A DNA stretch of 36,193 nucleotides, taken from UHGV virus genome UHGV-0315046. The stretch is one strand, 5' to 3'. Each line of letters opens with the position of its first letter. The first letter of the stretch is position 1. The position numbers and the translations under genes were made by a program. Source of the stretch: a virus. The notes beneath the pieces were generated by a model. That model was given only the letters and a program-made list of their open reading frames with translations. It had not been told where the DNA came from and did no database searches. Positions 1 through 36,193 of the stretch are shown one piece after another.

Positions 1-253
1 TCACTCTGCCAGATGGCGCAATGCCATCTGGTATCACTTAAAGGTATTAAAAACAACTTTTTGTCTTTTTACCTTCCCGTTTCGCTCAAGTTAGTATAAA
101 AAAGCTGAACGCGAAACATTAAAAAACATTAATATCAATGTGTTACAATATCTTTAGTCTAAAAAATAGACTACATGATGCTACAAAACACAACATATCC
201 AGTCACTATGAATCAACTACTTAGATAGTATTAGTGACCTGAGACAGAGCATT

Positions 254-292
254 AGCGCAAGGTGATTTTTGTCCTCTTGCGCTAATTTTTTG
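254..292 (+). terminator. Putative rho-independent terminator: 8-bp stem AGCGCAAG/CTTGCGCT followed by a T-run
   Basis: Perfect inverted repeat agcgcaag...cttgcgct followed by aattttttgtc; no ORF of 60 aa or more anywhere in 1-683. Confidence 0.35.
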
Positions 293-608
293 TCAACGCA
301 CTGGGTTAGTTGAATTTACAACCATGCTCAGTATCTCGACAAGCGCAGAGAAATGATGCAGTGGTGGGCGGACTGGCTTGATGAAAAGGTGGAGTGACCC
401 ACCTTAACCCTTATCGAATAGCGCAAAGCCTTGCAATCCAGTGCAAAGCTTTGTGTGTCTCAGTTTTTTCTCACAAAACATAATTCATTCAATTTAAATA
501 TCATCGTTATCATGAAAAGTATCTTTTAATAGATATTTTTATTTCTTGTGATGTAACTTCCTTGGTTGATAAAAAAACATTAACCCACCATAAACGTATG
601 AAATCATA

Positions 609-654
609 AATTATACTACAAAAGGCTTTTCTTCGTCGGCAAGGAAAGCCTTTT
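609..654 (-). terminator. Putative intrinsic terminator downstream of the tailspike gene (hairpin works on both strands)
   Basis: Inverted repeat aggctttTc...gaaagcct about 30 bp past the tailspike stop, flanked by T/A-rich runs on both sides. Confidence 0.45.
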
Positions 655-683
655 GATTGTGTAATAAAATATTGGCAGGCTGA

Positions 684-2531
684 TTATAATGATGATATTA
701 AATAGTATTCAACAAGTGTTGGTAAGGAAACACCAACAGGTGTTGGTCTTGATATTGTTATTGTTGTTCCTGAAACTGAAACAGTGTCCATTGAGTTTGC
801 AGCATCAGTTGGAATTACGCTGGCAGAATATATGACGCCAGAAATTGGGTTTGGGATGTCTGCAGTTCCTGATGTAGCTCCGGGTGACATAGGTACAGTT
901 ACCTTTCCTCTAGTTAATTTATTGTTATTAACCCCAAAGTTATTGTTTCTATCTTTTGGTGAGTTTAATAAGGTAAGTGATGTTATGTAATTACCGTTCA
1001 ATGAGAGACCGTCAATATCATCAAACAACAAATCACTAGCAAACATACATCCATTGATATTAATATTTCTTGATGTTTTTGAATAAATTGATTTATCACC
1101 ACCAATTATATTTACTCCCAAAACATTAACATTACTGACATTGTTTAAAGATATACCTATATTGTTATTGATAGGGTTATTGTTTTCACACCTAATTTCC
1201 ACTCCTTCTATATTACGAAGAACTGAAGGCGTCTGAGATCTAAAGTCTATTCCAACAAACTGATTAATGCTGTCACCTTGTGCGGCAATCCAGCAATCTC
1301 TTACAGAAAAAACAGAATTGTTATTTTCAAGAATTATCCCAGTTGACCCTACGAAATCAATATCGACATTCGAAAGATGCATATAAAGGCTACCTTTTAC
1401 CCATATCCCAACGTTATTTGAGATACACATTGTCTCACCATCAATAATTATCCCCTCGCTTATCACTTCACCACCAGACCATGAGTAAGTTTCTGGTGCA
1501 ATATCTATTCCTATAGACGATGGTTGAGACAATCCCTTTCCTGTGAATTTACATCCTGATATATGTATACTAACACACTGACCAAGCAATCTAAGACCAA
1601 TATTACACCCACTAGCTCGGCAGTTTGTCATTGAGCTGTGCCACCAGCCTTGCATTTCAAAACCTATTGAACAATTTTGTACCGTGACGCAGTCAAAATT
1701 AAGAGCGTAAACTTGCCTTATTACTGTATCGCTTTTTTTTAAGGTAGTTCCTATCCCCTTCACTATATCGTTTCCAGTAATGGTTATGTCACGAATAAAT
1801 GCACCTGCTGTTGTAGGGCCATAATCAAAACATATAATATAAGCATTACTATTACTTAAAATATCTCCTATTGGCCGTATATGAGTTCCGTTTCCACATC
1901 CGAACAAATTAATTCTATCAGGGATAATAATAGTTTCACTAATTCTATACTCTCCTGCTGGAAGAAATACATTACATCCAGATGGATATGAACTCTTTAG
2001 GTCTTGAAGACAGTTTTTAATTGCTGTTGTGTCATCATTGACGCCATCAGCTTTAGCTCCCCAACTGAAAACAGAAAAGGTCATTGCATTAAACAAATGT
2101 TGAGTCTGTGGAACCGCTCTCGGAAAAGGTTGTTTAACAGCAATTAGAGAATCTCCCATTCCTTCGGATGGGCTTGATAACCTTTTTTCAAGCTGATCAG
2201 GATCATACTTCAGCACATTCGGAAAATAGAACTGCTGTGCACCATACGCATCATAAACAGCCATAGAATGGCCTTGCACAGTTACGAATTTGGCAATCTG
2301 TCCGTTATATACAGGATACCCGCCAGCGTTAATGATGATTGGTTGCGAAACAGGAACGTGAGAGCCGTCTTCATTCTCTACATAAACCTGAATCCGGTTT
2401 TCAGGATTTACCGGGTCAGTGTCAATTTTCCCGATATAAATTTCGCCATTGGCTACGGCTTTAAAAGAACGCGCCATAGTGAAGAGTTGCGAAGGCATAC
2501 TCACTACAACATTGGCTGTAATGTCTGTCAT
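684..2531 (-). CDS. Tailspike protein: P22 gp9-type N-terminal head-binding domain fused to a divergent beta-helix receptor-binding domain
   Basis: 615-aa ORF. The first ~110 aa ([29 protein letters not shown]...VLKYDPDQ) match the conserved P22/Sf6 tailspike head-binding domain as I recall it; the remainder is Asn/Gly/Ile-rich with repetitive beta-helix character and lower GC. Confidence 0.9.
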
Positions 2532-2709
2532 TTAATTTGCTCCAGATACAAGGAATCGCCGCAGCATGGCTACGGTTGATATTTGTTTGGTTTTTGAACT
2601 ACGAAAATTTCGTAGTGCTATCCATCAAGGCCATCGCCGCTGAGTTGCTGCGGTGAATTTTGGGCATAAAAAAACCCAGCCGAAGCTGGGTCGTTGCGTT
2701 GGTTATCTG

Positions 2710-3624
2710 TCAGTAGTTATGTACTGAAGGAGGTAATTCTTTATTCTTAAGTCTCATCCATGCGGAAAGATTCGTTGGTCCGTCTGGCTCATTAATATCA
2801 ATATCTCGTGTGTGGTTTATTAAAACGTCTCTCGCCATTCCTATAACATAAGAGAACTCATGACCGTAGTCGTAGCATCTGCCGGAATAGTTCGATTGAA
2901 TTTGTTTCAGCGCCGGATACAGTTCGCGGAATAATGCCTGTGAGCGGTTGGCATAATCCCATAACCATACAAGGCTGTTTGCTTCTTTTGCAGAAAGCTC
3001 GTTGGTTTTCTTCTCTTGTTTGCCGATTAACTCGCCTTCAAGCGGAACGCGAGCTGCAAGTGACAGAGCTTCGGTAAACTGCTCATCGCTGATTTCTTTG
3101 TATGAACACCCAAAATGAGATTTCAGTGACGACCACATGGTGATCATCGCCTTAGCCTGTTTTTCTTTTGGCAGAGACTGACCGCGACTCATGACGAGTT
3201 GTTTAATGGCTTCCTGCTGTTCAGTGGTGATTTTTCCCGGCAACGCCTTTTTAGCTTTCGGTGTATTTCCGTAAGACCCCGTTTTACGAATGGATGGCAA
3301 AACTTCAGCTGTCACCCATTTGCGGAATTTGTGCGGGACTGAACCTTTATTGACGGCATCACGGCAGCGCAGAACCAATGTATACATACCTGATTCGCTC
3401 ACAATGCTTAAATTCTGCTCACCACCAAGGGTGTAACTTAAAGTTACTCCCTTCTCATCGTCATCAAGTGCAGTAAGCGCCTTGCGTGAGTTAGTCAGGG
3501 TTAAAGCATCACAAACATCTTTTGCTACAAACCACGGCTCACCGCACTTGTTGATGACGCGGATTTCACTGTCGCCGAATTTGAAGATGGTGAAATCGTT
3601 TTGTGCCTTTGCTATACTTTTCAT
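2710..3624 (-). CDS. ant: Antirepressor Ant (immI region)
   Basis: 304-aa ORF with an N-terminal Bro-N/AntA-like segment ([15 protein letters not shown]), placed between arc/mnt and the tailspike as in P22 immI. Confidence 0.7.
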
Positions 3625-3686
3625 GTCAATATTTCCTAATCCGATTTGTTGATACCGAAGCCCTGACTGTTACAGCAGTTGGGGCT

Positions 3687-3878
3687 TCAACTTTTATCAG
3701 CGACTTCAACTGGAATACTCTCTAGCTTTTCATCTAACCCCTTCTCGCCATGCATGAAAATAACAATATCTGTAACGCATGAGTCACAAATTGCTTCTTC
3801 GGTATTTTTTGACACAACAAAGCCCCTGCCAGTCGTTTCTTTACTACACCCACAAAAACAACATCTGCGGTTTTTCAT
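3687..3878 (-). CDS. Small Cys-rich (zinc-ribbon-like) protein between arc and ant
   Basis: 63-aa ORF with CCFCGC...CDSC (CxxC...CxxC); its ATG overlaps the arc stop as ATGA, suggesting translational coupling. Confidence 0.45.
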   Translation of the reverse strand: MKNRRCCFCGCSKETTGRGFVVSKNTEEAICDSCVTDIVIFMHGEKGLDEKLESIPVEVADKS

Positions 3879-4027
3879 ACCACTACCCCCTCTCTCTTCA
3901 GGCTGTCCAGCAATCGCTTAATCACTTCCGAGTTAAACGACCGGCATTCTTCTTTGGCCTTTCCTGTAATCGCATCTTTTAGCGACTGAGGCATTCTCAC
4001 CAAAATTCTGCTAACTTCTTTTTCCAT
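3875..4027 (-). CDS. arc: Arc-like ribbon-helix-helix repressor
   Basis: Start refined to the internal Met (MEKEVSRILVRMPQSLKD...) preceded by GGTGG. RHH pattern hydrophobic-R-hydrophobic-P...NGRS-NSE resembles P22 Arc; divergent to mnt. Confidence 0.7.
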   Translation of the reverse strand: MEKEVSRILVRMPQSLKDAITGKAKEECRSFNSEVIKRLLDSLKREGVVV

Positions 4028-4136
4028 ACCGCCACCATGTGAGTTATTGTGAATCACAAACATATCACTGTGACTATATCAAGTCAAAATTTTTTTGAAT
4101 ACACTGTGATATCAATGTGATTATCACGGTGTAAGT
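4028..4136. promoter_or_regulatory. Divergent Pant/Pmnt promoter-operator region
   Basis: 109-bp spacer between divergent arc and mnt starts containing palindromes TTGTGAaTCACAA, TGATATCA and GTGATtATCAC, consistent with Arc/Mnt operators. Confidence 0.5.
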
Positions 4137-4391
4137 ATGACGAAGGTTAGAGACATAGCCCCATATAGCGTAAGAATGCCAGATAGCCTCAAGCGCGACC
4201 TGACCATAAGAGCATCGAAAAACGGACGCTCATTAAATTCAGAAATAGTTATGATCTTGCAAGCTGCTATTGATGAAGAAAAATCACCAAGATCAATAGA
4301 AGGTTTTGCTCAACAAGAATCTGAAAAATTTAGGGAGGCTCTTCTTAAGACTCTCAGTAGCATGTACGGAGAAGATAAAAAACCCACCTGA
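4137..4391 (+). CDS. mnt: Mnt-like ribbon-helix-helix repressor
   Basis: 84-aa ORF; N-terminal RHH (YSVRMPDSLKRDLTIRASKNGRSLNSEIV) resembles P22 Mnt in length and motif. Confidence 0.75.
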   Translation: MTKVRDIAPYSVRMPDSLKRDLTIRASKNGRSLNSEIVMILQAAIDEEKSPRSIEGFAQQESEKFREALLKTLSSMYGEDKKPT

Positions 4392-4399
4392 CGGCGGGT

Positions 4400-4849
4400 T
4401 TAGTCAAACATAGTGTTTCTAAAGTCTCTCGCATACCCTGCTAACACTCTCATTCTATTATGATTGTTAGCAGACATGTGAGCTACAGGATGAAAAAGAG
4501 CAATCAATGAATACCTGTTCTCATCAAAAAGATTTTGTGCATAAACGAGAGCGGTATTGGATGTTTTATGCCACTGCAACTTTTGCGGTGTGCTGATATC
4601 TGTGCCATTTTTTATTGGCTCAAATTTATTTTCACCAATTGCTAAATGAAGGTGCATAAGACCTGCATCTTCAATATCAGGAGGACGATGATAAGAGGTG
4701 TCTCTGCCAAAATAGCTGGGCAACGTTCCCGTAGACTTGTAGATGATAAAATCATCTACAAGTGTTTGTTTTAAATCAGGAAACTCAACAAAAACCGGGG
4801 AGAAAAAATAGTCAAAACTATCCTGATTATATTCCACGGTTACTTGCAT
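4400..4849 (-). CDS. YafO-like toxin candidate (ribosome-dependent mRNA interferase family)
   Basis: 149-aa ORF. Motifs DFIIYKSTGTLPSYFGRD, MHLHLA, ALVYAQNLFDE and NNHNRM align with my recollection of E. coli YafO; not verified by search. AT-rich relative to flanking structural genes. Confidence 0.45.
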   Translation of the reverse strand: MQVTVEYNQDSFDYFFSPVFVEFPDLKQTLVDDFIIYKSTGTLPSYFGRDTSYHRPPDIEDAGLMHLHLAIGENKFEPIKNGTDISTPQKLQWHKTSNTALVYAQNLFDENRYSLIALFHPVAHMSANNHNRMRVLAGYARDFRNTMFD

Positions 4850-4857
4850 GTTTTACC

Positions 4858-5424
4858 TCAGTGGAAGTTACCAGAGTGAAACACACGAGTCCCGTGCTCA
4901 GCAAGCGCACGCAAACCAGCCATATCTACGGAACTATCAAAAACAACCGGAACACATGAGCGTTGTTTAATAAGACTATTCAGGTTAGTTACGGCAGATC
5001 TAGCATCAGCAACAACGATATAGATATCTCTTGCGATCTCTTTAAAATCAGCAGAAGCTTCTTTGAATACCGATTTCATTGCCCCTTCAAGTCCTCTCAA
5101 TTGATGCTCTATCAATCGAGACTTTTCTGGTTCAATGATAGACAACACATTGTCTACATTCTCATCGGTAGCGTTTGCAAGAACACGATAAGCGTATTTC
5201 AGCATTCGAGACAATTCTTTAATCGAAGACACCGCCTCATGAAGCTCATCATTAGCCCGTTCACTGCTGAATGAGGATTGATGGTAAGCGTGCTGAACGT
5301 TATCAGTAACAACCACCTCACAACTGAACGCAGAAGCTTGCTGTAATAGCAAACCTATTGCGACTCCAGCTTTGGCAGCGTTCAAGCTAAACATTTCATC
5401 AATCCCATTAGTCTCATTGCTCAT
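4858..5424 (-). CDS. Hypothetical protein, upstream partner of the YafO-like gene
   Basis: Start refined to MSNETNG..., preceded by AAGGAGG at ~6 nt. 188 aa, predicted mostly helical, no recognised motif. Stop lies 9 bp before the downstream gene start, same strand. Confidence 0.6.
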   Translation of the reverse strand: MSNETNGIDEMFSLNAAKAGVAIGLLLQQASAFSCEVVVTDNVQHAYHQSSFSSERANDELHEAVSSIKELSRMLKYAYRVLANATDENVDNVLSIIEPEKSRLIEHQLRGLEGAMKSVFKEASADFKEIARDIYIVVADARSAVTNLNSLIKQRSCVPVVFDSSVDMAGLRALAEHGTRVFHSGNFH

Positions 5425-5599
5425 ACAAACCTCCTTCTTATCGGAGATTATCAATAGCTATGTATCCATTGAATACACGCTATGCGCAGTAATTCTACGT
5501 CACGTGATATCATTATGCAACCACCGTTCTATCACCGACTAACTTTACTCCCACTCCTATACATCATCTGGTATCCTGCTCAAAACTAAGGAGGTTGGT

Positions 5600-5929
5600 G
5601 TGCTTGAATGGTTTCTGTTGGCTGCATTAGTCGTTTCTGGTTTGGTGTATGAGTATCGAATGCACTCTCTAACAAAAAAAATAGGAATTCTAGAAAACGA
5701 ATATTGTGCTCTCAAATCCTCACTGGAACGTGAGCAAGGGGACTTAAAAATCTCTCTGTCTAGCATTGAGCGTTCTATAGAGAGCTTAGAGGATAAGGTT
5801 GAGCGTATAAAGAATGAGGATATTCATGATATTAAGGACGACATATCCTTCTTAAAATCTTGGTTGAAAAATGTTGGGAAAATTGCCACATCAACACGAG
5901 ATAAGCTCAATCCATCCATGGATGACTAA
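5600..5929 (+). CDS. Small membrane-anchored coiled-coil protein (moron)
   Basis: GTG start preceded by AAGGAGG. N-terminal hydrophobic helix (LEWFLLAALVVSGLVYEY) followed by heptad-like charged repeats; stop abuts the convergent ejection-protein gene. Confidence 0.55.
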   Translation: MLEWFLLAALVVSGLVYEYRMHSLTKKIGILENEYCALKSSLEREQGDLKISLSSIERSIESLEDKVERIKNEDIHDIKDDISFLKSWLKNVGKIATSTRDKLNPSMDD

Positions 5930-8050
5930 TTACTCCTGTGCCATTCCGCTTAGCGATGCCACAATTCCAGCTCTTGCTAAACGCTGGAACTCTTCGTTTC
6001 CTAGTGCCTCGCGTATTGCTTTTACGGCGGCCTTATTTGCCATAAATCTGCGTTCCGCCGCCGCTAATGCACCATCACTTGCCCCAACCTTAACTGCCTT
6101 TGTTGCCTCTTGAACAGCCTTTTCAATAGCGTAACGACCGCTTCTAGTTGCGGATAATTTCGCTATCGCTCCTTTTGCCATTGCATCAATTGCCCCACCT
6201 GCAGCGCCACCCGCTATTGCTCCAATAACGCCTCCTCCAGAGAACCCTGCGATAGTGCCAGTAGTTCTAAAAGCGCCAGACAATGCGCTCTCTAAAACTG
6301 GATGAAGGCCATTCTCAAGAGTGCTAATGGCTGGCATAGATCGCCCTGTCTGTTCAACATATCGAAGTGGCTTTGTTGCTGCTCGTGCAAGTTCTCCGTA
6401 TGAACTTGTAATCCTGCCAAGTTCTGGAGAATATCGACTAATTGCCTTCACGTTTTGTGGGGTAAGAATAGTCGCGATATGCTTAATTCCAGCCTCTTCA
6501 GACTTACCTCCGCGTACCCCTTGCGACATTGCATCTTGTAATATTGATGCAATTGCTGGCGCGCGTTCCGACTCAGGTAGGGCGCTTATTATTTTATGGA
6601 ACTGACCTGTTCCACTTTTTGCTGAACCCTGTAACGCCTTAGATCCATTAGTTACCAACTGATCAGTTGCAAGGTCTCTACCAAACGCTGCTTCAGCCTG
6701 TTCTTGTGCTGTAAATCTTGCCTTTGACAGATCATTAGCTTTTTGCCAGTCATCAAGAAAACCGCCATTTTGAGCCATTATGCGCATATCTTCCGTTGCT
6801 GCATCACGAAGCTCAGCCATGCGCCTTGCCGTATTTGCCTCACCAGACCTTATATACTTCTGCTCTGCGTCAGCAAGTTTACTTCGCCATGCCTTCATGG
6901 CATCAAACGTGATTCCTTTTTTACCAGTTTTAGCATAAGCAGATGCGAATTGTTTCATCTCAGGAGTTAGCGGCATGCCAGCCAAAATATCACCCTGAAT
7001 TGTAGCGTTCAGGTTTGACATTCTGGCCTTTGCGTCAGGCATCGTGGAGCGGACGCTATCCCATGCGGCCTTTTCTGAATTTTTCATTTTATCAATACTT
7101 GCCAAAACCCTTTGTTTTATGGCTGCACTTTTTTCTGATGCAGTTCCTGCTTCAGCCCCAAACTCATCCAATGCTGAGTTAAATTTCGACTCTATTTCAC
7201 TGAATGCTTTGGTGTGTGCATCCTGTGTAATTCCGGGCTTTGACGCCAGAATCCCCTCCGCCTGAGCAAGACCACGACTACCTGATCTCATGCCAGGAGT
7301 TAATGCGTTGATATCTATTCCAGCAGTATCTGCTGCTTTTGCTATTTCGTCTGACACATTAGCTGACTGTCTGGCAATAATCTCTCTTCCTGTACCAGAC
7401 TTTGCCATTTTCGAAACATCAGCAGCGGAATTTATTGCCCCGCCACCAAGAACTTGAGGTGATTTAGAGGTTAAGATCCTTCCAGCCCCAGAAAGTATCC
7501 CCTGAGCACCAATATTGATACCACTGTTAATGGCAGCATTTTGTGCAAAGTCGCCCTCCTGATTTGCAGCATCAGCAAGAGAACCTGCAATCATGTTTCC
7601 TGCGGAACCGATATCTCCAGCGAGCTTTGCTGGCGCTCCAGCAGCTTTTGCTGCTGTGCCAATTGGCAGGAGATACCCACCAATTGTTTCACCGGCTTGC
7701 GCGTAAGGGTCTGTCGGTCGATCGACTGGACGATAGACATCATCCAAAACCTTGGGGCCACCAAGCCCATGGCTGATTGCATTAATCAGACTTGCGCCAC
7801 CCTGCAATACGTCAAATGGTATGTTTACCAGACCACGGCCAGCCTGTTCTGCAATTTGCCCTGCACTTTGACCACCAGTGAGCCAGTCAGTGGCTTTTCC
7901 TACCAGAGATTGTTCTTCTGGCTGCGATTGGTTTTGAGTGGATTGATCACCAGAAGACAGCATCTGAGCAATGCGACGTGCTCCCTCAGTATCGCCGGCA
8001 GCATCAGCATTCCTTAACGCCGTCATCAATTGTTCACGACTATAGGCCAT
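5930..8050 (-). CDS. Ejection (internal virion) protein, P22 gp16-like
   Basis: 706-aa Ala/Gly-rich protein at the gp16 position after the gp20 homolog; longer than P22 gp16 (~609 aa). Confidence 0.7.
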
Positions 8051-9426
8051 TACTGCCCTCCGAGATATTTGCTAATTAATTCGTCATCGGACAATTGCTG
8101 TTGAGGTTGGCTATCGCCATAACTTGAGGAAAGAAAACGTTTTGCCGCAGAGTTCAATGATTCACCCTTCTTAACATCCATCCCCATGATGTTTCGGTTG
8201 CGATCAGATTGTCCTGGGCTGCCGTTTGCACTCATCCACTCAGACCTAAACTCGTTGAACTTCGCGTTATTACTTTCCATTTTTGCCATCCCCCTTAACC
8301 ATCGAGCCATGACCATTGGATTATCCGTTTCGCTTGGAATGCCTTTCCTTGCAAACTCAATATCCTTATCTGATGCAGGGCCGGGAGGGAGAAGCTTGGT
8401 TGCCTGCGCATTGGCTAGTTGGTTGAATCTAATCCGCATATCTCGGAGGTAGTTATCTTGCCCCGTAAGCTTAGTGAACATATTTTCAGCGTTACCGAAC
8501 AAACCAGGAGTTGGCTTCTCCTTCTCCAGCGTGTCAGCGAGCGTTGTCATTGAATCGGCAGCATTACGACTAGCTGCCGCATCACCTGCTGATTTTTCTA
8601 TAGCCTTTTCCATGTTCACTGATAATTTTGGCGCAGCATTAATAAGTTCCTCGGCCTTTTTTTGTGCCTGTTGTACTTCAAAACCGAATTTCTGCTTATC
8701 AAGTGCCAGTCTTTCTGCTGCAAGTCCGTGTCCGGTCATTGCTGACTGATAGGAAAGGTTTTGCCCTCTCGCCTGAAGTGCCTCGCCAGCCTGATTGCTG
8801 CGGATTGTCTCTGCCAGCCTGCCTCGGTCAATTTCACGACCAGCCATCTTGTCCTGAACATTGAAGTAATCAATCGGACCAAGCGCAGCCATCCCAAGAT
8901 GATCAACAAACTCACCAAATCCTGAAGGATTCTGCTGATACATCTGAGCAACGCTGTTAGGGTCAACACCGACGCGAGTCAGTTCCTTGGCGTTGTTTTG
9001 CAGCCATGATTGCATTGCTTCTGGAGACGATGACGCAAGGCGTGCTCCAGCCGCTAAGGTGCCGATAGAATTACGCTGCTCTTCATCAATGAATCCCATG
9101 CCTTTACGAACGGATTCAATCTGGTCTGGATATTGAGTAGCCAACTGACGCAAAGCACCGCGATCACCAGACGCATAAGCATTAGCGTACGCCTGCTGAA
9201 ATTCTTTCTGCCGCTGAGCCTGCTTTTCCTGCTGAAACACCCCCGCAATACCTGAAAGGCCTTGCAAAGCAGTCAGCCCAACATTGTTAGCGCCTGAACG
9301 CTCAATATCATTGTTCTGCCTGATAAGCTGAAGCGTATTGCCGATGTCATTTACGTTCGGAGCGTTTGAGTTGACACCACCGATACCAGCCAACAATCCG
9401 CCATTTGTTCCTTGCCAAGTAGCCAT
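8050..9426 (-). CDS. Ejection protein, P22 gp20-like
   Basis: 458 aa, synteny gp7-gp20-gp16; start/stop overlaps with neighbours. Confidence 0.7.
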
Positions 9427-9435
9427 GATTACCCC

Positions 9436-10131
9436 TTAAAACAACGATCCAAGCAGGCCAAGTCCGCCGCCAATTGCCGCACCTAACCCAGTGCCAAGTC
9501 CTGGAACAATAGAGCCAAGAGCAGCGCCAGTCATAGCCCCTGAAGCTCCGCCGCTAATTGCTGTCTGAAGACCTGATGGTTTATTGGCATTAGCAGCGGC
9601 AAGAGCCGCACTTTGCTGAGAAATCTGACTCATGTTGTTGGCATATGTCTGCCCGGCGTTTGCCTGACCTTGCAGTGCGCCAAGACCAATATTTGCCAGA
9701 TTCTGGTAGTTGTTCATCTGACCAGACAGCCACTGCTGACCAAGCGTTGGTGCGATTGTTGCTAACTGATTGCCGGTTGCAGTGGAACCCAATCCACCTG
9801 TTGCTTCCGCTGCAGCCAGACTCTGATAGCGAGCCTGACCAGCAAGATCTTTGTACTGCTGAGAGTTGTAATACTGGTTAAGTGCCTGACCTTGCCCCTG
9901 AAGAGAGGAAAGATCCTGCAATTGTGATACATACTGCTCCGCAAGAGGCGTGAACGGAGCAAGGTTTTTCATGATCGTCTGCCACTGCTGATTTTGCAGG
10001 TCTGCTGCATACTTCTGAGCTTCTGCGGCATACTTTGCGCTTTTATCAGAACTGCCACCTTTCCCGCCTTTTTCAGGGCAATAAGGTTCCTCGCCGCGCA
10101 GTTTTCTGCCCAGCTTAAATGCATATAACAT
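9436..10131 (-). CDS. Ejection protein, P22 gp7-like
   Basis: 231 aa, Gln/Gly-rich with a Gly-rich hydrophobic C-terminus; size and position match gp7. Confidence 0.7.
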   Translation of the reverse strand: MLYAFKLGRKLRGEEPYCPEKGGKGGSSDKSAKYAAEAQKYAADLQNQQWQTIMKNLAPFTPLAEQYVSQLQDLSSLQGQGQALNQYYNSQQYKDLAGQARYQSLAAAEATGGLGSTATGNQLATIAPTLGQQWLSGQMNNYQNLANIGLGALQGQANAGQTYANNMSQISQQSAALAAANANKPSGLQTAISGGASGAMTGAALGSIVPGLGTGLGAAIGGGLGLLGSLF

Positions 10132-10133
10132 GG

Positions 10134-10592
10134 CTATCTCCCGTGATTCAGGAATTCGATTAGTTCTTCGCGTGTAGCACTGTAAAATGTCACGTCATCC
10201 ACGCCTTTGAAGTATTTCTTGATGGTTCCTACACGCTTAAGTCCAATCATTGCGCAGTACATCTGACCGTGGCGGAATTTGCGTGCGGCGAACGATGTGA
10301 CGCACTGAACGGTGGTGTTAGTCAGAATGTATCGCCAGAACGCCAGCCCGATTTCCTTGCTGAAGCCGCGAATCTCTGGCAGGTACATGGCGTGGCAATC
10401 GAAGGTCAGCGGCTGAATCTCCTGATAGTAAACAATGCCGCCGAACTGCCCGTGCACGTTCACCTCAAAGTAACGGCAATCAGGTTTGTAGTCGTATCCA
10501 TCACCATTGTTGCTCCCGGCAATAATGTCAGGGTGATTTCCGACTGCTTCGATCAGGTCGATGTTTCGCGTTGGTTTGAACTGAATCATCAC
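10134..10592 (-). CDS. P22 gp14-position virion protein
   Basis: 152-aa ORF between the tail needle and gp7 homologs; assigned by synteny only. Confidence 0.55.
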
Positions 10593-11437
10593 TGCTCCGC
10601 GATTATCTTGATGGTTGTGGCAGTAAACGCCGCACCATTTGACTGAATGGTTAACGTGCTGCCATTTGTGGCAAGAAAGCCGTCTTTATCCACGCTGAAG
10701 AATGTAGCTAACAAGATGTTATCGGTTGTTGTCGCCGAGTTGCGACTGCTTACCAGTGTGTCAGGAACAGAACCGGAAAATGTTAGTTGCATTGACCTGT
10801 TGGCGGTTCCACTGGGCCACGTCCCAACAATCGACAGCTTGAAGAACAGGGTTTTATTCTCGTTGAACACAACCATCTTGTTGTTAACGGTGTCGAAGAA
10901 TGGTGTCAACGAGCCGGATGACGGCGTGAACGTTTTCAGCAGGCTAACAAGGTTGGTCGGCGCTGTCGGGATGGTTACAGATACACCAGAGTAAACAACC
11001 TCTGACTTCTTGCGAGTAGTGGCATACTCCAGAGCATCGATGCGCGTTTCATGGTCTGAAACCTGCAATTCCAGCGACTGAACTCTGGTATCAAGCGACG
11101 CAATATCGCTTTCATTCTGAGCTATTCGTGTTTCATGTTCCTGAAGAGTTGATTCTGCCTGGCTGATTCGCTCCTCATGATTAACAAGCGTTGCTTCCGC
11201 AGCAGAAATTCGCTGATCATGGTCAGCGAGAATCACATCCTGCTCATCGTTCCTGACTTGTGCGTCATAAGCGCCCTGTCCGGCCTCGTTGGCCTTGTTA
11301 GCCACATTACCAACATCAGTACCCTGTGCGATAACGTAAAGCAGATACGACTGCGAGAAGATATTGCGTGGAAGGATTGATGTATCGAGCCGCGTAGCCT
11401 GGATGATTACCGGCACATTGAGATTCGAATCCGCCAT
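10589..11437 (-). CDS. Tail needle protein (P22 gp26-like) with extended C-terminal domain
   Basis: N-terminus [43 protein letters not shown] matches the P22 gp26 N-terminus; heptad coiled coil follows; 282 aa versus 233 in P22, so an extra C-terminal domain. Confidence 0.85.
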
Positions 11438-12855
11438 TACTCAATCCTTATCTGGCAGCCAGACAGAGTGACAGGTGACTTCGTGATAACGCGCAATTTG
11501 AAGCCAATGTTTTTCCTGATGCGCCCGACACGCTTCCACAAAACGCGTTTGTCGTAAACGAACGGTTCATTCTGCTCAATCATCTGCTCACGACCGTAAT
11601 TGATGCCGTCAGTGGTTGCAGAGAGAAAAAGGCGGTCGGCGTACTGCGCAACACCCGTCGATGATTCCACCTCCAGATCAAAGCATCTGGCGTTATCTGC
11701 TTTGAAGAGTGGAGTAAACAGCAGGTGTTCTTGCTGTAGCCCATACTGGCTGCTGATGTCGAACTGCAATTTCCCGGTCACGGACTCTAGCTTATCGCCG
11801 CACGTTATCTGATTGCCTTCGTAAATGAAGTCGATAGCGCGGTACACATCGTCATACAAGCCTGTTTTCAGTACACACCATTGCGGACCATTGGCGCTTG
11901 AAGATGCGTCGTACACCAGAACATGGCGCGGAAGATGGATAATCAGCAGCTCATGCGCATCAAATCGCAGCGATTCCATCACACCATCAGCCAGTTCATC
12001 AGCAGTGTAGGAGCGTAGTATTTTCTCAATGCTCGCGCTGGCGATTGGTGATACCTGACCGGAGCCGATGATATACACAGACGGCGCACCTGTTGCCGGA
12101 TTGCTGATGAACGCATACGAGTCAGCAAACGGCGTTTTGCAGTAGGTTCCGGCAATGCCTTTCTGCACCATCAGCGATGGCTGGGCGACATACAAAGCAG
12201 CACCAACGGTGGTTGCACCAGTCAGGGAGAAATATTCAATCGTTGATGAACCAAAGCATACGATGAAGTCTCGCCATGTTCCGATGCCAATGATGCCGTC
12301 AGGCTGAGACTCAGCACGATATTGTGCGCTGTAACGGTCAGGATGAGATTCGTCTTCAGGGTCAGTGATAAACCATGAATCAGTACCGTCTTTTGACCAC
12401 GCATAACGCCCACGTAAGCGAGTAATGTCACGAACCGAACCTAACTCATACTGCGTGAATCCGCTGTCTGTAGGCCAGTTTGAGACGGTTTTAACCGTGC
12501 CATCATAGCGATACTCAACCAGTTGACCATTAACGCCTACTGCCTGTGATGTTCTACCATGCGCCATTGATACGCGACCACTTCCGGCGACGTCACCGAC
12601 TTCACTTTCGCCTTTGTACAGCTTGCCACCACACACGCGATAAACGGCACTCTGCGCCATGTTGTACTCGACTCCGCGCGATACGCCATTCACGTCGGAA
12701 CGTTTTGCAATGCCCGGGAATGAGCGAAGATATCCGCTGCTGTTCAGGATTTCTTTGGGTGTAGCCAACATATTCACTGGCAGATAGTCGATATAGTCGG
12801 CGTTTCTAAAGTCTTTGCCGACACCTTTCATAAGCGGAAGTTGCTGAATCGGCAT
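11437..12855 (-). CDS. Tail hub protein (P22 gp10-like)
   Basis: 472 aa, the same length as P22 gp10; syntenic between gp4 and gp26 homologs. Confidence 0.8.
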
Positions 12856-12864
12856 TTATTCACC

Positions 12865-13326
12865 TCACGTACTCGGATCATCTTTCTCGATGTAAAACCG
12901 ATTCCACGTAAACGCGCTTTTGTTACCACTACCGCGAGGCATATCATTTCGCCGCTCAAGTGGTGGTATTTTGGTTAAAGCGATACAGATTGTTTGATAT
13001 GCACTGTCAGCAGCGGTAAGGAGAGCGTCTGACGGCTGAATGACGTTATCCATGCACACTTGCACAGCGAGTTTCAAAGCGACGCCATCATTTGCCCATG
13101 CAGGGATACCTGAATCATCGTCAGGTAACGGCATGATGCCGTTTTCTGTATCAGCAAACTGATACCCAAGCTCGATACCTTTCGCCTGCCATGCTGCCAT
13201 CATGTCTTCGAGGTCATTAATGGCATCTTCAATTGCCTGAGGGTCAGCATCTGTCAACGTGGCATTGGAATACAGCCCGGCTTTTCGTAAAGCCTTTAGA
13301 ACGAGATCACCCTTCGTTTTCGCCAT
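12865..13326 (-). CDS. Head-tail adaptor (P22 gp4-like)
   Basis: 153 aa at the gp4 position between coat and gp10. Confidence 0.7.
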   Translation of the reverse strand: MAKTKGDLVLKALRKAGLYSNATLTDADPQAIEDAINDLEDMMAAWQAKGIELGYQFADTENGIMPLPDDDSGIPAWANDGVALKLAVQVCMDNVIQPSDALLTAADSAYQTICIALTKIPPLERRNDMPRGSGNKSAFTWNRFYIEKDDPST

Positions 13327-13495
13327 CTTCTTCCGCCTTAGCCACTTTTTGCTTCGTTGCGGTTTCTTCAGGAGTTTTTACCCAACCTTTTTTCAGGTGA
13401 GATTTAACTTCTTCGTCATCAACAATGATGTAATCGACAGCAAACTGACCACAGGTGATCATGTTGCCAGGCTTATAGAGCATTGTTCGTGCCAT
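13307..13495 (-). CDS. Small hypothetical protein between coat and gp4
   Basis: Start refined to MARTML... with GGGAGAAG upstream; 62 aa, acidic C-terminus. Confidence 0.4.
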   Translation of the reverse strand: MARTMLYKPGNMITCGQFAVDYIIVDDEEVKSHLKKGWVKTPEETATKQKVAKAEEDGENEG

Positions 13496-13536
13496 TGTCT
13501 TCTCCCAATAAAAATGGGGCCGAAGCCCCACCAAAA

Positions 13537-14790
13537 TTACTGCCCGGCAATAACGATGCCCGTATATTCAGGAACAAGTACAGAGCAACCGTACAGGGTG
13601 GTGAAACGCGCAGTGGTTACACCTTTGATGTGGTCGAAGGCGTAAGACATGATCAGCGTAGCGCCCTGCTCGGTGGTTGCTGTCATTACCTGTGGACCCT
13701 GACCAGTCGGGAACGCCAGCTTGCCGTACATCAGTTCAACAGAACCATCAGCCCAGAACAGGTTAGCCGGTGCGGCATTTTTGTTGAGAATGGTGATTGC
13801 TGCGCTACTTGCCGCATTAGCATCAACGTTTGCATATGGTCGGCTGGCGACATCCGCGTTGTCAGGCGGCAGAATTTTCGGGGAGATAGTTACTGTCGTT
13901 CCGCTTACTGCCAGAACGCGGAATACCTGCGGCTGCCCGGTGGTATCTTTGGTGATCTGGTGTACAGAATTCACCCCTGCGATGGTAAACGCATCGCCAA
14001 CCTGCAAACCTCCAGCAGATACCGTAATGGTCCCCTGTCGGTTATCCACTGGCATATCGTTAGCATCTTTGGCTTCAACCTTGTGCGAAGGTGCTGCTGC
14101 CAGCGTAATGGAAGTTGCTGTACCCTTCGGAACACGACCAGAAATATCGGTCTTGTAGCTATCGAAGGACGCAACCGGAGGGATTTGCGCTTTTTCGTAT
14201 GCTGTCAGGGTTGCGCCCTGAGCATAGGCACGGTGACCAAGCTCGCCAGCAAGGTCTTTGTAGTTGAAGGGGTTCCAGAAAGAGCGACGGTTGATACCCT
14301 GAGGTACACCAATCGCCGTCATGGTGGCATCAATACCTGCCGCACAGTTCCACAAATCACGGCCCTGTGAACCTGTGGTTGAGTCAGCCATCGTGATCAC
14401 GTTAGTAGCACGCTGCGTAACCATGGAAATCAGGTCAGAGTCAATCTGTGCAGCAAGGCGCATACCTGCGGCGCGACCAGCTTCAGTTTTATGTTCCGGG
14501 TCACGCATTTCACGCGCATCCAGAGTGTACAGAATGTTTTTCGGCTCCTTGAACACAGAAGGAACAAGGCGCTGAACCAGTGCTGTTGGCGTTTTGCCGC
14601 TGAGGTCTAGGCCTTCCTCAATGTTCATGTGGTAATGCTGCGGACGATACAGAACATCACCTGCTCGCTGCATTGCTGTATCACCGGGACGGAATTTTTT
14701 AGCGTTACGGGAAACTACGCAGGCGGCCTCAAAGCCTTCAACGTAGTTTTCGAACATGATTTCAAGGTCTTTTGCTAATTGGTTAGCCAT
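13537..14790 (-). CDS. Major coat protein (P22 gp5-like)
   Basis: 417 aa, directly downstream of scaffold; size and position as in P22 (430 aa). Confidence 0.85.
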   Translation of the reverse strand: MANQLAKDLEIMFENYVEGFEAACVVSRNAKKFRPGDTAMQRAGDVLYRPQHYHMNIEEGLDLSGKTPTALVQRLVPSVFKEPKNILYTLDAREMRDPEHKTEAGRAAGMRLAAQIDSDLISMVTQRATNVITMADSTTGSQGRDLWNCAAGIDATMTAIGVPQGINRRSFWNPFNYKDLAGELGHRAYAQGATLTAYEKAQIPPVASFDSYKTDISGRVPKGTATSITLAAAPSHKVEAKDANDMPVDNRQGTITVSAGGLQVGDAFTIAGVNSVHQITKDTTGQPQVFRVLAVSGTTVTISPKILPPDNADVASRPYANVDANAASSAAITILNKNAAPANLFWADGSVELMYGKLAFPTGQGPQVMTATTEQGATLIMSYAFDHIKGVTTARFTTLYGCSVLVPEYTGIVIAGQ

Positions 14791-14808
14791 GCTTAATGCT
14801 CCGATAGG

Positions 14809-15702
14809 TTATTTTTTTGCCTTTTTAGCGGCGAAATACGGCGTCCAGTCACCAGTTTCCAGCGCCTTGGCTTTCAATTTGACGAGGTTGTTGATTACTG
14901 CGCCGTTGCTCCCCTTAACTGTCGGGGTTGTGGCTGCCGTGGTTTTTGCTTTTGGCATGATTCTGGCCTTCGATTCGATACGTTCCAGCAGACGACCAAT
15001 TGCTACGGGGTTGGTAGCTTCTGCCAGTTGCTTGCGCAGTTCATCGTTGCGACCGAGTGCCAGAACAACGATTTCCGGCTTCTCTGACTCAAACAGGATC
15101 GCGTTTTGTGTCTCGATGGGGATTTCCTCGAGTACGGCCTGCTCAGCTTCCTGATAGCCAGGAACTTTGAGAGCCTTAACACGTTGCTGATATTTGGATA
15201 ATCGCTCTTGATAGGCAGCCTGAAGCTCCTGCTCCTTCTGCTTGCGAGCCATCTCCTGTTGCTGGTACTTGCCGTTATCCTCTGCCCACTTAGCCATGCG
15301 TTGCTGGTAGATTTCTTCATCGAAACCGATGTCCTCATCATCCAGTTTTGGCATTCGCGGTGGTTGAGTGATTACCGGCTGCTGCTCGACGGGTTTCTGA
15401 GACTGACGCATCAGCTCTTTCAGCTCACGGTCTTTCTCTTTAATCGTCTTGCGCAGGTGTTTTACCAGTCCATGCTCTGCGCCATCTTCGCTGGTTGGCG
15501 AATCCAGCTTTTCGTCACCAAAGTAGAATTCCTGTTCTGATTCGTCGTCATCAGTTTCAGTAGCTTCCTCTGCATCATTGCCGGAGGACTCACTGCCATC
15601 TTCTGTTTCGACTTCTTCAGCCAGTTCGACATCATCAGGAATCTGCTCTGACGCGTCGGTTTCGATTTCAACTTCTGGTGTGTTTTCTGCCATCTGGTCC
15701 AT
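14809..15702 (-). CDS. Scaffolding protein (P22 gp8-like)
   Basis: 297 aa, highly acidic N-terminus, charged helical middle, basic C-terminal helix-turn-helix-like tail; between portal and coat. Confidence 0.8.
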   Translation of the reverse strand: MDQMAENTPEVEIETDASEQIPDDVELAEEVETEDGSESSGNDAEEATETDDDESEQEFYFGDEKLDSPTSEDGAEHGLVKHLRKTIKEKDRELKELMRQSQKPVEQQPVITQPPRMPKLDDEDIGFDEEIYQQRMAKWAEDNGKYQQQEMARKQKEQELQAAYQERLSKYQQRVKALKVPGYQEAEQAVLEEIPIETQNAILFESEKPEIVVLALGRNDELRKQLAEATNPVAIGRLLERIESKARIMPKAKTTAATTPTVKGSNGAVINNLVKLKAKALETGDWTPYFAAKKAKK

Positions 15703-15792
15703 TTGTTACCCCTGTTTACTCGATGTTCAGCCCATCGGAAGGCAATAGGGTGCCAGGCCTCATAAAGACAGCCATTGCACGTTATGGGTTAA

Positions 15793-17994
15793 TTACTGCT
15801 GTGGTTGTTGCTGAGTTGATTTTTGCAGGATGCTGCTGATGTCCATGCGCTGCGCATGGCCCTGTGCCTGACTTTTCAGGACAAGCTCCGCATCAGCACG
15901 GGCATTGTCTCCTTGCTGTTGCTGGAACTGTCCGAGCAGTTTCAGAGCCTCGCGGATATCAGATTTCTGCTGGCTATCGGCAGATGCGAGGATTTTCACA
16001 ACATTTGCCGCTGCAACCTGAGCATCAGTCTGTGCCTGGAATGCTTTAACCTGAATGGCTGCCTGTTCGTTCTGCGCTTTCTGCAATTCAGCCTGACCAG
16101 CAAGAAGCTGACCTTGCGCAGCAACCATAGCCGGATCCGGCTGACTGGCCTGTTGTTGTTTCGCCTGCTCAACCATCTGCTGTTCTTCTGGTGTTCTCGG
16201 CTTAATAACGCCAGACAGAAGCAACTGATTGCGGTTGTATTCTTTAAGGTCGTCCATCCCTTCGCCGTCCATATTGTCGAGAATCATCGACGATACAAGG
16301 TCATGCTTCGGCGTTCCTGGCGGGATAAGTGCCAGCATGGAAAGCAACGACTTAACCGTTGCATCACGGCGAGTAGCGAACGACTGACCGACATCGACAG
16401 TCACTTCATAGTTACCCTGCGAAAGGTCGTTAAGCGCGATAACCTTCCCTGTCTGACGGTCAACCACTTCACCAGTCATCAGCGCCACGTCATCGCTGCC
16501 ATCCTCATTAACGATGCGCATTGGCGTATCGCTGCCATAGACTTCACGAGCCATAGAAAGCCACACGACGCCAGCACGGCGCATGGATTTAGCCATGTTG
16601 TCCATGTAGATATAGGACTGCGTGTCCATCCGGTTAAAGATGCTATCAACGGTATCGGTAGCGACGTTGCTCGGCATGTTCTCAAGCTGCGACGCACCTG
16701 TAATTTGCTGAATAGCCGTTCCGGTGTACTGCAATAGCCCGGCAAGAGCAGGAGGCATTTGTGTCGGAGGTGTCCAGCCAGCAACCTGAGCCTCTGAAAT
16801 GACCGTTCCGTTTTTGTCCTTCTTGCTGGTCATGGGAAGAACTGCAGGTCTTTTCTTATTCCTCTCTGCCCAGTGATTCATTAATGGACCGGGAATGAAA
16901 TCAACATCCACGATAGGAATGCCATCACCGCCAGCCTGAGTAGCATTATCTGCAATCATGGAAACCATCAGGTTCTCAAGACGCTGTGCATCCATCGCTT
17001 TTGCTGCGTGGCCTTCGATTCGCTCCTGATTATCAACAAATGAACGACGCCCATATACCGGGATGAGAGGAATATGTTCGCCCGGAATACGCTTCGGTTC
17101 TTCCAGCCATTCAGCGCCAGACAGAAGACCGCAATAAACTCGGCGTTTCTTCACCGTTCGCTCGCCAATCAGTTCGAATGCACCATCGGTCAGCTCGTCG
17201 ACAATATCTTTGATTTGCTCTTCATCATAGATTGCCGTTTCTCCGCTGACAGGGTTACGCCATGCTGTGAGCTTCACCTTCTCTATGCGGACTTCGTAGT
17301 AGCGTCCAACATAGATGGCATCTGGCGTTGACCAGTCATATTGAGTGCCAGTGTCATCACGAGAAAGGCTTGCCGCGATGGAATCAGGGTATTCAGCCTC
17401 GAACGCTTTAGGCGTCATGGAGAACATTTCCATAGCCCACATAGCATCAGAACGGTCATATTGCTTGCTGTCCTGATCGAAGAAGACGCATGTCGCTGGG
17501 TCGTAAACAGGAAGAAGGCTGATGCGTCGCTGCTCGTTACTCGGATCCATTTCATCTTCGTAATCGGCACACATGCGGAAACAACCGAATCCGCCCGTTA
17601 CAGCATCATCAAATGCGTTATCACACGCTTCGCCACCGGATGTTTCCTGATAGTCAGCGCGGAATTTGCCGTTCATCTTTTCGGCTAACGCTTCCGATGC
17701 CTTATCGTCCTTCGGCCTGAATTTAACGCTGATGCGATTCTGTCGATACTCGCCAATGATGCGATCACATTCACGGGCAATCTTATTCAATTCAAAACGC
17801 GGATAATGCTCGAACCTGCCTTCATCAAATGAGTAACCAGCGTTTGTGCTGCCTTCCCACTGTGCGCCGGACACCCGGACGAAACGTTGAGCCTCAATAA
17901 TCTGCTCACGCATATCCTGCGTTGCTGACCAGGCATTATCAAAGTTGCACAGCACCTTGCGATGCCAGTCAGTCATCTTTCTATCATCAGCCAT
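15793..17994 (-). CDS. Portal protein (P22 gp1-like)
   Basis: Start refined to MADDRKMTD, overlapping the TerL stop. Motifs GEHIPLIPVYG and a Gln-rich C-terminal barrel segment match the P22 portal as I recall it. Confidence 0.9.
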   Translation of the reverse strand: MADDRKMTDWHRKVLCNFDNAWSATQDMREQIIEAQRFVRVSGAQWEGSTNAGYSFDEGRFEHYPRFELNKIARECDRIIGEYRQNRISVKFRPKDDKASEALAEKMNGKFRADYQETSGGEACDNAFDDAVTGGFGCFRMCADYEDEMDPSNEQRRISLLPVYDPATCVFFDQDSKQYDRSDAMWAMEMFSMTPKAFEAEYPDSIAASLSRDDTGTQYDWSTPDAIYVGRYYEVRIEKVKLTAWRNPVSGETAIYDEEQIKDIVDELTDGAFELIGERTVKKRRVYCGLLSGAEWLEEPKRIPGEHIPLIPVYGRRSFVDNQERIEGHAAKAMDAQRLENLMVSMIADNATQAGGDGIPIVDVDFIPGPLMNHWAERNKKRPAVLPMTSKKDKNGTVISEAQVAGWTPPTQMPPALAGLLQYTGTAIQQITGASQLENMPSNVATDTVDSIFNRMDTQSYIYMDNMAKSMRRAGVVWLSMAREVYGSDTPMRIVNEDGSDDVALMTGEVVDRQTGKVIALNDLSQGNYEVTVDVGQSFATRRDATVKSLLSMLALIPPGTPKHDLVSSMILDNMDGEGMDDLKEYNRNQLLLSGVIKPRTPEEQQMVEQAKQQQASQPDPAMVAAQGQLLAGQAELQKAQNEQAAIQVKAFQAQTDAQVAAANVVKILASADSQQKSDIREALKLLGQFQQQQGDNARADAELVLKSQAQGHAQRMDISSILQKSTQQQPQQ

Positions 17995-19490
17995 CATCCA
18001 ACTCCGCAAGGTATGTTGTAGCTTGAGTAATCAATCTCTTTAGGATCTTTGATGTCTCGCATCTGTATTGCAAAACGCCTCATCATGTAGCCATAGCGAA
18101 CAGCAGAAAGGATGTCGTCATTTAGCTTGACGATCTTCCCGTTCTCATCGCGGTGATACAGGCGAAACTCTTCAAAGAATGGCTCGCAGGTGTTAAATAC
18201 CTTGAAACGACCGTCGAGCATCATGTCGCGTATCTCTGCTATCCCGGGTTCGACCGCATTACCTCCATCAGGCCATGTTGCATGATCTGGCAACATATCG
18301 AACCCAGCGTCGGCGTATTGTTCCTTGAGCTGAGCGCCGCCTCCCTTTTCGTGCTGATGCCCGTCATGAGGCCAAGCCGTAGGGGTGTTTTTGCTCCATG
18401 CTTTAACAGCACTCCATGCCTCTGTCGCCTTCTTCTGTTTGGCCTTCCAGACGCGAGAAAGATAAATCACGTCCTCGTCTTTATCCCACCAAAGCTGGAT
18501 GTGTGCCTGTGGGTGATCCCATCCGAAGTCCATTGCATTGATGACGTAGAAGTGATCAGGACACTCGAACGGCTGACACTTAATAGTCTCTTCCGGTATC
18601 TGGAAGATTCGACCACTACCCATCGTAGGAATACCGCGAGCACGCGCCTCTCTCTCATGCTCAGGATAGGATGCGATGATTTGCTCTTTCTGCTCGTCGG
18701 TATAGTGCTCAGCGTCATAGATGGTCATGTTGACCACTTTCTGCGACTTGCTGGGATTCTTCAGGAACTTGGTAACAACGTCAGACATCCCCATCAGCGG
18801 GGTAAACGTCAGAATTGAGAATTGCCCGTATTTGTTGGTACGGGTAAGACCTTCGCCATAAATGCTGTATGGTGGCTCTTCGTCAAACCACACGCCGTGG
18901 ATTGTGTCACCCTGCCAGCGAGCGCGGCCTTGCGAGTATGGTTTGAAGTAGCAGATTGAAATGCCATCTTCAACGCCATCAGTCGTGTGATGCTTAACCA
19001 GAAGATGATCAACAAGGTTCGGAAAGAAAGGAGACTTCTTCCAGCTAATGATGTCCTCTTTCGGTATTGAACCGTAGCCCGGCTCATCATTCTCTTCAAT
19101 ACGACCGCACAGGATGCGTTGAGTCGTTTTGGTTACCGTCTCGTTTGTCTCGCCGCCAATCCAGAAGACAACAGGCTCATAGAAACGCTTACCTTTCCAC
19201 TCACCGCCATATTTACCATCAGCAGGATAGCCTTTTGTGCCCGGATAACGCCCGGTAAGGTGAAACGCGACTTCAGCAGCACCAGTAAATGACTTACCAA
19301 GCTGGTTACCAGCCATAAAACAGCGCTCTGGATAGTCATGTCCGGCGTCGATGAACTCACGCTGTTTGCTGTATGGCGTAAATTCATATAGCAGGTGTGT
19401 GTTCCGGTAGTTCTCTTCTTCTTCGAGTAGCTCGAGCAACTCGATTTGCTCTTCGTCGCTCAGGTTATCAAGAATCGCGTCCAGTTCCAC
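17994..19490 (-). CDS. Terminase large subunit (P22 gp2-like)
   Basis: 498 aa; Walker-A-like GNQLGKS; overlaps TerS upstream and portal downstream. Confidence 0.9.
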
Positions 19491-19956
19491 GGTTGAATAG
19501 CTCCTTGATACGAGAGCGCCGCTTATCGCGATCTCCCTTATCAGGTGTCACGTCTTCAACTTGCGACTGCTCTTTGAGGCCCAAATCACGGGCGATGATG
19601 TTAGCGTTGAGAAGGTCAGCGGCTGCGCCAGAGAATTTCTGGTCGTAGATGATGTCTTCCGCTCGTGATGTGACGTCAGAAAAACCTTCCATTGACCGGA
19701 AGGTTCCCCATGTTTGCCTGGTGATATCAAGGAAGGTACACAATCCTGAAATAGTCATGGCTCGCATCTTAGGGACATTAGCCTTAATTATTTCTCCCTG
19801 ATATGAAAATACCTTACCCTCCCATAGCGGGTTATCATCAGCCCACTCGAAGTATTCACAACAAGCAGCCCACAGCGCCTCAGGCGATTCGAATTTAGGA
19901 TTTCGCCCATGACTACTGCGGGCCTCCCAAAATCGGTTGCCCTTTGGTGCTGCCAT
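19468..19956 (-). CDS. Terminase small subunit (P22 gp3-like)
   Basis: 162 aa; N-terminal [38 protein letters not shown] and C-terminal [23 protein letters not shown] match P22 gp3 from memory. Confidence 0.9.
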
Positions 19957-20035
19957 ATTGATTATTTCCCTTCTGCTTGCTTATCCCATTCATCGCGGAA
20001 TTTGGATGGGTTGTCGAAACCTTGAGTTGCCATGT

Positions 20036-20278
20036 TTATGCTCCGGTAGTGAACAGGTCTAACGCTTCCTTCGATTTACGCACCGCTTCGATAGTGCGGG
20101 TCGTGATATCTGAATTAGCGCCGCCTGACTGGAAGTGAATTTTGAATAGCTCAAGCTTCAGCTCGTCAGTGCCAATGAACTGAAATGCTTCTTCTGCGGC
20201 TGCGTTCTGGTTCATGACCAGCTTGTAAATCTCTAACTGGAATTTCTGTTCTTCAGTCATGGGAATAATCTCTGCCAT
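20036..20278 (-). CDS. Hypothetical protein upstream of terS
   Basis: 80-aa ORF, acidic and helical; no recognised motif. Confidence 0.45.
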   Translation of the reverse strand: MAEIIPMTEEQKFQLEIYKLVMNQNAAAEEAFQFIGTDELKLELFKIHFQSGGANSDITTRTIEAVRKSKEALDLFTTGA

Positions 20279-20638
20279 TGTTGGCTCCGTTTATCCGTTA
20301 AAAGGGATATCAGTTAAGTTATCCCGTGTAGGGTATAATCCATTGTCGAGACCACTCATTGAATGGTCTCTGCAATAACCGATGTCTTTCCATCAGTCCG
20401 CCACCACAAAGAATCTTTTTTGCCATCAGGCAGGAGGTTCATCTTTCAGTGGCTGCCAGTGTTATTTCCCCACTTACTGGCTTGGGTTGTTTCGTGTTAC
20501 TGCCGCAACTGGTGGTGCACAGATTTAGTTAAATCTGTTCTCGCCTGAACTATCTTTTACATACCCGGATTGTGGGGATGTAAATCACGGTTTCATTATC
20601 AAGCCCACCCGTAGATGGGCTTTGTAATGCCTACATGG

Positions 20639-21160
20639 TTAAATGATTTGCCAGTCTTCTGCTAGAACATCAGTCTGACTAGCCAGCCACGGTACTAATT
20701 TATCGTCCGCTGTTTTCATGGCGATATACGGAAGTTGTTTCGGAGATCGTTTCGATTCTCCATGCGTACCTTCAGGCAACTCAAAGACGCGACTGCAAAA
20801 GCAAGGCGTACTGCCAGTATGAACAGCCTCAGTGTACGGTTTAACGTATGCCAGCCACATACCCTTACCATTCCAGCCAGCACGAGCAACTTTATTCCCC
20901 AACTTGAGCGCTTCAATGGCAAGGCCGAAACTTAGCCCAGATACCGGACGATAAGCCTTTTCGAATACTTCTTTTGGACTCCAGCTAACGTAGCCATCAA
21001 AGCGATCGGTGTTAGGTTTTCCGCCATCCAGATATTCAACCAGATAGCCTTCGTCCTCGCCGTTTTCTCCGGCAGGAAGCTGCCAGCCACGAAAATCGTT
21101 ATATGCCTGTCTCGTCATCGGAAAGGCGTTAATCAGTTTTACGCCAATATGCTGGGTCAT
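20639..21160 (-). CDS. Two-domain hypothetical protein with DUF2829-like (Tad2-like) C-terminal half
   Basis: 173 aa; C-terminal half (FGLAIEALKLGNKVARAGWNGKGMWLAYVKP...LPYIAMKTADDKLVPWLASQTD) fits the DUF2829 pattern as I recall it; not verified. Confidence 0.5.
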   Translation of the reverse strand: MTQHIGVKLINAFPMTRQAYNDFRGWQLPAGENGEDEGYLVEYLDGGKPNTDRFDGYVSWSPKEVFEKAYRPVSGLSFGLAIEALKLGNKVARAGWNGKGMWLAYVKPYTEAVHTGSTPCFCSRVFELPEGTHGESKRSPKQLPYIAMKTADDKLVPWLASQTDVLAEDWQII

Positions 21161-21238
21161 AAAATTACCTATAGAGTTGGGAATAAAAAGCCCCGCATCG
21201 CGAGGCTCATTAAATGGACTTTGTGATTTGCAAAAAAA

Positions 21239-21715
21239 TTATTTCAGGCATTGCGTCCTGATGTATTCCTGAAGCGTTCTCAGTGCTGTTTGGTCGCGGA
21301 TAATTCCGTCCCGGACACCGAGAACGTTTCGTCCAGCAACTGGAGAGAGTTCGACGGTGGCATCATTGCCCATGCCGGAGGCGCTGGAGGCGCTGGAGGC
21401 TTCGGCTGAGGATGGCACAGGGCATTTTCCTTTGACGAGCACCCTGCCACCATTATCAAGCTTGCGCAGAAGAGCATCATTTTCAGCTTTCGCATCAGCT
21501 AATTCCTTCGTGTATTTAGCATCGAGTGCATCAGCATCACGCTGACGCTGCTGCATGTCAGCGATGGTGGCAGTCGCCTGCTTCAGCTCACTGACTTTTT
21601 TATCACGCTGTTCTTTGTAGGCGATGGCGTTATCACGGTAATGATTAACAGCCCATGACAGGCAGACGATGATGCAGATAACCAGAGCGGAAATAATCGC
21701 GGTGACTCTGCTCAT
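21239..21715 (-). CDS. Rz: Rz i-spanin
   Basis: Start refined to [30 protein letters not shown] (lambda Rz-like N-terminal TM and periplasmic start); C-terminal half diverged; contains the embedded Rz1 frame. Confidence 0.85.
21280..21495 (-). CDS. Rz1: Rz1 o-spanin lipoprotein, embedded in Rz in the +1 frame
   Basis: Signal peptide with lipobox (LIMVAGC) followed by a Pro-rich segment [14 protein letters not shown], as in lambda Rz1. Confidence 0.7.
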
Positions 21716-22215
21716 TGCTGCCCCCACAAACAGACTTCACGCTCAATCTCACGGCGAGTCATCAGCCCTTTCCATTGCTTACCGCCAGCGTATGTCCAGC
21801 GACGTAGCTGGTCACATGCGCCATTGATATCGCCCTGGTTGATTTTGCGAAGAAGCGTCGATGTTCTGAAATTGCCTGCGCCCACGTTATAGACGAACGA
21901 ATAAAGAGCGCCGCGCGTTGTTTCCGGTATATCGACTTTGATGTACGGGTTAATTTGTCTGGCTACCGTGGCAAGGTCTTTATTCAGGAGGGCTTTGCAT
22001 TCTGCTTCGGTATACGTTTTACCGGGAATGATGTCTTTTCCTGTATGCCCGTGACATACAGTCCATACGCCAACGATATCTTTGTATGGTATGTAGCTGA
22101 CACCTTCCAGACCATCGTTACCACTTGGCCCAGTGATTAACACAGATGCTATAGCAATAGCCCCGCCACTTATCGCCGCTATTACGCTATTTCGTAGTGC
22201 CGGTGACATTGCCAT
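21712..22215 (-). CDS. SAR endolysin (T4-lysozyme-like muramidase with N-terminal signal-anchor-release domain)
   Basis: N-terminal weakly hydrophobic Gly/Ala-rich helix ([15 protein letters not shown]) followed by an E...C/D...T catalytic spacing typical of phage 21/P1-type lysozymes. Confidence 0.8.
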
Positions 22216-22390
22216 TCAATCTGTCCTCGCGCTCTTTGCGCTTGTAGTACCAGTTGATGCCAAATGTGCCGACAGTACAAAGAATACCAATGATGACAGC
22301 CCAGTCATTCAGGGAGAGAATGCCACCCATCGCAGTCAGTCCTCCGAAGCTGTAACTGAACCATTCTCTGATTTTGTCCATACGGTACAT
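22187..22390 (-). CDS. Class II holin (pinholin-like) with dual-start motif
   Basis: 67 aa, two predicted TM helices, charged C-terminus; N-terminal M-Y-R-M gives two possible starts; overlaps the endolysin start. Confidence 0.75.
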
Positions 22391-22793
22391 GCTCTACCCC
22401 TTCATTGAGGGGATTTGCTCTATTTAATTAGGAATAAGGTCGATTACTGATAGAACAAATCCAGGCTACTGTGTTTAGTAATCAGATTTGTTCGTGACCG
22501 ATATGCACGGGCAAAACGGCAGGAGGTTGTTAGCGCAGCCTCTTGCCATCCGCTTTCACGAAGGTCATGTGTAGAAGGCCGCAGCGTAACTATTACTAAT
22601 GAATTCAGAACAGACAGTGGCTACGGCTCAGTTTGGGTTGTGCTGTTGCTGGGCGGCGATGACGCCTGTACGCATTTGGTGATCCGGTTCTGCTTCCGGT
22701 ATTCGCTTAATTCAGCACAACGGAAAGAGCACTGGCTAACCAGGCTCGCCGACTCTTCACGATTATCGACTCAATGCTCTTACCTGTTGTGCA

Positions 22794-22857
22794 GATATAA
22801 AAAATCCCGAAACCGTTATGCAGGCTCTAACTATTACCTGCGAACTGTTTCGGGATT
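22794..22857 (-). terminator. tR-prime-like intrinsic terminator ending a 6S-like late leader RNA
   Basis: Minus-strand hairpin CCCGAAAC...GTTTCGGG followed by a U-run, about 190 nt downstream of the putative PR-prime start; region matches lambda 6S/tR-prime as recalled. Confidence 0.65.
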
Positions 22858-22989
22858 GCATTTTGCAGACCTCTCTGCCTGCGATGGTTGGAGTTCCAGA
22901 CGATACGTCGAAGTGACCAACTAGGCGGAATCGGTAGTAAGCGCCGCCTCTTTTCATCTCACTACCACAACGAGCGAATTAACCCATCG

Positions 22990-23030
22990 TTGAGTCAAAT
23001 TTACCCAATTTTATTCAATAAGTCAATATC
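22990..23030 (-). promoter_or_regulatory. Late promoter PR-prime with overlapping Q-utilisation (qut) region
   Basis: Minus-strand -35 TTGACT (23021-23026) and -10 TAAATT (22998-23003) with 17-bp spacing, just downstream of Q. Confidence 0.65.
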
Positions 23031-23068
23031 ATGCCGTTAATATGTTGCCATCCGTGGCAATCATGCTG

Positions 23069-23692
23069 CTAACGTGTGACCGCATTCAAAATGTTGTCTG
23101 CGATTGACTCTTCTTTGTGGCATTGCACCACCAGAGCGTCATACAGCGGCTTAACAGTGCGTGACCAGGTGGGTTGGGTAAGGTTTGGGATTAGCATCGT
23201 CACAGCGCGATATGCTGCGCTTGCTGGCATCCTTGAATAGCCGACGCCTTTGCATCTTCCGCACTCTTTCTCGACAACTCTCCCCCACAGCTCTGTTTTG
23301 GCAATATCAACCGCACGGCCTGTACCGTGGCAATCTCTGCATCTTGCCCCCGGCGTCGCGGCACTACGGCAATAATCCGCATAAGCGAATGTTGCGAGCA
23401 CTTGCAGTACCTTTGCCTTAGTATTTCCTTCAAGCTTTGCCACACCACGGTATTTCCCCGATACCTTGTGTGCAAATTGCATCAGATAGTTGATAGCCTT
23501 TTGTTTGTCGTTCTGGCTGAGTTCGTGCTTACCGCAGAATGCAGCCATACCGAATCCGGCTTGTGATTGCGCCATCCCCATAGCAGCCATCACATCAGTA
23601 CCGGAAAGAGAGTCAGAAGCCGTGGCCCGTGGTGAGTCGCTCATCATCGGGCTTTTTGGCGAATGAAATTTAGCTACGCTTTCGAGTCTCAT
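23069..23692 (-). CDS. Q: Late antiterminator Q (lambda type)
   Basis: 207 aa; appears essentially identical to lambda Q as recalled (MRLESVAKFHSPKSPMMSDSPRATASDSLSGTDVMAAMGMAQSQAGFGMAAFCGKHE...). Confidence 0.9.
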   Translation of the reverse strand: MRLESVAKFHSPKSPMMSDSPRATASDSLSGTDVMAAMGMAQSQAGFGMAAFCGKHELSQNDKQKAINYLMQFAHKVSGKYRGVAKLEGNTKAKVLQVLATFAYADYCRSAATPGARCRDCHGTGRAVDIAKTELWGRVVEKECGRCKGVGYSRMPASAAYRAVTMLIPNLTQPTWSRTVKPLYDALVVQCHKEESIADNILNAVTR

Positions 23693-23877
23693 GGCCTTCC
23701 CCTTTTTCCCTGTTTGACCATCAGGACGCCGTTAACTATTACGTGACGCTCGACTTTACTGTCTCGGTTGTACTTGAGCACTGTTCCTCTTGCGCAGGAA
23801 AGCATCCTTGCCACTTCGGTCTGATTGCCTCGTGTCTGGATAAGAAGCTCTGGTATCGTTTGAATTGTGGCGTTCAT
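23689..23877 (-). CDS. ninH: NinH-like small DNA-binding protein
   Basis: 62 aa; motif GNQTEVARMLSCARGTVLKY...IVNGVLMV resembles lambda NinH; sits immediately upstream of Q. Confidence 0.65.
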   Translation of the reverse strand: MNATIQTIPELLIQTRGNQTEVARMLSCARGTVLKYNRDSKVERHVIVNGVLMVKQGKRGRP

Positions 23878-24236
23878 GCGTTCTCCAGTTCGGTGATTTT
23901 TATTCCAAGCCTTCCGCCTGGTACTTTCACGCCACGAATTACGCGAATGTCATCGAATTGCTCGTCGTCTTCCGCAAATCCGGCGTGGATAAGGGAGTCG
24001 AGTAAACCTTTCAGGATGTTATCGAGGTCGCGGCGGCGGGAGTCTGGAACGTCTGCGATGACTTTGATGCGGAGTCGTGATTTGGTGAAAATGTCTAACT
24101 TGAGTTGGCGGATGATTTGCTGAACGTCTTTTCGGTATTTCTGGCCTTTATCGCTGATGTAGTATTGACTCCCCCGTCTTCGCCAGTAGGTATTCACCGA
24201 CGGCGGGTATGGAAGCACAAACTGATATTCGTTCAT
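23874..24236 (-). CDS. rusA: RusA-family Holliday junction resolvase
   Basis: 120 aa; motifs PPSVNTYW, DVPDSRRRDLDN and GGRLGIKITELE match the RusA family. Confidence 0.85.
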   Translation of the reverse strand: MNEYQFVLPYPPSVNTYWRRRGSQYYISDKGQKYRKDVQQIIRQLKLDIFTKSRLRIKVIADVPDSRRRDLDNILKGLLDSLIHAGFAEDDEQFDDIRVIRGVKVPGGRLGIKITELENA

Positions 24237-24523
24237 GGCTTAATCTTCCCCTCCTTCAGCAGTATCGCCTGCGTCCTGATCACGCCTTCGAGGTGGTAAA
24301 GTCTGGCGTCTTTGTTGTCGAGAATCATTGTGCGTCGGTCGATTTCATCGTGACACGCGCTACAAGCCCATGCGCCGATCAGGTCGTCAGGCTTCATTCC
24401 AGTTCCGCAAATTCCAGCCATCCGGTAATGTGCCAGAACTGTAGTTTCAGGATTACCATTGCATACGCCGTAAATACGTACCTGGCATTCTCTGCCGCGC
24501 GCTTCTTTGCGTAGATTAGCCAT
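24233..24523 (-). CDS. ybcO: YbcO-like (DUF1364) putative nuclease
   Basis: 96 aa, several conserved Cys/His (CQVRIYGVC...HY...C...CSACHDEID); same size and RusA-adjacent position as DLP12 YbcO. Confidence 0.55.
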   Translation of the reverse strand: MANLRKEARGRECQVRIYGVCNGNPETTVLAHYRMAGICGTGMKPDDLIGAWACSACHDEIDRRTMILDNKDARLYHLEGVIRTQAILLKEGKIKP

Positions 24524-24728
24524 TTACCTTCCCTCGCAATTGAAGAATTGACTGAAGGTCTTTTTTAATAAATATGCGAGTGCGGATTGAGCAGTAGTTT
24601 TCCTTCATTCTGGCGTAGTAATAGTCCTTTCGTTGTTTAAGCTTGTTGGCATCCGCTGTCATCCAGTCTTTTACAGCAAACTTAATTAACCAGCGGTGGC
24701 AGAGATACCATTTCAGGTAATCACTCAT
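24516..24728 (-). CDS. Hypothetical nin-region protein
   Basis: 70-aa basic ORF overlapping neighbours by a few nt on both sides; family not recognised. Confidence 0.45.
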   Translation of the reverse strand: MSDYLKWYLCHRWLIKFAVKDWMTADANKLKQRKDYYYARMKENYCSIRTRIFIKKDLQSILQLRGKVNG

Positions 24729-24897
24729 CGTCTTCTTCCTCGTACATTGAGCTATTCGGATCGCTCATCAGTTCTGCGCAGCAATCTGAGCACACGTGAA
24801 CTTCCAGCACATGCAGCTTCTGACCGCAGTTAGCGCACGTTAAAGCCCGCTCGACGCTTTCTTTCTGGTATTGAATGGATTGGGATGGGCTAAGCAT
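24721..24897 (-). CDS. Small zinc-ribbon ORF (NinD-like by position), absent from the supplied ORF track because under 60 aa
   Basis: Hand-translated 58 aa: MLSPSQSIQYQKESVERALTCANCGQKLHVLEVHVCSDCCAELMSDPNSSMYEEEDDE; CxxC...CxxCC motif; start 2 nt after the upstream stop, stop overlaps the next gene start. Confidence 0.4.
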   Translation of the reverse strand: MLSPSQSIQYQKESVERALTCANCGQKLHVLEVHVCSDCCAELMSDPNSSMYEEEDDE

Positions 24898-25249
24898 TAT
24901 TGGCGTCCTGCATCATGAGAAAGACAATCATGGCAGCGCGGAGTGGGTTTTCATCTTGAGTCATATGATATGGGGTACTATCACTGCCAACTTTTCTATG
25001 CGCTGCCTTCCATAATCCATTTTCTGGCGCTGGAATAATGCCAATTCTGTTCTCTACGATAATCGGCTCTGCGTCTGATGGGCTTTTACAGTAATCAACC
25101 GTTTTTATTGCATAACCAGTTTCGTCATCCCACTCAACACCAACGATTGATGTTCCCAACTTTGCGATTTCGCAATCTTCGGGAGCAAATCCACAGCAAA
25201 TTGCCACTCGCTTGTTAATTTCAAAATCACTTAACTGTGAATAATCCAT
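24890..25249 (-). CDS. Hypothetical nin-region protein
   Basis: Start refined to MDYSQLSDFEINKR with GAGGAA 7 nt upstream; 119 aa; family not recognised. Confidence 0.5.
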   Translation of the reverse strand: MDYSQLSDFEINKRVAICCGFAPEDCEIAKLGTSIVGVEWDDETGYAIKTVDYCKSPSDAEPIIVENRIGIIPAPENGLWKAAHRKVGSDSTPYHMTQDENPLRAAMIVFLMMQDANNA

Positions 25250-25424
25250 TGTCATTTCCTCGCACGATGTCTTAGCCACCGGATATCCCACAGGTGAGCC
25301 GTGTAGTTGAAGGTTTTTACGTCAGATTCTTTTGGGATTGGCTTGCGTTTATTTCTGGAGCGTTTCGTTGGAAGGTATTTGCAGTTTTCGCAGATGATGT
25401 CGGTGAAACTTCGTCGCTGTCGTC

Positions 25425-25952
25425 TCATGCCGCCCTCCTGACGCCCTGCCCGATCGCCATCAATGCCGCTTTGGATACGGTAGTAAACATCCGTCTAGGA
25501 CTGATGAACGGTCGCCAAATCAGCAGCATTGAGCCTTTACTGTTTCCCTTCTTCTCCAGCCCCGTCGATGGTTCGATAAAATTAATCCGTCCATCAGTGA
25601 TAATACGAACTTCGTCAACACTCTCCAGAGCCTTGCTGAACCATCCGACAGACATATCCTCTGGCACAAGCATCACTACCGTCTGGCGCTGTTGTATGCA
25701 CTGCTCAGCGGCTTTTTCCACCCACGGCCTGATATTGCTGTACGGTGGGTTATTCCAGATTGCACCGTGGCTTATCCACTCAGAATTTAGCGCGTCGTCA
25801 GCCTCAGTTAGCCAGTGAGCGCACAGAGCATTTTTGTCGCTCGCTGCCGAATCCAGCCAGAATCCAAACTCAATATCCAGTGCATCAAAAAGCCAAAGCG
25901 GCGTTTGCCAGCAGTCCTTGTCGTGTGCTGGCGTATTTGATTTGATAGTCAT
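25425..25952 (-). CDS. Orphan phage Dam-type DNA N6-adenine methyltransferase
   Basis: Start refined to [22 protein letters not shown]-coupled to the ninB stop. Catalytic NPPY motif ([14 protein letters not shown]); no adjacent restriction endonuclease gene. Confidence 0.8.
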
Positions 25953-26389
25953 GCAGCCCGATCTCCCCATCGCGCTTTCCATTCGAGAGCCAGTCGCGCT
26001 TCGTCTGACCACTTAACGCCACGATCTGTACCGAATGCCTGTATAAGCTCTAATAGCTCCGCAAATTCGCCTACACGCATCCTGCTGGTTGACTGGCCTA
26101 TTACCACAAAGCCATTCCCGGCAAGGTTAGGAACAACATCCTGCTGCTTTAATGCTGCGGTAAACACACACTTCCAGCTTTCTGCATCCAGCCAGCGACC
26201 ATGCCATTCAACCTGACGAGAGACGTCACCTAAGCAGGCCCATAGCTTCCTGTTTTGGTCTAAGCTGCGGTTGCGCTCCTGAATGATCACTACGATTGGC
26301 TTGGTTGGGTCTGGAAGAATTTGCTGCACCGCGTGAATAGCGTTTTGCTGATGTGCTGGGGATCGAATTTCAAAGGTTAGTTTTTTCAT
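25949..26389 (-). CDS. ninB: NinB recombination protein
   Basis: Start at MKKLTFEIRSPAHQQNAIHAVQQILPDPTKPIVV...; appears near-identical to lambda NinB (146 aa) as recalled. Confidence 0.85.
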   Translation of the reverse strand: MKKLTFEIRSPAHQQNAIHAVQQILPDPTKPIVVIIQERNRSLDQNRKLWACLGDVSRQVEWHGRWLDAESWKCVFTAALKQQDVVPNLAGNGFVVIGQSTSRMRVGEFAELLELIQAFGTDRGVKWSDEARLALEWKARWGDRAA

Positions 26390-26465
26390 GACTTCCCTCT
26401 CCCCCAAATAAAAAGGCCTGCGATTACCAGCAGGCCTGTTATTATCTCAGTGATGTAGACGGTCA

Positions 26466-27902
26466 TCAGAATCCTCCTTTCTTCTTGGACTGCGGTTCCT
26501 CGCGTTCACGTCGGCGCATTTCAGCAGACTGTTGGTCTGTGTCATAAATAGCGCCATTTGCCTGAATGCAATACACCGTGCCGGTATTGCCATGACGATT
26601 GAGACGAAGGATTAGTTCGGTTTCACCAGGAGGAACGCTGTCATCAAAAGCACCTTCACGATGGATCCCGACCCAATAATCGCAATCCTGTTCAATCTGC
26701 CCTGTATCTCGCGAGTCACTTGGTAATGGGCGTTTATTGGTTCGGCTTTCCAATGCGCGGTTAAGCTGTGTCAGAAGCACAACAACGCAATCAAGCTCTT
26801 TGGCAAGGTTCTTCAGTCCTTTGGTGATCATGCCGTAAGCAAGGTCGTTGCGATCGGCCTTCTCAGCGGTCATTAGTGTCAGGTAATCGACCAGAATCAT
26901 GCCAACACATCCTTTTTCTCGCTTGATTCGACGGCTTTCGCTAACGATTTGAGCCAGAGATAATCCCGGCGTGTCGTCGATGTAAAGCAGGTCGATTTCA
27001 CTCAAACGATTAGCTGTTTCGATCGCCCTGTTGAAGTCACCATCGTAATCACCCTGATAGCCGTCATCAGCGTCACTTGTCGCCGGAAGGTAAAAAATAT
27101 TCGGGTTAACACCTGACTTCTGTCCCACCAGTTTTTCCAGTATCTGATCACCTGGCATTTCAAGGCTGAACATCAGAGCGGGCTTTTTCTCATGCACTGC
27201 GCAATTGATTGCCATCTGGCTGTATAGCGTCGTTTTCCCCATCTTAGGGCGAGCGCCAATGACAAACAGAGAGCCTTTCACCAGACCTTTCGGTGACAGC
27301 ATCCTGTCCAGCGATGGGATCCCTGTGCTCATTCCTCGTTGTTCGCCTGACGGGTCAAATCGCTTCTCAAGGTCGCTAACCCAGTCTTCCATGACCTCAC
27401 CAAATGAGCGAAGGCCGCGACGCGATCCGGTTTTTGCATGGTCTGTCAGTTGCGTGAAAATCGCCTGAATAGCTTCGTACTTCTGCGTCGCAGTCATTCC
27501 GTTGCGGGAATAGAGCAATTCCGTCGCTTCAGTCATGCGGTTGATGGCGTAGCGTTCCATTGCGGTTTCGCGAACCTGCATTGCATAGGCAACGATGTTT
27601 GCGGCGCTTGGCGTGTTCTTTGCGATCTCAGCGATATAAGCAAAACCGCCAACAGACGCCGTTAACGATTTACGCTCCAGTTCATCGAAAAGCGTCAGGC
27701 CATCTACTGGCTTTTGCTCCCGGTGCATTCTGGTTATTTCTTCGAAAATGATTTTGTGTGGTCGGCTGTAAAATGAATCAGGCTTCAGCATCGCCAGAAC
27801 TTTCTGGACGCGCTCACTGCTGTCATCATCCAGAAGCAATCCACCAATCACCGCCTGCTCTGCCTCGATGCTATGGGGCGGCGCATAAAAATTATCGGTC
27901 AT
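26466..27902 (-). CDS. Replicative DNA helicase (DnaB family; P22 gene 12 analogue)
   Basis: Start refined to MTDNFYAPPHSIEAEQAVIGGLL (DnaB N-terminal signature); Walker A GARPKMGKTT; 478 aa. Confidence 0.9.
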   Translation of the reverse strand: MTDNFYAPPHSIEAEQAVIGGLLLDDDSSERVQKVLAMLKPDSFYSRPHKIIFEEITRMHREQKPVDGLTLFDELERKSLTASVGGFAYIAEIAKNTPSAANIVAYAMQVRETAMERYAINRMTEATELLYSRNGMTATQKYEAIQAIFTQLTDHAKTGSRRGLRSFGEVMEDWVSDLEKRFDPSGEQRGMSTGIPSLDRMLSPKGLVKGSLFVIGARPKMGKTTLYSQMAINCAVHEKKPALMFSLEMPGDQILEKLVGQKSGVNPNIFYLPATSDADDGYQGDYDGDFNRAIETANRLSEIDLLYIDDTPGLSLAQIVSESRRIKREKGCVGMILVDYLTLMTAEKADRNDLAYGMITKGLKNLAKELDCVVVLLTQLNRALESRTNKRPLPSDSRDTGQIEQDCDYWVGIHREGAFDDSVPPGETELILRLNRHGNTGTVYCIQANGAIYDTDQQSAEMRRREREEPQSKKKGGF

Positions 27903-28782
27903 CGTGTTCACCCTCACGAACTTTCAGGTAGGTATTATCGTTAAGCAGGAAATCAAATCCCTTTTTGTGCCAGACGGTTCCGCGCTGATGGTTTGGGCGC
28001 TCTTCGAACATCCATCGGCAATTTTCGCCTACGTAGCTCAAATAATTTCTCCAGTCCTGCATCGTGAAGCCATGCCCGTCAAGCTGGCGGGTTATCACTC
28101 CGGCTTTGCGCCAGAACGTTCGGATCTGGTTTTTACGCTTGTCATTCAGTGCGCGGATTCTTGGCGCTTCAGGAAGGATTTCGTGGTAAGCATCGACAAC
28201 ATCCTGACAGCTAACGGAAGGTTTTTTCTTGTCAGACTTTTTGTCTGCTGCGGTACTCTCTAATACGTCAGTATTAGAGATATTATTTATATTATTGTTT
28301 ATGGACAACCGTTGGACAACCGTTGGACAATCTCCGCTGAGAGCCGCGCCATTACTGGTGTTTGCGTTGGACAACCGTTGGACAACCGTTGGACAATTTT
28401 TTGCCTGAAAATCGTCATATTTAACGATTGTAAACAGGCTAAATTTCTTCCCCATCGAGCAAATATTAAGCATCCCTTTCGACTCAAAAGTCCGCAATAA
28501 GCTCCGAACTTTGTTGTCGGGGATGAATGTTTCTCTGACCAGAGACGGGCGTCCAGTTATCATCTGACCGCGATCAACAGTTATCGGCCCGATATCCGTA
28601 TTGACGACAGTAGATTCGTGATTAGCCTTGAGGATTAAGTGAAGCCAAAGATGTACTGCCTGAGAGTCCTTATAGAGCCTGCTGTCCATAAACTGGCGGT
28701 GTATAGAGACATACCCCATACTGGATGCCTCCTGATGTTGTACAGGGTTATGCCTGTAATCAGCTAACTTAACGACGCCCAT
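27892..28782 (-). CDS. Replication initiator (lambda O / P22 gene 18 analogue) containing the origin
   Basis: 296 aa; ori iterons lie inside the coding sequence (translated as CPTVVQRLS repeats followed by an Asn/Ile-rich stretch); directly upstream of the helicase. Start codon uncertain. Confidence 0.75.
   Translation of the reverse strand: MGVVKLADYRHNPVQHQEASSMGYVSIHRQFMDSRLYKDSQAVHLWLHLILKANHESTVVNTDIGPITVDRGQMITGRPSLVRETFIPDNKVRSLLRTFESKGMLNICSMGKKFSLFTIVKYDDFQAKNCPTVVQRLSNANTSNGAALSGDCPTVVQRLSINNNINNISNTDVLESTAADKKSDKKKPSVSCQDVVDAYHEILPEAPRIRALNDKRKNQIRTFWRKAGVITRQLDGHGFTMQDWRNYLSYVGENCRWMFEERPNHQRGTVWHKKGFDFLLNDNTYLKVREGEHDDR
28262..28400. repeat. Replication origin: two clusters of 11-bp iterons (CCGTTGGACAA, ~5.5 copies) plus flanking AT-rich stretch
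   Basis: Direct repeats at 28302-28330 and 28365-28396 separated by 34 bp; AT-rich tract 28262-28300 just downstream in the initiator reading direction. Confidence 0.7.
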
Positions 28783-28930
28783 GTTTCACTCCTGCTTTGG
28801 CTAGTCTGTAAACACCAACAAGGCGCTCTGCGAACGCCCTGTTATTTGCTGCGGCTACCACTAATCCCTCAGGTGAATCAGGGTGTCGAATCTCTTCTTT
28901 TTCCTGGTATTTCTTACGACGTTTTGTCAT
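28769..28930 (-). CDS. Small basic hypothetical protein between cII and the initiator
   Basis: Start refined to MTKRRKKYQEKEE... with AGGAG upstream; 53 aa; overlaps the initiator start. Confidence 0.35.
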   Translation of the reverse strand: MTKRRKKYQEKEEIRHPDSPEGLVVAAANNRAFAERLVGVYRLAKAGVKHGRR

Positions 28931-28964
28931 AATTACTCCTGTGGATTGATCCAGTCTTTCTACA

Positions 28965-29243
28965 TCAGGCCTCAAAACTGTTGCAGCAGTCTTGAGGCTT
29001 TTCTTTTGTCAGCACCTTGGCTACTTTCTTTGCCAGTTCCGCCAATTCCTCGTCTTCAACACCCCACTCCAGCACAGCCATAAGCATGGCCATCTTTGGG
29101 ATAAAACTGTCTTTCCATCGCGAAATTTGCGATTCATTAATCCCTAACGCGTCGGCAACCTTTCGCTGACCACGTACAGCAATTCGATTTAGGATGTTGC
29201 TTGTAATTGCATTCGCTTTCTTGCGAGTACTTGTAAGTTGCAT
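28965..29243 (-). CDS. cII: CII transcriptional activator
   Basis: Start refined to MQLTSTRKK...; core ESQISRWKDSFIPKMAMLMAVLEWGVEDEELAELAKKVAKVLT resembles lambda CII; the 121-aa track ORF is an in-frame upstream extension. Confidence 0.8.
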   Translation of the reverse strand: MQLTSTRKKANAITSNILNRIAVRGQRKVADALGINESQISRWKDSFIPKMAMLMAVLEWGVEDEELAELAKKVAKVLTKEKPQDCCNSFEA

Positions 29244-29278
29244 ATGTAAGTATTTCCTTAACAAATAAGAAGTTATGC

Positions 29279-29346
29279 GCATCAACTTATGCGCGTTGTA
29301 TTCCCGCATTTCGGCGGGAATGAGGACCATGACTGTTAAAGAGCGG
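29279..29346 (-). promoter_or_regulatory. nutR (boxA plus boxB hairpin)
   Basis: Minus strand boxA-like CGCTCTTTAAC followed by boxB hairpin TCCCGC-CGAAAT-GCGGGA, between cro and cII. Confidence 0.5.
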
Positions 29347-29351
29347 TGTTA

Positions 29352-29546
29352 CTATTTGTTTTTCTTGTTGCTTGGGAAAGGACGAACTTCCTCTCCAATC
29401 ACACTGCCATCAGGCTTTACCGTAACCATGATGTTACGGCCTGCCAGAATGGCCTTGCTGATAGCGCACTGGATTACACCAAAGTCACTGGCTGCTTTAG
29501 CCTGTCCATGGATTTTGGCGTAATCGGCAAGTGTCATTCGAATCAT
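29352..29546 (-). CDS. cro: Cro repressor (lambda type)
   Basis: Start refined to [10 protein letters not shown]... with GGAGAG upstream; C-terminal [17 protein letters not shown] resembles lambda Cro. Confidence 0.85.
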
Positions 29547-29552
29547 ATGCAC

Positions 29553-29652
29553 TCTCCGTTATTAACCATGAACAAAGAATACTACAGGTATTCAAAGCAA
29601 TCAATACTCAGGGTATTTTTAGTTTAAGTACCTTAGCTATTAGAATTAAGCT
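29553..29652. promoter_or_regulatory. OR operator / PR-PRM divergent promoter region
   Basis: Two clear 15-bp palindromic operators AATACTacaGGTATT (29578-29592) and AATACTcagGGTATT (29603-29617) between cro and cI; cI starts with almost no leader. Confidence 0.6.
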
Positions 29653-30369
29653 ATGGAAAATAAAAAATCACTGACGACAGAACAGCTCGAAGACGCTAAG
29701 CGGCTTAAGGCTTTGTATGAGTCAAAAAAGAAAGAATTGGGAATAACCCAATACTCAATCGCTGATGAACTGGGTATCACCCAAGGAGCGGTAGGGCATT
29801 ATCTTAATGGCAGAAACGCGCTAAACGTTGAGGTTGCATCTGGTTTTGCACGATTGTTGCAAGTCTCAATTGCTGATTTTAGCCAGTCAATTGCTGCCAA
29901 GGTTGCAGAACAGGCAGAAAGCCTTAAGAGCGATGCCAACGTAAGGTATGCAGGGGAATACAGAGCAGGAAAGAGGTATCCGGTGTTAAGCAGTATCCAG
30001 GCTGGCTCGTGGTGTGAAGCATGCGAACCATACACCATTAAAGACATAGATGTTTGGCTTGAGTCTGACGCGCATATTCAAGGTAATGCGTTCTGGCTTA
30101 AAGTGGAAGGTGATTCAATGACGGCACCGGTTGGGTTAAGCATTCCAGAGGGAACATTCGTTCTTTTCGATACCGGAAGGGAGGCGATCAACGGCAGCTT
30201 GGTCATAGCAAAACTTTCTGACTCTAACGAAGCAACATTCAAGAAGCTGATAATCGACGGCGGAAATAAATACCTCAAGGGACTTAATCCTGCATGGCCT
30301 CTCGTGCCAATCAATGGAAACTGCAAGATTATAGGCGTTGCAATTGAGACAAAACTAAGGCTGGTTTGA
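29653..30369 (+). CDS. cI: CI repressor (HTH N-terminal domain plus S24 LexA-like autocleavage domain)
   Basis: 238 aa; N-terminus LTTEQLEDAKRLKALYESKKKELGITQ resembles lambda CI; Ala-Gly cleavage site (SIQAGSW), catalytic Ser (EGDSMTAP) and Lys (FKKLI). Confidence 0.9.
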   Translation: MENKKSLTTEQLEDAKRLKALYESKKKELGITQYSIADELGITQGAVGHYLNGRNALNVEVASGFARLLQVSIADFSQSIAAKVAEQAESLKSDANVRYAGEYRAGKRYPVLSSIQAGSWCEACEPYTIKDIDVWLESDAHIQGNAFWLKVEGDSMTAPVGLSIPEGTFVLFDTGREAINGSLVIAKLSDSNEATFKKLIIDGGNKYLKGLNPAWPLVPINGNCKIIGVAIETKLRLV

Positions 30370-30386
30370 TCACGCAAGGGGCGATT

Positions 30387-30755
30387 ATGGTTGGAACCGC
30401 TATAGCAAGCTTTTTGGGGATGTTGGCAATCTCAACAATTTACGGCTTAGCGCATGCTTTTATTGCGAAATCTCTATCAGAAAAAATAAGCCAGGCTTGG
30501 GCGCATAGATCTGCTCGTTTCATGATTCTAGTGGTCATAGCAATACAAGGGATATCTGCATTTATCCTCTATGGATCAAGCTTATACCTGTTGTATCAAG
30601 GCGCGACATTTACGCCTTACACCAGTGATTACGGAACTCTATACGATGGTAGTGAAGACATCTCTATGGCTTGGATCGTCTTTGGTTTATCTATGGCCGT
30701 GTCTGTTGTAGCAGACATCATTAAGGTAATTCTCGTCTTAACCTTCGCTGACTAA
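30387..30755 (+). CDS. Small multi-pass membrane protein co-transcribed with cI (rexB-position moron)
   Basis: Start refined to MVGTAIASFLG... with AAGGGG upstream; about four hydrophobic helices by inspection; begins 18 bp after the cI stop and ends before OL. Confidence 0.55.
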   Translation: MVGTAIASFLGMLAISTIYGLAHAFIAKSLSEKISQAWAHRSARFMILVVIAIQGISAFILYGSSLYLLYQGATFTPYTSDYGTLYDGSEDISMAWIVFGLSMAVSVVADIIKVILVLTFAD

Positions 30756-30834
30756 CCCATAATCCCGGCAGCAATAGCTATCGGGATCCACTTCACATAT
30801 CCCGCATAAAAAGCACTGAACAAGCAGACACCGA

Positions 30835-30930
30835 AAAAATAAATATCCTTTGTATTCATTTGCTTATCATTATTTTATCAAAAATAAATACCTTGGGTAT
30901 TTACACAATAAAATACCTACAGTATTCTTT
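30835..30930. promoter_or_regulatory. OL operator / PL promoter region
   Basis: Operator palindromes with the same half-sites as OR: AATACCttgGGTATT, AATACCtacAGTATT and a degenerate AATATcctttGTATT. Confidence 0.55.
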
Positions 30931-30972
30931 AGCCATCAGCAGGACGCTGGTAGCCAAACGGAACAGATTGGC

Positions 30973-31015
30973 AGGCTCTTTAACATTGATGGGATTGTCC
31001 CGCCGAAATGCGGGA
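30973..31015 (+). promoter_or_regulatory. nutL (boxA plus boxB hairpin)
   Basis: GGCTCTTTAAC followed by TCCCGC-CGAAAT-GCGGGA, identical in boxB to the nutR copy, about 110 nt upstream of N. Confidence 0.5.
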
Positions 31016-31121
31016 ACCAAAGAGTAGTTGGCTTTGGGGTGACGTGAAGTGCAGCTGCACGACGGCAACCGGAAGATAAGCCCCGGCGCGTCACCGCCAA
31101 AGTCAATCATCGGAGGTCAAC

Positions 31122-31421
31122 ATGACAGTAGTCATTACATATCTGGCTGACGATAACGCCAGAAATCGCCGCAGAGCACGCAGACAGGCTCAACGTGAGC
31201 AGGTAATGCAAGAGCAGCGACTGGCGCGAAAAATTGCGCTAAAGCTCTCTGGTTGCGTCAGAGCAGACAAAGCAGCATCACTCGGAAGCCTTCGCTGCAA
31301 TAAGGCAGAAGAAGTCGAGCGTAAACAGAACCGTATTTACTACCGAAAGCCACGCAGTGAAATGGGTGTGACTTGTGTTGGTCGCCAGAAAATGAAATTA
31401 GGCAGCAAACCACTTATTTGA
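31122..31421 (+). CDS. N: N-type transcription antiterminator
   Basis: 99 aa; arginine-rich N-terminal motif (NARNRRRARRQAQREQ); C-terminus RIYYRKPRSEMGVTCVGRQKMKLGSKPLI resembles the lambda N C-terminus. Confidence 0.8.
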   Translation: MTVVITYLADDNARNRRRARRQAQREQVMQEQRLARKIALKLSGCVRADKAASLGSLRCNKAEEVERKQNRIYYRKPRSEMGVTCVGRQKMKLGSKPLI

Positions 31422-31429
31422 GGTGAGAT

Positions 31430-31900
31430 ATGACAAAATCATGGAGCGTACCTTTTCCTGAATCAGAAACTGAACATGATGGAATGCCTGTTTTCTGGAG
31501 ATTCCAAGCGACAGTTGAAGAAGATGGAATCAAAATATTCGCACTTCAATATATAGCTTTTCATCAGACAGAGCATTATGCATGGTTGGTTCCTGCGCAT
31601 TGGATTGTTGATTTTAAACCAGCACCAAATCAGTGGTTACAGGAATGGAAACAAAGGAGAAATAGATATGCAATTAAGAAAGTAGCAAAAAATGCAGAAA
31701 GATCTTTTGCATTCCCAACGAAGAAACTTGCCATTGAGAGTTTATTGCGCCGGAAGAAATACCATTTAATGAGAATCAAACAAGATTTTGCTGTTGTATC
31801 AACTCTTGTTGATGGGATGAAGAATATTGATACATCAACACCAGATATTGAATATAACTTTGGACACAACCAAGAAACAGAAAATTGGGTATTCTACTAG
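31430..31900 (+). CDS. Hypothetical early-left protein (moron candidate in the ral/sieB slot)
   Basis: 156 aa, starts 9 bp after N with GAGGTGAG upstream; Trp/His-rich N-terminal half, basic middle; AT-rich; followed by a terminator. Confidence 0.55.
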   Translation: MTKSWSVPFPESETEHDGMPVFWRFQATVEEDGIKIFALQYIAFHQTEHYAWLVPAHWIVDFKPAPNQWLQEWKQRRNRYAIKKVAKNAERSFAFPTKKLAIESLLRRKKYHLMRIKQDFAVVSTLVDGMKNIDTSTPDIEYNFGHNQETENWVFY

Positions 31901-31930
31901 GCCGCATAGTCGGCCTTTATTTTTGGCATA
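31899..31930 (+). terminator. Intrinsic terminator (tL1-like)
   Basis: Hairpin AGGCCG-catagt-CGGCCT followed by TTATTTTT. Confidence 0.55.
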
Positions 31931-31940
31931 AACAACAGAG

Positions 31941-32225
31941 GTGGATATGAAAGAGTTTAAGGGTACGCCTGGTAAATGGAAGTACACGGTTAGAAACGTC
32001 AACGAGATGATGACTACGTTCCATGGTGTGACGATTGGTGACACATACATTGAAGCAGCAACAAGAAATGAAAGGGAGGATGCGCTACTGATAGCAGCAG
32101 CTCCTGATTTGCTTGAAGCACTGCAAGAGCTTGTCTTCCTTTACGAGCATGACGAAGGGTGCAGAGAGTTAACCGAATACAAACGAGCCAAGGCAGCAAT
32201 CAGCAAGGCTCTGGGAGGTGAATGA
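31941..32225 (+). CDS. Small hypothetical protein, paralog A of an EFKGTPG-W family
   Basis: 94 aa; shares EFKGTPGxW, (I/T)AAAP(D/E)LLEALQ and AIxKALG with the ORF at 32892-33134. Confidence 0.55.
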   Translation: MDMKEFKGTPGKWKYTVRNVNEMMTTFHGVTIGDTYIEAATRNEREDALLIAAAPDLLEALQELVFLYEHDEGCRELTEYKRAKAAISKALGGE

Positions 32226-32434
32226 TGTGCGAGTTTTATGAAGCAGATATCAAACGCCCAGAAATGGCAAGTGATGCGACATTACGTGATTACTTCGCTG
32301 CTAAGGCTATGGCAGCAATAGTGCGCAGATGGGACGGACATTCCTTTGGCGGTGGACAGAATTCACCACAGTACAAAGAATTAGCAGATGATGCCTACTT
32401 TATTGCTGATGCCATGCTCAAAGCTCGCGAATAA
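32222..32434 (+). CDS. Hypothetical protein
   Basis: 70 aa, ATGA-coupled to the upstream ORF with GGAGGTGA upstream. Confidence 0.45.
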   Translation: MMCEFYEADIKRPEMASDATLRDYFAAKAMAAIVRRWDGHSFGGGQNSPQYKELADDAYFIADAMLKARE

Positions 32435-32527
32435 GCACTGTGTATTCATTCCAACGAGTGAATACACGGAGCAATGTCGCTCGTAACTAAACAGGAGCCG
32501 ACTTGTTCTGATTATTGGAAATCTTCT

Positions 32528-32556
32528 TTGCCCTCCAGTGTGAGGGCCTTTTTATA
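32528..32556 (+). terminator. Putative intrinsic terminator upstream of cIII
   Basis: Hairpin CCCTC-cagtgtg-GAGGG followed by CCTTTTTAT. Confidence 0.4.
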
Positions 32557-32619
32557 TGCATACCAATAACGCTTCACTCGAGGCGTTTTCGTTATGCAAT
32601 CAAATATAAGGAGTTACCC

Positions 32620-32754
32620 ATGATGCACTTTCAGCTCGCGGGTAGCGGCGTCATGTCCGCTTTCTACCCGCACGAATCTGAATTATCACGCCGAGTTAAA
32701 CAATTAATCAGAGCAGCAAAGAAACAACTGGAGGCGTTATGCACAATGAAATAG
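32620..32754 (+). CDS. cIII: CIII-like protease inhibitor
   Basis: 44 aa from the internal Met with TAAGGAG upstream; amphipathic helix ESELSRRVKQLIRAAKKQL resembles lambda CIII (ESLLERITRKLRDGWKRL). Confidence 0.55.
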   Translation: MMHFQLAGSGVMSAFYPHESELSRRVKQLIRAAKKQLEALCTMK

Positions 32755-32888
32755 CCATTAATCACCAGATGCTTCGTGCTGCACAGAACAAAGCAGTAAT
32801 AGCCCGATTTATTGGTGATAGTGAAATGTGGATGTCAGCCTACAACGATATGAAGGCGGCAATTGGTTTTCCGTGGCACAGGAAGTGA
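32739..32888 (+). CDS. kil: Kil-like small protein (host division inhibitor candidate), below the ORF-track length cutoff
   Basis: Hand-translated 49 aa: MHNEIAINHQMLRAAQNKAVIARFIGDSEMWMSAYNDMKAAIGFPWHRK; FIGD motif and position after cIII resemble lambda Kil; overlaps the cIII end. Confidence 0.45.
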   Translation: MHNEIAINHQMLRAAQNKAVIARFIGDSEMWMSAYNDMKAAIGFPWHRK

Positions 32889-32891
32889 GTT

Positions 32892-33134
32892 ATGAGCGAA
32901 TTTAAAGGAACTCCCGGTCCGTGGTTTTGGGATGAAGAGGGCTTGGGAAACAAGCATCACATAGTCTTTGGAAAGGGATATCCACTTGAAATGACGAGCA
33001 AGGAAAACAAGACTCTCATTACTGCAGCGCCTGAATTACTGGAAGCTCTGCAGGCTGTAGTTAGAGTAGCAGACCGTCAAACAGATGAGTTTGATATGGC
33101 TCGTTCCGCCATCGACAAGGCACTCGGCAAGTAA
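32892..33134 (+). CDS. Small hypothetical protein, paralog B of the EFKGTPG-W family
   Basis: 80 aa; see paralog A for shared motifs. Confidence 0.55.
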
Positions 33135-33213
33135 ACCACACCAAACACCCATTACCCCTACTCGTCCGGCTATCGCAGACGGGCAGCGCACAACCAAATT
33201 TCAGGAGCCTATT

Positions 33214-33510
33214 ATGGCTGCATATCTCGTTCAAGACCGTATCGAGGCGCAGAACTGGACGCGCCATTATCAGCAAATAGCCAGAGAAGAGCGTGAATCT
33301 GAACTGGCTGATGACCTCGAAAAAGGATTGCCACAGAGCAAACTGGAATCGTTGTGCGTTGACGAGTTGCAACGTCGCGGGGCCAGCAAGAATGCCATTT
33401 CCAAAGCATTCGATGATGACGTCGAGTTTCAGGAAAGGGCCGCTGAATTTATTCGCTACATGGCAGAGACAATTGCTCGCCACCAAACAGATATTGATGA
33501 GGGACAGTAA
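33214..33510 (+). CDS. gam: Gam (RecBCD inhibitor)
   Basis: Start refined to [41 protein letters not shown] with CAGGAGCC upstream; close to lambda GamS as recalled. Confidence 0.85.
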
Positions 33511-33512
33511 CG

Positions 33513-34427
33513 ATGAGCATGAGCATTGTTGAGTTCGTTAAACAGCAAGAGCCGCTCTTTGTTGGGGCGGTTACAGACCAATCAGTCACATGGGCTAAGG
33601 AAAGCCAGTTTGCAATTCAGTATTTCCAGAAAAATGATTACCTGGCTAAAACAGCACTGGCAAATCCGACCAGCGCACAGAACGCTATCATCAACGTTGC
33701 GGCGATCGGCATCACCTTAAACCCGGCCAGCAAACTGGCTTATCTGGTTCCGCGCGACGGCATGGTTTGCCTTGATATCAGCTATATGGGATTGCTCCAT
33801 ATTGCAATGGAGTCTGGTGTTATCTCATGGGGTCAGGCAAAACTTGTTCATGCTAACGATACCTATGAGTCAAACGGGCTTGATAAAGCACCAACCCATA
33901 AATACAACGCCTTCGGTGATCGTGGTGATATCGTTGGCGTTTACTGCACAGTTAAGACGCCAGCAGGTGATTATCTAACGGAAGAGATGAGTCTGGCTGA
34001 AATTGAGGCTGTAAGGAAAACAAGCAAGGCAGCATTCAGTGATAAAGGACCATGGGTAAATCACTGGAATGAGATGGCGCGAAAGACGGTCGTAAAGCGT
34101 GCAAGCAAGTATTGGCCTAAGGCATCACGTCTTGATAGTGCTATTCACGTACTAAACGAAGAAGAAGGTGTGTGGACTGAACCAGTTATGCCGCACAAAT
34201 CAGAGGAAGATATCCGCGAAGATGAACGGAAACGCCAGCAGGAAATTATGGAAAAAGCACAACTTCTTTGTGATGAAATGGCTCAGGCAGAAAACATGGA
34301 TGATTTGAAGCGATATTTTTCAGAAGCATATCGCCTGACATCTGGAATGAAATTGCAGCAGAACGTACAAGCCATATACATAGAATGCAAAGCGAAACTG
34401 GAGGTTGCCAGTGAGCAAACTGTATGA
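33513..34427 (+). CDS. recT: RecT-family single-strand annealing recombinase
   Basis: 304 aa; motif GPWVNHWNEMARKTVVKRASKYWP resembles the conserved RecT C-terminal motif; sits at the bet position after gam. Confidence 0.75.
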   Translation: MSMSIVEFVKQQEPLFVGAVTDQSVTWAKESQFAIQYFQKNDYLAKTALANPTSAQNAIINVAAIGITLNPASKLAYLVPRDGMVCLDISYMGLLHIAMESGVISWGQAKLVHANDTYESNGLDKAPTHKYNAFGDRGDIVGVYCTVKTPAGDYLTEEMSLAEIEAVRKTSKAAFSDKGPWVNHWNEMARKTVVKRASKYWPKASRLDSAIHVLNEEEGVWTEPVMPHKSEEDIREDERKRQQEIMEKAQLLCDEMAQAENMDDLKRYFSEAYRLTSGMKLQQNVQAIYIECKAKLEVASEQTV

Positions 34428-34893
34428 AATTGCCAATGAATACGCAAAATTGATGGATTCAGATTTAGAACCAGAGATGATTGCTGACACAATAGAAGGC
34501 ATGGAAGGAGAATTTACCGATAAAATAGAGCAACTTCTTTCCGTCATTAAAAATGAATCTGGTTATGCTGAACGCCTCAAGGAAGAGGCAAAGTCACTGA
34601 ATGAGCGAGCCGCAGTAATCCAAAATAAGATTGACAGCATCAAATCATATATAGCGTCATCGCTTGAAATGGTTGGCAAGAAAAATATTCGAGCAGGTAT
34701 TCACCAGGTAACAATCCGCAAACCGTCAGAAATTGTAGAAATAATCGACTCAAGCGCCCTTCCTCCTGAATACGTTGAGTTTGAAACGACAATTAAAGCC
34801 GACAAACTGGCAATCAAACACCAACTAAAAGCAGGAATAAATATCCCCGGCGCTCAACTCAAAGTTGGGAAACCTTCACTTCTTATCAAATAA
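34411..34893 (+). CDS. Hypothetical protein, possibly Sipho_Gp157-like
   Basis: GTG start preferred (GGAGG 7 nt upstream, overlaps the recT stop); coiled-coil-rich, about 160 aa; family call from memory only. Confidence 0.45.
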   Translation: MSKLYEIANEYAKLMDSDLEPEMIADTIEGMEGEFTDKIEQLLSVIKNESGYAERLKEEAKSLNERAAVIQNKIDSIKSYIASSLEMVGKKNIRAGIHQVTIRKPSEIVEIIDSSALPPEYVEFETTIKADKLAIKHQLKAGINIPGAQLKVGKPSLLIK

Positions 34894-34904
34894 CGGTATC
34901 GCCT

Positions 34905-35219
34905 ATGAAAAAGACTCCATGGGAGAAATGGGAAGTCGATTTCTTGCGCGAAGTAGCGGCGACAATGCCAGTTGAAGTTATCGCTGAAAAACTGGAAAGG
35001 ACTGAAAAAGCAGTAATGGCAAAAGCAACAAGGATTGGCGCTGACATTGTTAACCGACTTCGTGGAAGACGATGGACAAGAGCCGAAGTATCACTTTTCG
35101 GTAAGTTCTCCGCAGAAGAAATAGCAATTGCAACCTGCCGCTCAATTTATTCAGTAAGAGCTATGCGATACAAGCTAAAAAAACTCGATGAAGAAAGAGC
35201 AGGCATACGAATAAATTAA
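34905..35219 (+). CDS. Hypothetical early protein
   Basis: 104-aa basic ORF; weak RBS. Confidence 0.45.
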
Positions 35220-35235
35220 CAAAGAGGAATTTACC

Positions 35236-35400
35236 ATGAGAGGACTTGCATACAATCCCGGCATTCTTCCGGCAGAAATGATTATTCGCCAACGCGTAAA
35301 GCCAATGCCATCGAGAGAGGAATTGCTTAAAAGAAATAGTTTCGGTTCTGTTAATGACAACAAATATCTGAATGCGATGTGGCGGAGTGGGAAGAAATGA
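35236..35400 (+). CDS. Small hypothetical ORF (54 aa), below the ORF-track cutoff
   Basis: Hand-translated [54 protein letters not shown]; AAAGAGGAA upstream; stop overlaps the next start as ATGA. Confidence 0.3.
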
Positions 35401-36050
35401 AACAAATGACACTAATTGAGATGGATGGTTTTCTGAAAGGCAAATGCATCCCACGAGATTTAAAGGTTAACGAAACAAACGCTGAATATCTTGTCCGTAA
35501 GTTCGGTGAACTTGAATCAAAACTGGAAACGGCGTTGCGGGAGTGTCGTTCTGCTGGAATCACGATTGATAACCTTGAGGCTAAATGCGCGAAGATGGCT
35601 GCAAAGATAAATGTGATTAACGAACTCATGGAAGTAGCTGAACAGGTCAACAAACTGGCGCAAGAAGAAACAGAAAAACTTGCTCATGAACGCAATACGC
35701 TGGCTGCTGAGAATGCGGGACTGAAGGCGACATGTGAGGACCGTCGAACGTTCATCATGAACGGTGTGCAACTGGGTTATATCAAGGTTCCTACAGTAGA
35801 TACAGACCCGGCACTTGATGCCATTCGTGTTGCTGTGTCACCACAAGAGTCAACCCCAGCCACCGACGATTTCCTGGCTGAAGTGCGGGCGCATGACCTC
35901 AACGCTTTCATTCGGCATCACAGTGCAGAACTGGATGCGCATATTAAAAACGGTGGTGAGCAGTTCGACGAAAAATCAGTACGCATCAGAGACATCATCG
36001 TCTCAGCCCGCTTGTTCAGGGAGCAGATTCGCAAAGGAGTGCAGTCATGA
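35397..36050 (+). CDS. Hypothetical early protein (coiled-coil)
   Basis: Start refined to [11 protein letters not shown]...; 217 aa with a central heptad-rich segment. Confidence 0.55.
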
Positions 36051-36193
36051 GCAAATCATACATCGTTATTCAGCAGTACTGGTGGTGCAACGAGAAAGGC
36101 CATGGAGTTGAATACACGACAGACGGCGTTGACTTCGATAAGCGCGATAAGGCAATCAAGCATGGTCTGAAAACACAAGGTAGTGATGATTTC
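36047..36193 (+). CDS. Hypothetical protein, 5-prime partial (runs off the window end)
   Basis: ATG overlaps the upstream stop (ATGA); open to the last base of the window. Confidence 0.45.
   Translation, partial: MSKSYIVIQQYWWCNEKGHGVEYTTDGVDFDKRDKAIKHGLKTQGSDDF

Follow-up and report, generated by a model that had tools for sequence, protein, structure and literature searches.

The first 683 nucleotides of the window, the 36,193-nt stretch of viral DNA analysed here (UHGV virus genome UHGV-0315046), very probably form attR, the right-hand end of a prophage that is P22-like (Lederbergvirus-type), has a lambda integration module and sits at the attB-lambda site of E. coli. The original prediction, made from the letters and their open reading frames, had described 1-683 as a palindrome-rich noncoding region; that observation is real, and its guess of a prophage boundary was borne out by an exact host/phage junction at attB-lambda. 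By its sequence, the region is a composite, and its main parts, in 1-297, are well-known elements. Sequence identity, site conservation, junction structure and RNA folding were each observed directly.

The longest open reading frame within 1-683 encodes 32 aa, in agreement with the earlier statement that none of 60 aa or more is present, and the GC content of 35.9%, compared with 47.0% for the whole window, justifies the description as AT-rich. Perfect hairpins with a stem of at least 7 and a loop of 3-16 were counted in the region and in 500 dinucleotide-preserving shuffles. Five were found, compared with a mean of 0.78 in the shuffles, of which a single one (1/500) reached five, and the RNA folds of all five hairpins were better than those of shuffled sequence (z −3.4 to −6.7). 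The palindromes listed previously all exist, with some shifts in position: the first lies at 9-31, one position away from the 10-32 given for it, and the second at 155-173, ten positions away from about 165-183. The third, ATTAGCGCAAG...CTTGCGCTAAT, occupies 251-286 and is followed by a T6 run at 286-291, the earlier range of 254-292 being right for its inner part, and the fourth, AAGGTGG-agtgac-CCACCTT, was found at 386-405 as described. A fifth perfect hairpin, CAAAAGGCTTT...AAAGCCTTTTG at 619-655, had been overlooked. Four of the five are explained as known or host elements, and thus no new mechanism is needed for them.

The left end of the region consists of host DNA, which runs into the att core through the following features.

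1-90: host chromosomal spacer from the ybhB stop to attB (B' side, towards bio), assigned by identity to K-12
9-31, plus strand: host stem-loop CCAGATGGC-gcaat-GCCATCTGG, with 9-bp arms and a 5-nt loop, 8 nt past the ybhB stop
91-105: lambda att common core O, 15 bp, TTAGTATAAAAAAGC, the reverse complement of GCTTTTTTATACTAA
87-95 and 99-107: B' and C core-type sites, flanking or overlapping the core, with motifs ACTAACTTG and CAGCTTTTT

Positions 1-105 of the window are 100% identical to E. coli K-12 MG1655 807432-807328. Position 1 directly follows the TAA stop codon of ybhB, and the identity to K-12 continues through the 15-bp core, which matches both the lambda recombination feature 27724-27738 and the K-12 attB at 15/15 positions and occurs once in the window. 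Alignment to the unoccupied bacterial locus, a check proposed with the original prediction, revealed that past the core K-12 continues as the B arm towards ybhC, and the window as the lambda P arm. Since host B' sequence lies to the left of the core and a lambda P arm to the right, the junction is attR (P-O-B'). The right boundary of the prophage is thereby fixed to the base, with the core at 91-105 and the insertion beside ybhB. Strain 97.3 and the record of phage 720R6 also have this flank, preceded by bioA and ybhB. The stem-loop at 9-31 folds at −19.4 kcal/mol (z −5.7) and recurs unchanged in K-12 at the unoccupied locus, and is thus host rather than phage DNA. It is not followed by a U-run, and may serve as the 3' end of ybhB or as a stabiliser.

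The earlier description of the region as attP-proximal was less accurate, the region being attR with a host left flank rather than an intact attP. P22-like phages usually target tRNA genes such as thrW and argU (PMC2629481), with argW used by the KplE1 type, and a piece of an argW-type integrase gene does occur at 314-397, as would suit either the intact attP of a free phage or a tRNA-type att like those of P22, Sf6 and HK620. However, the left flank is 28% identical to lambda P' compared with 100% to K-12, and the integrase piece amounts to 27 codons, with the catalytic domain missing except for its last residues. The search for a tRNA 3' end suggested at the outset gave no support, as ARAGORN found no tRNA gene in the window; the insertion target is instead the lambda attB in the ybhC-ybhB intergenic spacer (gal-bio). 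Host DNA on the left together with the lack of a tRNA gene excludes both an intact attP and a tRNA-type att, for which we consider the remaining probability negligible.

To the right of the attR core, the window follows lambda through an array of protein-binding sites.

106-240: lambda-type P arm, in ungapped alignment to lambda
133-145: IHF site H2, 11/13 versus lambda, still fitting the consensus WATCAANNNNTTR
about 155-178: Fis A-tract and Xis X2 region, containing the palindrome at 155-173
185-197: Xis site X1, 13/13 versus lambda
200-210: Int arm site P2, 11/11 versus lambda, with a GTCACTA motif at 202-208 (plus strand)
211-223: IHF site H1, 13/13 versus lambda, matching WATCAANNNNTTR
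230-240: Int arm site P1, 11/11 versus lambda, with a GTCACTA motif at 232-238 (minus strand)

Window 87-295 aligns without gaps to the reverse complement of lambda (27742-27534) with 87% identity and 27 mismatches, the stretch from the core to X1 (112-184) accounting for 20 of them. The binding features 'int 1' and 'int 2' of the lambda record map to window 227-246 and 195-214, respectively. For X1, X2 and the Fis site, the mapping used sequences which we take to be those of lambda. The segment between H2 and X1 carries Xis and Fis elements: 146-184 is 69% identical to lambda, with 2/13 positions of X2 and 3/7 positions of X1.5 changed and the A-tract kept, and we assume that Xis and Fis bind at the predicted sites within it. 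The palindrome TAGTCTA-aaaaa-TAGACTA at 155-173 falls in this segment, its right arm lying inside X2 and its A5 loop being the A-tract of the Fis site. In lambda, by comparison, the counterpart of the left arm is not palindromic, and the form seen here is an att variant common to 434 and 97.3. As a feature of an att variant at a protein-binding site, this palindrome can be explained without an RNA or cruciform role. The architecture of attR, the map of its sites, and what H2, Xis, P2 and Fis do there have been described (PMC4880445). The junction identifies the integration chemistry as that of lambda Int, Xis, IHF and Fis.

Just beyond P1 lies a counterpart of the lambda sib/tI element.

243-294, plus strand: sib/tI, 50/52 identical to lambda

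The tI hairpin at 251-286 has perfect 11-bp arms (251-261 with 276-286), folds with 12 pairs, and is followed by U6 at 286-291. A lower stem of 7 bp is predicted between 243-249 and 288-294, and could form only in RNA reading past the U-run; with both stems, the sib fold reaches −27.9 kcal/mol (z −5.8). The two changes relative to lambda are a T to C in the loop at 274 and a change at position 243, in the pair that closes the base of the lower stem. The element is also 50/52 identical to that of Salmonella phage 29485, in which P1 is 100% and sib 96% identical to the window, compared with 48-54% for the P-arm spacers. The retention of 50/52 positions of sib where the spacers of that phage are at about 50% argues for selection on sib. 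The record of phage 434 annotates a terminator at the place homologous to tI, and in the circular phage JEP4 sib follows int on the int-sense strand, with attP between the two. The hairpin at 251-291 is the lambda-type sib/tI element, predicted to act in cis as terminator and processing site, the retroregulator of int. The sib element reduces the amount of Int made from pL transcripts (PMC5300877, PMC2951348), and is unrelated to the 'sib' of PMC6212723, which denotes the Ibs/Sib toxin-antitoxin system.

The original prediction had offered as another option that the region encodes a small RNA, in which case the 251-291 hairpin would be the terminator of a trans-acting sRNA gene. The hairpin is indeed strong, its folding energy being very low and a U-run following it, and the record of phage DN1 lists an 'antisense RNA' under part of its match to the region. 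Against this, no Rfam family was found at E<1 in 1-600, and no sigma-70-like promoter was found upstream of the hairpin, the only two scan matches lying at 672-712. The element moreover shares 96% of its bases with lambda sib/tI, at which int transcripts coming from the other side of att end, and the DNA upstream of 251-291 in the prophage is the 3' flank of host ybhB and protein-binding sites. With neither an Rfam match nor a promoter, and with the T-run hairpin accounted for as sib/tI, an sRNA gene is highly improbable. A search of 1-1000 against Rfam 15 (E<1) returned three sub-threshold matches, all of them to unrelated families and on the hairpin at 598-665. Rfam apparently holds no sib/tI family. 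A simple promoter/terminator scan with a loop limit of 8 nt flagged neither tI nor the 619-655 hairpin and found no excess of promoters; the two hairpins were probably missed because their loops exceed that limit (15 nt for 619-655).

Downstream of the sib/tI element, the window carries the remains of a different integration module.

314-397, plus strand, frame 2: relic of a KplE1/CPS-53-type integrase gene (intS), comprising the last 27 codons and the stop, IYNHAQYLDKRREMMQWWADWLDEKVE*
386-405, plus strand: small 7-bp hairpin across the stop codon of the relic, folding at −10.5 kcal/mol (z −3.5)
398-476: conserved 3' flank of intS, aligning in K-12 CPS-53, H5, 97.3, 434 and JEP4

The relic matches with 100% identity the 3' terminus of the intS gene annotated in E. 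coli H5, which encodes a protein of 385 aa with the Pfam domains Phage_integrase and Arm-DNA-bind_3 over residues 2-365. There is no full-length open reading frame for it in the window, and all but the last residues of the catalytic domain are gone. Homology to K-12 CPS-53/KplE1 extends over window 316-476, covering the 3' end of intS and the first ~80 bp of the spacer between intS and yfdG (gtrA), and the counterpart of the relic in strain 97.3 is entered in RefSeq as an incomplete CDS that lacks the N-terminus. The identity to the H5 gene and the homology to K-12 identify 314-397 as a dead integrase fragment. An intS relic beside sib is also present in 434, JEP4, 720R6, 97.3 and Salmonella phage 29485. 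Lambda lacks 296-419, yet keeps 420-457 at 94.7% identity (lambda 27510-27473). It seems that, long ago, a lambda-type int-att-sib cassette displaced the attP and most of the intS of a KplE1-type module, leaving behind this scar, which would have accompanied the cassette ever since. In lambda-att phages, whether of E. coli or of Salmonella, the segment 314-476 as a whole accompanies sib, and part of its flank is kept in lambda.

The small hairpin at 386-405 probably has no function of its own, given that 97.3 and K-12 have CGACCTT in place of CCACCTT, which introduces mismatches into the stem, and that no U-run follows it. Within the conserved flank, an imperfect palindrome at 423-450 folds at −20 kcal/mol (z −3.9). 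The record of phage 434 annotates a CII-dependent promoter at the place of 433-446. This candidate was rejected: its motif consists of the two arms of the palindrome, and no convincing −10 element follows it by our own reading. By our arithmetic, TTGY-N6-TTGY is expected by chance about 6 times per 48-kb genome. The minus strand of 423-450 reads TTGC-N6-TTGC. Inspection by eye of 398-480 revealed no GATC, the site of Dam/OxyR phase variation as in P22 gtr. We regard as rather doubtful the idea that 314-476 is more than debris, whether as a homology 'linker' for swaps of tailspike and O-antigen-conversion cassettes between phages that differ in their integration modules, of which the window would be one product, or, through 423-450, as a regulatory element (a promoter of the CII type, a terminator for intS or a site controlling gtr).

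The remainder of the region connects the intS scar to the tailspike gene.

477-618: AT-rich spacer of 142 bp holding no recognisable element, at the place of the gtr cassette
619-655, either strand: hairpin resembling a bidirectional terminator, with arms of 11 bp, preceded by an A-tract and followed by a U-tract
684-2531, minus strand: tailspike gene, 615 aa, with Pfam domains Head_binding (1.1e-65), Pect-lyase_RHGA_epim and Tailspike_C

The hairpin at 619-655 begins 29 nt beyond the stop of the tailspike gene and folds at −22.6 kcal/mol on the plus strand (z −6.7) and at −15.6 kcal/mol on the minus strand (z −4.2). Most simply, it would be a bidirectional terminator for the convergent tailspike gene. 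In H5, the corresponding place holds a RefSeq CDS of the same length (615 aa), annotated as a phage tailspike protein, and its 3' end showed no differences in the bases compared. From the 3' end of intS to the tailspike, window 314-700 shows 100% identity to a prophage that E. coli H5 and H6 carry at argW, in which an intact intS is followed by a 286-bp spacer and then by the same tailspike. Among 5,426 complete E. coli genomes, H5 and H6 were the only ones to match 440-700 in full (100%); the matches in other E. coli and in two phage records cover the first 34-43 bases alone (window 440-482).

The left part of the region has a different close relative, the attR prophage of E. coli 97.3. Strain 97.3 is 96.5% identical over window 1-482, and at about position 480 both 97.3 and K-12 diverge from the window and continue into gtrA/yfdG. 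In 97.3, gtrA, gtrB and a third gene (at the gtrC position) stand between the junction and the tailspike, which fits the earlier remark that conversion genes and att sequences follow the tailspike in P22 relatives; unlike in 97.3, the gtr cassette is absent from the present window. Among complete E. coli genomes and phage records, none was found to contain the whole of 1-683. With the entire region in no complete genome, its left part resembling 97.3 and its right part H5, the window reads as a recombinant of the two, in which the switch, judged from diagnostic differences from 97.3 and H5, maps to ~316-341, in the first bases of intS homology.

The far end of the prophage lies beyond the window, which ends in the early-left operon (RecT and Ea22-type genes) and contains neither int, xis nor a second core. 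The only contigs found to carry the last gene of the window end at most ~1.3 kb past that gene, and one of them ends ~180 bp past it. Two related prophages are 99.5-99.7% identical to the window over 29-35.6 kb, the early-left part, and both continue with xis and then a 356-aa Int that is identical to lambda Int at 354/356 positions. In both, a P' arm identical to that of lambda leads through the same core into the K-12 B arm adjoining ybhC, which makes a textbook attL.

These relatives bear on whether the junction is a fossil, belonging to a prophage that is grounded or defective and can no longer excise at attR, for example through loss or mutation of int, xis or attL. The absence of all three from the window, with assemblies breaking within ~1.3 kb of its right end, is compatible with such a state, as are two precedents: the PPompW phages carry an internal, degraded B'-O-P-sib segment with 81% identity and a stem-breaking change in sib, and in L014, a related prophage that may be rearranged, a P2-like integrase and a CI-type repressor occupy the place of the replication genes. 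In contrast to the degraded PPompW copy, however, the core, P1, P2, H1, X1 and sib of the present window are intact. Its gene set is P22-like and apparently complete from the tailspike to the early-left operon, and related prophages retain an intact int (99% identical to lambda Int), xis and attL. A fossil junction is therefore quite unlikely, and the attR of a prophage with a lambda integration module remains the preferred reading.

Protein binding, recombination and RNase III cleavage on 1-297 may be proposed by homology with lambda. In this pathway, Int, Xis, IHF and Fis would assemble on the P arm upon induction, with IHF bending the DNA at H2, Xis bending it at X1, X1.5 and X2, and one Int bridging B' and P2. 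The attR complex would then pair with attL, which closes the prophage on its other side, and strand exchange at the cores would excise the phage and rebuild attP. On the excised or infecting circle, int would be transcribed across P'-O-P into sib. Transcripts made from pI with CII would end at the tI hairpin and its U-run and be stable, and N-antiterminated pL transcripts would pass the U-run, form the extended stem, be cut by RNase III and decay into int, a route that would lower Int relative to Xis. In lambda, RNase III cleaves read-through sib RNA, and decay back into int follows. This RNase III step of lambda sib is reportedly described by Guarneros et al. 1982 and Schmeissner et al. 1984. 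In the prophage, sib lies far from int, and pL transcripts made on induction would thus escape sib control, the classical explanation for the production of Int from pL by an induced prophage.

The region joins a P22-like virion module to a lambda integration module via the leftover of a third integrase gene. Together, the intS scar and the absence of the usual serotype-conversion genes (gtr) illustrate the shuffling of modules at conserved boundary sequences, and no new question is opened by them. The mildly new elements are the widespread intS scar beside sib and the gtr-less recombinant spacer, the rest being known biology.

Compared with lambda attR, the present junction has the same core, the same B' flank up to ybhB, and the same order and spacing of sites, as evident from the ungapped alignment. 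The phage itself differs, being a P22-like podovirus with a tailspike, whereas lambda is of the siphovirus type. The sib/tI element likewise matches that of lambda in its position relative to att, its strand, its U6 hairpin and its extended read-through stem. Downstream of sib, a stretch of 23 bp in lambda is replaced here by a 124-bp segment holding the intS relic. With the KplE1/CPS-53-type module (K-12, HK620, Sf6, CUS-3 and H5/H6), the layout of which has been described (PMC2951348), the region has in common the 3' end of intS and its downstream flank. It differs from that module in having neither argW nor an attL overlapping the intS promoter, attB-lambda being used instead. P22-like phages with a lambda integration module are already in the databases as JEP4 and 720R6. 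The circular Lederbergvirus JEP4 has the order int (356 aa), attP, sib, intS relic and convergent tailspike, and the prophage records of 97.3 and 720R6 have the order bioA, ybhB, junction and tailspike. JEP4, vB_EcoP-720R6 and the 97.3 prophage have in common with the window the int-attP-sib-intS-relic block, with 91-97% identity over window 1-480, and 97.3 and 720R6, as prophages, have the same ybhB junction. Beyond ~480 the cargo differs, with gtr genes in 97.3, and other small open reading frames and different tailspikes in JEP4 and 720R6.

The window is a mosaic of a left part resembling the attR prophage of E. coli 97.3 and a right part resembling the argW prophage of E. coli H5 and H6. 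The left part (1-482) shares 96.5% identity with the 97.3 prophage, while positions 314-700 are 100% identical to the H5/H6 prophage. The switch from 97.3-like to H5-like sequence falls at about 316-341, inside the intS 3' homology common to both, and the combination of the two was found in no complete E. coli genome. The window lacks the cassette of gtrA, gtrB and a third gene (at the gtrC position), which is present in 97.3 and K-12. The features around the switch and to its right are:

314-476: intS relic of 27 codons with about 80 bp of intS 3' flank, directly 3' of sib
423-450: imperfect palindrome AAAGCCTTGCA-atccag-TGCAAAGCTTT
477-2100: receptor-binding part of the tailspike gene and its downstream spacer, with a GC content of 27-39% (47% for the window)
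539-607, minus strand: 22-aa ORF MISYVYGGLMFFYQPRKLHHKK, starting just past the tailspike terminator

Among complete E. coli genomes, only H5 and H6 matched positions 440-700 (the spacer and tailspike 3' end) over their full length. Together with the very low GC content, this suggests that the receptor-binding part and spacer form a cassette of foreign origin that was imported recently. Within the spacer, TATAAT lies directly upstream of the ATG of the 22-aa ORF, for which no homologues were found apart from the identical H5/H6 copies; the ORF is probably a chance occurrence.

Adjacency of the intS relic and flank to sib is common to lambda-att phages of both E. coli (434 and JEP4) and Salmonella (29485). 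Lambda itself lacks the counterpart of window 296-419, and retains 420-457 (lambda 27473-27510) at 94.7% identity. This pattern suggests that a KplE1-type attP-intS module was at one time replaced by the lambda int-att-sib cassette, with the scar carried ever since.

The palindrome is kept in K-12 CPS-53, H5, 97.3, 434 and JEP4, and in part in lambda. It folds with an energy of -20 kcal/mol (z -3.9), and its minus strand reads TTGC-N6-TTGC at about 433-446. In the 434 record, its counterpart is annotated as two CII-binding sites preceding a 49-aa minus-strand ORF. The palindrome may serve to terminate intS transcription or to control gtr, or it may have arisen by chance.

Two other lambda-att arrangements were observed. 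In the related lambda-att prophage of GCA_033843445.1, the place expected for the replication genes (709-3128) is taken by an integrase resembling that of P2, together with a repressor of the CI type and a tail-fibre assembly fragment; this prophage appears to have been interrupted or rearranged. Lambdoid PPompW and Stx2a-associated records contain an internal copy in which the ybhB flank, core, P arm and sib recur in degraded form, at 81% identity. In PPompW_132418 (LC567822.1) it lies at about 4001-4273, with the host-specificity (J) gene on one side and the T3SS effectors espO, nleG and espM on the other. The sib of this copy bears a change that breaks the stem, and the copy looks like a fossil attR, captured through imprecise excision.

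Follow-up and report, generated by a model that had tools for sequence, protein, structure and literature searches.

The tailspike gene at one end of a P22-like virus sequence raises the question of what its receptor-binding domain (RBD) is, how it came to stand behind a conserved virion anchor and which polysaccharide it recognizes. We analyzed this gene within the whole stretch of DNA available, 36,193 nt from the virus UHGV-0315046, which we call the window. In the ORF list the gene reads from ATG to TAA in 615 codons on the minus strand (positions 684..2531, with the TAA stop at 684-686), and a GGAG Shine-Dalgarno sequence is placed 8 nt upstream of the ATG. The same list holds no ORF of note in positions 1-683 of the window. 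We assigned the following features to the gene and to the sequence past its stop codon:

684..2531, minus strand: tailspike gene, with the Pfam domains Head_binding, Pect-lyase_RHGA_epim and Tailspike_C and a full-length match to Sf6 gp14 (PDB 7SG7, E = 1.3e-168)
2193..2531, minus strand: head-binding (virion attachment) domain, residues 1-113, a conserved P22-like module (PF09008, E = 1.1e-65)
2082..2192, minus strand: linker and N-terminal beta-helix cap, residues 114-150, with a motif of ten letters running on to TQH; GC still ~0.42, 43% identical to Sf6
942..2081, minus strand: body of the right-handed parallel beta-helix, residues ~151-530, low in GC and of Sf6 type (Phmmer against 2VBE/2VBK, AlphaFold2 and Foldseek)
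1455..1457, minus strand: codon GAG of Glu359, equivalent to the catalytic Glu366 of Sf6 (alignment and codon check)
1356..1358, minus strand: codon GAT of Asp392, equivalent to the catalytic Asp399 of Sf6 (alignment; the rows of wild-type 2VBE and of the E366A/D399A protein 4URR mark the positions)
699..908, minus strand: C-terminal beta-sandwich, residues 542-611, Tailspike_C (PF21519, E = 1.4e-16)
619..655, minus strand: hairpin followed by a U-run just past the stop codon (RNA fold -15.5 kcal/mol, z = -4.4, 0 of 200 shuffles as good), a probable intrinsic terminator carried within the cassette
391..683, minus strand: 3' flank of the cassette, without ORF, 30% GC for 434-683; in other phages only its last ~40-90 nt are found
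314..390, minus strand: 3'-end remnant (77 nt) of an IntS/Sf6-type integrase gene, a conserved boundary, 96% identical to the int 3' ends of Sf6 and Kapi1

The gene lies where a tailspike gene is normally found in a P22-like genome, closing the virion/immI region. E. coli Lederbergvirus (P22-like) phages such as E212, JEP4, Kapi1 and CUS-3 match about half of the window's first 25 kb at 92-95% identity, and the gene order runs from the ejection proteins through Arc/Mnt-like (Arc-family) genes and a Bro-N/P22_AR_C antirepressor to the tailspike and the prophage end. The first 12 kb are 100% identical to a metagenome contig in ENA (L010), and this contig continues into ybhB-bioA-bioBFCD-uvrB; the window thus represents a prophage that borders ybhB with its tailspike end. 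We therefore identify the gene as the tailspike gene of a temperate phage of P22-like (Lederbergvirus) type that is integrated next to ybhB-bioA in E. coli.

A preliminary description made from the sequence had called the protein a chimera of modules with a conserved head-binding domain, and this was borne out: the PF09008 match covers the full model over residues 1-113, with the N-domain structures of both P22 and Sf6 also matched, and a different RBD follows. At the protein level, residues ~117-221 gave matches of 40-50% to many tailspikes bearing other RBDs, a pectate-lyase-like beta-helix signature was found at residues 152-215 (Pfam, E = 8e-15), and similarity to other P22-like tailspikes fades at residues ~130 to ~175.

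The RBD itself clearly belongs with the Sf6 tailspikes, a small family, and has retained the catalytic residues of Sf6. A Phmmer search of the PDB aligned residues 120-611 over their whole length with the Sf6 structures 2VBE, 2VBK and 2VBM (E = 4.7e-101), while the matches of P22 tailspike chains are confined to residues 1-114 (E ~1e-48). The earlier view that the remainder of the protein is unrelated to the P22 receptor-binding domain was therefore correct, but its extension to Sf6, of which only the first ~110 residues were thought to be resembled, has to be given up, and the domain is no orphan beta-helix. Identity to Sf6 amounts to 46.7% overall, 90% over residues 1-113 and 38% over residues 115-615, with segments of 46% (251-430), 23% (431-540) and 52% (541-615); Sf6 was the best characterized relative, and near-identity to a characterized tailspike was not found.

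Structure prediction gave the same placement. The AlphaFold2 monomer model contains nearly all beta-strands and has a mean pLDDT of 70.6; in 10-residue blocks the values are mostly 75-93 at residues 151-330 and 371-510 and dip to 56-75 at 331-370 and 451-460. The best Foldseek matches of this model were Sf6 tailspike structures (E ~1e-32, TM 0.75 normalised to the target). From this moderately confident monomer model, a beta-helix followed by a C-terminal beta-sandwich is predicted that would be superposable on 2VBK.

Two further receptor-binding types were considered and rejected. For a domain of the P22 gp9 type, Foldseek returned E = 2e-9 and TM 0.2-0.28, and sequence similarity is absent past residue 114. 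This endorhamnosidase of a Salmonella phage shares the homologous head-binding domain, the role, the gene position and the right-handed beta-helix fold class with the window protein, but its RBD differs in sequence and in structure (TM < 0.3). For an endo-N-acetylglucosaminidase domain of the HK620 type, no HK620 chain appeared among the PDB sequence matches at E <= 1, and Foldseek gave 9-10% identity (E ~1e-8), ranking far behind Sf6. The active site lies within one subunit in P22 and between subunits in Sf6 (PMC10408124). With E. coli as the host and a domain of another type, the O-antigen specificity must differ from that of P22, in agreement with the preliminary description.

In the alignment Glu359 and Asp392 correspond to Sf6 E366 and D399, where the published Sf6 residue numbering equals the gene numbering minus one. 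Across an alignment of seven family members, six of them database relatives, neither residue varies, and the motifs around the catalytic carboxylates (one of 11 letters and D.D..G) are likewise invariant. In Sf6, Glu366 and Asp399 are the putative catalytic carboxylates at the inter-subunit interface (PMC9728967), and the E366A/D399A protein is hydrolysis-deficient (PMC7463171). The likeness to Sf6 gp14, the endorhamnosidase of a Shigella flexneri phage (2VBK, 4URR and 7SG7), extends to the three-part architecture (615 versus 623 residues), a head-binding domain and Tailspike_C that are 90% and 52% identical, an RBD homologous from end to end, the catalytic Glu/Asp pair and the same gene position in a P22-like genome. 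The differences lie in the RBD, which is only 38% identical and lacks DNA-level similarity there, has a GC content of 36% in the window gene versus 44% in Sf6, and is not followed by an oac O-acetylase gene: no oac was found downstream of the tailspike in the window.

The family to which this domain belongs is very small. Among 1.84 billion representative proteins, representatives reaching E <= 1e-30 fell into only 14 clusters at 50% identity, and the nearest relatives were P0002 (59%) and P0003 (53%), with all others at 38% or less. Relatives of the Sf6-type RBD were found at only two loci in IMG/VR, and a scan for the RBD pattern in one genome per GTDB species found no relative. NCBIfam holds no family-level model for the tailspike protein and gave a single sub-threshold galacturonidase match; identical or near-identical proteins from E. 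coli isolates are present in NCBI, where automatic annotation has called them 'endorhamnosidase' or 'phage tailspike protein'. Some 45 assemblies encode the protein, and the NCBI entries include ELM8236195, HCA4540263, HHL8383077, MFB1173628 and WP_073464430.

Within the family the anchor varies. P0002 has a Head_binding anchor, like the window protein, and its gene follows ejection-protein genes in a P22-like contig, but the anchor is only 51% identical and the GC content is 50% in the RBD and 54.5% in the contig; gene and phage being GC-rich, the host is presumably different. The anchor of P0003 is not of P22 type. The tailspikes of the Shigella phages SFN6B and Buco (which we take to be Jersey-like siphoviruses) and the metagenomic proteins P0004-P0007 share the Sf6-type RBD, Tailspike_C and the conserved catalytic residues (30-37% identity, E = 1e-64 to 1e-91). 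Their N-terminal anchor, however, is Tail_spike_N-like instead of Head_binding and belongs to another virion type; P0004 is encoded in a 43-kb siphovirus-like contig together with a tape-measure protein and PolA. The Sf6-type RBD on differing anchors illustrates RBD exchange across phage families.

For the window gene itself we observed a recent exchange of the receptor-binding cassette directly. By local blastn, DNA similarity to Sf6, 720R6, Kapi1 and JEP4 breaks off at gene nt 339-358 and is found again 200-300 nt after the TAA. A protein of exactly this sequence is encoded in the E. coli isolate GCA_040571685.1, where another P22-like prophage occupies the ybhB locus (L009). Window positions 311-2793 are 100% identical to this prophage, while the flanks carry 27 and 17 mismatches and are ~5% divergent. 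A third prophage with the gene, integrated at argW next to intS, was found in the E. coli genomes H5 and H6. Comparing the window with H6 we counted 24 differences over 2,263 nt, 23 of them in gene nt -39 to 216 and one in nt 217 to 2218, so that the crossover must lie inside the head-binding coding region; accordingly, window 314-2315 shows one mismatch to the argW prophage of H5/H6. In the H6 comparison the identity runs as far as position 314, and both comparisons, with L009 and with H6, place a downstream crossover at window ~311-314, bordering the integrase remnant (314-390). Three P22-like prophages that otherwise diverge thus share the gene-bearing block at 99.95-100% identity.

The same slot can hold another cassette. 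In the E. coli genome CFSAN061762 we found a P22-like prophage at ybhB with a genuine Sf6 RBD (99.7% identical at the nucleotide level) and an oac acyltransferase gene in 2,730 nt, and the same two conserved boundaries enclose the RBD and flank of the window in 1,802 nt; in the annotation of CFSAN061762 an incomplete ORF is present at the integrase-remnant boundary sequence. The window RBD and the Sf6 RBD with oac are alternative cassettes in one slot. The horizontal replacement of the receptor module that had been proposed earlier can therefore be read off from the identical block 311-2793 in L009, from H5/H6 and from the slot in CFSAN061762. Among 50,697 phage records a distant blastn search gave no DNA-level donor of the low-GC cassette, and only window ~434-481 of the 3' flank was matched. 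The modularity of anchor plus RBD with horizontal exchange is established, as is a link between Lederbergvirus prophage tailspikes and the host O-type (PMC10408124; PMC4159516).

We then compared the distribution of the gene with the O-antigen clusters of the hosts. The full gene is present in 2 of 5,426 complete E. coli genomes (H5 and H6), while more than 1,100 share the head-binding part only. The O-antigen cluster of H6 contains rfbBDAC, two rhamnosyltransferase genes, wzx and wzy annotated as 'O13/O129/O135 family' and a GtrA/GT2/GT87 module. A wzy gene of the O13/O129/O135 family was found in 27 of the 5,426 genomes (0.5%). True Sf6 RBD DNA occurs in three genomes, in full in CFSAN061762 and as remnants in LD93-1 and NCTC9967, and all three are among these 27. 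Among the complete genomes, both RBD types are thus found in E. coli only together with the O13/O129/O135 cluster, in five of five cases (hypergeometric p = 2e-12, or 1e-7 if the five are counted as three lineages). For the exact RBD type of the window this host link is formed by one lineage, H5/H6, the window itself matching the metagenome contig L010.

The carriers H5 and H6 have the O13/O129/O135 cluster, but PM06121, a strain with the same cluster, holds a P22-like prophage with an unrelated RBD, so that prophage RBD and O-type do not correspond strictly one-to-one. On the basis of this strain we rejected the idea that P22-like prophages in O13/O129/O135 strains always carry an Sf6-family RBD.

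The chemistry of these antigens bears on the substrate. In the passages of PMC7685785 and PMC12243508 that cite Perepelov et al. (2010), the O13/O129/O135 O-antigens are described as structurally related to those of S. flexneri, and the citation in PMC12243508 relates those of O13/O129 to S. flexneri types 1-5. The Sf6 tailspike is an endorhamnosidase that cleaves the S. flexneri backbone (PMC7463171). Since all five genomes with Sf6-family RBD DNA have the O13/O129/O135 cluster and the related backbone is cleaved by the Sf6 enzyme, the O13/O129/O135 O-antigen is the most likely substrate, and the protein is probably an endorhamnosidase acting on an O-antigen built on the S. flexneri backbone.

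From these observations we propose the following course of events. Residues 1-113 would dock the trimer on the tail hub, and residues ~115-615 form the receptor-binding and receptor-destroying module of Sf6 type, a beta-helix followed by the C-terminal beta-sandwich. By homology with Sf6 gp14, the protein is expected to be a trimer with active sites between neighbouring subunits, in which Glu359 and Asp392 would act as the catalytic carboxylates. As an endorhamnosidase it would bind and cleave rhamnose-rich O-antigen, most likely that of E. coli O13/O129/O135 with its Shigella flexneri backbone, and in this way bring the virion down to the outer membrane; the activity predicted from the Sf6 type is that of an endo-alpha-1,3-rhamnosidase on the S. 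flexneri-type backbone. The low-GC receptor module is a mobile cassette, swapped by recombination between the head-binding coding region and the downstream conserved boundary. Taken as a whole, this explanation (a P22-like prophage tailspike with an Sf6-type module on a mobile cassette and the O13/O129/O135 O-antigen as substrate) is the one we favor, and we consider it fairly probable.

The binding groove is the part of the protein where the likeness to Sf6 breaks down. We compared the six groove positions that were mutated in published Sf6 studies, and all six differ: V204, S246, T315, N340, Y400 and T443 of Sf6 correspond to a deletion, P239, G308, G333, F393 and S436 in the window protein, the deletion at the V204 loop comprising four residues. 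Judged by these alignments, the residues of an Sf6-like oligosaccharide-binding groove are absent, and the fine specificity is expected to differ: the catalytic scaffold is conserved and the binding groove retuned. Because the groove has diverged, the enzyme probably differs from Sf6 in, for example, its tolerance of side-chain glucose or O-acetyl groups.

The same divergence feeds the strongest alternative, namely that the fold and the catalytic machinery are retained on a protein that acts on another polysaccharide, an O-antigen or a capsule, and that the O-type of H5/H6 is a coincidence of lysogeny history. An RBD with 38% identity to Sf6 (23% in 431-540) and wholly changed groove residues at the probed positions may leave room for a different glycan; in addition, the unrelated RBD in PM06121 can be cited for this view, as can the reading of the O-type link from H5/H6 while the window's own match is a metagenome contig. 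However, a coincidence would have to account for five of five complete genomes with Sf6-family RBD DNA falling within the 0.5% that have an O13/O129/O135 cluster, and the tailspikes of P22-like prophages are known to track the host O-antigen (PMC10408124). We therefore regard a different polysaccharide as unlikely, while giving it real weight.

Within the favored explanation, that of an enzyme for the O13/O129/O135 O-antigen, the genes for glucosylation offer a possible reason for two cassettes. H6 and CFSAN061762 share 99.93% identity across their O-antigen clusters, but in CFSAN061762 the gtrB-like GT2 gene is interrupted by a nonsense mutation and GT87 is frameshifted from T9 to T8, a homopolymer change that could be a sequencing error or artefact or phase variation. 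The GtrA, GT2 and GT87 genes are intact in H5/H6, whereas most of this module is missing in LD93-1 and NCTC9967, which hold the Sf6-RBD remnants; the gtr-like module is thus intact in the carriers of the window RBD and mutated or deleted in the E. coli genomes with Sf6-RBD DNA. The host range of Sf6 is limited to S. flexneri serotypes X and Y (PMC8973906), and in a passage of PMC12243508 the O13/O129 O-antigen is placed closest to glucosylated S. flexneri type 5a. Tentatively, the two E. coli cassettes on one backbone might therefore serve different cells, the Sf6 RBD with oac for serotype-Y-like cells with broken gtr genes and the window RBD for glucosylated, 5a-like O13/O129 cells. If true, the window protein would be a natural enzyme for glucosylated O-antigen of the S. 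flexneri type, a substrate that is closed to Sf6. We note that the gtr-like module is disrupted in ~15 of the 27 O13/O129/O135 genomes anyway, so that the association between RBD type and module state is only suggestive; a rough p of ~0.08, obtained by hand multiplication of proportions, is not significant.

Some tailspike families include esterases, and the window protein could in principle be a spike that retains the Sf6 scaffold and only binds, or modifies its receptor without hydrolysis, as an inactive adhesin or an esterase. The invariance of both Sf6 catalytic carboxylates and the surrounding motifs across the family speaks against this, as does the Pfam search of the protein, which gave no esterase or SGNH domain, and we consider such a spike very improbable.

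The remainder of the gene had been described as AT-rich, and the GC profile agrees: the receptor-binding part has a GC content of 36.2% (GC3 24.5%), compared with 43.9% (GC3 41.6%) in the head-binding part and 47.0% in the window, where none of the other stretches of 1,506 nt falls under 40.1%. The drop begins near codon ~165, past the domain junction. Low GC as a trait of the Sf6 tailspike family was rejected, because the RBD has 44% GC in Sf6 (GC3 38%) and 50% in P0002 (GC3 54%). Low-GC RBD cassettes are common in other E. coli P22-like tailspikes (37% in JEP4, 39% in PM06121), and low GC alone is therefore unremarkable. That it merely reflects amino-acid composition or local mutation bias in a vertically inherited gene without module replacement, as the richness of the domain in Asn, Ile and Ser might suggest, can hardly be right in view of the GC3 difference within one gene, the relatives that are not GC-poor, and the exchange itself, which is directly visible in the abrupt ends of homology and in the 100%-identical blocks shared by divergent prophages.

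Modular tailspikes and the exchange of receptor domains are textbook biology, and our findings leave this general understanding unchanged. What they add is a second, uncharacterized lineage of the Sf6 tailspikes, a very small family, and a connection of this family in E. coli with serogroups O13/O129/O135, whose O-antigens have the backbone of Shigella flexneri. Should modified forms of this backbone that are closed to Sf6 be accepted by the enzyme, it could serve to detect and type S. flexneri and O13/O129/O135 strains. With the same tolerance it might also be used to prepare defined O-antigen oligosaccharides and to study how a binding groove is retuned on a fixed catalytic scaffold.

We examined the prophage end in the window together with the edge of the tailspike cassette, which lie in the following positions:

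Window 1-433, and 12532 onward in L010 (the metagenome contig identical to the first 12 kb of the window): prophage end and host junction, at ybhB
Window 314-390: integrase 3'-end remnant of 77 nt, with 96% identity to the 3' ends of Sf6/Kapi1-type integrase genes

The host gene ybhB immediately adjoins window position 1 and is followed by bioA-bioBFCD-uvrB, and the prophage therefore sits in the classical lambda attachment region, on its ybhB side. In E. coli H5 and H6 the near-identical tailspike block is carried by an argW prophage. The integrase remnant is also where the tailspike cassette has its shared downstream crossover; at the equivalent position in E. coli CFSAN061762 an incomplete ORF is annotated. 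We also observed that this remnant is of the Sf6/Kapi1 type although the window prophage abuts ybhB.

Upstream of the tailspike gene we considered four further ORFs:

Window 2710-3624, minus strand: antirepressor, 304 aa, with a Bro-N N-terminal domain
Window 3687-3878, minus strand: Cys-rich ORF, 63 aa (CCFCGC...CDSC)
Window 4400-4849, minus strand: YafO-family type II toxin homologue (PF13957)
Window 4858-5454, minus strand: 198-aa ORF

The antirepressor gene is also mosaic: L009 (an E. coli isolate with a different P22-like prophage) and L012 carry a P22_AR_N version of 307 aa in place of the Bro-N version, and the sequences become homologous again from window ~3258, within the P22_AR_C half that they have in common. 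Between this gene and an Arc-like gene, the Cys-rich ORF, which gave no Pfam match, may encode a zinc-ribbon protein. The YafO homologue (Pfam, E 3e-22) is located directly downstream of the 198-aa ORF, for which no Pfam match was found; the pair is flanked by the gp16-like ejection gene on one side and the Arc/Mnt-like genes on the other, is also present in contigs L010 and L011, and may represent toxin-antitoxin or defence cargo of the immI/sieA region.

Two features concern E. coli strains of the O13/O129/O135 cluster:

L013 3501-5807: P22-like tailspike, 768 aa, argW prophage of PM06121
L002 31364-33133: GT87-family gene of H6, poly-T tract at nt 1347-1355

The receptor-binding domain of the PM06121 tailspike is unrelated to Sf6. 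The C-terminus of this tailspike gave matches to C-terminal domains of the endosialidase and neck-appendage type (PDB 3GW6, 3GUD, 9VVR). The poly-T tract is T9 in H5 and H6, where the gene is intact, versus T8 in CFSAN061762; the same split gene is found, by annotation only, in about eight other O13/O129/O135 genomes. This difference could be a homopolymer sequencing error or could reflect phase variation of O-antigen glucosylation.

Follow-up and report, generated by a model that had tools for sequence, protein, structure and literature searches.

A mobile prophage cassette pairs a YafO-family toxin gene with an uncharacterised partner bearing a Sec-signal-like N-terminus

Among described toxin-antitoxin modules, the closest to the cassette considered here is YafN-YafO of E. 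coli K-12, whose genes lie in the SOS-regulated dinB operon, whereas the cassette is prophage cargo. Prophage YafO genes are at present reported as orphan toxins. A canonical type II antitoxin is small and cytoplasmic, joining a DNA-binding domain to a disordered toxin-binding tail, and antidotes usually evolve faster than their toxins. HK97 gp15, cor and P22 SieA represent another kind of cargo, exclusion proteins acting on DNA entry. TAC modules (HigBA plus a SecB-like chaperone), finally, have been reported to be active in abortive infection (PMC11980606, PMC4257090); they consist of three genes, and their cytoplasmic antitoxin carries a C-terminal chaperone-addiction segment. In this study we analysed a window of 36,193 nucleotides (the whole stretch of DNA, from virus genome UHGV-0315046), in which a YafO-family toxin gene lies directly downstream of a gene of uncharacterised family. 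A whole YafO clade travels with this one partner family, making the two a new toxin-partner pair. Both ORFs of the cassette were confirmed, and the locus comprises the following features:

4137..4391, plus strand: Mnt-like Arc-family ribbon-helix-helix (RHH) repressor of immI (PF03869 Arc, E 7e-9), context only
4380..4401, both strands: bidirectional intrinsic terminator, 9-bp stem (5 GC pairs) and a minus-strand T-run
4400..4849, minus strand: YafO-family toxin gene, 149 aa (PF13957, E 3.4e-22)
4850..4860, minus strand: junction of partner stop and toxin start (TGA 4860-4858, spacer 4857-4850, GAGG 4859-4856)
4858..5424, minus strand: partner gene, 188 aa, uncharacterised family PHROG 8416 (from the ORF, the AF2 model and profile searches)
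5329..5424, minus strand: Sec-signal-like N-terminus, partner codons 1-32 (from the sequence and the family pattern)
5430..5436, minus strand: partner Shine-Dalgarno AAGGAGG, read from the sequence
5492..5520, minus strand: putative sigma-70 promoter, TTGCAT-17 nt-TAGAAT, seen by eye
5600..5929, plus strand: hkcB-like ORF, 109 aa, by likeness to HK620 hkcB, context only

Translation from ATG gives the partner its 188 aa, and a start at the alternative TTG (5454) would lengthen it to 198 aa; the ATG is favoured by the AAGGAGG that ends 5 nt before it. This is the strong ribosome-binding site that an earlier note on this DNA had placed on the first gene, and orthologous loci of Salmonella, L016 and HK639 keep it. 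The same note gave the distance between the two genes as 9 bp; the gap is in fact 8 nt, GGTAAAAC. Since the GAGG of the toxin overlaps the partner TGA and extends 2 nt into the spacer, translation of the two genes is probably coupled. Upstream we infer a putative sigma-70 promoter, whose spacer contains the palindrome TCACGTGA; orthologous loci of Salmonella and L016 keep the hexamer positions, and the TTGCAT/TAGAAT candidate scores under threshold in a promoter consensus scan, being weak by consensus. The terminator is common to the toxin gene and to the convergent mnt-like gene. An RNA antitoxin or ToxI-like repeats were also considered and rejected, as the cassette gave no Rfam matches and contains no tandem repeats.

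The identity of the downstream gene product is well supported. The toxin matches Pfam PF13957 (YafO_toxin) with 78.9 bits (cutoff 25), over profile positions 3-101 of 101, and K-12 YafO by BLASTP with 38% identity (E 7e-20), so that the YafO motifs named in the earlier note are genuine. In an alignment of 12 sequences, the toxin clade and K-12 YafO have 20 invariant residues in common, including D33, F34, Y37, P44, F47, G48, D50, Y53, P56, H66 and H68, and further along L101, Y103, E110, P121 and H124. The two toxins thus belong to the same Pfam family and keep its invariant residues, yet the clade carries an N-terminal segment of about 25 aa that is extra relative to K-12 YafO, and against NCBIfam NF007377 the toxin reaches 79 bits, under the 153-bit equivalog cutoff. 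The latter score marks a distinct subfamily rather than an orthologue of K-12 YafO. The toxin is also a full-length member of PHROG 1651 (E 1e-47); it matches no defence-system model in PADLOC-DB 2.0, and a sequence search against solved structures returned no match. Judged by its sequence, it is clearly a YafO-family member of the RelE/ParE (BECR) superfamily and a putative ribosome-associated mRNA endonuclease.

The upstream partner is another matter. It is a full-length member of phrog_8416 (E 2e-96), a PHROG of unassigned function; neither PHROG 8416 nor PHROG 1651 carries a functional annotation, and neither records the linkage or the putative signal peptide described below. Searches of Pfam, NCBIfam and PADLOC gave no domain or defence-model match for the partner, the sole signal in PADLOC-DB 2.0 being a weak coiled-coil resemblance to the tail of ZorA (E 0.004). 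No Pfam domain occurs in any of 25 family members, and HTH, RHH, AbrB and Phd domains were sought in the family and not found. Similarity to YafN is absent (E 36), and a sequence search against solved structures brought up only chance parvalbumin and ATP-synthase fragments. The earlier description of the partner as non-canonical, lacking RHH, HTH and Phd features, is borne out by these profile searches. Although K-12 yafNO and the cassette have the same order, antidote before toxin with a short gap, the partner is unrelated to YafN, is twice its size, lacks the Phd/YefM fold and begins with a signal-like N-terminus; in size, and in the absence of a DNA-binding domain and of a disordered toxin-binding tail, it departs from a canonical type II antitoxin. 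In the AF2 model (pLDDT 82), residues 54-188 are confident and helical, and residues 1-50 are of low confidence. The partner is predicted to consist of a signal peptide, then a disordered linker, and finally a four-helix bundle that runs to the C-terminus. The family alignment lacks any conserved stretch of 7-10 residues.

Despite this divergence from YafN, the pairing with the toxin is strict. Loci were collected by toxin-based patterns and exact-protein look-ups. In an IMG/VR scan from the toxin side, the partner lies directly upstream in 68/80 loci and the other 12/80 are at contig edges; no locus has the toxin only, so that every assessable one (68/68) carries the partner. A toxin-side scan of species genomes found it directly upstream in 13/15, the remaining 2-3 being frameshifted or truncated copies, and all loci found by searching from the partner side carry a YafO ORF 8-18 nt downstream. 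Four further lineages have the same arrangement. Gene order is invariant in the intact copies examined and the gap is a few nucleotides, between -4 and 16 nt in 67/68 IMG/VR loci and mostly 3-16 nt. Both ORFs are intact, at an identity of at least 99%, in all 55 of the 55 cassette-bearing complete E. coli genomes. Pairwise identities of partner and toxin correlate (r = 0.80; Mantel 0/2000), with the partner diverging faster, and both genes are under purifying selection, their dN/dS being well below 1 (about 0.10-0.13 for the partner and 0.04-0.06 for the toxin). At 90% identity the YafO clade falls into 179 clusters in Enterobacterales and Pseudomonadales, with hosts including ExPEC/APEC ST95-type E. 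coli, Salmonella, Proteus, Yersinia and P. aeruginosa. The cassette hence shows several canonical type II traits, namely adjacent co-oriented genes, partner first, a short gap and joint inheritance. An unrelated moron, the alternative that the earlier note held against its own proposal, is excluded for the partner by this co-conservation with the toxin in prophage cargo slots. A literature search found nothing on the YafO-partner pairing or on these accessions.

In P22 the gene order is 16-sieA-orf59a-mnt-arc-ant-9. The window runs from gene 16 (5930-8050) through the hkcB-like ORF and the cassette to the mnt-like gene, arc, the sar RNA of immI (3626-3692, Rfam) and ant. The cassette does lie between gene 16 and immI, as had been claimed when it was assigned to the sieA slot, but it is the hkcB-like ORF that sits exactly where P22 has sieA; the cassette adjoins this ORF, at the site of hkcC in HK620. 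The hkcB-like product combines a hydrophobic helix at its N-terminus with a coiled coil and gave no Pfam match. Besides the P22-like ejection-gene/immI junction, the cassette is found in tail-gene clusters near tape-measure genes, beside integrases, and with an OLD nuclease, DndB or a ParDE module as its neighbour. The cassette is a unit that moves among unrelated prophage cargo slots. With SieA, HK97 gp15 and cor it has in common a place right after ejection or tape-measure genes and a predicted envelope product; there is, however, no similarity to these in sequence or fold, Pfam and PHROG searches giving no SieA homology, and the cassette adds a cytoplasmic nuclease.

A feature of the partner family that the earlier note missed is its Sec-signal-like N-terminus. 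In the window partner a long acidic n-region ending at K18 is followed by the h-region AGVAIGLLL and the c-region QQASA; cleavage could occur between ASA and FSC. The n-h-c/AXA pattern is clear in most clades, for example in MNPFNAITFAALCGPLAQPAAMA before QEF and in an N-terminus ending with AVCALMAGSAAWA before DAP, and even clades with unrelated N-terminal sequences retain this architecture. A crude signal heuristic was passed by 28/39 partners (72%) and by 21/230 control ORFs (9%), the latter mostly evident lipoproteins, outer-membrane proteins or a spanin. The partner family thus looks like one that starts with a Sec-type signal peptide. Export is less certain in the window clade than in the others, given its net acidic n-region of 18 aa and an h-region of only 9 residues. 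Two other signals were considered and set aside. A PROSITE-style lipobox reading of SAFSC fits the 6 closest sequences and was rejected as a family feature, since it does not fit the HK639-like relatives, where position -1 is H, P or Y; a Tat signal was rejected as partner N-termini contain no twin-arginine motif. Apparent Sec-type signal peptides in the family render a plain cytoplasmic antitoxin doubtful. They are also in tension with an antidote role, as an exported protein could not stay on a cytoplasmic toxin, and our literature search turned up no example of an antitoxin that is exported.

We lean, on balance, towards the cassette being a non-canonical toxin-antidote module carried as mobile prophage cargo, with the partner binding the toxin as its antidote or controller. 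Toxicity, binding, export, a trigger and an anti-phage effect are what we infer for it, and these could fit together as follows. Prophages would carry the cassette as a self-contained mobile module of two genes. Free YafO-family mRNA endonuclease would arrest translation; a dedicated partner, made first and translationally coupled to the toxin, would act as antidote or controller through direct toxin binding. Newly made partner would neutralise YafO in the cytoplasm, while the free partner pool would be continually drained by export, besides proteolysis, and protection would hinge on ongoing partner synthesis. Upon phage shut-off of host gene expression, or loss of the element, YafO would be freed to cut mRNA and stop translation, with abortive infection or addiction as the outcome. 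A more specific version, in which the antidote is truly Sec-exported and either neutralisation is coupled to export or the periplasmic domain reports on the envelope, is possible but rather doubtful. If coupled to export, the translocon rather than proteases would drain the antidote, providing a fast trigger once synthesis stops; if reporting on the envelope, the periplasmic domain would signal, for instance, contact with incoming ejection or tape-measure proteins. As in TAC modules, an mRNase of the RelE/ParE superfamily would be joined to an antidote tied to the protein-export machinery, a likeness that is speculative; the cassette, unlike TAC, has two genes, no chaperone gene, and an export-like N-terminal signal with AXA motifs.

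The signal peptides can also be taken at face value. The partner would then be an exported envelope protein with its own role, for instance superinfection exclusion or the sensing of DNA-delivery proteins of an incoming phage, rather than a stoichiometric antidote, and control of YafO would lie elsewhere; in one version YafO would be inert until unexported partner precursor builds up, as upon disturbance of the membrane or the Sec pathway by an infecting phage. Textbook signal peptides across the family are consistent with this proposal, as are a predicted mature domain that is a compact helical bundle with neither a DNA-binding domain nor a disordered tail to wrap the toxin, the recurrence of the cassette beside tape-measure and ejection-protein genes, and the presence of the exclusion gene sieA in the P22 slot. 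Yet the tight coupling and 100% co-occurrence point to a physical or stoichiometric relation, the cassette has no transmembrane component to carry a periplasmic signal inward, and a free, conserved YafO nuclease would need a neutraliser, for which no other conserved neighbour was seen. We therefore regard an envelope protein with its own role as unlikely; the alternative of a sensor, raised in the earlier note, is still plausible.

An ordinary type II pair acting in the cytoplasm, its antitoxin novel in fold but turned over by proteases as usual, is similarly improbable in our estimation. The hydrophobic N-terminus would not be an export signal here but a structural, oligomerisation or chaperone-recruiting helix, and there is some reason to think so: among E. 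coli, Salmonella and HK639 clade members, xFDxxKTAAxxGLLMQQ is unusually conserved for a signal peptide, and the n-region of the window partner is acidic. Gene order, coupling, the faster divergence of the partner and TA-rich neighbourhoods point the same way, and published surveys have noted many unknown YafO partners. Persistence of the n-h-c/AXA pattern across unrelated N-terminal sequences is, conversely, the signature of a targeting signal and not of a folded element; moreover, in the AF2 model residues 1-50 are not confidently placed against the bundle, and the partner lacks a DNA-binding domain for autoregulation. Very improbable are both a functionless, decaying remnant and the Mnt-like RHH protein (4137-4391) as the true antitoxin. 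Against a remnant, all lineages examined have the two genes intact and evolving under purifying selection. The Mnt-like protein does match a FitA-like RHH antitoxin model and has Arc-family counterparts near the cassette in several prophages, but it is rejected on genomic context: its gene is the mnt homologue of immI, next to arc, the sar RNA and ant, it converges on the toxin gene instead of being co-transcribed with it, and no RHH gene adjoins the cassette in most other contexts (among them HK639, PhiR40_1, D14L, Proteus and Pseudomonas).

What the pair would mean depends on the fate of the partner. Were it truly exported, the assumption that protein antitoxins are cytoplasmic would be challenged, and the cassette would offer a simple two-gene model for coupling a toxin to envelope or secretion-pathway status; control by export or by envelope reporting would, if true, be a mode undescribed for toxin-antitoxin and abortive-infection systems. 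Were it a new cytoplasmic antitoxin fold, the result would be a useful annotation and another partner swap in the RelE/ParE superfamily. NCBI already names the toxin a YafO family toxin and labels the partner gene "hypothetical". A homologue of the partner bears, with no evidence attached, the label "YafM antitoxin" in one GenBank record.

In this part we consider the two minus-strand ORFs at 4400-5454 of the window, which itself is a P22-like (Lederbergvirus-type) prophage with E212, JEP4, Kapi1, CUS-3, Sf101 and HK620 as nearest relatives. The genetics are most simply read as a dedicated toxin-antidote module that has the layout of a type II system and a partner that is new and non-canonical. 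The earlier note had proposed a YafO-like toxin-antitoxin or abortive-infection cassette here; both ORFs are present, and its interpretation is largely borne out as to toxin family and co-conservation, and extended by the apparent signal peptides of the partner family. The features of the region are:

2710-3624, Ant
3626-3692 (+), full-length sar antisense RNA (Rfam RF00262, 69 bits, E 1e-13), with a small ORF on one side and ant on the other
3875-4063, Arc
4137-4391, Mnt-like Arc-family repressor
4380-4401, terminator (stem-loop and T-run) ending the operon, common to the convergent mnt-like gene
4849-4400 (-), toxin ORF, 149 aa
5424-4858 (-), partner gene, 188 aa, probable ATG start at 5424 with AAGGAGG 5 nt before it
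5520-5492, candidate promoter TTGCAT-17-TAGAAT, seen by eye
5600-5929 (+), hkcB-like ORF, 109 aa, convergent to gene 16, in the exact position of P22 sieA
5930-8050, gene 16

The ATG at 5424 is the most plausible start of the partner; the TTG at 5454 of a mechanical ORF list lacks a comparable Shine-Dalgarno sequence. The pair is as tight as first described, with a spacer of 8 nt (GGTAAAAC) rather than 9, and the partner's TGA stop is overlapped by the toxin's GAGG, the usual arrangement for translational coupling. The promoter hexamers are kept in orthologous Salmonella and metagenomic loci; since TTGCAT-17-TAGAAT scores under threshold in a consensus scan, it is retained as a candidate.

The toxin matches Pfam YafO_toxin well over threshold (E 3.4e-22), as the initial motif-based assignment implied, and is 38% identical to K-12 YafO; 20 invariant positions, including H66, H68, E110 and H124, are common to both in a 12-sequence alignment. 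Because it scores 79 bits, below the NCBIfam equivalog cutoff of 153, and has an N-terminal segment of ~25 aa absent from K-12 YafO, we place it in a separate subfamily. The latter comprises 179 clusters at 90% identity (138-169 aa among the clusters listed), with hosts including Escherichia, Salmonella, Citrobacter, Klebsiella, Pantoea, Yersinia, Photorhabdus, Providencia, Morganella, Pseudomonas, Stutzerimonas and Halopseudomonas. For this half of the cassette the annotation is already known, since PGAP names the protein a "type II toxin-antitoxin system YafO family toxin"; what appears to be new is the partner, its strict linkage to the toxin and its apparent export signal, none of which was found in the literature searched.

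The partner was suspected of being non-canonical, and indeed is unrelated to YafN, with no match in Pfam, NCBIfam or PADLOC and no Pfam domain in any of 25 family members; its sole family match is PHROG 8416, of no known function. Searched exhaustively with a profile, 1.84 billion representatives yielded just 24 clusters, nearly all of 167-190 aa. The AlphaFold model (25-sequence alignment, pLDDT 82) predicts with confidence a four-helix bundle at residues 54-188, including a C-terminal helix, and with low confidence a helix at 16-37 and a disordered linker within residues 1-50; fold searches against PDB and BFVD gave only generic helical bundles. In phage PhiR40_1 (PV340560, 222-761 of locus L004) the homologue carries the GenBank label "YafM antitoxin", for which we found no supporting publication; in K-12 the name yafM belongs to an unrelated gene, with which this label clashes.

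By every test applied, partner and toxin are one unit. Partner homologues at 17-65% identity each have a PF13957 gene 8-18 nt downstream, in HK639, PhiR40_1, Pseudomonas phage D14L, Proteus myovirus-type prophages, a P2-like island, siphovirus-type prophages and Salmonella P22-like prophages. From the toxin side, 15 loci were found by pattern in a scan with one genome for each species; in 13 the partner lies immediately before the toxin, and the other two or three are frameshifted or truncated copies. Decay affects the genes together: in three Pseudomonas chromosomes (L032, L033, L035) both are frameshifted or truncated. Among 80 IMG/VR toxin loci the partner is present in 68, the other 12 lying at a contig edge and none having the toxin alone. 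The same arrangement occurs in P. aeruginosa, Photorhabdus, Yersinia and Morganella. Identical copies of the proteins are encoded on at least 1000 E. coli contigs, and the cassette is present in 55 of 5426 complete E. coli genomes, both ORFs always intact (>=99% identity). Pairwise identities of partners and toxins are correlated (r = 0.80; 0/2000 Mantel permutations), with the partner diverging faster (65 vs 89%, 37 vs 61% and ~20 vs ~37%); dN/dS is ~0.1 for the partner and ~0.05 for the toxin, at saturated dS. The case that the earlier note named as refuting, a partner that is an unrelated moron and not co-conserved, finds no support in these tests.

Nearly every partner begins with a Sec-signal-peptide-like sequence: MNPFNAITFAALCGPLAQPAAMA|QEF in Enterobacter, Pantoea and PhiR40_1, ...SLALAIAAVCALMAGSAAWA|DAP and ...LLTLALGISAAFLFVATTPVSA|TG in Pseudomonas, MKAIKAILTALATGVAAVPSIDC... 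in Proteus and MNLSLRNCLAVVLFGGVLSVPSFSA|GY in IMG/VR. Between clades these N-termini show no sequence relationship, yet they keep a charged n-region, hydrophobic h-region and small-x-small c-region, an evolution typical of targeting signals and not of folded elements. A crude rule-based test was passed by 28 of 39 partners and 21 of 230 control ORFs; several failing partners are obvious signal peptides merely devoid of K or R, and the passing controls are mostly evident lipoproteins, outer-membrane proteins or spanin. The confidence profile of the AlphaFold model agrees with a signal and, after it, a linker. We regard export as probable for the family and uncertain for the window's own clade, where the signal is weaker (an 18-residue net-acidic n-region to K18, a 9-residue h-region AGVAIGLLL, then QQASA|FSC). 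A start at Met11, which is internal and invariant, would make the signal more orthodox, but this codon has no good ribosome-binding site.

A signal peptide is at odds with an antitoxin resident in the cytoplasm; in the literature searched we found no precedent for an exported one. We see three ways to accommodate it. In our working model the partner would neutralise YafO before or instead of export, and export would supply the lability that proteolysis gives the antitoxin in classical systems; we consider such export-coupled control possible but less likely than not. Alternatively, the partner may work in the envelope, in sensing or exclusion, with YafO under some other control; build-up of unexported precursor, for example, might activate YafO. 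Lastly, the hydrophobic N-terminus may not be a functional export signal. The nearest conceptual relatives of the toxin-antidote module are K-12 YafNO, with the same toxin family but an unrelated partner, and toxin-antitoxin-chaperone systems, in which a RelE-superfamily toxin is tied to the export chaperone SecB; exclusion morons such as SieA share only its neighbourhood.

The cassette is a classic moron. HK639 and a Pantoea prophage have it between tape-measure and minor-tail genes, and a Pseudomonas prophage has it before a tape-measure gene; in Proteus and Photorhabdus it sits inside baseplate or tail clusters of myovirus type, and in Yersinia between tail-tube and tape-measure genes, adjoining a ParDE module. 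Other neighbours are integrases, an OLD-family nuclease, DndB and ArdA. Siting by DNA-delivery genes and among defence and toxin-antitoxin genes is suggestive of a putative role in phage-phage conflict. In Yersinia mollaretii prophages (L124/L125, 1328-2176) the cassette directly follows a ParD-ParE pair and an extra ParD, forming a small toxin-antitoxin cluster. The OLD-family nuclease (AAA_15/OLD-like TOPRIM; L011 876-2633) adjoins it in a P2-like element and DndB (L025 4447-5583) in Phytobacter, both defence-associated neighbourhoods. Four contexts that otherwise differ, in Proteus (L009 3893-4675), the P2-like island (L011 4130-4603) and Morganella islands (L126/L127 1387-2256), share a tRNA_anti-like (PF12869) gene of 157-289 aa immediately upstream of the cassette; this gene may travel with it as a further moron or belong to it at times as a third component.

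P22 has the order 16-sieA-orf59a-mnt-arc-ant-9, the window gene 16, hkcB-like ORF, cassette, Mnt-like repressor, Arc, sar RNA and Ant; with sar at full length, the immI region is complete. The term "sieA-equivalent slot" thus holds for the region as a whole; the position of sieA in the strict sense belongs to the hkcB-like ORF. The cassette site, a slot for variable cargo, is occupied by hkcC in HK620 and by an unrelated 322-aa gene in phage 611R6. With a hydrophobic helix at its N-terminus (MLEWFLLAALVVSGLVYEY), a coiled-coil tail and no Pfam match, the hkcB-like ORF could be a different exclusion protein. Between arc and ant, a 63-aa ORF (3687-3878, -) with no Pfam match has many Cys pairs (CCFCGC...CDSC), suggestive of a small zinc-ribbon protein; related prophages have "hypothetical" as the label at the homologous positions. 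A near-tandem 11-12-nt repeat (TGTGATTATCAA, 1.9 copies) at 4105-4126, directly before the mnt-like gene, is possibly the operator region for Mnt/Arc. In the E. coli type strain ATCC 11775 (L001), a 178-aa gene labelled "ATP-dependent Clp protease proteolytic subunit" (7441-7977) lies in the same slot, between the mnt-like gene and the cassette, and the prophage carries an IS21 element between ant and the tailspike gene.

Follow-up and report, generated by a model that had tools for sequence, protein, structure and literature searches.

What does the small gene that runs head-on into ejection gene 16 of a P22-like prophage do? The question is raised by UHGV virus genome UHGV-0315046, analysed here as one stretch of 36,193 nucleotides (the window). 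An earlier note on this DNA had described a GTG-initiated ORF of 109 codons with an AAGGAGG ribosome-binding site, its stop touching that of a gp16-like gene, and had proposed that its product is an exclusion factor that blocks injection. The ORF, its start signals and the junction are read directly from the sequence: the TAA at 5927-5929 adjoins, without a gap, the TTA at 5930-5932 with which the gene 16 homologue on the minus strand ends. Judged from its position in the sieA slot and from its start signals, the product is plausibly a good candidate for a new phage-exclusion protein. In what follows we identify the gene, describe its predicted product and its surroundings (Table 1), and weigh exclusion against other possible roles.

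Table 1. Features in and around hkcB, in window coordinates
Feature	Position	Strand	Remarks
mnt homologue	4137..4391	+	PF03869 Arc, 7e-9; the other gene on the hkcB strand in the region
YafO-family toxin homologue, 149 aa	4400..4849	-	PF13957 E 3.4e-22, above cut-off
188-aa all-helical protein	4858..5424	-	first gene of divergent cassette; phrog_8416 E 2e-96, no Pfam
Cassette-linked part of spacer	5425..5568	.	co-occurs with five different slot-gene families
Predicted SD-sequestering hairpin AACCTCC/GGAGATT	5428-5449		RNAfold
Inverted repeat ATAGC..GCTAT	5454-5483		in cassette-linked spacer
Promoter candidate, YafO cassette	-35 TTGCAT 5520-5515, -10 TAGAAT 5497-5492	-	17-nt spacing, conserved
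Slot leader TGGTATCCTGCtcAAAACTAAGGAGGTTGGT + GTG	5569..5602	+	common to P22 sieA; apparent recombination joint
TGgTATCCT, candidate extended -10 for slot gene	5569..5577	+	inferred, permissive scan
Shine-Dalgarno AAGGAGG	5588..5594	+	5 nt 5' of hkcB GTG, read from sequence
hkcB CDS	5600..5929	+	GTG start, 109 aa, TAA stop
N-terminal hydrophobic helix LEWFLLAALVVSGLVYE	5603..5653	+	codons 2-18, predicted signal anchor
Strongest heptad-repeat (coiled-coil) segment	5717..5800	+	codons 40-67
C-terminal motif ED.H...D.I..L..WL.NVG.IATSTRDKLN	5816..5926	+	codons 73-109, conserved
Gene 16 homologue (ejection/DNA transfer protein, 706 aa)	5930..8050	-	convergent on hkcB, no gap

The ORF is hkcB

Sequence similarity identifies the ORF as hkcB, which is a genuine gene of the P22-like phages (Lederbergvirus) and an ordinary, already catalogued one, annotated since 2001 and never given a function. 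It is the same gene as HK620 hkcB (HK620p55, NP_112088.1), epsilon34 gp14, CUS-3 hkcB and phrog_5962; the latter, of unknown function, matches residues 2-109 of the product (E 4.1e-61). The protein is 97-98% identical to HkcB of HK620 and 611R6 (97.2% by tblastn against HK620), and 46-50% identical to a second type found in epsilon34, CUS-3 and SEN22 (type 2). Length, GTG start, leader and zero-gap abutment on gene 16 are common to the window and its HK620, epsilon34 and CUS-3 relatives, whereas the upstream neighbour differs: the 188-aa gene and YafO cassette in the window, hkcC in HK620, a 322-aa gene in 611R6, a HicA-like cassette in SEN22 and an mnt operon in CUS-3. Database versions of 134, 171 and 179 aa were rejected as over-extended start calls into upstream sequence. 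No member of the family has an assigned function (PMC2629481), and the literature we found assigns none to hkcB.

Substitution patterns point to more than a chance reading frame. The hkcB frame is the only one open across the region in both types, and the window and epsilon34 copies differ by 44, 25 and 56 substitutions at codon positions 1, 2 and 3. Between the two types dN/dS (Nei-Gojobori) is 0.25-0.27 over the whole ORF and 0.13-0.16 in the last 40 codons. The Shine-Dalgarno sequence is invariant in the alignment except for one base in CUS-3.

Relatives are few. When 1.84 billion cluster representatives were searched with a profile, 12 matches reached E <= 0.001. Seven are small proteins alignable as relatives (including a truncated one, P0022, and a decayed one, P0031); the remainder are long coiled-coil proteins, and no wider family came out of this search. 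Apart from phrog_5962, searches of Pfam, NCBIfam, PADLOC and PHROGs returned generic coiled-coil noise. No known defence or exclusion family in PADLOC, Pfam or NCBIfam matches the protein, the sole hit in PADLOC-DB being a weak coiled-coil match to DpdH (E 5e-4, 18 bits). By these searches the HkcB family appears narrow but conserved, confined to P22-like phages and without chromosomal relatives.

Predicted architecture and topology of HkcB

The earlier description of a membrane-anchored coiled-coil protein is very probably right, on the combined grounds of hydropathy, heptad shuffles and the AlphaFold2 model; the membrane-helix and coiled-coil predictions that the note had proposed as a check gave an N-terminal hydrophobic helix and a significant heptad pattern. 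The top 17-residue Kyte-Doolittle window falls on residues 1-17 (1.94; 2.28 in type 2), and this is the only hydrophobic segment. As read from the sequence, it has neither a basic n-region nor an AxA cleavage site. Over codons 40-67 the heptad score is 0.825 against 0.44 +/- 0.10 in shuffles, none of 2000 of which reached 0.825; Pfam coiled-coil matches are weak and generic only. The AlphaFold2 model is a single helix over residues 2-103 (mean pLDDT 84), which makes the Foldseek search of the PDB (no matches) uninformative.

Columns of the C-terminal motif are invariant or near-invariant in the A2 and A4 alignments, and P0030 and P0032, two distant relatives, keep the motif. At 46-50% identity, length, hydrophobic helix and motif all persist, as they do in relatives that sit in other contexts. 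With an N-terminal helix, a coiled coil and a C-terminal W-x-x-N-V-G all found in the window protein, HkcB is predicted to be a single-pass inner-membrane protein made of an anchor, a coiled coil and a conserved C-terminal motif (W-L-K-N-V-G-K-I-A...). Its N-tail is acidic or neutral and basic residues follow the helix; from the net charge of +2 in the ten residues past the helix, found in all relatives, we infer an N-out/C-in orientation. By the positive-inside rule the coiled coil would then be cytoplasmic rather than periplasmic, an assignment that is weakly indicated, and a block acting in the periplasm is accordingly unlikely.

A slot shared with sieA

On the mnt strand hkcB comes last; it occupies the interval bounded by genes 16 and 9 in a P22-like prophage and follows the sieA leader. 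Its orientation opposes the late operon at every one of the 25 HkcB loci, with 0 bp from its stop to that of gene 16; in distant relatives the stop-to-stop gap is 3-4 bp. The note had spoken of a 'sieA slot', and the likeness is more exact than it claimed: the 34 bp at 5569-5602 are identical at 33 of 34 positions (97%) to the P22 sequence just before sieA. As far as they have been aligned, HK620 hkcB and the annotated PsieA region of P22 have the same upstream sequence, and the P22 sieA promoter is annotated directly upstream of the conserved leader block. Homology to HK620 begins at 5569, and homology to cassette-bearing E. coli prophages stops at 5602. The leader thus appears to act as a recombination linker, or joint. 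Two leader scans of species-representative genomes gave nothing relevant.

sieA itself is not in the window, where tblastn with P22 SieA finds nothing below E = 4, and the SieA motif FxRYPxEAxxFNK is absent from translated HkcB. The two proteins fall into separate BLAST clusters and share neither sequence nor topology: SieA has 162-164 aa and 3-4 transmembrane helices, HkcB 109 aa with one helix and a coiled coil. By sequence comparison HkcB is evidently not homologous to SieA, yet it occupies the sieA position.

The slot has many other occupants. In IMG/VR, 118 complete ORFs behind the leader, in 118 viral contigs, fall into 11 unrelated families of small proteins, SieA being one of them and a YobH-family protein another. 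Transmembrane helices or a signal peptide occur in 10 of the 11; the family that lacks a membrane signal has 140 aa. A related 109-aa slot family gives a sub-threshold match to DivIC (PF04977, E 0.0037). The families assort freely with at least nine upstream contexts and stay linked to the type of gp16, HkcB occurring only with HK620-type gp16 and SieA only with P22-type gp16. Physical adjacency by itself would give the same linkage. In the window, the gene 16 product matches phrog_770 'DNA transfer protein' (E 2e-205) and is 94% identical to HK620 gp16. Taken together, the sequences indicate a slot that swaps at least 11 unrelated small proteins, almost all apparently envelope-targeted, among P22-like prophages. 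What the shared slot implies is a shared expression logic, not a shared function. hkcB has the marks of a moron: in relatives it is replaced by alternative slot families (11 in all), and its GC content deviates, at 38% against 48% in genes 16 and 20. It sits at the end of a region that has been termed the 'ant moron' (PMC2629481).

The spacer and the neighbouring cassette

The spacer between the left gene and hkcB, given earlier as 145 bp (5455-5599), measures 175 bp (5425-5599). The 5455 boundary arose from a TTG extension of the left gene to 5454; this gene most likely starts at the ATG at 5424, with its own AAGGAGG, which gives 188 aa as RefSeq annotates for the identical protein. Near-palindromes that the note had taken for possible operators are indeed present (TGTATcCA-T-TGaATACA at 5461-5477 and TCACGTGA at 5500-5507), but they do not exceed chance, and diverged copies of this spacer do not preserve two of them, TCACGTGA and TGATATCA. 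Of dinucleotide shuffles, 17.5% contain an 8-bp arm with no more than one mismatch and 52% contain one or more perfect 8-mer palindromes; about 3% of mononucleotide shuffles contain three perfect 8-mers. Moreover, the palindromes sit in the spacer half that accompanies the YafO cassette regardless of the gene downstream. On chance expectation and lack of conservation we rejected them as hkcB operators.

A scan for consensus promoters and terminators gave no sigma-70 promoter on either strand of the spacer and no terminator after hkcB. The best consensus match, TTGAGA-17-TAGAAT, lies inside hkcB on the minus strand (5715 to 5687), and consensus promoter and terminator matches overall are at shuffle level. 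A footprint of the spacer against those of cassettes 54-65% identical in protein, a permissive scan and RNAfold underlie the minus-strand promoter candidate, inverted repeat and hairpin given in Table 1 for the cassette-linked part. For hkcB itself there are the putative extended -10 in the leader, which came from the permissive scan, and a weak promoter candidate, ATATCA-17-TATCAC (TATCAC at 5530-5535). The conserved TGnTATCCT is present in every independent-promoter context and absent where hkcB follows a co-oriented gene (CUS-3 and loci L131 and L132); the assignment is uncertain, because it is also missing from locus L136, a divergent context. An Rfam search over 3000-7000 found only the sar RNA, which lies outside the hkcB region.

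The 188-aa protein of the divergent cassette is always paired with a YafO-like gene and is unrelated to the SEN22 partner protein; its AlphaFold2 model has six helices (pLDDT 73). A role as DNA-binding antitoxin is unsupported: the protein is all-helical, neither an RHH nor an HTH is present, and fold comparison gave no informative match. The YafO homologue matches NF007377 at E 4e-22 with 79 bits, under the equivalog cut-off of 153. HkcB was rejected as a third component of this cassette: the same cassette and spacer precede five slot families, and the contexts found upstream of hkcB number at least seven.

HkcB as a candidate exclusion protein

How could such a protein exclude phages? hkcB would be transcribed from the prophage against the late operon, and HkcB would insert into the inner membrane and oligomerise through its coiled coil. 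There it would interfere with the gp7/gp20/gp16 ejection conduit of an incoming P22-like phage, so that the DNA stays out; the outcome would be superinfection exclusion, brought about by a protein with no relation to SieA. Lysogen-type expression is favoured by the mnt-strand runs, by the orientation opposed to the late operon and by the low GC (38%), as in morons. For example, a co-oriented run in CUS-3 starts with two mnt genes and ends with hkcB, and in L131 and the distant P0030 an hkcB relative lies directly downstream of mnt on the same strand. We put forward HkcB as a candidate prophage-expressed, inner-membrane blocker of P22-like DNA entry, a tentative proposal that we rate somewhat below an even chance.

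Given the constant linkage of hkcB to HK620-type gp16, phages with HK620-type ejection proteins would be the likeliest targets. Sensitivity to SieA is only about 10-fold in P22 equipped with the HK620 ejection proteins, and CUS-3, a carrier of type 2 hkcB, is fully excluded by P22 SieA (PMC10883804). The latter result means that a failure of SieA on this gp16 type does not hold generally. We rejected the idea that HkcB mimics an ejection protein, as it has no similarity to anything else in the window.

A broader reading, which we regard as doubtful, is that the 34-bp leader marks a plug-and-play exclusion locus in which at least 11 unrelated envelope proteins, each linked to one gp16 type, are exchanged behind a common linker of promoter, RBS and GTG. 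Blocker and matched injection machinery would therefore be inherited as a unit. HkcB would match HK620-type gp16 and act cytoplasmically through an oligomeric coiled coil, and we propose that its mechanism would differ from that of polytopic SieA. Two thirds of sequenced P22-like phages lack SieA (PMC10883804). If the slot proteins are injection blockers, the locus would amount to a natural library of inhibitors that are unrelated to one another but act on a single DNA-delivery machine. Each of them would then be a probe of the gp7/gp20/gp16 conduit where it crosses the inner membrane, and would predict phage resistance in roughly 2% of E. coli genomes. Exclusion is easy to test, and a negative result would leave hkcB an ordinary moron gene.

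Other roles for the gene

HkcB may have no effect on incoming phage at all. It could be a lysogenic-conversion moron that changes the envelope physiology or fitness of the host, like lambda Bor and Lom or proteins of the YobH/YebO type. Low GC, a location apart from the late operon and the rapid flux of the region (PMC2629481) are what such a gene would show, many moron proteins have functions unrelated to phage (PMC3594210), and the chromosomal relatives of the YobH slot family are not known as phage-exclusion factors. On the other hand, SieA, the only slot family with a tested function, is an exclusion protein, the slot genes are tightly linked to the ejection-protein type, and the HkcB family is found only in P22-like phages, with no chromosomal relatives; on balance this role is possible but on the improbable side. 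A single-pass anchor followed by an oligomerising coiled coil is a common build of membrane-active effectors, and HkcB might act as an abortive-infection or membrane-perturbing effector triggered by infection, like RexB or the membrane-anchored Pdp of staphylococci, rather than as a block to DNA entry. The neighbouring slot does carry toxin-type cassettes (YafO in the window, HicA-like in SEN22), but free assortment with upstream cassettes means that HkcB is not part of them. PADLOC gives a weak coiled-coil match at most, and the protein has one hydrophobic helix and no evident amphipathic pore-type segment, all of which makes an effector of this kind unlikely.

The abutment on gene 16 raises the idea that HkcB serves the lytic cycle of the phage itself, in loading of ejection proteins, gp16 function or lysis timing. 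Besides the zero gap in 25 of 25 loci and the exclusive pairing with one gp16 type, this idea can draw on the superficial likeness of anchor plus coiled coil to Rz i-spanins and FtsB/DivIC (the related 109-aa slot family matches DivIC at E 0.004). It is nevertheless very unlikely: hkcB runs against the late operon, HkcB has no DivIC or spanin match in Pfam, and the HK620 ejection genes work in P22 with genes 7, 20 and 16 alone transplanted (PMC10883804). Nor can the gene be essential, because sibling phages replace it with unrelated genes, and the whole region is missing from Sf6 and the APSE phages (PMC2629481). Finally, the ORF might be unexpressed, and its conservation due to a recombination linker or to some DNA or RNA element where gene 16 ends. 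Identity across types is mostly 80-100% from 5876 to about 6055 (the final ~55 nt of hkcB, 5876-5929, plus the neighbouring part of gene 16), and neither a canonical promoter nor a terminator was found. Purifying selection on the protein speaks the other way: dN/dS is well below 1 throughout, and in the C-terminal third dS is about 1 while the amino acids are kept. With length, helix and motif conserved at 46-50% identity behind a perfect, optimally spaced Shine-Dalgarno sequence, an unexpressed ORF is hardly credible.

Comparison with known systems

SieA (P22 types A, B and C) and HkcB share slot, strand, leader, Shine-Dalgarno sequence and GTG start, and each is linked to one particular gp16 type. 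The SieA region of P22 is expressed from the prophage and its product resides in the inner membrane, as predicted for HkcB (PMC10883804); exclusion itself, a block to DNA injection by P22-like phages with escape mutations in gp16/gp20, has been demonstrated for SieA alone.

FtsB/DivIC and Rz i-spanins share the build of HkcB: within about 100-150 aa, a membrane helix at the N terminus leads directly into a heptad coiled coil. However, they are N-in with a periplasmic coiled coil, whereas the charges of HkcB suggest the opposite topology; their genomic context also differs, and FtsB/DivIC (PF04977) is not among the HkcB Pfam matches up to E = 1.

HK97 gp15 is a small inner-membrane moron protein, expressed from the prophage, that blocks genome entry in a manner dependent on the injection apparatus (PMC3594210). 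It is unrelated to HkcB in sequence, comes from a siphovirus tail operon and has bacterial YebO relatives, whereas HkcB lacks chromosomal relatives (no YebO family among its Pfam matches up to E = 1) and has a long coiled coil. The likeness is one of kind: both are small inner-membrane proteins, by prediction in the case of HkcB, encoded by a moron within a region of virion genes, with blocking of genome entry a candidate function for HkcB.

Genomic setting

The window comes from a P22-like (Lederbergvirus) phage or prophage whose late operon lies on the minus strand. The region left of gene 16, named the 'ant moron' by Villafane et al. (PMC2629481), holds the ORF studied here. The immI region is complete (2710-4391), with sar, ant, arc and mnt plus an extra 63-aa ORF.

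Features of the window around the hkcB ORF
Feature	Position	Strand	Remarks
P22 gene 7 counterpart	9436-10131		
P22 gene 20 counterpart	8050-9426		
P22 gene 16 counterpart	5930-8050	-	phrog_770, E 2e-205; 94% identity to HK620 gp16
hkcB ORF	5600-5929	+	
Cassette, two genes	4858-5424 and 4400-4849	-	
mnt	4137-4391	+	
arc	3875-4063	-	
63-aa ORF	between arc and ant		phrog_7150
sar antisense RNA	3626-3692	+	RF00262, 69 bits
ant	2710-3624	-	Bro-N + P22_AR_C
615-aa ORF, tailspike position	684-2531	-	

The ORF is a gene of the HkcB family

The earlier note described a GTG-initiated ORF with an AAGGAGG ribosome-binding site and a stop abutting that of the gp16-like gene, and the sequence reads exactly so: AAGGAGG at 5588-5594, GTG at 5600, 109 codons and TAA at 5927-5929, followed directly by TTA, the gene 16 stop on the opposite strand. 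The ORF is a gene and belongs to the HkcB family, whose annotation dates back to the HK620 genome; hkcB is real, ordinary and already catalogued. Its product shares 97-98% identity with those of coliphage HK620 and of vB_EcoP-611R6 (type 1) and about 50% with a second type (epsilon34, CUS-3 and SEN22), and it matches phrog_5962 end to end. Between the two types, the sole open frame is that of hkcB, differences at codon positions 1/2/3 number 44/25/56, and dN/dS is 0.25-0.27, falling to 0.13-0.16 over the final 40 codons, a stretch with dS still at about 1.

The family is small (26 clusters among 5.8 billion proteins). Searched with a profile, 1.84 billion representatives yielded 12 matches at E <= 0.001, seven of them small proteins that align as relatives (one truncated, one decayed). 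Of 5426 complete E. coli genomes, about 82 carry type 1 hkcB and roughly 35 more the other type, every copy being labelled 'hypothetical protein'. Databases also hold entries with N-terminal extensions (L002 5158-5562; P0005, P0027 and P0028; 134, 171 and 179 aa). These are start-codon over-calls, which read through the leader (the conserved stretch at 5569-5602) into unrelated upstream DNA.

The predicted architecture agrees with the single N-terminal TM helix and charged coiled coil proposed earlier. Hydropathy singles out residues 1-17 as the one strongly hydrophobic stretch; the rest is 38% charged, with a heptad periodicity reached in none of 2000 shuffles. The AlphaFold2 model is one unbroken helix (residues 2-103, pLDDT 84), and Foldseek found no match to it. 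Conservation peaks at the C-terminus (E73 D74. H76 ... D80. I82 .. L85 .. W88 L. N91 V92 G93. I95 A96 T S98 T99 R100 D K102 L N104), a motif retained even in the distant relatives P0030 and P0032. Every relative has an N-tail of just 1-3 residues that lacks basic charge, and a net +2 over the ten residues past the helix; by the established positive-inside rule, HkcB is predicted to be N-out/C-in, which would place the coiled coil in the cytoplasm.

Two proteins from short metagenome contigs (P0023 and P0024) are chimeric, with the last ~45 HkcB residues behind an unrelated, non-hydrophobic N-terminus. Their joint (about codon 66-70; window 5808) coincides with the onset of nucleotide similarity between the hkcB types, so hkcB contains a second recombination joint.

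A shared leader with exchangeable genes

Homology between the window and HK620 starts at 5569, 31 bp upstream of the GTG, and homology to many cassette-bearing E. coli prophages stops with the final base of the GTG (5602). Since the blocks overlap (TGGTATCCTGCtcAAAACTAAGGAGGTTGGTGTG), TGGTATCCTGCtcAAAACTAAGGAGGTTGGTGTG is a mosaic joint. As a 50-base query, the leader stretch is present in 69 phage records. These include P22 and phages closely related to it; there the match is 33/34, and the stretch runs directly up to and through the sieA start codon. The assignment of the ORF to the 'sieA slot' is thereby borne out. In the P22 record the annotated sieA promoter lies directly upstream of the leader, and the whole P22 upstream sequence, promoter included, is common to HK620 hkcB as far as the two align. 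Leavitt et al., who do not discuss hkcB, showed that sieA needs no more than 85 bp of upstream DNA for exclusion.

An exact-pattern scan of IMG/VR for the leader gave at least 120 loci. Among the loci listed, the ORF from the leader GTG is complete in 118, and these ORFs fall into 11 BLAST families. By a crude hydropathy count, 10 of the 11 families are envelope-targeted, and none of those listed except YobH has a Pfam domain. The slot genes are found behind at least nine different upstream sequences, in almost free combination. In the limited literature searched we found no description of the shared sieA leader or of a catalogue of alternative envelope proteins behind it.

Occupants of the slot behind the leader in IMG/VR
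Family	Loci	Remarks
TM + coiled-coil group	at least 35	
HkcB type 1	at least 12	within TM + coiled-coil group
HkcB type 2	at least 10	within TM + coiled-coil group
109-aa relative	at least 13	within TM + coiled-coil group; similar only in N-terminal 67 residues
129-aa protein	at least 22	signal peptide
62-aa protein	at least 11	two TM
SieA	at least 11	
140-aa protein	at least 8	soluble
75-aa protein	at least 8	two TM
106-aa protein	at least 7	one TM
116-aa protein	at least 5	four TM
149-aa protein	at least 5	one TM
99-aa protein	at least 4	signal peptide
YobH-family protein	at least 2	

All eleven families share the start GTG, 5 nt after AAGGAGGT, and this favours the same GTG (L008 2532; the 164-aa form) as the start of P22 sieA, called uncertain in PMC10883804.

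The spacer and the neighbouring cassette

The spacer, previously given as 145 bp, is in fact 175 bp long. The left gene almost certainly starts at ATG 5424, with its own AAGGAGG; an identical protein is annotated with 188 aa in RefSeq, and the end at 5454 is a TTG extension. Outside the leader, the spacer belongs to the cassette. The 188-aa protein is all-helical (phrog_8416, AF2 pLDDT 73), with no Pfam match and no DNA-binding fold seen; the second gene encodes a YafO-family toxin homologue (PF13957, 3e-22). This is not a canonical YafN-YafO pair. In E. coli and Salmonella, P22-like prophages keep the two genes together as a unit down to 54% identity and invariably have them between mnt and the slot gene, a place taken in SEN22 by a HicA-like cassette. 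Among the viral contigs compared, only L114 (IMG/VR) pairs the window's cassette with hkcB, at 99.95% over 2101 bp; among the complete E. coli genomes searched, none gave a match covering at least 80% of window 4300-6400 (cassette + hkcB).

Both near-palindromes suggested as operators are present, but an 8-bp arm with one mismatch arises in 17.5%, and a perfect 8-mer in 52%, of dinucleotide shuffles. The spacer holds three perfect 8-mer palindromes (ATAGCTAT, TCACGTGA and TGATATCA), as do about 3% of mononucleotide shuffles. A consensus scan found no sigma-70 promoter in the spacer. Alignment with the spacers of three diverged cassettes revealed a conserved minus-strand TTGCnn-17-TAnAnT (TTGCAT 5520-5515 and TAGAAT 5497-5492 in the window), a candidate cassette promoter. 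Also conserved, within the predicted cassette 5' UTR, are an inverted repeat ATAGC...GCTAT (5454-5483) and an AACCTCC/GGAGATT hairpin (5428-5449), which would sequester the Shine-Dalgarno sequence of the 188-aa gene. Of the palindromes, TGTATcCA..TGAATACA falls within the ATAGC...GCTAT repeat and is conserved only in part in the diverged spacers; TCACGTGA and TGATATCA, placed between the -35 and the -10 of the candidate promoter, are not conserved. Overall spacer identity (66-73%) is close to that of flanking coding DNA (61-80%), so constraint is moderate.

Expression of hkcB

hkcB lies on the mnt strand, against the late operon. In CUS-3 it ends a co-oriented run whose first genes are two mnt genes, and the gene of P0030 begins 36 bp after mnt. 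Since Mnt appears in the P22 record as a maintenance-of-lysogeny repressor, this co-orientation makes expression in the lysogen the natural reading. With a divergent gene upstream, the leader includes an element that resembles an extended -10 (TGgTATCCT; 4/6 plus TG). The three loci in which a co-oriented gene precedes hkcB lack it. So does L136, where the neighbour is divergent, and the element therefore stays a candidate promoter only. A scan found no terminator after hkcB, and a transcript would therefore continue into gene 16 as antisense RNA. In this region the closest match to the sigma-70 consensus, TTGAGA-17-TAGAAT (10/12; 5687-5715, minus strand), is antisense inside hkcB; it is probably due to chance, because total matches are at shuffle level and the cassette occurs elsewhere without hkcB.

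Linkage to gp16 and possible role

Each slot family occurs with essentially one type of gp16 C-terminus (five clusters; L011-L130; window 5930-6200). HK620-type gp16 accompanies both HkcB types, the 140-aa family and part of the 149-aa family; P22-type gp16 accompanies SieA, the 62-aa and 129-aa proteins and the 109-aa relative. In all HkcB phages gp16 is at least 70% identical over its full length, and its likeness to P22 gp16 is limited to an N-terminal segment. Two explanations would fit this correlation: plain linkage, or blocker and ejection protein having adapted to each other. Physical adjacency with no homology in between suffices to account for it; functional matching in addition is attractive but unproven. 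By BLASTP, HK620 and CUS-3 gp16 are 76.7% identical over the full length (L001 4362-6530, L004 3822-5981), a value given as 26% in PMC10883804. If ours is right, the argument made there, that gp16 lies behind the partial SieA resistance of HK620, rests on far fewer differences.

The best-supported account, in our judgement a possible one that we hold tentatively, is that HkcB would be a prophage-expressed, inner-membrane-anchored, oligomeric coiled-coil protein that fills the role of SieA against phages with HK620-type ejection proteins, and may interfere with the gp7/gp20/gp16 conduit at the inner membrane. Consistent with this, exclusion by the SieA proteins of P22 and HS1 is only about ten-fold against a P22 hybrid that has HK620 ejection proteins (PMC10883804). 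Against its simple version, CUS-3 carries hkcB and a gp16 77% identical to that of HK620 (BLAST), yet is fully excluded by SieA (PMC10883804). The context of the gene strengthens HkcB as a candidate for exclusion.

No function of HkcB was found assigned in the literature searched, and other roles must be weighed. A conversion function directed at the host is rather unlikely, and a defence effector of another type more so. A role in the phage's own cycle, for a gene oriented against the late operon, is improbable, and an ORF that is not expressed at all, given a frame kept open between two diverged types, is scarcely credible. An exclusion protein remains our preferred, if tentative, reading. 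HkcB is not a member of the SieA family, from which it differs in homology, TM number and motif, each tested. In kind it resembles SieA, and likewise HK97 gp15 (PMC3594210): these are small inner-membrane moron proteins encoded inside a virion-gene region, as HkcB is predicted to be.

Follow-up and report, generated by a model that had tools for sequence, protein, structure and literature searches.

As a canonical member of the Tad2 family, the 173-residue protein encoded at positions 20639-21160 of the 36,193-nt window (the whole stretch of DNA that was analysed) most likely sequesters gcADPR and defeats type I Thoeris, a reading given a probability of roughly 0.78. The family membership, the fold, the pocket residues, the independence of the two domains and the fusion partners of the N-terminal one were observed directly, while an anti-defence role of the gene is suggested by homology. 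The Tad2 half is one more member of a well-described family, a routine finding that is already auto-annotated as DUF2829 in RefSeq E. coli genomes. Of greater interest is the N-terminal half, a very widespread, strongly conserved domain that has no family name and is repeatedly fused to proteins that soak up immune signals. The features of the protein are as follows.

20639-21160, minus strand: whole ORF of 173 aa plus stop, with an ATG start (ORF list), N-terminal domain then Tad2-like domain; full-length match to phrog_872 (E 1.6e-72)
20942-21160, minus strand: N-terminal domain, residues 1-73, without a family name, a separate predicted fold
20642-20932, minus strand: Tad2-like domain, residues 77-173 (Pfam PF11195; PDB sequence matches; Foldseek)
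20867-20878, minus strand: loop G95-W96-N97-G98, first half of the predicted gcADPR pocket, aligned to HgmTad2 W21-N22-G23 and SPO1 Tad2 W25-N26
20729-20842, minus strand: hypervariable insertion, residues 107-144, between the equivalents of HgmTad2 beta2 and beta5 (family alignment)
20669-20689, minus strand: W158-L159-A160-S161-Q162-T163-D164, second half of the predicted gcADPR pocket, identical to HgmTad2 W87-L88-A89-S90-Q91-T92-D93

A Tad2-like domain with a predicted gcADPR pocket

The C-terminal half had been likened to DUF2829 and Tad2 in an earlier note on this DNA, and both the HMM search and the structure prediction bear this out. Residues 77-173 match the Pfam family PF11195, Tad2-like (DUF2829), with an E-value of 2e-25 over profile positions 2-73 of 73, and the score of 89.5 bits against a gathering cut-off of 25 lies far beyond chance. 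The solved Tad2 structures (ModTad2, SPO1 Tad2 and HgmTad2) were matched by sequence at E about 1e-15, and a family profile searched against the PDB found seven distinct solved Tad2 chains with E-values of 3.5e-24 to 8.9e-22, including HgmTad2/AcrIIA7 (8KBI, 3.5e-24), ModTad2 (9EIB, 1.2e-23) and SPO1 Tad2 (8SME, 8.9e-22). A full-length AlphaFold2 model was built on 65 relatives and has a mean pLDDT of 84.5; the Tad2 fold is present in it, with an N-terminal helix, an antiparallel sheet and an insertion after beta2. Foldseek matched this model to 24 solved Tad2 chains with a probability of 1.0 and TM-scores of 0.64-0.86 relative to the target, and returned no match below E = 1 apart from Tad2 chains. 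The pTM of the full-length model is 0.60, at which the mutual placement of the two domains is not fixed by the model; the structure prediction covered the single chain.

The contacts of Tad2 with gcADPR are known from crystallography and mutagenesis of homologs. In SPO1 Tad2 they are W25, N26, W73, S76, T78 and D79, and in HgmTad2 W21, N22, G23, W87, L88, S90, T92 and D93; gcADPR binding is lost in the HgmTad2 mutants W21A/N22A and S90A/T92A/D93A. Aligned to these contacts, the predicted pocket is complete, with W96, N97, G98, W158, L159, S161, T163 and D164 all present, and the W158-D164 stretch also fits the SPO1 Tad2 pattern W73..S76..T78-D79. Among the 65 relatives, G95, W96, N97, W158 and D164 are invariant, and G98, S161, Q162 and T163 are at least 90% conserved. 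Li et al. predicted a loss of gcADPR-binding function for only about 1% of Tad2 homologs.

Tad2 is a homotetramer with two gcADPR pockets at the inter-dimer interfaces. Residues 77-173 would most likely assemble into the same kind of homotetramer, and gcADPR (1''-3' and/or 1''-2') from Thoeris TIR proteins would be bound at the protomer interfaces. The ThsA effector would then never be switched on, and the phage would escape type I Thoeris. ModTad2, which has a related pocket, does not inhibit type I Thoeris, and the specificity of the 173-aa protein is therefore not certain. Its second motif, WLASQTD, is that of the inhibitors of type I Thoeris and does not match the canonical ModTad2-type motif WTPSVSD; the comparison is a weak test of a ModTad2-type activity (type II Thoeris, His-ADPR).

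The shorter alleles of the gene in phages Louie and Huey bear the label "anti-CRISPR protein", given by pharokka, and it is highly improbable that the 173-aa protein is an AcrIIA7-like anti-CRISPR as this label implies. E. coli and Salmonella have type I CRISPR systems and are not known to have type II-A. HgmTad2, the closest solved relative, was named AcrIIA7 when first published, and its PDB entries keep that name, but Li et al. could not reproduce Cas9 inhibition in vitro or in vivo with HgmTad2 or other Tad2 homologs, and Yirmiya et al. are of the same view. The anti-CRISPR label found in some phage records is not supported, in view of the published negative data (Li et al.).

The insertion that lies between the two halves of the predicted pocket is hypervariable. 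Across 65 close relatives, its mean pairwise identity is 0.13 versus about 0.7 in the flanks, and it is represented by 29 unalignable cassettes of 11-38 residues. The same variability is seen at the DNA level, as E. coli genome matches are split in two pieces around the insertion, and the model has its lowest confidence here (pLDDT 63-75). Wide variation in the insertion region of Tad2, with a possible role in determining specificity for a second ligand, has been noted in published work, and the variability among the 29 cassettes agrees with this remark. In HgmTad2 and SptTad2, a 35-41-residue insertion between beta2 and beta5 binds cyclic dinucleotides. Like HgmTad2, the 173-aa protein has a long insertion (38 residues) between core strands, yet its sequence is unrelated to that of HgmTad2. 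Read from an alignment that is unreliable within the insertion, only one of the nine cGG-binding residues of HgmTad2, the proline, is kept, and the others are changed (R31 to K107, D34 to T110, L36 to V113, K46 to F126, S47 to E127, F70 to L143, T71 to P144 and N85 to P157). A cyclic-dinucleotide pocket of the HgmTad2 type thus appears not to be conserved at the sequence level, and cyclic-dinucleotide binding cannot be assumed.

The cassette found here has two cysteines (C120 and C122) in a TPCFC motif that is common to 13 relatives. In a separate case, the 354-aa protein P0150 carries an HNH/AP2 homing-endonuclease-like segment within the variable loop of Tad2, with the N-terminal domain and both Tad2 halves intact; this segment looks like a mobile insertion inside a sponge gene.

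An N-terminal domain shared by several sponge families

The earlier note had also described the protein as having two domains, and the N-terminal half does model as an independent, separately folding domain. Modelled alone, it reaches a pLDDT of 94.9, with a predicted beta-beta-alpha-beta-beta-alpha-beta topology that is small, barrel-like and mostly beta. This N-domain has no Pfam match even at an E-value of 10, no NCBIfam match and no PDB sequence match. A profile of the domain, searched against 1.84 billion representative proteins, gave 2,698 clusters (50% identity representatives) at E of at most 1e-3, including 1,289 at E of at most 1e-10. The domain is present in at least 584 viral contigs and, by tblastn, in 137 deposited phage genomes, the model phage N4 among them.

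Several known anti-defence proteins were considered as the identity of the N-domain and set aside. Acb4 (PF13876) was rejected on the basis of no Pfam match at E up to 10, no PDB sequence match and a different secondary structure, and a local Acb4 HMM finds nothing in the window; by comparison, Sf6 gp66 and N4 gp48, which are true Acb4 genes, reach E 1e-35. Sequestin (PF21825) likewise gives no Pfam match and is an all-helical dimer, versus the mostly beta N-domain, and TadIV-1 differs in being a two-helix dimer whose N-terminus is disordered. Lockin is unlikely, being reported as absent from complete INPHARED genomes, in 137 of which the N-domain occurs.

To describe the fusion partners, the best 150 of the 2,698 clusters were scanned against Pfam, with the following outcome.

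Tad2: 57 of the best 150
Sequestin (PF21825): 38 of the best 150
Acb4 (PF13876): 10 of the best 150
Acb2/Tad1 hairpin (PF24729): 3 of the best 150
WDGH, AP2 and HNH: 1 each of the best 150
Without a known domain: the remainder of the best 150

A known sponge domain therefore stands beside the N-domain in 108 of these best 150 representatives. The N-domain is N-terminal in 123, C-terminal in 9, internal in 8 and apparently alone in 10, some of which look like truncated fusions; the domain order is reversed in P0182 and P0239. About 29 of the 74 positions are at least 90% conserved irrespective of the partner, a figure that is inflated by having been taken from the best-scoring matches, and they include K8, R17, Y20, N21, R24, W26, E32, E42, Y43, D45, N50, Y57, S59, W60 and S61.

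The N-domain was also found joined to partners without a sponge annotation, in P0171, P0194, P0157, P0206, P0241, P0269, P0158 and P0245. Among these partners are one WDGH domain (PF25311) and several regions of 70-200 aa without a Pfam match. One N-terminal partner of 157 aa, also without a Pfam match, may resemble the MazG-type pyrophosphatases. Such partners may be candidate new anti-defence domains.

A homolog of the N-domain has been crystallized as part of another sponge. RyR Tad, gp68 of Pectobacterium phage vB_PatP_CB1, uses a C-terminal ryanodine-receptor-like domain to sponge gcADPR, and its N-domain was described as having an "unknown fold" (June 2026 preprint, bioRxiv 10.64898/2026.06.04.730250). 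The N-domain of the 173-aa protein is homologous to that of gp68: with gp68 residues 1-65, hhalign gives a probability of 95.9%, an E-value of 6.5e-9 and 37% identity over 60 columns, and BLASTP gives an E-value of 8e-6. In BFVD, the N-domain is matched structurally by the RyR protein of Yersinia phage TG1 with a TM-score of 0.77.

This homolog bears on the question of what the N-domain does. One tentative reading is that it is a structural accessory only, a strand-swapping dimerization or solubility module, with all anti-defence activity residing in Tad2. In the gp68 crystal, the N-domain exchanges strand beta1 between two protomers and contributes to dimerization; the C-domain by itself is enough to inhibit Thoeris, and the N-domain by itself has no activity against type I Thoeris (10.64898/2026.06.04.730250). 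Moreover, all known sponges are homo-oligomers with pockets at interfaces, and a generic oligomerization module would suit all of the partners. However, many surface-type polar and charged residues are invariant across partners that form dimers, tetramers and hexamers, which is unexpected for a pure scaffold, and canonical Tad2, Acb4 and Sequestin oligomerize without an N-domain. The N-domain of gp68 is also divergent, as it is without R17, Y20/N21, R24-G25-W26 (RGW) and D45-G46-G47..N50 (DGGxxN). Since gp68 lacks these conserved motifs, the inactivity of its N-domain may not hold for the main family.

In a second reading, also held only tentatively, the protein is a two-pronged inhibitor whose N-domain itself sponges a different immune nucleotide, so that two signalling systems would be blocked. 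It extends the Tad2-sponge explanation and does not replace it. The frequency of sponge partners (108 of the best 150) favors it, as do the presence of the N-domain in a fifth sponge type, RyR Tad, and the capacity of the domain order to reverse. The conserved positions, with K8, R17, R24, Y20, W26, Y43, W60, D45 and N50 among them, provide a mix of basic, aromatic and hydrogen-bonding residues that would be typical of nucleotide pockets. The same logic, that a domain fused to a sponge is a sponge, yielded Sequestin: Tal et al. reported frequent fusions between sponge domains and discovered Sequestin via Pfam families fused to Tad2 and Acb4 (bioRxiv 10.1101/2025.07.12.664507). Being without a Pfam model, the N-domain is invisible to the Pfam-based fusion screen of Tal et al., which would explain why it has escaped notice.

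It is unlikely that the N-domain binds a host protein, such as a TIR or effector protein or RNA polymerase, and not a small molecule. Proteins of this kind exist among the anti-Thoeris factors, as Tad3-Tad8 reportedly bind TIR or effector proteins, and the Tudor-like domains of CarD and Mfd bind RNA polymerase. However, the small barrel fold is very common and the scores for it are weak (sequence identity 4-17%), and the N-domain is fused to both CBASS and Thoeris sponges and is tied to no particular defence system.

By homology with the RyR Tad N-domain, the N-domain would probably form a strand-swapped dimer that ties protomers together, and the conserved polar and aromatic residues suggest that it may also bind a target of its own, which could be a second signal molecule or else a host protein. 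The evidence fits both a structural strand-swapping module and a second binding module; the latter can only be proposed tentatively, but the fusion to five sponge families, together with the conserved polar residues, makes it worth testing. The same evidence allows the tentative reading that the N-domain is a new anti-defence module, either one more family that binds immune signals or a module directed at a host immune protein. If true, phages would join it to sponges of at least five families (Tad2, Sequestin, Acb4, Acb2/Tad1-like and RyR Tad), and the 173-aa protein and N4 gp49 would be dual inhibitors. An N-domain with a target of its own would point to an additional family of sponges or to a new means of enhancing them. 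It would also serve as a simple search handle, with the roughly 30 unknown partner domains fused to it as candidate new anti-defence proteins. Phages Kapi1 and N4 are culturable and have the same architecture, so that the question is directly testable.

The late operon, its conserved leader and a variable gene slot

Judging from its sequence, the source genome is a P22-like (Lederbergvirus) phage or prophage of E. coli; the region 19900-21800 is 94-98% identical to vB_EcoP_Kapi1, IME10, HK620 and Sf6, all Lederbergvirus. On the minus strand, the genes run in the order antiterminator Q, holin, endolysin, Rz/Rz1, the 173-aa ORF, a 360-bp gap, DUF2560, the small and large terminase subunits and portal, with the terminase small subunit placed after the DUF2560 gene by ORF order and by the annotation of homologous phages. 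The position after the lysis cassette, as the earlier note had it, therefore stands. The neighboring features are listed below; the lysis genes are named after homologs so named in Kapi1, Louie and Sf6.

22187-22390, minus strand: holin
21712-22215, minus strand: endolysin
21239-21727, minus strand: Rz
21280-21495, minus strand: embedded Rz1 lipoprotein ORF
21188-21208, minus strand: terminator-like hairpin with a T-run, between Rz and the 173-aa ORF (consensus scan)
20594-20629, minus strand: hairpin directly 3' of the stop codon, without a T-run (inverted repeat I3, within the MFE fold)
20279-20505, minus strand: conserved leader of about 227 nt directly upstream of the DUF2560 gene, context outside the protein (viral-contig comparison)
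20036-20278, minus strand: DUF2560 protein of 80 aa, the downstream neighbor (Pfam PF10834, E 1.1e-43)

A simple consensus scan of the minus strand from the hairpin to the ORF detected no sigma-70-like promoter of the ORF's own. Given the place in the late operon, the terminator-like hairpin upstream and the absence of a detected promoter, the gene would probably be made from the Q-antiterminated late transcript alongside structural proteins. The hairpin at 21188-21208 falls within the expected single late transcript, where read-through presumably needs Q antitermination.

More than 7,900 homologs of the 173-aa ORF were found, the majority spanning 100% of the query. Among 5,426 complete E. 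coli genomes, 45 have matches, all chromosomal and all annotated as "DUF2829 domain-containing protein"; query coverage reaches at least 80% in only 4 of the 45.

The gap between the 173-aa ORF and the DUF2560 gene (20279-20638) had been described as about 360 bp, noncoding and with two hairpins. Its length is exactly 360 bp, and it holds no ORF of at least 40 aa on the operon strand, only ORFs of 22-35 aa; the number of hairpins did not stand, as there are four inverted repeats. The gap RNA folds far more stably than shuffled sequence (z = -7.15), and the gap has no match in Rfam even at E up to 1. Its promoter-distal part of about 227 nt, the leader, is 94-98% identical in more than 120 IMG/VR viral contigs and has a diversity of 0.027 per column, in loci that were chosen via an exact 23-mer within the leader itself. 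It occurs in 200 deposited phage genomes. Among 76 unique leaders, one-sided changes only and no compensatory base changes were found, the variation being too low for this comparison to have power. The gene that follows the leader is terminase-small-subunit-like, and not DUF2560, in about 13 of 89 unique sequences, and the Sf6 record annotates "boundary sequences" nearby. The leader may serve as a module boundary or in regulation.

Lederbergvirus phages differ in what they carry between Rz and the packaging genes, as seen in 125 loci that have the downstream leader in common. The majority of these have an ORF of about 200-255 aa where, by position, deposited genomes annotate Rha or KilA-N; a gene for an N-domain-Tad2 fusion of 156-173 aa is present in 7 of the 125. 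In 3 of the 125, an Acb4-family gene is inserted inside the leader (PF13876, E about 1e-35).

Sf6 gp66: locus L003, 547-927
Huey CDS0066: locus L004, 382-762
phiKp_30_260: locus L005, 1604-1984

The insertion point of the Acb4-family genes is fixed at gap position 265/267, equivalent to window position about 20380, and phage Huey has both an Acb4-family gene and an N-domain-Tad2 gene. With both kinds of gene present, the interval from Rz to terminase acts as a small slot for anti-signalling genes. A separate set was assembled by way of the N-domain and comprises the 80 closest viral loci; Tad2 fusions are present in 77 of them, and a separate Acb4 gene lies within 3 kb in 24. The local Acb4 HMM found no Acb4 gene within the window.

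Comparison with known systems

Essentially the same gene lies in the same slot after Rz in phage vB_EcoP_Kapi1, as the "hypothetical protein" Kapi1_043, and in E. coli G3/10, MP1 and others, as a RefSeq "DUF2829 domain-containing protein". These copies have a nucleotide identity of 97.7-98.9% with the gene described here, with no difference of substance.

HgmTad2 (= AcrIIA7; PDB 8KBI-8KBM) and SPO1 Tad2 (PDB 8SME/8SMF/8SMG) belong to the same Pfam family and have the same fold, and the GWNG and WLASQTD motifs of the 173-aa protein are identical to those of HgmTad2. Unlike these two proteins, it has about 75 extra N-terminal residues that form a separate domain.

Phage N4 "gp49" (EF056009.1 34003-34485) consists of an N-domain and a Tad2-like domain. 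N4 gp49 and Bp4 orf32 have the same two-domain architecture as the 173-aa protein, with 54% identity in the N-domain, and each adjoins an Acb4-family gene; they differ in belonging to Schitoviridae, in lying next to the virion RNA polymerase and in having a shorter insertion. The N4 gp49 region has been described as an "anti-signalling hot spot" of N4-like phages (10.64898/2026.06.04.730250). In the GenBank record of N4 (EF056009.1 33632-34485), gp48 carries PF13876, a family named after "N4 Gp49", while gp49 is the N-domain with the Tad2-like domain. The numbering therefore differs between sources and may confuse which protein is Acb4. Binding or infection data for the 173-aa protein or any other N-domain-Tad2 fusion, N4 gp49 included, were not found in the searchable literature.

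Like RyR Tad, the 173-aa protein has an N-domain of the same family followed by a gcADPR sponge domain, here a predicted one. The sponge of RyR Tad is an all-helical ryanodine-receptor repeat, whereas that of the 173-aa protein is Tad2. Acb4-Tad2, Sequestin-Tad2 and Acb4-Sequestin fusions have been reported to block two systems (Tal et al. 2025; Ab09 gp59). As in these sponges, a sponge domain and a second small domain are joined in one polypeptide; unlike in the published fusions, that second domain belongs neither to Acb4 (PF13876) nor to Sequestin (PF21825).

Follow-up and report, generated by a model that had tools for sequence, protein, structure and literature searches.

Lambda-type late-gene control DNA upstream of an HP1-family holin in a P22-like phage genome

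Introduction

How does a phage with P22-like structural genes come to carry late-control DNA that is nearly indistinguishable from that of lambda, and what kind of boundary separates this DNA from the lysis genes that follow it? The question is raised by the virus genome UHGV-0315046, a stretch of 36,193 nucleotides that was analyzed as a whole and is called the window here. Its focal feature is a 678-nt intergenic space (22391..23068) on the minus strand, which extends from the stop codon of the late antiterminator gene Q (23069) to the ATG of the holin gene (22390). All of the late-control and lysis features described below are located on the minus strand. We propose that the region is very probably the lambda-allele late-gene control region of a P22-like (Lederbergvirus-type) temperate Escherichia coli phage or prophage, and that it was acquired through the exchange of modules among lambdoid phages.

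Results

The backbone of the window is P22-like

The original prediction placed the locus inside a P22-like morphogenesis backbone. Pfam families, sar RNA and nucleotide matches to Lederbergvirus genomes all bear out this placement. The Pfam matches of the backbone comprise PF11651, PF16510, PF16677, PF11134, PF16928, PF09008 and PF10548, and the encoded proteins include the P22 coat, portal, gp3 small terminase, gp10, a gp20-type injection protein, the tailspike head-binding domain and Ant. The window also contains the immI (ant/sar) moron, and its sar RNA matches Rfam RF00262 with 69 bits. The nucleotide identity to the Lederbergvirus genomes JEP4, Kapi1, CUS-3 and Sf101 is 91-95% over the aligned parts, with values of 94-95% for JEP4, Kapi1 and Sf101. 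The early region is lambdoid and encodes CII, a DnaB-type helicase, NinB, Dam, NinX, NinF, YbcO, RusA and NinH.

The late-control region carries the lambda allele

The first late-control element downstream of ninH is the Q gene (23069..23692), a 207-aa ORF whose ATG overlaps the ninH stop codon in an ATGA motif, an overlap that other nin regions show as well. In BLASTP, 207 of 207 residues of the Q protein agree with lambda Q, and the protein matches the Pfam Antiterm family (PF03589) with 193 bits. At the DNA level, 623 of 624 bases are identical, and the single substitution (23327) is synonymous. The late promoter PR' (22998..23026) was located by a consensus scan, with the -35 element TTGACT at 23026-23021, the -10 element TAAATT at 23003-22998 and a 17-nt spacer between them. 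From what is known of lambda PR', we take the Q-binding element (QBE) to lie inside this spacer. PR' is followed by the region of the 6S RNA, the short PR' transcript (22798..22991), which is 100% identical to lambda. We assume the positions given in the lambda literature for the sigma70-dependent pause element AACGAT at the start of 6S and for the +1 nucleotide.

The identity to lambda is complete throughout this part of the window. It covers 23068..22991 in the segment alignment and 23068..22969, the sequence-level equivalent of lambda PR'/qut, and it extends over the whole of 23068..22797, which holds the promoter, the first 22 nt of the transcript, the 6S RNA body and the tR' terminator. 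In the predicted fold, tR' forms a hairpin (22857..22804) followed by UUUUUU, and the fold is more stable than that of shuffled sequences (z = -3.2). A simple terminator scan of the window missed tR' because its long interrupted stem falls outside the rules of the scan. Judged by its sequence, Q is a member of the lambda-type (type 1) antiterminator family with a cognate PR'/qut. Given the identity to lambda, read-through of tR' would be expected to depend on Q.

An ORF that overlaps the 6S region, orf-64 (22957..22763), was also considered as a gene and was rejected, with no Pfam family and a match solely to a PHROG of unknown function. This PHROG is a group built from the same lambda ORF.

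Identity to lambda ends within a hairpin upstream of the holin gene

Where does the identity to lambda stop? The lambda genome J02459 served as the reference, with the related late region at coordinates 43886-45181. BLAST aligns it with the window over 23702..22395 in one alignment at 99.0% identity. From the Q ATG through the leader (23692..22408), the window differs from lambda by 7 substitutions in 1285 bases. Six of these are located in the leader, at 22609, 22574, 22549, 22543, 22538 and 22537. Such likeness is far beyond chance, since it comprises 1.3 kb at 99-100% identity. A base-by-base comparison places the loss of identity at 22408/22407, which is 17 nt upstream of the holin ATG. 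The predicted identity of Q, the near-identity of the PR', 6S and leader DNA to lambda, and the end of similarity at the holin ribosome-binding site are therefore all correct, and the pairwise alignment displays a sharp loss of identity at 22407 rather than moderate and uniform similarity.

The break is located within an RNA structure. Alignment and folding identify an sdi-like hairpin, CCCCT-CAATGA-AGGGG (22391..22412), whose 3' arm and flank hold the Shine-Dalgarno sequence of the holin gene. The last bases in common with lambda, AAATCCCCT, constitute the 5' arm, and the identity ends within the loop. The loop and the 3' arm differ, with CCCC-TTATT-GGGG in lambda against CCCCT-CAATGA-AGGGG in the window. 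According to multiple alignment and folding, lambda, P22 and phage 21 carry analogous hairpins of different sequence at the same position. In lambda, the sdi structure sets the ratio in which the two start codons of S are used.

A segment of 1.3 kb that is nearly identical to a laboratory phage and starts and stops abruptly could in principle be an assembly chimera or a contamination, in which lambda DNA, a common spike-in in the laboratory and in sequencing, was joined in silico to a P22-like contig. The segment nevertheless differs from reference lambda at the 7 positions given above and matches L014, an independent metagenomic contig from IMG/VR, at 100% identity. Furthermore, both of its ends fall on natural module boundaries, and the ATGA overlap that joins ninH to Q is of the kind found in other nin regions. 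Finished E. coli chromosomes, as well as 7 IMG/VR contigs, also contain the contiguous order rusA-ninH-Q-6S-leader-HP1 holin-R. We thus regard an artificial origin as extremely improbable and treat the segment as natural phage DNA. In one of these finished chromosomes, that of E. coli ST3, the order rusA-ninH-Q-6S-leader-HP1 holin-R21-type R-Rz is contiguous and matches 24300..21709 of the window at 96.6% identity.

The holin belongs to the HP1 family

The gene downstream of the break (22187..22390) encodes a class II holin of 67 aa. The protein matches Pfam PF16080, Phage_holin_2_3 (HP1 family, TC 1.E.7), with 75.1 bits against a cut-off of 28.8 over profile positions 1-49 of 56, and it also matches PHROG 20, which is annotated as holin. 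The score for the S21 family PF04971 is 19.5 bits, under the cut-off of 26, and the BLASTP comparison with S21 (S21-71) of the phage 21 genome used here (OL657228) yields E = 0.27. These two results rule out that the holin is a homologue of phage 21 S. The original prediction of a phage-21-style lysis cassette consequently stands for the design of the cassette and for its R21-type SAR endolysin, and it fails for the homology of the holin, which is of the HP1 family and not of the S21 family.

The hydropathy profile of the holin resembles that of S21 and consists of a weakly hydrophobic N-terminal segment rich in Gly, Ser and Thr, followed by one strong transmembrane domain (residues ~24-48). 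The protein begins with the dual-start motif Met1-Tyr-Arg-Met4 behind the sdi-like hairpin, and this motif is analogous in kind and position to MKM of lambda, MKKM of P22 and MKSM of phage 21. By this analogy, both start codons may be used, in which case the longer product would be an antiholin with an additional positive charge. HP1 Hol, the founder of PF16080, has been demonstrated by experiment to be a pinholin, with nanometer-scale holes that depolarize the membrane and hold back folded proteins. It kills the cell without lysis or release of beta-galactosidase and works with a SAR endolysin partner, but it lacks a dual start and its topology is unusual (PMC7312051). The membership in the HP1 family, the SAR endolysin partner and the hydropathy profile together suggest that the gene encodes a pinholin/antiholin pair, and pinholin function is the best prediction for this protein.

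The endolysin and spanin genes are mosaic

The endolysin gene (21712..22215) shares 29 nt with the end of the holin gene and encodes a GH24 lysozyme of the R21/RrrD type, with 153 of 165 residues identical to phage 21 R. The protein matches the R21 and RrrD structures (PDB 3HDE and 4ZPU) with E-values of 1e-104 to 1e-105, shares an identical 22-residue segment in this comparison, and matches Pfam PF00959 with 156 bits. Gly and Ala are abundant in its N-terminal stretch, and Gly, Ala, Ser and Thr make up 53% of the 17-residue signal-arrest-release (SAR) segment. As far as its sequence indicates, it is an R21/RrrD-type SAR endolysin with a SAR domain, a lysozyme domain and a Glu-Asp-Thr region. 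The similarity to the cassettes of phages 21, 434 and DLP12 begins ~46 nt into the gene, at ~22169. Near 22170, the identity of the window to phage Emek and to the ST3 prophage falls from 100% to 95%. The coincidence of these two breakpoints indicates that the endolysin gene is itself mosaic. Upstream of this point, the window is 100% identical to Emek and the ST3 prophage over the first 175 nt of the holin gene (22390..22216) and over the next 46 nt (22215..22170), within which the gene ends.

The spanin genes complete the cassette. The i-spanin gene Rz (21239..21715) encodes 158 aa (Pfam PF03245, 96 bits), and the o-spanin gene Rz1 (21280..21495; Pfam PF06085, 65.5 bits) is embedded in its +1 frame. 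Rz1 has the lipobox VAGC and a proline-rich mature part, belongs to PHROG 3198 and is 43% identical to Rz1 of phage 21. The prediction of an Rz with a lambda-like N-terminus and a different C-terminus is upheld. The first 245 nt of the gene (21715..21471) are 89% identical to lambda and 87% identical to phage 21, and the nucleotide match to both phages ends there. The Rz protein is 59% identical to lambda Rz overall, and its first ~82 residues are more similar (~84%) than the remainder. The N-terminal half of Rz is not part of the near-identical lambda segment, because it is 89% identical to lambda, about equally similar to phage 21 and 96% identical to Kapi1 and ST3.

The homology to lambda and phage 21 stops at 21471, ~25 nt into Rz1. 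The C-terminal half of Rz and nearly all of Rz1 belong to another allele, which is 94-95% identical to Kapi1 and the ST3 prophage. BLAST gives 95.7% identity to Kapi1 for the whole Rz gene, and the N- and C-terminal segments score 96.3% and 94.8% against Kapi1 and 96.3% and 94.4% against ST3. The periplasmic C-terminal domains of Rz and Rz1 interact with each other, and a joint transfer of the Rz C-terminus and Rz1 would fit this interaction. Downstream of Rz, a scan detected a hairpin with a T-run that resembles an intrinsic terminator (21188..21208), and the homologous site in Emek is annotated as a terminator.

The leader is composed of three segments

The leader that connects the lambda-type control region with the holin gene is divisible into three segments. 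Segment a (22634..22796) is lambda-specific and 100% identical to lambda. Kapi1 and phage 21 instead carry tRNA-Asn and tRNA-Thr genes at its position. Decay of a tRNA gene was considered as an origin of segment a and dismissed, as ARAGORN found no tRNA in the window. A permissive Rfam scan likewise gave no match for the leader beyond one chance-level hit to a CRISPR repeat (E = 9.7). Segment b (22564..22633) is common to lambda, Kapi1 and ST3, and phage 21 shares a part of it (61 nt, 90%). Segment c (22408..22563, 156 nt) precedes holins of the lambda-S type as well as those of the HP1 type. It is 97.4% identical to lambda, 99.4% identical to Emek, ST3 and Kapi1, 73% identical to P22 and 100% identical to contig L014. 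The single position at which Emek and ST3 differ from the window in this segment is 22549.

The junction between the leader and the holin gene is old and widespread

Is the break at 22408/22407 a junction that was made in the lineage of the window? It might, as the original prediction implies, be a recent illegitimate junction through which lambda DNA was grafted exactly at the holin ribosome-binding site of a phage-21-type cassette. The abrupt drop of lambda identity 17 nt before the ATG agrees with such an event, as does the unusual closeness of the Q-to-leader DNA to lambda (99.5%), compared with 95-97% identity of the flanking genes to their best relatives. However, the same boundary is found in many other genomes. 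A 321-nt piece that spans the leader and the start of the holin gene (22560..22240) is present nearly full-length in at least 39 phage records, including Emek (99.7%), SEN22, PS34, BTP1, ST104 and SE1, and the exact 50-nt leader/holin junction recurs in 98 IMG/VR contigs. Moreover, the match of the window to Emek and ST3, at 99.4-100% identity, runs across the junction (22563..22170), and the holin is not a member of the phage 21 family at all. A graft of this kind is therefore very improbable. We conclude that 22408/22407 is the point at which two old module families diverge and not a junction that arose in this lineage.

The junction is combined with diverse upstream DNA. Upstream layouts were scored in the 74 of the 98 junction contigs that contain enough upstream DNA, and at least six layouts were distinguished. 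The layout of the window, with lambda-type Q, 6S/tR' and leader segments a, b and c, occurs in 7 of the 74 contigs; the P22/Emek type with a short tR' accounts for 21, and other Q types account for 38. Among 5426 complete E. coli genomes, 24 cover at least 80% of a 2.8-kb query from the region. A 40-mer that includes a SNP private to the window has exact matches in two IMG/VR contigs and none in the GTDB species representatives.

Leader segment c is a probable substrate for homologous recombination

Contig L014 helps to locate the exchange that united the two module families in this lineage. Although the holin encoded by L014 is a class I protein of the lambda type, the contig matches the window at 100% identity through the 1285 nt of 23692..22408, including the alleles at 22609 and 22549 that are private to the window. 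The two parental types, represented by L014 on the lambda side and by Emek and ST3 on the HP1-holin side, are identical to each other across 22548..22408, so a crossover can be placed only within this 141-nt stretch of the leader. On the lambda side, the interval is bounded by one informative site (22549, where L014 has the allele of the window), and its other end is set by the divergence point at 22407. The crossover probably took place somewhere in 22548..22408 through homologous recombination, for which leader segment c is the probable substrate. Another placement, at 22594..22574, had been derived from four mismatches between the window and reference lambda, and it was dropped because L014 reveals these sites to be private to reference lambda. 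The sequences reveal neither the direction of the exchange nor the number of events. The expectation that the recombination junctions could be pinned to within a few bases thus does not hold, given a boundary that is common to at least 39 phage records and 98 contigs and a crossover interval of 141 nt.

Does segment c also have a function of its own? The position of the boundary could reflect selection for a sequence-specific function and not merely the history of recombination; the leader might, for example, act as a back-up terminator, contain an RNA processing site or control the translation of the holin. Segment c is 97-100% identical in front of two unrelated holin families in well over 100 lambdoid genomes, although its surroundings vary. 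The predicted fold of the 406-nt leader is more stable than those of shuffled sequence (z = -3.8) and includes a GC-rich hairpin with GUUUUG after it (~22547..22512), and an sdi-type hairpin occupies the same position in four holin contexts. On the other hand, recent spread by recombination would produce high conservation of the leader as well, and the leader of P22 retains only 73% identity in segment c. The leader hairpin contains an A.C mismatch in the window and most of its relatives, the Rfam scans give no match for the leader, and its sequence variation is too small for a covariation test. We consider it unlikely, if worth keeping in mind, that selection for such a function explains the boundary. 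It is doubtful in its own right that segment c is a functional cis-acting RNA or DNA element rather than a passive recombination linker; a second Q-sensitive terminator at ~22547..22512 and a structure that sets holin translation are the candidate roles. If segment c were functional, its conservation would fix the position of the module boundary.

Discussion

Our analysis favors module exchange among lambdoid phages as the origin of the lambda-allele late-control region in this P22-like genome. The identities, breakpoints, family memberships and frequencies given above are direct results, and antitermination, pinholin behavior, the use of both start codons and the mechanism of recombination are inferred. 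How would the assembled region operate? In the proposed mechanism, Q would be produced from the early right operon, bind its site within PR' and load onto RNA polymerase paused at +16/+17, which would enable the polymerase to read through tR'. When read-through does not occur, termination at tR' would yield the 194-nt 6S RNA. Beyond tR', transcription would extend through the leader to the lysis genes and on to the P22-type morphogenesis genes. A pinholin-style cassette would be the first group of late genes to be reached, and its dual-start HP1-family holin would be translated behind the sdi-like hairpin. The R21-type SAR endolysin would be exported by the Sec system and then be released when the pinholin depolarizes the membrane, and the embedded Rz/Rz1 spanin pair would complete the lysis cassette.

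The same arrangement suggests how the modules may have been assembled. Leader segment c, which is located upstream of both holin types, would supply homologous DNA for a crossover. The HP1-holin module would have been joined to the lambda-type Q-to-leader module within 22548..22408, at an old and widespread boundary, and the C-terminal half of Rz would travel together with Rz1 as a further module.

The arrangement represents textbook lambdoid mosaicism and introduces no novel type of element. All of its components fall into families that have been described. The P22-like phage epsilon34 carries a lambda-type Q (98% identical) and an identical qut site, and six Salmonella P22-like phages have three non-homologous types of holin and three types of lysin (Villafane et al., PMC2629481). 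The Q proteins of lambda and P22 are interchangeable 'type 1' antiterminators, and the lysis genes 13 and 19 vary between P22-like phages (phage L paper, PMC8022706). In light of these precedents from epsilon34 and from the lysis genes of P22-like phages, the locus is an instance of a well-described phenomenon. Its significance past annotation is small, and its value is that of a clean and quantified case of late-control and lysis modules shuffled at conserved leaders. The case illustrates that an abrupt end of identity to a single reference genome does not by itself mark a site of recombination. It also allows the late promoter, 6S/tR', the dual-start HP1-family holin, the SAR endolysin and the spanins to be annotated with confidence and corrects the label 'phage-21 holin'.

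Comparison with known systems

The locus combines features of several known systems, and each of them matches it in part. The Hol/Lys pair of the Haemophilus phage HP1 resembles the lysis cassette of the window in that a PF16080 holin gene is located directly upstream of a SAR endolysin gene and overlaps it. HP1 Hol differs in its length of 78 aa and its lack of a dual start and antiholin, compared with 67 aa and the Met1 and Met4 starts of the window holin, and HP1 differs in host and phage type.

Phage 21, with its S21 68/71 pinholin-antiholin, shares the overall design, in which a small dual-start (M-x-x-M) class II holin is combined with a SAR endolysin and embedded spanins. Its R is 93% identical at the protein level, and the nucleotide match extends over 22210..21471 at 90%. 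However, its holin belongs to an unrelated family, its Q is of a different type, its tR' is short, and its leader contains tRNA genes. The C-terminal half of Rz and Rz1 are also different.

Lambda is the counterpart of the late-control region. The two share an identical Q protein, and identity is 100% in PR', the QBE, the pause element, 6S RNA and tR'. In the leader it amounts to 97-100% up to the sdi hairpin, whose loop and 3' arm differ. The upstream neighbor of Q is ninH in the window and ninI (Nin221) in lambda. Downstream, the window encodes an HP1-family class II holin, whereas lambda encodes the class I holin S105/S107.

Kapi1 (MT813197), a Lederbergvirus of E. coli, shares the P22-like structural genes. 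Its rusA-ninH-Q-PR'-6S region is 97.8% identical, it has the same Rz/Rz1 allele, and a downstream Tad2-like ORF is 96% identical. In contrast to the window, Kapi1 has tRNA-Asn and tRNA-Thr in place of leader segment a, and it encodes a lambda-type S holin and R endolysin instead of an HP1-type holin and R21-type endolysin.

The Salmonella P22-like phages Emek, PS34, ST104, BTP1 and SE1 and the ST3 prophage of E. coli match the window on the other side of the boundary. They share leader segment c, the sdi hairpin and the combination of HP1-type holin with R21-type endolysin at 97-100% identity, and they have a Q of the lambda/P22 type 1. Emek and PS34, like P22, do not have 22968..22564, in place of which they carry the short tR' of the P22 type; the identity of their Q is 95-97% rather than 99.8%, and their Rz/Rz1 allele is another one. 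The ST3 prophage has the same layout as the window, with the 96.6% overall identity given above and a divergent patch at 22800..22726.

Results and discussion

The late-control region of the phage is shared, base for base, with a virus that carries a different type of holin. Within positions 1670..2976, the metagenomic viral contig L014 (IMGVR_UViG_3300045988_087333) is 100% identical to the window across Q, PR', the 6S RNA and the leader (1285 nt), which makes this contig closer to the window over these elements than reference lambda is. Because the holin of L014 is of the lambda-S type, and that of the window belongs to the HP1 family, both holin types circulate with the exact late-control allele. 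Further downstream, an allele breakpoint lies at ~22170 (minus strand), at approximately codon 15 of the endolysin and thus inside its SAR domain. The window is 100% identical to Salmonella phage Emek and the E. coli ST3 prophage upstream of this position but only 95% identical downstream. The same breakpoint is where the window starts to resemble phage 21, 434 and DLP12 at the nucleotide level.

Folding prediction gives the late leader downstream of tR' (22391..22796, minus strand; 406 nt) more structure than its shuffled counterparts, with an MFE of -126 kcal/mol (z = -3.8); the leader has no family in Rfam. Leader c, the segment found upstream of both lambda-S-type and HP1-type holins, contains a GC-rich hairpin (GGCAAGAGG...CCTCCTGCC; 22512..22547, minus strand) that is followed by GTTTTG and could be a weak second terminator of the late leader. 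Of the six positions at which the leader departs from lambda, three (22543, 22538 and 22537) fall in or directly past the 5' arm, and a fourth (22549) directly precedes the hairpin. The stem is perfect in lambda, whereas the window and most of its relatives have an A.C mismatch.

The 6S RNA/tR' region also contains a counterpart of lambda 'orf-64' (22763..22957, minus strand), which is probably not a gene. This reading frame has no family in Pfam, and its sole match is a PHROG without an assigned function, which mirrors lambda orf-64. In the nin region, ninB and ninX flank a gene for a Dam-type DNA N6-adenine methyltransferase (25425..26012, minus strand; PF05869, 217 bits). A P22-type immI region (2710..3692) includes the Ant antirepressor (2710..3624, minus strand), which combines Bro-N with a P22AR C-terminal domain, and the sar antisense RNA (3626..3692, plus strand; Rfam RF00262, 69 bits), located directly upstream of the ant start codon.

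The first ORF past the Rz terminator (20639..21160, minus strand) encodes 173 residues and belongs to PHROG 872, a group of unknown function. With 89.5 bits for PF11195 (Thoeris anti-defence 2-like), its C-terminal half contains a domain of the Tad2-like type, and the ORF is possibly an anti-Thoeris moron within the late operon. Emek has a hypothetical ORF, also of 173 residues, at the equivalent position, where nucleotide alignment to the window spans only 30 nt; in the E. coli Lederbergvirus Kapi1, the ORF is present in the equivalent place with 96% nucleotide identity.

Follow-up and report, generated by a model that had tools for sequence, protein, structure and literature searches.

Does the presence of a Holliday-junction resolvase, a putative nuclease and a DNA methyltransferase within one phage nin region define a special functional unit, and what is the methyltransferase for? 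The question is raised by a 36,193-nucleotide stretch of the virus genome UHGV-0315046 (hereafter the window), for which a preliminary description singled out this combination and named the methyltransferase as a candidate anti-restriction function. We find that the region, a lambda/P22-type early gene block, had been correctly read but is ordinary. It is very probably the delayed-early operon known as nin, here from an E. coli phage or prophage of the P22-like lambdoid type, and is built from standard modules that are freely exchanged.

Ten genes form a chain on the minus strand in the order ninB-dam-ninE-ninX-ninF-orf70-ybcO-rusA-ninH-Q, and at each of the nine junctions the neighbouring genes overlap by 4 or 8 nt. 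Between a DnaB-like helicase gene and ninB lies a tR2-like intrinsic terminator (26414..26437, minus strand) with an 8-bp stem containing 6 GC pairs, followed by TTTTTATTT; this element putatively marks the start of an N-dependent nin operon. The chain opens with ninB (25949..26389; ATG and TGA verified), which encodes an Orf-type recombination mediator of 146 amino acids (PF05772, E = 3.4e-53), and continues with the gene for a 175-residue N6-adenine DNA methyltransferase (25425..25952), ninE (25252..25428; 58 amino acids, PF05322, E = 4.2e-43) and ninX (24890..25255; P22 NinX/DUF2591, 121 amino acids, PF10765, E = 6.3e-22), whose ATG at 25255 forms an ATGA overlap with ninE. Then come ninF (24721..24897; 58 amino acids, PF05810, E = 8.1e-14) and orf70 (24516..24728), a gene of unknown function whose 70-residue product matches phrog_3973 (E = 2.3e-52, also of unknown function) and no Pfam family above its cut-off; a GNAT_C match of 18 bits, against a cut-off of 22.8, was set aside as chance. 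The genes ybcO (DUF1364; 24233..24523, 96 amino acids) and rusA (23874..24236, 120 amino acids) are followed by ninH (23689..23877; 62 amino acids, PF06322, E = 1.1e-23) and by the last member of the overlapping chain, the late-gene antiterminator gene Q (23069..23692; 207 amino acids, PF03589, E = 6e-58). The preliminary description had placed RusA, YbcO/DUF1364 and the methyltransferase within 23874–25952; the genes lie there, on the minus strand, and our domain searches agree with it on all three.

Just downstream of Q is a PR'-like late promoter (22998..23026, minus strand; TTGACT-17-TAAATT), and a PR'/qut site is annotated at the equivalent place in phage mEp043. No terminator-like site was found on the coding strand inside the gene chain. 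Transcription would start from PR, pass the tR2-like terminator through N antitermination and run through all ten genes, and from the start/stop overlaps we infer that the ten products would be made together, in lytic growth only. The window also encodes Gam and RecT.

This gene block is already known, since its order has been deposited for HK97 (NC_002167; ninB-methyltransferase-ninE-ninF-roi-DUF1364-rusA-ninH-Q) and for mEp043 (NC_019706), both of which have the same type of Q. Nucleotide identity to the nin regions of these phages is 96.6–97.1% over the shared parts. The window has ninX between ninE and ninF, a gene that HK97 and mEp043 lack. The orf70 gene is the same as mEp043 gp60 and fills the slot that roi occupies in HK97; in its virion genes the window resembles P22 rather than HK97. 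The whole 2.9 kb, ninX included, is colinear at 97.1–97.5% identity with several E. coli chromosomes, among them those of S56 and CU37RT-2, and of 5426 complete E. coli genomes, 2378 contain parts of it. HK97 and many E. coli prophages share this order, and the block is therefore unexceptional.

Residues 1–119 of the RusA protein align without gaps to residues 1–119 of E. coli RusA (PDB 1q8r, E = 2.8e-26), and the alignment is likewise gap-free to the solved mutant 2h8c, in which D70N is the sole difference from the wild type. The protein matches PF05866 (E = 1.1e-16; 62 bits, cut-off 22.8) and keeps D70, D72, K76 and D91 at the same positions; we take the three aspartates to be the catalytic acidic residues, with K76 in addition. 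The assignment as RusA is therefore upheld by family, colinearity and intact catalytic residues, and the protein is predicted to cleave Holliday junctions. With the strict NCBIfam model for E. coli RusA it scores 100 bits against 200, below the cut-off, and so represents a diverged allele.

YbcO answers to its earlier description as a DUF1364-like Cys/His protein. It matches PF07102 (E = 2.8e-44; 149.5 bits, cut-off 29.9), a model of 92 positions that takes in 90 of its 96 residues, as well as phrog_131, 'HNH endonuclease' (E = 1.1e-48), and its residues 1–95 match PDB 3g27 (E = 2.5e-39). We know of no member of the YbcO/DUF1364 family for which nuclease activity has been shown. C13, C21, H32, C54, C57 and H58 are identical in YbcO and 3g27, and by analogy with the fold class these Cys4/His residues may be zinc ligands or catalytic residues (PMC5714182). 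The family is classed as a His-Me finger (group 7) with RusA and Q as neighbours, and a NinG-like part in recombination has been suggested for it, its nuclease activity being only hypothesised (PMC5714182).

In the cryptic prophage DLP12 of E. coli K-12, ybcO and rusA are as long as in the window (291 and 363 nt), also overlap by 4 nt, and are likewise placed with ninE upstream and a Q-type antiterminator gene downstream. Judged by eye from the alignments, the window and DLP12 proteins are roughly 50% (RusA) and 70% (YbcO) identical. Both DLP12 proteins have been structurally solved (3g27 and 1q8r), and their key residues are conserved in the window. DLP12 is a defective prophage in which rusA is normally silent, whereas the ybcO-rusA genes of the window belong to an apparently intact operon. 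Phage 82 also carries this cassette.

YbcO and RusA had been said to sit where lambda has NinG, and this placement is correct. NinG/Rap of lambda occupies the same nin slot between ninF/roi and ninH, the NinG homologue of VT2-Sakai (nin204) lies between roi and ninH, and NinG is a single protein of 201–204 residues where YbcO and RusA are two small ones. NinG/Rap, a structure-specific endonuclease, acts on D-loops and Holliday junctions and is predicted to be a His-Me finger protein (PMC5714182). A tblastn search with VT2-Sakai NinG found no lambda-type NinG in the window, and none of the ten nin open reading frames matches PF05766 (NinG/Rap). Homology between YbcO and NinG was not detectable (BLASTP E = 0.35).

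NinG and RusA are strict alternatives: across 61 related viral contigs, NinG is present in 21 loci, RusA in 39 and the two together in none. YbcO is not recognisable in 18 of the 39 RusA loci, from which it follows that RusA does not need YbcO. The methyltransferase gene follows ninB in 40 loci and is absent from 21; loci with the gene include 12 with NinG and 11 with YbcO and RusA, compared with 9 and 10 of those that lack it (odds ratio ~0.8). Carriage of the methyltransferase is thus not associated with the YbcO/RusA cassette in the 61 loci, and the full set of YbcO, RusA and methyltransferase occurs in 11. Methyltransferase and resolvase type assort independently, and the idea that these three genes form a special combination is without meaning.

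For the methyltransferase, the open reading frame list gives a longer, GTG-started frame that reaches 26012. Starting at the ATG at 25952 yields the 175 residues seen in VT2-Sakai, and the HK97 gene is equally long (528 nt). This ATG (25952–25950) overlaps the ninB TGA (25951–25949) as ATGA, making the described coupling to ninB a literal one, and a 4-nt ATGA overlap also joins the gene to ninE. The call as an NPPY-type adenine methyltransferase is backed by PF05869 (217.5 bits, cut-off 28.1; profile positions 1–167 of 169), by the equivalog TIGR01712 'phage N-6-adenine-methyltransferase' (264.2 bits, cut-off 97.05) and by NPPY at residues 68–71. Across 24 homologues of 60–86% identity, N68, P69, P70, Y71, T17, P18, L33, D34 and A36 are invariant and an N-terminal W-x-T-P is conserved. 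We take NPPY to be catalytic motif IV and L-D-x-A-A to be the AdoMet-binding motif. The enzyme is minimal, with no separate target-recognition domain in its 175 residues. The structural model is of moderate confidence only (pLDDT 75, with residues 33–41 below 50). It shares 174 of 175 residues (99.4%) with VT2-Sakai orf32, the conservative I60V being the sole change, and is 100% identical to the copy in phage Nil2; 244 phage records hold it at 95% identity or above, and the family extends to 1901 phage records from many hosts and genera.

The methyltransferase was described as having no cognate endonuclease. No restriction endonuclease was found in the window by Pfam, PHROGs and PADLOC scans of 20 or more non-structural open reading frames, the scans taking in frames of at least 90 amino acids that match some family. 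This supports orphan status and rules out a hidden restriction partner among the frames scanned. The best PADLOC models for the protein are themselves 'orphan methyltransferase' (oMTase), and in all 40 loci that carry it the gene lies between ninB and ninE, in otherwise varied surroundings.

VT2-Sakai orf32 is taken to be M.EcoVT2Dam, which its position and annotation fit; on this understanding, M.EcoVT2Dam has the same length, the same slot between ninB and ninE and the same overlapping codons as the window enzyme, although the Stx phage that carries it has NinG in place of YbcO and RusA. M.EcoVT2Dam is reported as GATC-specific in PMC6602927, which cites Radlinska & Bujnicki (2001). Given the near-identity to orf32, the phage methyltransferase probably targets the adenine of GATC. 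The specificity of M.EcoVT2Dam was characterised after cloning and overexpression, and overproduced Dam-like enzymes can methylate off target (PMC10810198). No sequence homology was found to enzymes of the E. coli type (Dam, DpnM, T4 Dam; alpha class, PF02086). With E. coli Dam and T4 Dam the phage enzyme has in common the reported GATC target, N6-adenine methylation and a (D/N)PP(Y/W) catalytic motif.

GATC is already methylated by the Dam enzyme of the E. coli host (PMC6602927), and the virion DNA of P22 and lambda is left under-methylated by host Dam (PMC8022706). The phage enzyme would most likely serve to complete the methylation of GATC in fast-replicating phage DNA, on which host Dam would be limiting. 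The packaged genomes would in that case be methylated in full, and so shielded both from Dam-sensitive restriction at sites that overlap GATC and from MutH cutting.

GATC sites are strongly depleted in the window (75 observed, 172 expected), and across the window and related loci the ratio of observed to expected sites is 0.44–0.55. If the methyltransferase removed the cost of GATC sites, a relaxed avoidance might be expected in its carriers, yet the window is still depleted. The ratio is 0.55 in loci with the methyltransferase and 0.46 in those without (p = 0.009), a difference that is due to one clonal Stx-type group and falls to p = 0.16 without it. As the loci are related and mosaic, this comparison is a weak test in either direction.

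Of the other readings of the methyltransferase, the classical one, that it chiefly guards incoming phage DNA from the restriction enzymes of new hosts, is possible but doubtful. It draws on the confirmed orphan status, on the breadth of the family across hosts and on the way the gene appears to go with the early lytic genes, ahead of packaging. Against this reading, methylation of GATC blocks only those enzymes that recognise GATC itself or a site overlapping it. In its favour, orphan methyltransferases of lactococcal phages are described as protective against restriction (PMC4190342). In E. coli, however, the predicted GATC target already carries Dam methylation (PMC6602927), so that protection would be limited to completing partial methylation (PMC8022706) and the gain would be that of full over partial modification. 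The anti-restriction proposal thus stands in part: it is plausible for an orphan enzyme, but it lacks specific support because the target is a site that host Dam already methylates.

It is less likely that the enzyme acts as a mismatch-repair shield or recombination helper, with full GATC methylation stopping MutH cutting and permitting recombination between diverged lambdoid genomes, which would explain its linkage to ninB. The translational coupling to ninB, with ybcO and rusA in the same operon, fits this reading, as does the GATC depletion of the window and related loci. Such depletion has reportedly been ascribed to an attack by MutHLS on phage DNA that is under-methylated (Deschavanne & Radman 1991). 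The under-methylation of virion DNA by host Dam (PMC8022706) also agrees with it. Against it, the methyltransferase assorts independently of resolvase type, and carriage brings no robust relaxation of GATC avoidance. Phages that infect many further hosts and genera also carry the gene, so its link to the recombination genes may reflect only position. Topping up of GATC methylation is retained as the likeliest role.

YbcO, as a putative nuclease, forms with RusA a conserved two-gene cassette that would replace NinG/Rap and complete the processing of recombination intermediates produced by the phage functions Gam, RecT and NinB. Rather improbably, YbcO could instead be an HNH endonuclease of the selfish or homing kind, or else act as a regulator, with no part in recombination alongside RusA. 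The copies in HK97 and mEp043 are labelled just 'HNH endonuclease' by NCBI, 18 of the 39 RusA loci do without YbcO and its nuclease activity is a hypothesis (PMC5714182), all of which leave room for such a function. However, the 96-residue protein is essentially one small His-Me-finger domain, and its gene is fixed directly upstream of rusA, with the 4-nt overlap kept between this phage and DLP12 even though ~30% of YbcO and about half of RusA residues differ. Moreover, in the 61 loci YbcO never occurs with NinG and never without RusA. These features favour the two-gene cassette.

A more ambitious proposal, which we consider very unlikely, treats the nin operon as an integrated unit for recombination under cover, in which the methyltransferase, coupled in translation to NinB, blinds MutHLS rather than restriction enzymes to phage DNA that is replicating and recombining, while YbcO, as a putative nuclease of branched DNA, and RusA split the two activities of NinG/Rap between them. 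If true, the homeologous recombination behind lambdoid mosaicism would be directly favoured by a methyltransferase gene. Least probable of all is a misannotated specificity, the true substrate being other than GATC in double-stranded DNA (RNA, for instance, DNA in single-stranded form or a looser motif) and a partner protein perhaps being involved: a 175-residue enzyme with no recognition domain would be compatible with this, but the T1 and HP1 members of the PF05869 family are also GATC methylases, M.EcoVT2Dam is itself reported to target GATC, and no partner is conserved, as 21 of 61 loci have ninB and ninE but lack the methyltransferase. The precedent for such an error, a Stx-phage 'GATC Dam' that turned out to methylate 16S rRNA and to need a partner, belongs to another family (MT-A70, with a DPPW motif, not PF05869), and identity with that protein is ruled out, as it is gp5 and is encoded elsewhere (PMC10810198).

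The discovery value of the locus is small, as the methyltransferase and RusA have near-relatives that are characterised or solved, and its main use lies in correct annotation. YbcO/DUF1364 is a protein of very many E. coli prophages, with a solved structure (3g27) and a nuclease activity that is so far a hypothesis (PMC5714182). For the lambdoid phages at large, the locus is a reminder that nin modules assort independently.

The nin part of the window has the minus strand as its coding strand, where ten ORFs in a row, assigned by Pfam and with coordinates given for ATG starts, run from ninB (25949–26389; NinB, E 3.4e-53) through the methyltransferase gene (25425–25952; PF05869 'Dam' N6-adenine methyltransferase, E 1.2e-64), ninE (25252–25428; NinE), ninX (24890–25255; NinX), ninF (24721–24897; NinF), orf70 (24516–24728), ybcO (24233–24523; YbcO/DUF1364, E 2.8e-44), rusA (23874–24236; RusA, E 1.1e-16) and ninH (23689–23877; NinH) to the antiterminator gene Q (23069–23692). 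All junctions are start/stop overlaps of 4 nt (ATGA) or 8 nt. The three genes highlighted in the preliminary description (RusA, a YbcO-like protein and an NPPY methyltransferase) are present, with Pfam matches at E 1.1e-16 or better, and its limits are exact, 23874 being the rusA stop and 25952 the methyltransferase ATG. The coupling to ninB that it described is literal, since this ATG overlaps the ninB TGA. The 70-aa orf70 product lacks a Pfam family and belongs to phrog_3973, of unknown function; the gene occupies the slot of roi in phage HK97, overlaps each neighbour by 8 nt and has gp60 of phage mEp043 as its counterpart. Between ninB and the DnaB-like helicase gene there is a strong terminator-like hairpin with a T-run after it (26437–26414, minus strand), no terminator-like site was found on the coding strand within the chain, and a TTGACT-17-TAAATT promoter lies downstream of Q, which is the layout of a classical N-dependent nin operon.

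The earlier interpretation of these genes is largely correct, but their combination is not unusual: the same arrangement has been recorded before and occurs often. HK97 has the order ninB-methyltransferase-ninE-ninF-roi-DUF1364-rusA-ninH-Q, and mEp043 follows it except that the 70-aa ORF replaces roi. The cryptic prophage DLP12 of E. coli K-12 carries ninE-ybcO-rusA-ylcG-quuD, its ybcO and rusA having the same lengths and 4-nt overlap as those of the window. The full 2.9 kb (23600–26500), including ninX, is colinear in several E. coli chromosomes at 97.1–97.5% identity; at least 80% of it is present in 101 genomes, and parts occur in 2,378 of 5,426 complete E. coli genomes. No match of at least 99% over most of this segment was found in phage records or those 5,426 genomes. 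Because the best full-length match is 97.5% whereas single genes are 99–100% identical to known copies, the exact mosaic appears to be absent from these collections.

We typed the genes after NinB in 80 IMG/VR loci with a 99%-identical NinB, restricting counts to the 61 in which the downstream sequence reaches 4.5 kb or more. In 40 of these ninB is followed by the methyltransferase gene; 21 have NinG and 39 have RusA, and none has both. Methyltransferase presence is independent of resolvase type (12 NinG and 11 YbcO–RusA loci with the methyltransferase, 9 and 10 without), and the combination of methyltransferase, YbcO and RusA is found in 11/61 loci. The nin-region genes are modules that reassort freely.

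The 175-aa methyltransferase scores 264 bits with the NCBIfam equivalog model TIGR01712, above the cut-off of 97, and its NPPY motif (residues 68–71) is invariant in 24 homologues. It is 100% identical to the copy in phage Nil2 and shares 174/175 residues with orf32 of the Stx2 phage VT2-Sakai. We take orf32 to be M.EcoVT2Dam on the grounds that, within the stretch of VT2-Sakai retrieved, it is the gene with a DNA-methylase-like annotation; M.EcoVT2Dam is reported to target GATC (PMC6602927, citing Radlinska & Bujnicki 2001). From this similarity we infer that the window's enzyme is a GATC methylase, and its 99–100% identity to widespread copies and to orf32 suggests that inactivity is unlikely. 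A different enzyme from a Stx phage, though annotated as a GATC Dam, was shown to be a 16S rRNA methyltransferase needing a partner subunit (PMC10810198). It is of the MT-A70/DPPW type and its gene lies in another part of the phage, so this finding is not transferable to the present gene, but it does warn about specificities derived from overexpression. Many database entries show the methyltransferase fused to NinE, NinB, RusA or CII domains (P0001, P0005, P0011, P0013, P0023 and others); these are probably not true fusions but gene-calling or assembly artefacts associated with the start/stop overlaps and with mosaic junctions.

The label 'orphan' holds: Pfam, PHROGs and PADLOC detected no restriction endonuclease family in the window's non-structural ORFs, the top PADLOC models are 'orphan methyltransferase', and ninB and ninE stay its neighbours across varied genomes. 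A restriction partner nearby, named in the preliminary description as evidence against its reading, was sought among these ORFs and not found. Because host Dam already methylates GATC (PMC6602927) but lags behind phage replication, with P22 and lambda virion DNA under-methylated (PMC8022706), the most economical mechanism is that the enzyme would top up GATC methylation in lytic growth. Possible benefits are shielding from Dam-sensitive restriction at GATC-overlapping sites and shielding from MutH. GATC depletion of enterobacterial phages has been attributed to MutHLS pressure. GATC is strongly depleted in the whole window (75 observed against 172 expected by a second-order estimate; observed/expected 0.44), on a par with CTAG and despite the window's own putative GATC methylase. 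Related loci have ratios of 0.46–0.55, and the depletion is not robustly relaxed in those with the methyltransferase.

The window represents a P22-like lambdoid phage or prophage, with genes for a P22 head-binding tailspike, a P22-type antirepressor, CII, an S24/HTH repressor, Gam, RecT, a DnaB-type helicase, a gp3 small terminase and N-like and O-like proteins. Phages E212, Kapi1 and CUS-3 match its virion genes at 92–95%. Between the Rz lysis and small terminase genes, a 173-aa ORF (20639–21160, minus strand) with a Tad2-like domain (Thoeris anti-defence 2, PF11195; E 2e-25, residues 77–173) and no NCBIfam match is a candidate anti-defence gene. A low-GC segment (4400–5454, minus strand; 36–43% against about 50% elsewhere), between the antirepressor/tailspike and DNA-injection genes, encodes a 149-aa YafO-like type II toxin (PF13957, E 3.4e-22, under the NCBIfam cut-off) and, immediately upstream, a 198-aa protein of unknown function (phrog_8416). 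Together the two resemble a moron and may be a toxin–antitoxin or defence pair. The early-left recombination module (33085–34893, plus strand) consists of Gam, RecT and Sipho_Gp157, in that order; in the ORFs scanned we recognised neither a lambda-type Exo/Beta pair nor an exonuclease resembling RecE.

The RusA of the window can be aligned without gaps to E. coli RusA (1q8r; E 2.8e-26) and retains D70, D72, D91 and K76. YbcO shares about 70% of its residues with the DLP12 protein in PDB 3g27 (E 2.5e-39), including the four Cys and two His. DUF1364 has been classed as a His-Me finger family with RusA and Q as usual neighbours, and a NinG-like recombination role has been proposed for it, with no activity reported (PMC5714182). 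The NinG slot of the window is filled by a small His-Me-finger protein and a dedicated junction resolvase, and no sequence similarity is detectable between YbcO and NinG. We infer that the YbcO–RusA cassette stands in functionally for NinG; it would act on intermediates from the phage Gam, RecT and NinB functions. Of the 39 RusA loci, 21 have YbcO ahead of RusA and 18 lack it, so RusA can evidently work without YbcO.

What the first reader, a model, noticed from the sequence alone, without database searches (positions are those of the whole stretch)
28262..28400. Replication origin iterons embedded in the initiator gene
About 5.5 copies of CCGTTGGACAA in two clusters, with an adjacent AT-rich tract, sit inside the O-like coding sequence, the lambda-type ori architecture. 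The half-repeat GTTGGACAA is the likely initiator binding site.
Basis: seen in the sequence. Interest (0 to 1): 0.4.

Follow-up and report, generated by a model that had tools for sequence, protein, structure and literature searches.

The report
Phage replication origin inside initiator gene
The repeats are real and are almost certainly the replication origin of a P22-like/lambdoid E. coli phage, lying inside its own initiator gene; the same element is already annotated as a putative origin in phages Sf6, HK620 and L, so the finding is correct but ordinary.

Summary
Six 11-bp direct repeats (TTGTCCAACGG in gene orientation) lie in two clusters of three at window 28298-28396. They sit inside a minus-strand initiator gene (27892-28782). 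A 21-nt, 95% A+T tract (28281-28301) and a perfect 10-4-10 inverted repeat (28257-28280) follow. The gene is 99% identical to Shigella phage Sf6 gene 43, whose GenBank record marks exactly 28302-28397 as a putative rep_origin. The phage L genome paper describes the same six 11-bp repeats as the likely origin. In 27 diverged relatives the 3+3 layout and 11-bp period persist, and five of the six CCA cores are invariant in the alignment. The flanking bases fall into six classes that follow the initiator's N-terminal domain. Within a class the 8-nt cores barely vary, while neighbouring third codon positions vary freely. An 11-bp period puts successive copies in three reading frames, so coding-driven repetition is excluded. 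The origin DNA encodes a predicted disordered linker. [quoted passage not shown] The architecture is therefore lambda-like by layout, not by detectable homology. No binding or replication experiment on this origin type was found. Verdict: already known, low interest.

The parts
27892..28782 (-). Replication initiator gene (296 aa), the 'O-like' / phage L 'gene 18' / Sf6 gene 43 type. Folded N-terminal domain at about aa 23-125, predicted disordered linker aa 126-188, folded C-terminal domain aa 189-293.
   Evidence: ORF. PHROG 345 'replication initiation O-like' E 3.8e-85. 99% DNA identity to Sf6 gene 43. AlphaFold2 domain and linker pattern.
28364..28396 (-). Iteron cluster 1, upstream in gene orientation: TTGTCCAACGG, TTGTCCAACGG, TTGTCCAACGC at 28386-96, 28375-85 and 28364-74. 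Encodes CPTVVQRLSN.
   Evidence: conserved in 27 relatives.
28331..28363 (-). 33-bp G+C-richer spacer between the clusters. It keeps the clusters 66 bp apart (6 x 11) and evolves fast.
   Evidence: Within-class diversity is 0.18-0.39 against 0.00-0.065 for the iteron cores.
28298..28330 (-). Iteron cluster 2: TTGTCCAACGG, TTGTCCAACGG, TTGTCCAtaaa at 28320-30, 28309-19 and 28298-308. The last copy runs into the AT tract.
28281..28301 (-). AT-rich tract (TAAACAATAATATAAATAATA in gene orientation; 95% A+T, A-rich on the sense strand). Presumed DNA unwinding element.
   Evidence: present at the same place in all 27 relatives.
28257..28280 (.). Perfect inverted repeat TCTCTAATAC-4 nt-GTATTAGAGA (10-bp arms, 4-nt loop T[G/A]A[C/A]). 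It holds the same position as the 12-4-12 palindrome of lambda ori.
   Evidence: I5. ssDNA fold -7.5 kcal/mol, z -4.2, on either strand. Covariation: 10 of 10 pairs have changes on both sides, 98.2% of cells are paired, and no pair varies on one side only. Lambda palindrome.
26466..27917 (-). DnaB-like replicative helicase gene. It overlaps the initiator stop codon. No separate loader gene lies between the two.
   Evidence: Pfam DnaB (6e-32) and DnaB_C (3e-60). The same pairing was seen in the 25 related loci checked.

Best explanation
This is the theta-replication origin of a P22-like/lambdoid temperate phage, embedded in the phage's own initiator gene. SHOWN: six 11-bp direct repeats in two triplets, all in one 11-bp phase, are followed by a 21-nt AT-rich tract and a 24-bp hairpin-forming inverted repeat. 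Across relatives they evolve as DNA elements, not as coding sequence, and they lie in the codons of a predicted disordered linker between two folded domains. INFERRED: the N-terminal winged-helix-like domain of the initiator binds the TGTCCAAC cores, probably head-to-tail and one per helical turn on one face of the DNA. The array of three plus three bound domains, helped by supercoiling and by rightward transcription through the gene, distorts the DNA and melts the adjacent AT tract. The C-terminal domain then brings in the phage's own DnaB-like helicase, encoded by the next gene, so no lambda-P-like hijacking of host DnaB and no separate loader is needed. The inverted repeat next to the melted region is selected for base-pairing ability rather than for sequence. 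It most likely acts as a hairpin or cruciform in unwound DNA, for example to mark or stabilise the helicase-loading or priming site. Its role is the least certain step.
For: Identity with annotated origins:
- The gene is 99% identical to Sf6 gene 43. The Sf6 rep_origin feature maps to window 28302-28397.
- The phage L record also carries a rep_origin. [quoted passage not shown]

DNA-level rather than protein-level constraint:
- The three copies of a cluster start in frames 2, 1 and 0.
- In 27 diverged loci the 3+3 layout and the 11-bp period are kept, and five of the six CCA trinucleotides are invariant in the alignment.
- Within an iteron class, nucleotide diversity of the 8-nt cores is 0.000-0.065. 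It is 0.18-0.39 in the spacer and 0.18-0.52 at third codon positions of the N-domain.
- The two Sf6-versus-window differences inside the repeat region fall outside the 8-nt cores.

Specificity pairing:
- The six iteron classes follow the N-terminal domain (nearest neighbour in the same class 26/26), not the C-terminal domain (15/26).
- Window versus HK022: C-domain 100% identical, N-domain 50%, different iterons. CobraSix versus Izhakiella: N-domain 89%, C-domain 46%, same iterons.

Initiator:
- The N-domain is similar to SPP1 gp38 (28% over aa 20-127, E 8e-13). gp38 binds repeats of oriL inside gene 38 next to an AT-rich unwinding element, and that origin has been reconstituted in vitro (PMC5737612, PMC6316719).
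- The predicted N-domain gives only weak Foldseek matches, all to winged-helix DNA-binding domains.
- The linker aa 126-188 has pLDDT below 50 and is exactly the origin-encoded part.

Layout and variants:
- Lambda ori has the same order: iterons, AT tract, then a 12-4-12 palindrome.
- The hairpin covaries strongly: score 0.839 against 0.19 in shuffles and at most 0.195 when the partner columns are slid.
- Natural variants with 1, 2 or 3 clusters (274, 296 and 318 aa) all keep the AT tract and hairpin in complete replication modules.
Against: No binding, footprinting or origin-activity experiment for this origin type was found in the searchable literature. All database labels say 'putative'.

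The iterons are physically next to the N-domain codons. The iteron-to-N-domain association could therefore partly reflect linkage and the position of recombination breakpoints rather than co-adaptation.

C-terminal-domain identity does not correlate with helicase identity across loci (Spearman 0.08-0.19), so the proposed C-domain-to-helicase contact has no comparative support here.

Fold matches for the N-domain are weak (best E 0.014), and the alignment used for the model was shallow (20 sequences, at least 72% identical).

The hairpin followed by a T-rich run also reads as a weak terminator on the antisense strand.
Confidence: 0.85

Rival explanations
1. The repeats are a by-product of a repeated peptide (CPTVVQRLS x2) in the initiator protein. 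Selection acts on the protein, and the DNA has no binding function.
For: The 33-bp unit is duplicated in frame 66 bp apart, so the peptide CPTVVQRLS does occur twice. P and Q of that peptide are invariant in five diverged proteins.
Against: Inside each cluster the 11-bp copies are read in three frames and give unrelated residues. The invariant P, Q and S/T/A are what one CCA trinucleotide yields in three frames. The cores are far more conserved than the surrounding codons, including positions that would be silent. The segment is predicted disordered, and proteins with one, two or three units all exist, so the peptide is not structurally required.
Confidence: 0.03
2. The 11-mers are genuine initiator-binding sites, but their main role is regulatory: autoregulation, a replication-fork barrier or handcuffing, as proposed for SPP1 oriR. 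Initiation would then start somewhere else.
For: SPP1 gp38 binds a second site, oriR, that is proposed to stall forks (PMC6316719). Binding sites alone do not prove initiation.
Against: No other copy of the iteron exists in the 36-kb window. The sites are always joined to an AT-rich tract and a covarying hairpin in the order of a proven origin, lambda. PMC8022706 cites earlier genetics in which the P22 and L replication genes could not be swapped singly, but the whole region could. The authors take this to place the origin within that region.
Confidence: 0.07
3. The inverted repeat plus the AT tract (28257-28301) is an intrinsic terminator for transcription on the window + strand, antisense to the initiator gene, and not part of the origin.
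For: The pattern scan flags a 10-bp stem at 28257-28280 followed by TATTATTTAT on the + strand. The phage L record carries an automatically predicted terminator on that strand at the same place. Base-pairing is conserved by covariation.
Against: The stem has only 3 G-C pairs, and the terminator count in the region is no higher than in shuffles (1 found, 1.6 expected). The only promoter-like matches on that strand lie downstream of the stem, none upstream, and their count is only about 1.5 sd above shuffles (4 found, 2.0 +/- 1.3 expected). No Rfam RNA matches. Of 170 pair cells only one is G-U, at the outermost pair, and no pair varies on one side only. That is the pattern expected if both DNA strands must pair, not an RNA of one strand. 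The A-rich sense tract is also explained by its position as an unwinding element, as in lambda.
Confidence: 0.1

Closest known systems
Putative origins annotated in Shigella phage Sf6 (gene 43; AF547987 rep_origin 28385-28480) and Salmonella phage L (gene 18), with Sf6's note citing similarity to phage HK620
   Same: It is the same element. The gene is 99% identical to Sf6 gene 43, and the annotated rep_origin maps to window 28302-28397. Phage L has (A/T)TGTCCAACGG in the same 3+3 layout, described in PMC8022706.
   Different: Only point differences, all outside the 8-nt cores. The published annotations cover the repeats only. They do not include the AT tract, the covarying hairpin, or the one- and three-cluster variants.
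Bacteriophage lambda ori (four iterons, AT-rich region and 28-bp palindrome inside gene O)
   Same: The origin lies in the middle of the initiator gene, between the codons of two domains. The order is iterons, then an AT-rich tract that is A-rich on the sense strand, then an inverted repeat with a 4-nt loop. Iteron specificity goes with the N-terminal domain, and the gene is mosaic.
   Different: Lambda iterons are about 19-20 bp, internally dyad-symmetric and spaced 20-24 bp apart. Here they are abutting 11-bp direct repeats with no conserved dyad. The junction palindrome CAACGGTTG of this window is lost in phage L. The initiators share no detectable sequence similarity. The partner gene here is a DnaB-like helicase, not a lambda-P-type protein.
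Bacillus phage SPP1 oriL and origin-binding protein gp38 (G38P)
   Same: The N-terminal domains are related (28% identity, E 8e-13). The origin repeats and the AT-rich unwinding element lie inside the initiator gene just after the N-domain codons. A DnaB-family phage helicase is encoded downstream.
   Different: SPP1 has a separate helicase loader (gp39) between initiator and helicase, and a second binding region, oriR. Neither is seen here. The repeat sequences and spacing differ, and the C-terminal domains are unrelated.
Phage P22 gene 18 / gene 12 replication module
   Same: Same gene order: an initiator with an internal origin, followed by a DnaB-like helicase. Several records of this family use the P22 names gp18 and gp12.
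   Different: According to PMC8022706, true P22 gp18 is only 25% identical to the phage L protein and carries four repeats of about 20 bp instead of six 11-mers. It is a different specificity and architecture class.

Membership tests
Sf6 / HK620 / L-type putative phage origin | Near-identical initiator gene with the annotated repeat region at the same position | tested here: met
   99.0% identity over 891 bp. The Sf6 rep_origin corresponds to window 28302-28397.
Sf6 / HK620 / L-type putative phage origin | Six 11-bp repeats with core TGTCCAACG in two triplets | tested here: met
   phage L comparison; description in PMC8022706.
Lambda-type origin (layout) | Iterons inside the initiator gene, followed by an AT-rich tract and then an inverted repeat | tested here: met
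   Window. Lambda.
Lambda-type origin (layout) | Iterons of about 19 bp with internal dyad symmetry, spaced about 20-24 bp apart | tested here: not met
   The units are abutting 11-bp direct repeats. The only dyad, CAACGGTTG at copy junctions, is not conserved in phage L.
Lambda O protein family (Pfam PF04492 Phage_rep_O) | Sequence match of the initiator to lambda O or its Pfam model | tested here: not met
   No PF04492 hit at E up to 0.01. BLASTP against lambda O gives E 4.6. A remote fold-level relation was not tested.
Lambda-type replication module | Partner protein is a P-type recruiter of host DnaB | tested here: not met
   The downstream gene encodes a full DnaB-like helicase with DnaB and DnaB_C domains.
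SPP1 gp38-type origin-binding protein | N-terminal domain homologous to gp38 | tested here: met
   tblastn E 1e-5; pairwise BLASTP E 8e-13, aa 20-127 against 2-112; PHROG 'DnaD-like helicase loader' families, E down to 1e-23.
SPP1 gp38-type origin-binding protein | Separate helicase loader gene (gp39-like) between initiator and helicase | tested here: not met
   The initiator and helicase ORFs overlap with no intervening gene. The same holds in related loci. L087 is an exception, with an extra stretch of about 250 nt.
Any iteron origin | Initiator protein binds the repeats, and the segment supports initiation | not testable with these tools
   No experiment was found for this family. Only comparative inference is available.
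Tandem peptide repeat (coding-driven) | Repeat period is a multiple of 3 and conservation is at the amino-acid level | tested here: not met
   The period is 11 bp, and copies lie in frames 2, 1 and 0. Conservation is at the nucleotide level.

The most novel reading that the evidence does not exclude
The covarying 10-4-10 inverted repeat beside the AT tract may be an obligatory, structure-only component of this origin family: a hairpin or cruciform that forms once the AT tract melts and directs helicase loading or priming. In that case it would be functionally equivalent to the lambda palindrome; to my knowledge (recalled, not checked here) the role of that palindrome has never been settled. 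Together with head-to-tail binding of winged-helix domains to abutting 11-mers, this would define an origin-opening geometry different from the lambda O-some. The natural one-, two- and three-cluster alleles would provide a ready-made dosage series.
Probability: 0.35. Interest if true: 0.4.

Novelty: already known. Interest (0 to 1): 0.22.

Why it matters
The finding places the replication origin of a common prophage type. The full element occurs in 145 of 5,426 complete E. coli genomes, and the hairpin side alone in 226 more. That is useful for annotation, for building origin plasmids and for interpreting mosaic recombination in lambdoid phages.

It also shows that 'O-like' initiators of this class are gp38/DnaD-like by sequence and not lambda-O-like, while the tripartite origin layout is shared. 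The one point worth an experiment is the strictly Watson-Crick covarying hairpin next to the unwinding element. One recent study reports that the Lamassu defence system senses the lambda origin during replication (PMC12663957), which gives such origin-associated DNA structures some current interest.

Tried and rejected
1. Dyad-symmetric site. In this window the junction of two copies makes a 9-bp palindrome (CAACGGTTG), which suggested four dimer sites as in lambda. I rejected this because phage L has CAACGGATG, and the other classes lack the dyad, while the direct 11-mer is kept.

2. DnaA boxes or another host factor. By eye the cores differ from the DnaA-box consensus as I recall it (not tool-checked). 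The firmer point is that the cores change class together with the phage N-domain, which argues against a host protein.

3. A second origin copy, like SPP1 oriR. None was found in the window at up to 1 mismatch, and the two 2-mismatch hits are within chance expectation.

4. Known RNA family over the hairpin or iterons. There was no Rfam match at E up to 1 in 27000-30500.

5. Co-variation of the initiator C-domain with the helicase. No correlation appeared (Spearman 0.08-0.19), so the test was inconclusive.

6. PDB sequence search and NCBIfam scan of the initiator gave no hits. Pfam gave only a sub-threshold DUF7376 match.

7. The viral-contig scan returned 80 loci that were all 99-100% identical, which was useless for comparison. 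The genome-contig scan supplied the diversity.

8. The promoter-like matches TGGACA-18-GACAAT on the + strand are produced by the iterons themselves. Their count is only about 1.5 sd above shuffles, so I did not pursue them.

9. Does the hairpin sequence follow either protein domain? It does not. Y. pekkanenii (iteron class C) and Erwinia AnSW2 (class D) share one hairpin. HK022 and E. adelaidei (both class B) have different ones.

Full report
**1. What is in the sequence**

Window 28257-28396 lies inside a 296-codon ORF on the minus strand (27892-28782). Read in gene orientation the region contains, in order:
- TTGTCCAACGG, TTGTCCAACGG, TTGTCCAACGC (28396 down to 28364).
- A 33-bp G+C-richer spacer.
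- TTGTCCAACGG, TTGTCCAACGG, TTGTCCAtaaa (28330 down to 28298).
- A 21-nt tract of 95% A+T (28301 down to 28281).
- A perfect inverted repeat, TCTCTAATAC-TGAC-GTATTAGAGA (28280 down to 28257).

Start-to-start spacings are 11, 11, 44, 11, 11, so all six cores are in one 11-bp register. The 9-mer GTTGGACAA occurs five times in the window, all here, against 0.31 expected; 0 of 100 shuffles reached five. No other copy with up to 1 mismatch exists in the 36 kb. Its interval only clips the last 5 nt of the inverted repeat.

**2. Genomic context**

The ORF matches PHROG 345 'replication initiation O-like' (E 3.8e-85). The next gene (26466-27917) encodes a complete DnaB-like helicase (Pfam DnaB and DnaB_C). 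Upstream lie a small conserved ORF and the cII, cro and cI homologues. This is the early-right operon of a lambdoid phage. The window as a whole is a mosaic P22-like E. coli phage or prophage.

**3. It is already annotated elsewhere**

- The gene is 99.0-99.2% identical to those of IME10, HK106, mEp234 and Shigella phage Sf6.
- The Sf6 GenBank record carries a rep_origin feature: 'putative; repeat region reminiscent of the phage lambda origin; similar to phage HK620'. In window coordinates it is 28302-28397.
- The phage L record has a rep_origin at the equivalent place.
[quoted passage not shown] It adds that true P22 gp18 is only 25% identical and has four repeats of about 20 bp (PMC8022706).
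- A full-text search for the repeat sequence found no other relevant paper.
- I found no binding or origin-activity experiment for this origin type. The Stx-phage O/iteron work concerns lambda-type O proteins (PMC7466680).

**4. Is it a DNA element or a coding by-product?**

*Reading frames.* The 11-bp period is not a multiple of three. The three copies of a cluster start in frames 2, 1 and 0 and encode C-P-T / V-Q-R / L-S-N. Only the 66-bp duplication of the whole cluster is in frame.

*Conservation across relatives.* I compared 27 loci: this window, phages L, HK022, Klebsiella ST101-KPC2phi6.1 and Enterobacter CobraSix, and 22 prophages from different Enterobacterales species.
- All keep three plus three copies at an 11-bp period and about 66 bp between clusters. 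Two loci, Leclercia and Silvania, have extra sequence in the first cluster.
- All keep an AT-rich tract and a 10-4-10 inverted repeat.
- Five of the six CCA trinucleotides are invariant in the alignment in all 27.
- The 'invariant' P, Q and S/T/A of the linker peptide are what CCA yields in three frames.

*Nucleotide diversity within an iteron class.*

| Region | Diversity |
|---|---|
| 8-nt iteron cores | 0.000-0.065 |
| 33-bp spacer | 0.18-0.39 |
| Third codon positions of the N-terminal domain | 0.18-0.52 |

The two differences between this window and Sf6 inside the repeat region fall outside the 8-nt cores.

**5. Who binds the repeats?**

The flanks of CCA define six classes:

| Class | Core |
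|---|---|
| A | TGTCCAAC |
| B | TTACCAGC |
| C | (G/T)TGCCAAC |
| D | TGTCCAGC |
| E | AATCCAAAG |
| F | TTACCAA |

- Class membership follows the N-terminal domain. The nearest neighbour by N-domain identity is in the same class in 26 of 26 cases, against 15 of 26 by C-domain identity.
- There are clear mosaics. Window versus HK022: C-domain 100% identical, N-domain 50%, different iterons. CobraSix versus Izhakiella: N-domain 89%, C-domain 46%, same iterons.
- This is the pattern known for lambdoid O proteins. The caveat is that iterons and N-domain codons are adjacent, so linkage contributes to the association.

The AlphaFold2 model has two confident domains (about aa 23-125 and 189-293). 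The linker (aa 126-188) has pLDDT below 50, and it is exactly the part encoded by the iterons, the AT tract and the hairpin. Foldseek matches for the model are weak (E 0.014 or higher). All are winged-helix DNA-binding domains, including the RepA_N plasmid initiator N-domain.

**6. Relation to known initiators**

- Lambda O: no similarity. BLASTP gives E 4.6, and there is no Pfam Phage_rep_O hit.
- SPP1 gp38: the N-domain is similar (28% identity over aa 20-127, E 8e-13), and it also matches PHROG 'DnaD-like helicase loader' families.
- gp38 is an experimentally established origin-binding protein. Its oriL repeats and AT-rich unwinding element lie inside gene 38, and they suffice for in-vitro theta replication (PMC6316719 and PMC5737612).
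- Unlike SPP1, no separate loader gene is present here.
- Lambda ori read with the same tools shows four iterons of about 20 bp, an A-rich AT tract, then a 12-4-12 inverted repeat. The order is the same tripartite one, but the iterons are longer and dyad-symmetric.
- So the element works like lambda ori in layout. It is the same element as the Sf6/HK620/L putative origin. Its initiator is gp38-like rather than lambda-O-like by sequence.

**7. The inverted repeat**

- On 17 distinct sequences, 98.2% of pair cells are Watson-Crick or G-U.
- All 10 pairs show changes on both sides, and none varies on one side only.
- Covariation score: 0.839 observed, 0.19 in shuffles, at most 0.195 when partners are slid by 1-3 columns.
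- Only one G-U occurs, at the outermost pair.
- It folds equally well as ssDNA on either strand (-7.5 kcal/mol, z -4.2).
- The arm sequence assorts independently of both protein domains.
- The selection therefore appears to act on pairing itself and on both strands. That fits a DNA hairpin or cruciform next to the unwinding element better than a protein operator or an RNA stem.
- A weak antisense terminator remains a minor rival. The stem plus the T-rich tail is flagged on the + strand and is auto-annotated in phage L. Against it, the only promoter-like matches on that strand lie downstream of the stem, and no Rfam family matches.

**8. Natural copy-number variants**

The protein search found alleles of 274, 296 and 318 aa that differ by exactly one 22-codon unit. 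At the DNA level they carry one, two or three iteron clusters, that is 3, 6 or 9 iterons. Each keeps the AT tract and the hairpin, in complete cI-cro-cII-orf-initiator-helicase modules. This shows that the linker peptide is dispensable in length, and it offers a natural series for testing iteron dosage.

**9. Mechanism**

*Shown:* the anatomy, the DNA-level constraint, the association with the N-domain, the disordered-linker coding, and the homology to an origin-binding protein.

*Inferred:*
- N-domain monomers bind the abutting 11-mers head-to-tail on one DNA face.
- The two triplets assemble a nucleoprotein complex that melts the AT tract.
- The C-domain recruits the phage DnaB-like helicase.
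- The hairpin assists loading or priming.

The C-domain-to-helicase step has no comparative support (Spearman 0.08-0.19).

**10. Verdict**

The finding is right, and its interpretation is supported. But it rediscovers an element already annotated and described as a putative origin, and it occurs in about 2.7% of complete E. coli genomes. Novelty: already known. Interest is low. The only modestly new points are the family-wide covarying hairpin, the gp38-like rather than O-like identity of the initiator, and the cluster-number alleles.

Noticed in passing
window 28257-28280; alignment A4: The inverted repeat next to the AT tract keeps perfect Watson-Crick pairing through at least 11 different arm sequences in relatives. 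All 10 pairs show double changes and none shows a one-sided change. Its sequence assorts independently of iteron class and of the C-domain type. The Sf6 and phage L rep_origin features cover only the repeats and stop short of it.
   Followed up: yes
L111 2887-2916 and L113 2887-3048 (relatives); proteins P0032 and P0003: Natural alleles of the same initiator carry one cluster (3 iterons, 274 aa) or three clusters (9 iterons, 318 aa) instead of two. They differ by exact 66-bp units. Whether the one-cluster origin is functional is unknown.
   Followed up: partly
protein P0040 (292 aa, a single 5.5-kb contig): Between the two clusters this variant reads the iteron region in a different frame (IVQRLSNGCPTQTPVMARLSAEIVQRLS) and then returns to frame. 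This implies compensating indels in the repeats, or an assembly error.
   Followed up: no
window 28923-28955 (- strand): An exact copy of the 33-bp sequence that PMC3349717 gives as the conserved oop promoter and 5' end of lambdoid phages lies between the cII homologue and the small ORF upstream of the initiator. This suggests an oop-like antisense RNA. Rfam gave no hit in the region.
   Followed up: partly
window 28769-28975 (- strand): A small ORF (68 aa as listed; 53 aa in relatives; PHROG 1331, unknown function) always sits immediately upstream of and overlapping the initiator gene. It corresponds to the HK97 gp53 homologue noted in Sf6 and to P22 orf48. Its role in the replication module is unknown.
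   Followed up: no
L112 3315-5780: In one E. coli chromosome carrying the one-cluster origin, the downstream DnaB-like helicase gene is called as 821 aa instead of 478. This could be an insertion, an intein or a fusion.
   Followed up: no
L087 (CACSKA010000001.1) and L107 (NZ_BAAAQN010000274.1): An 86%-identical initiator with class-A iterons sits on a 799-kb contig labelled Chryseobacterium sp., and a fragment sits on a 501-bp contig labelled Catenulispora. Both hosts are implausible for an enterobacterial lambdoid prophage, so mislabelling or contamination is likely. L087 also has an extra stretch of about 250 nt between initiator and helicase.
   Followed up: no
window 28302-28331 and 28368-28397 (+ strand): Each iteron cluster creates a sigma-70-like match (TGGACA-18 nt-GACAAT) on the strand antisense to the initiator gene. 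It is probably incidental, since the count is only about 1.5 sd above shuffles.
   Followed up: no
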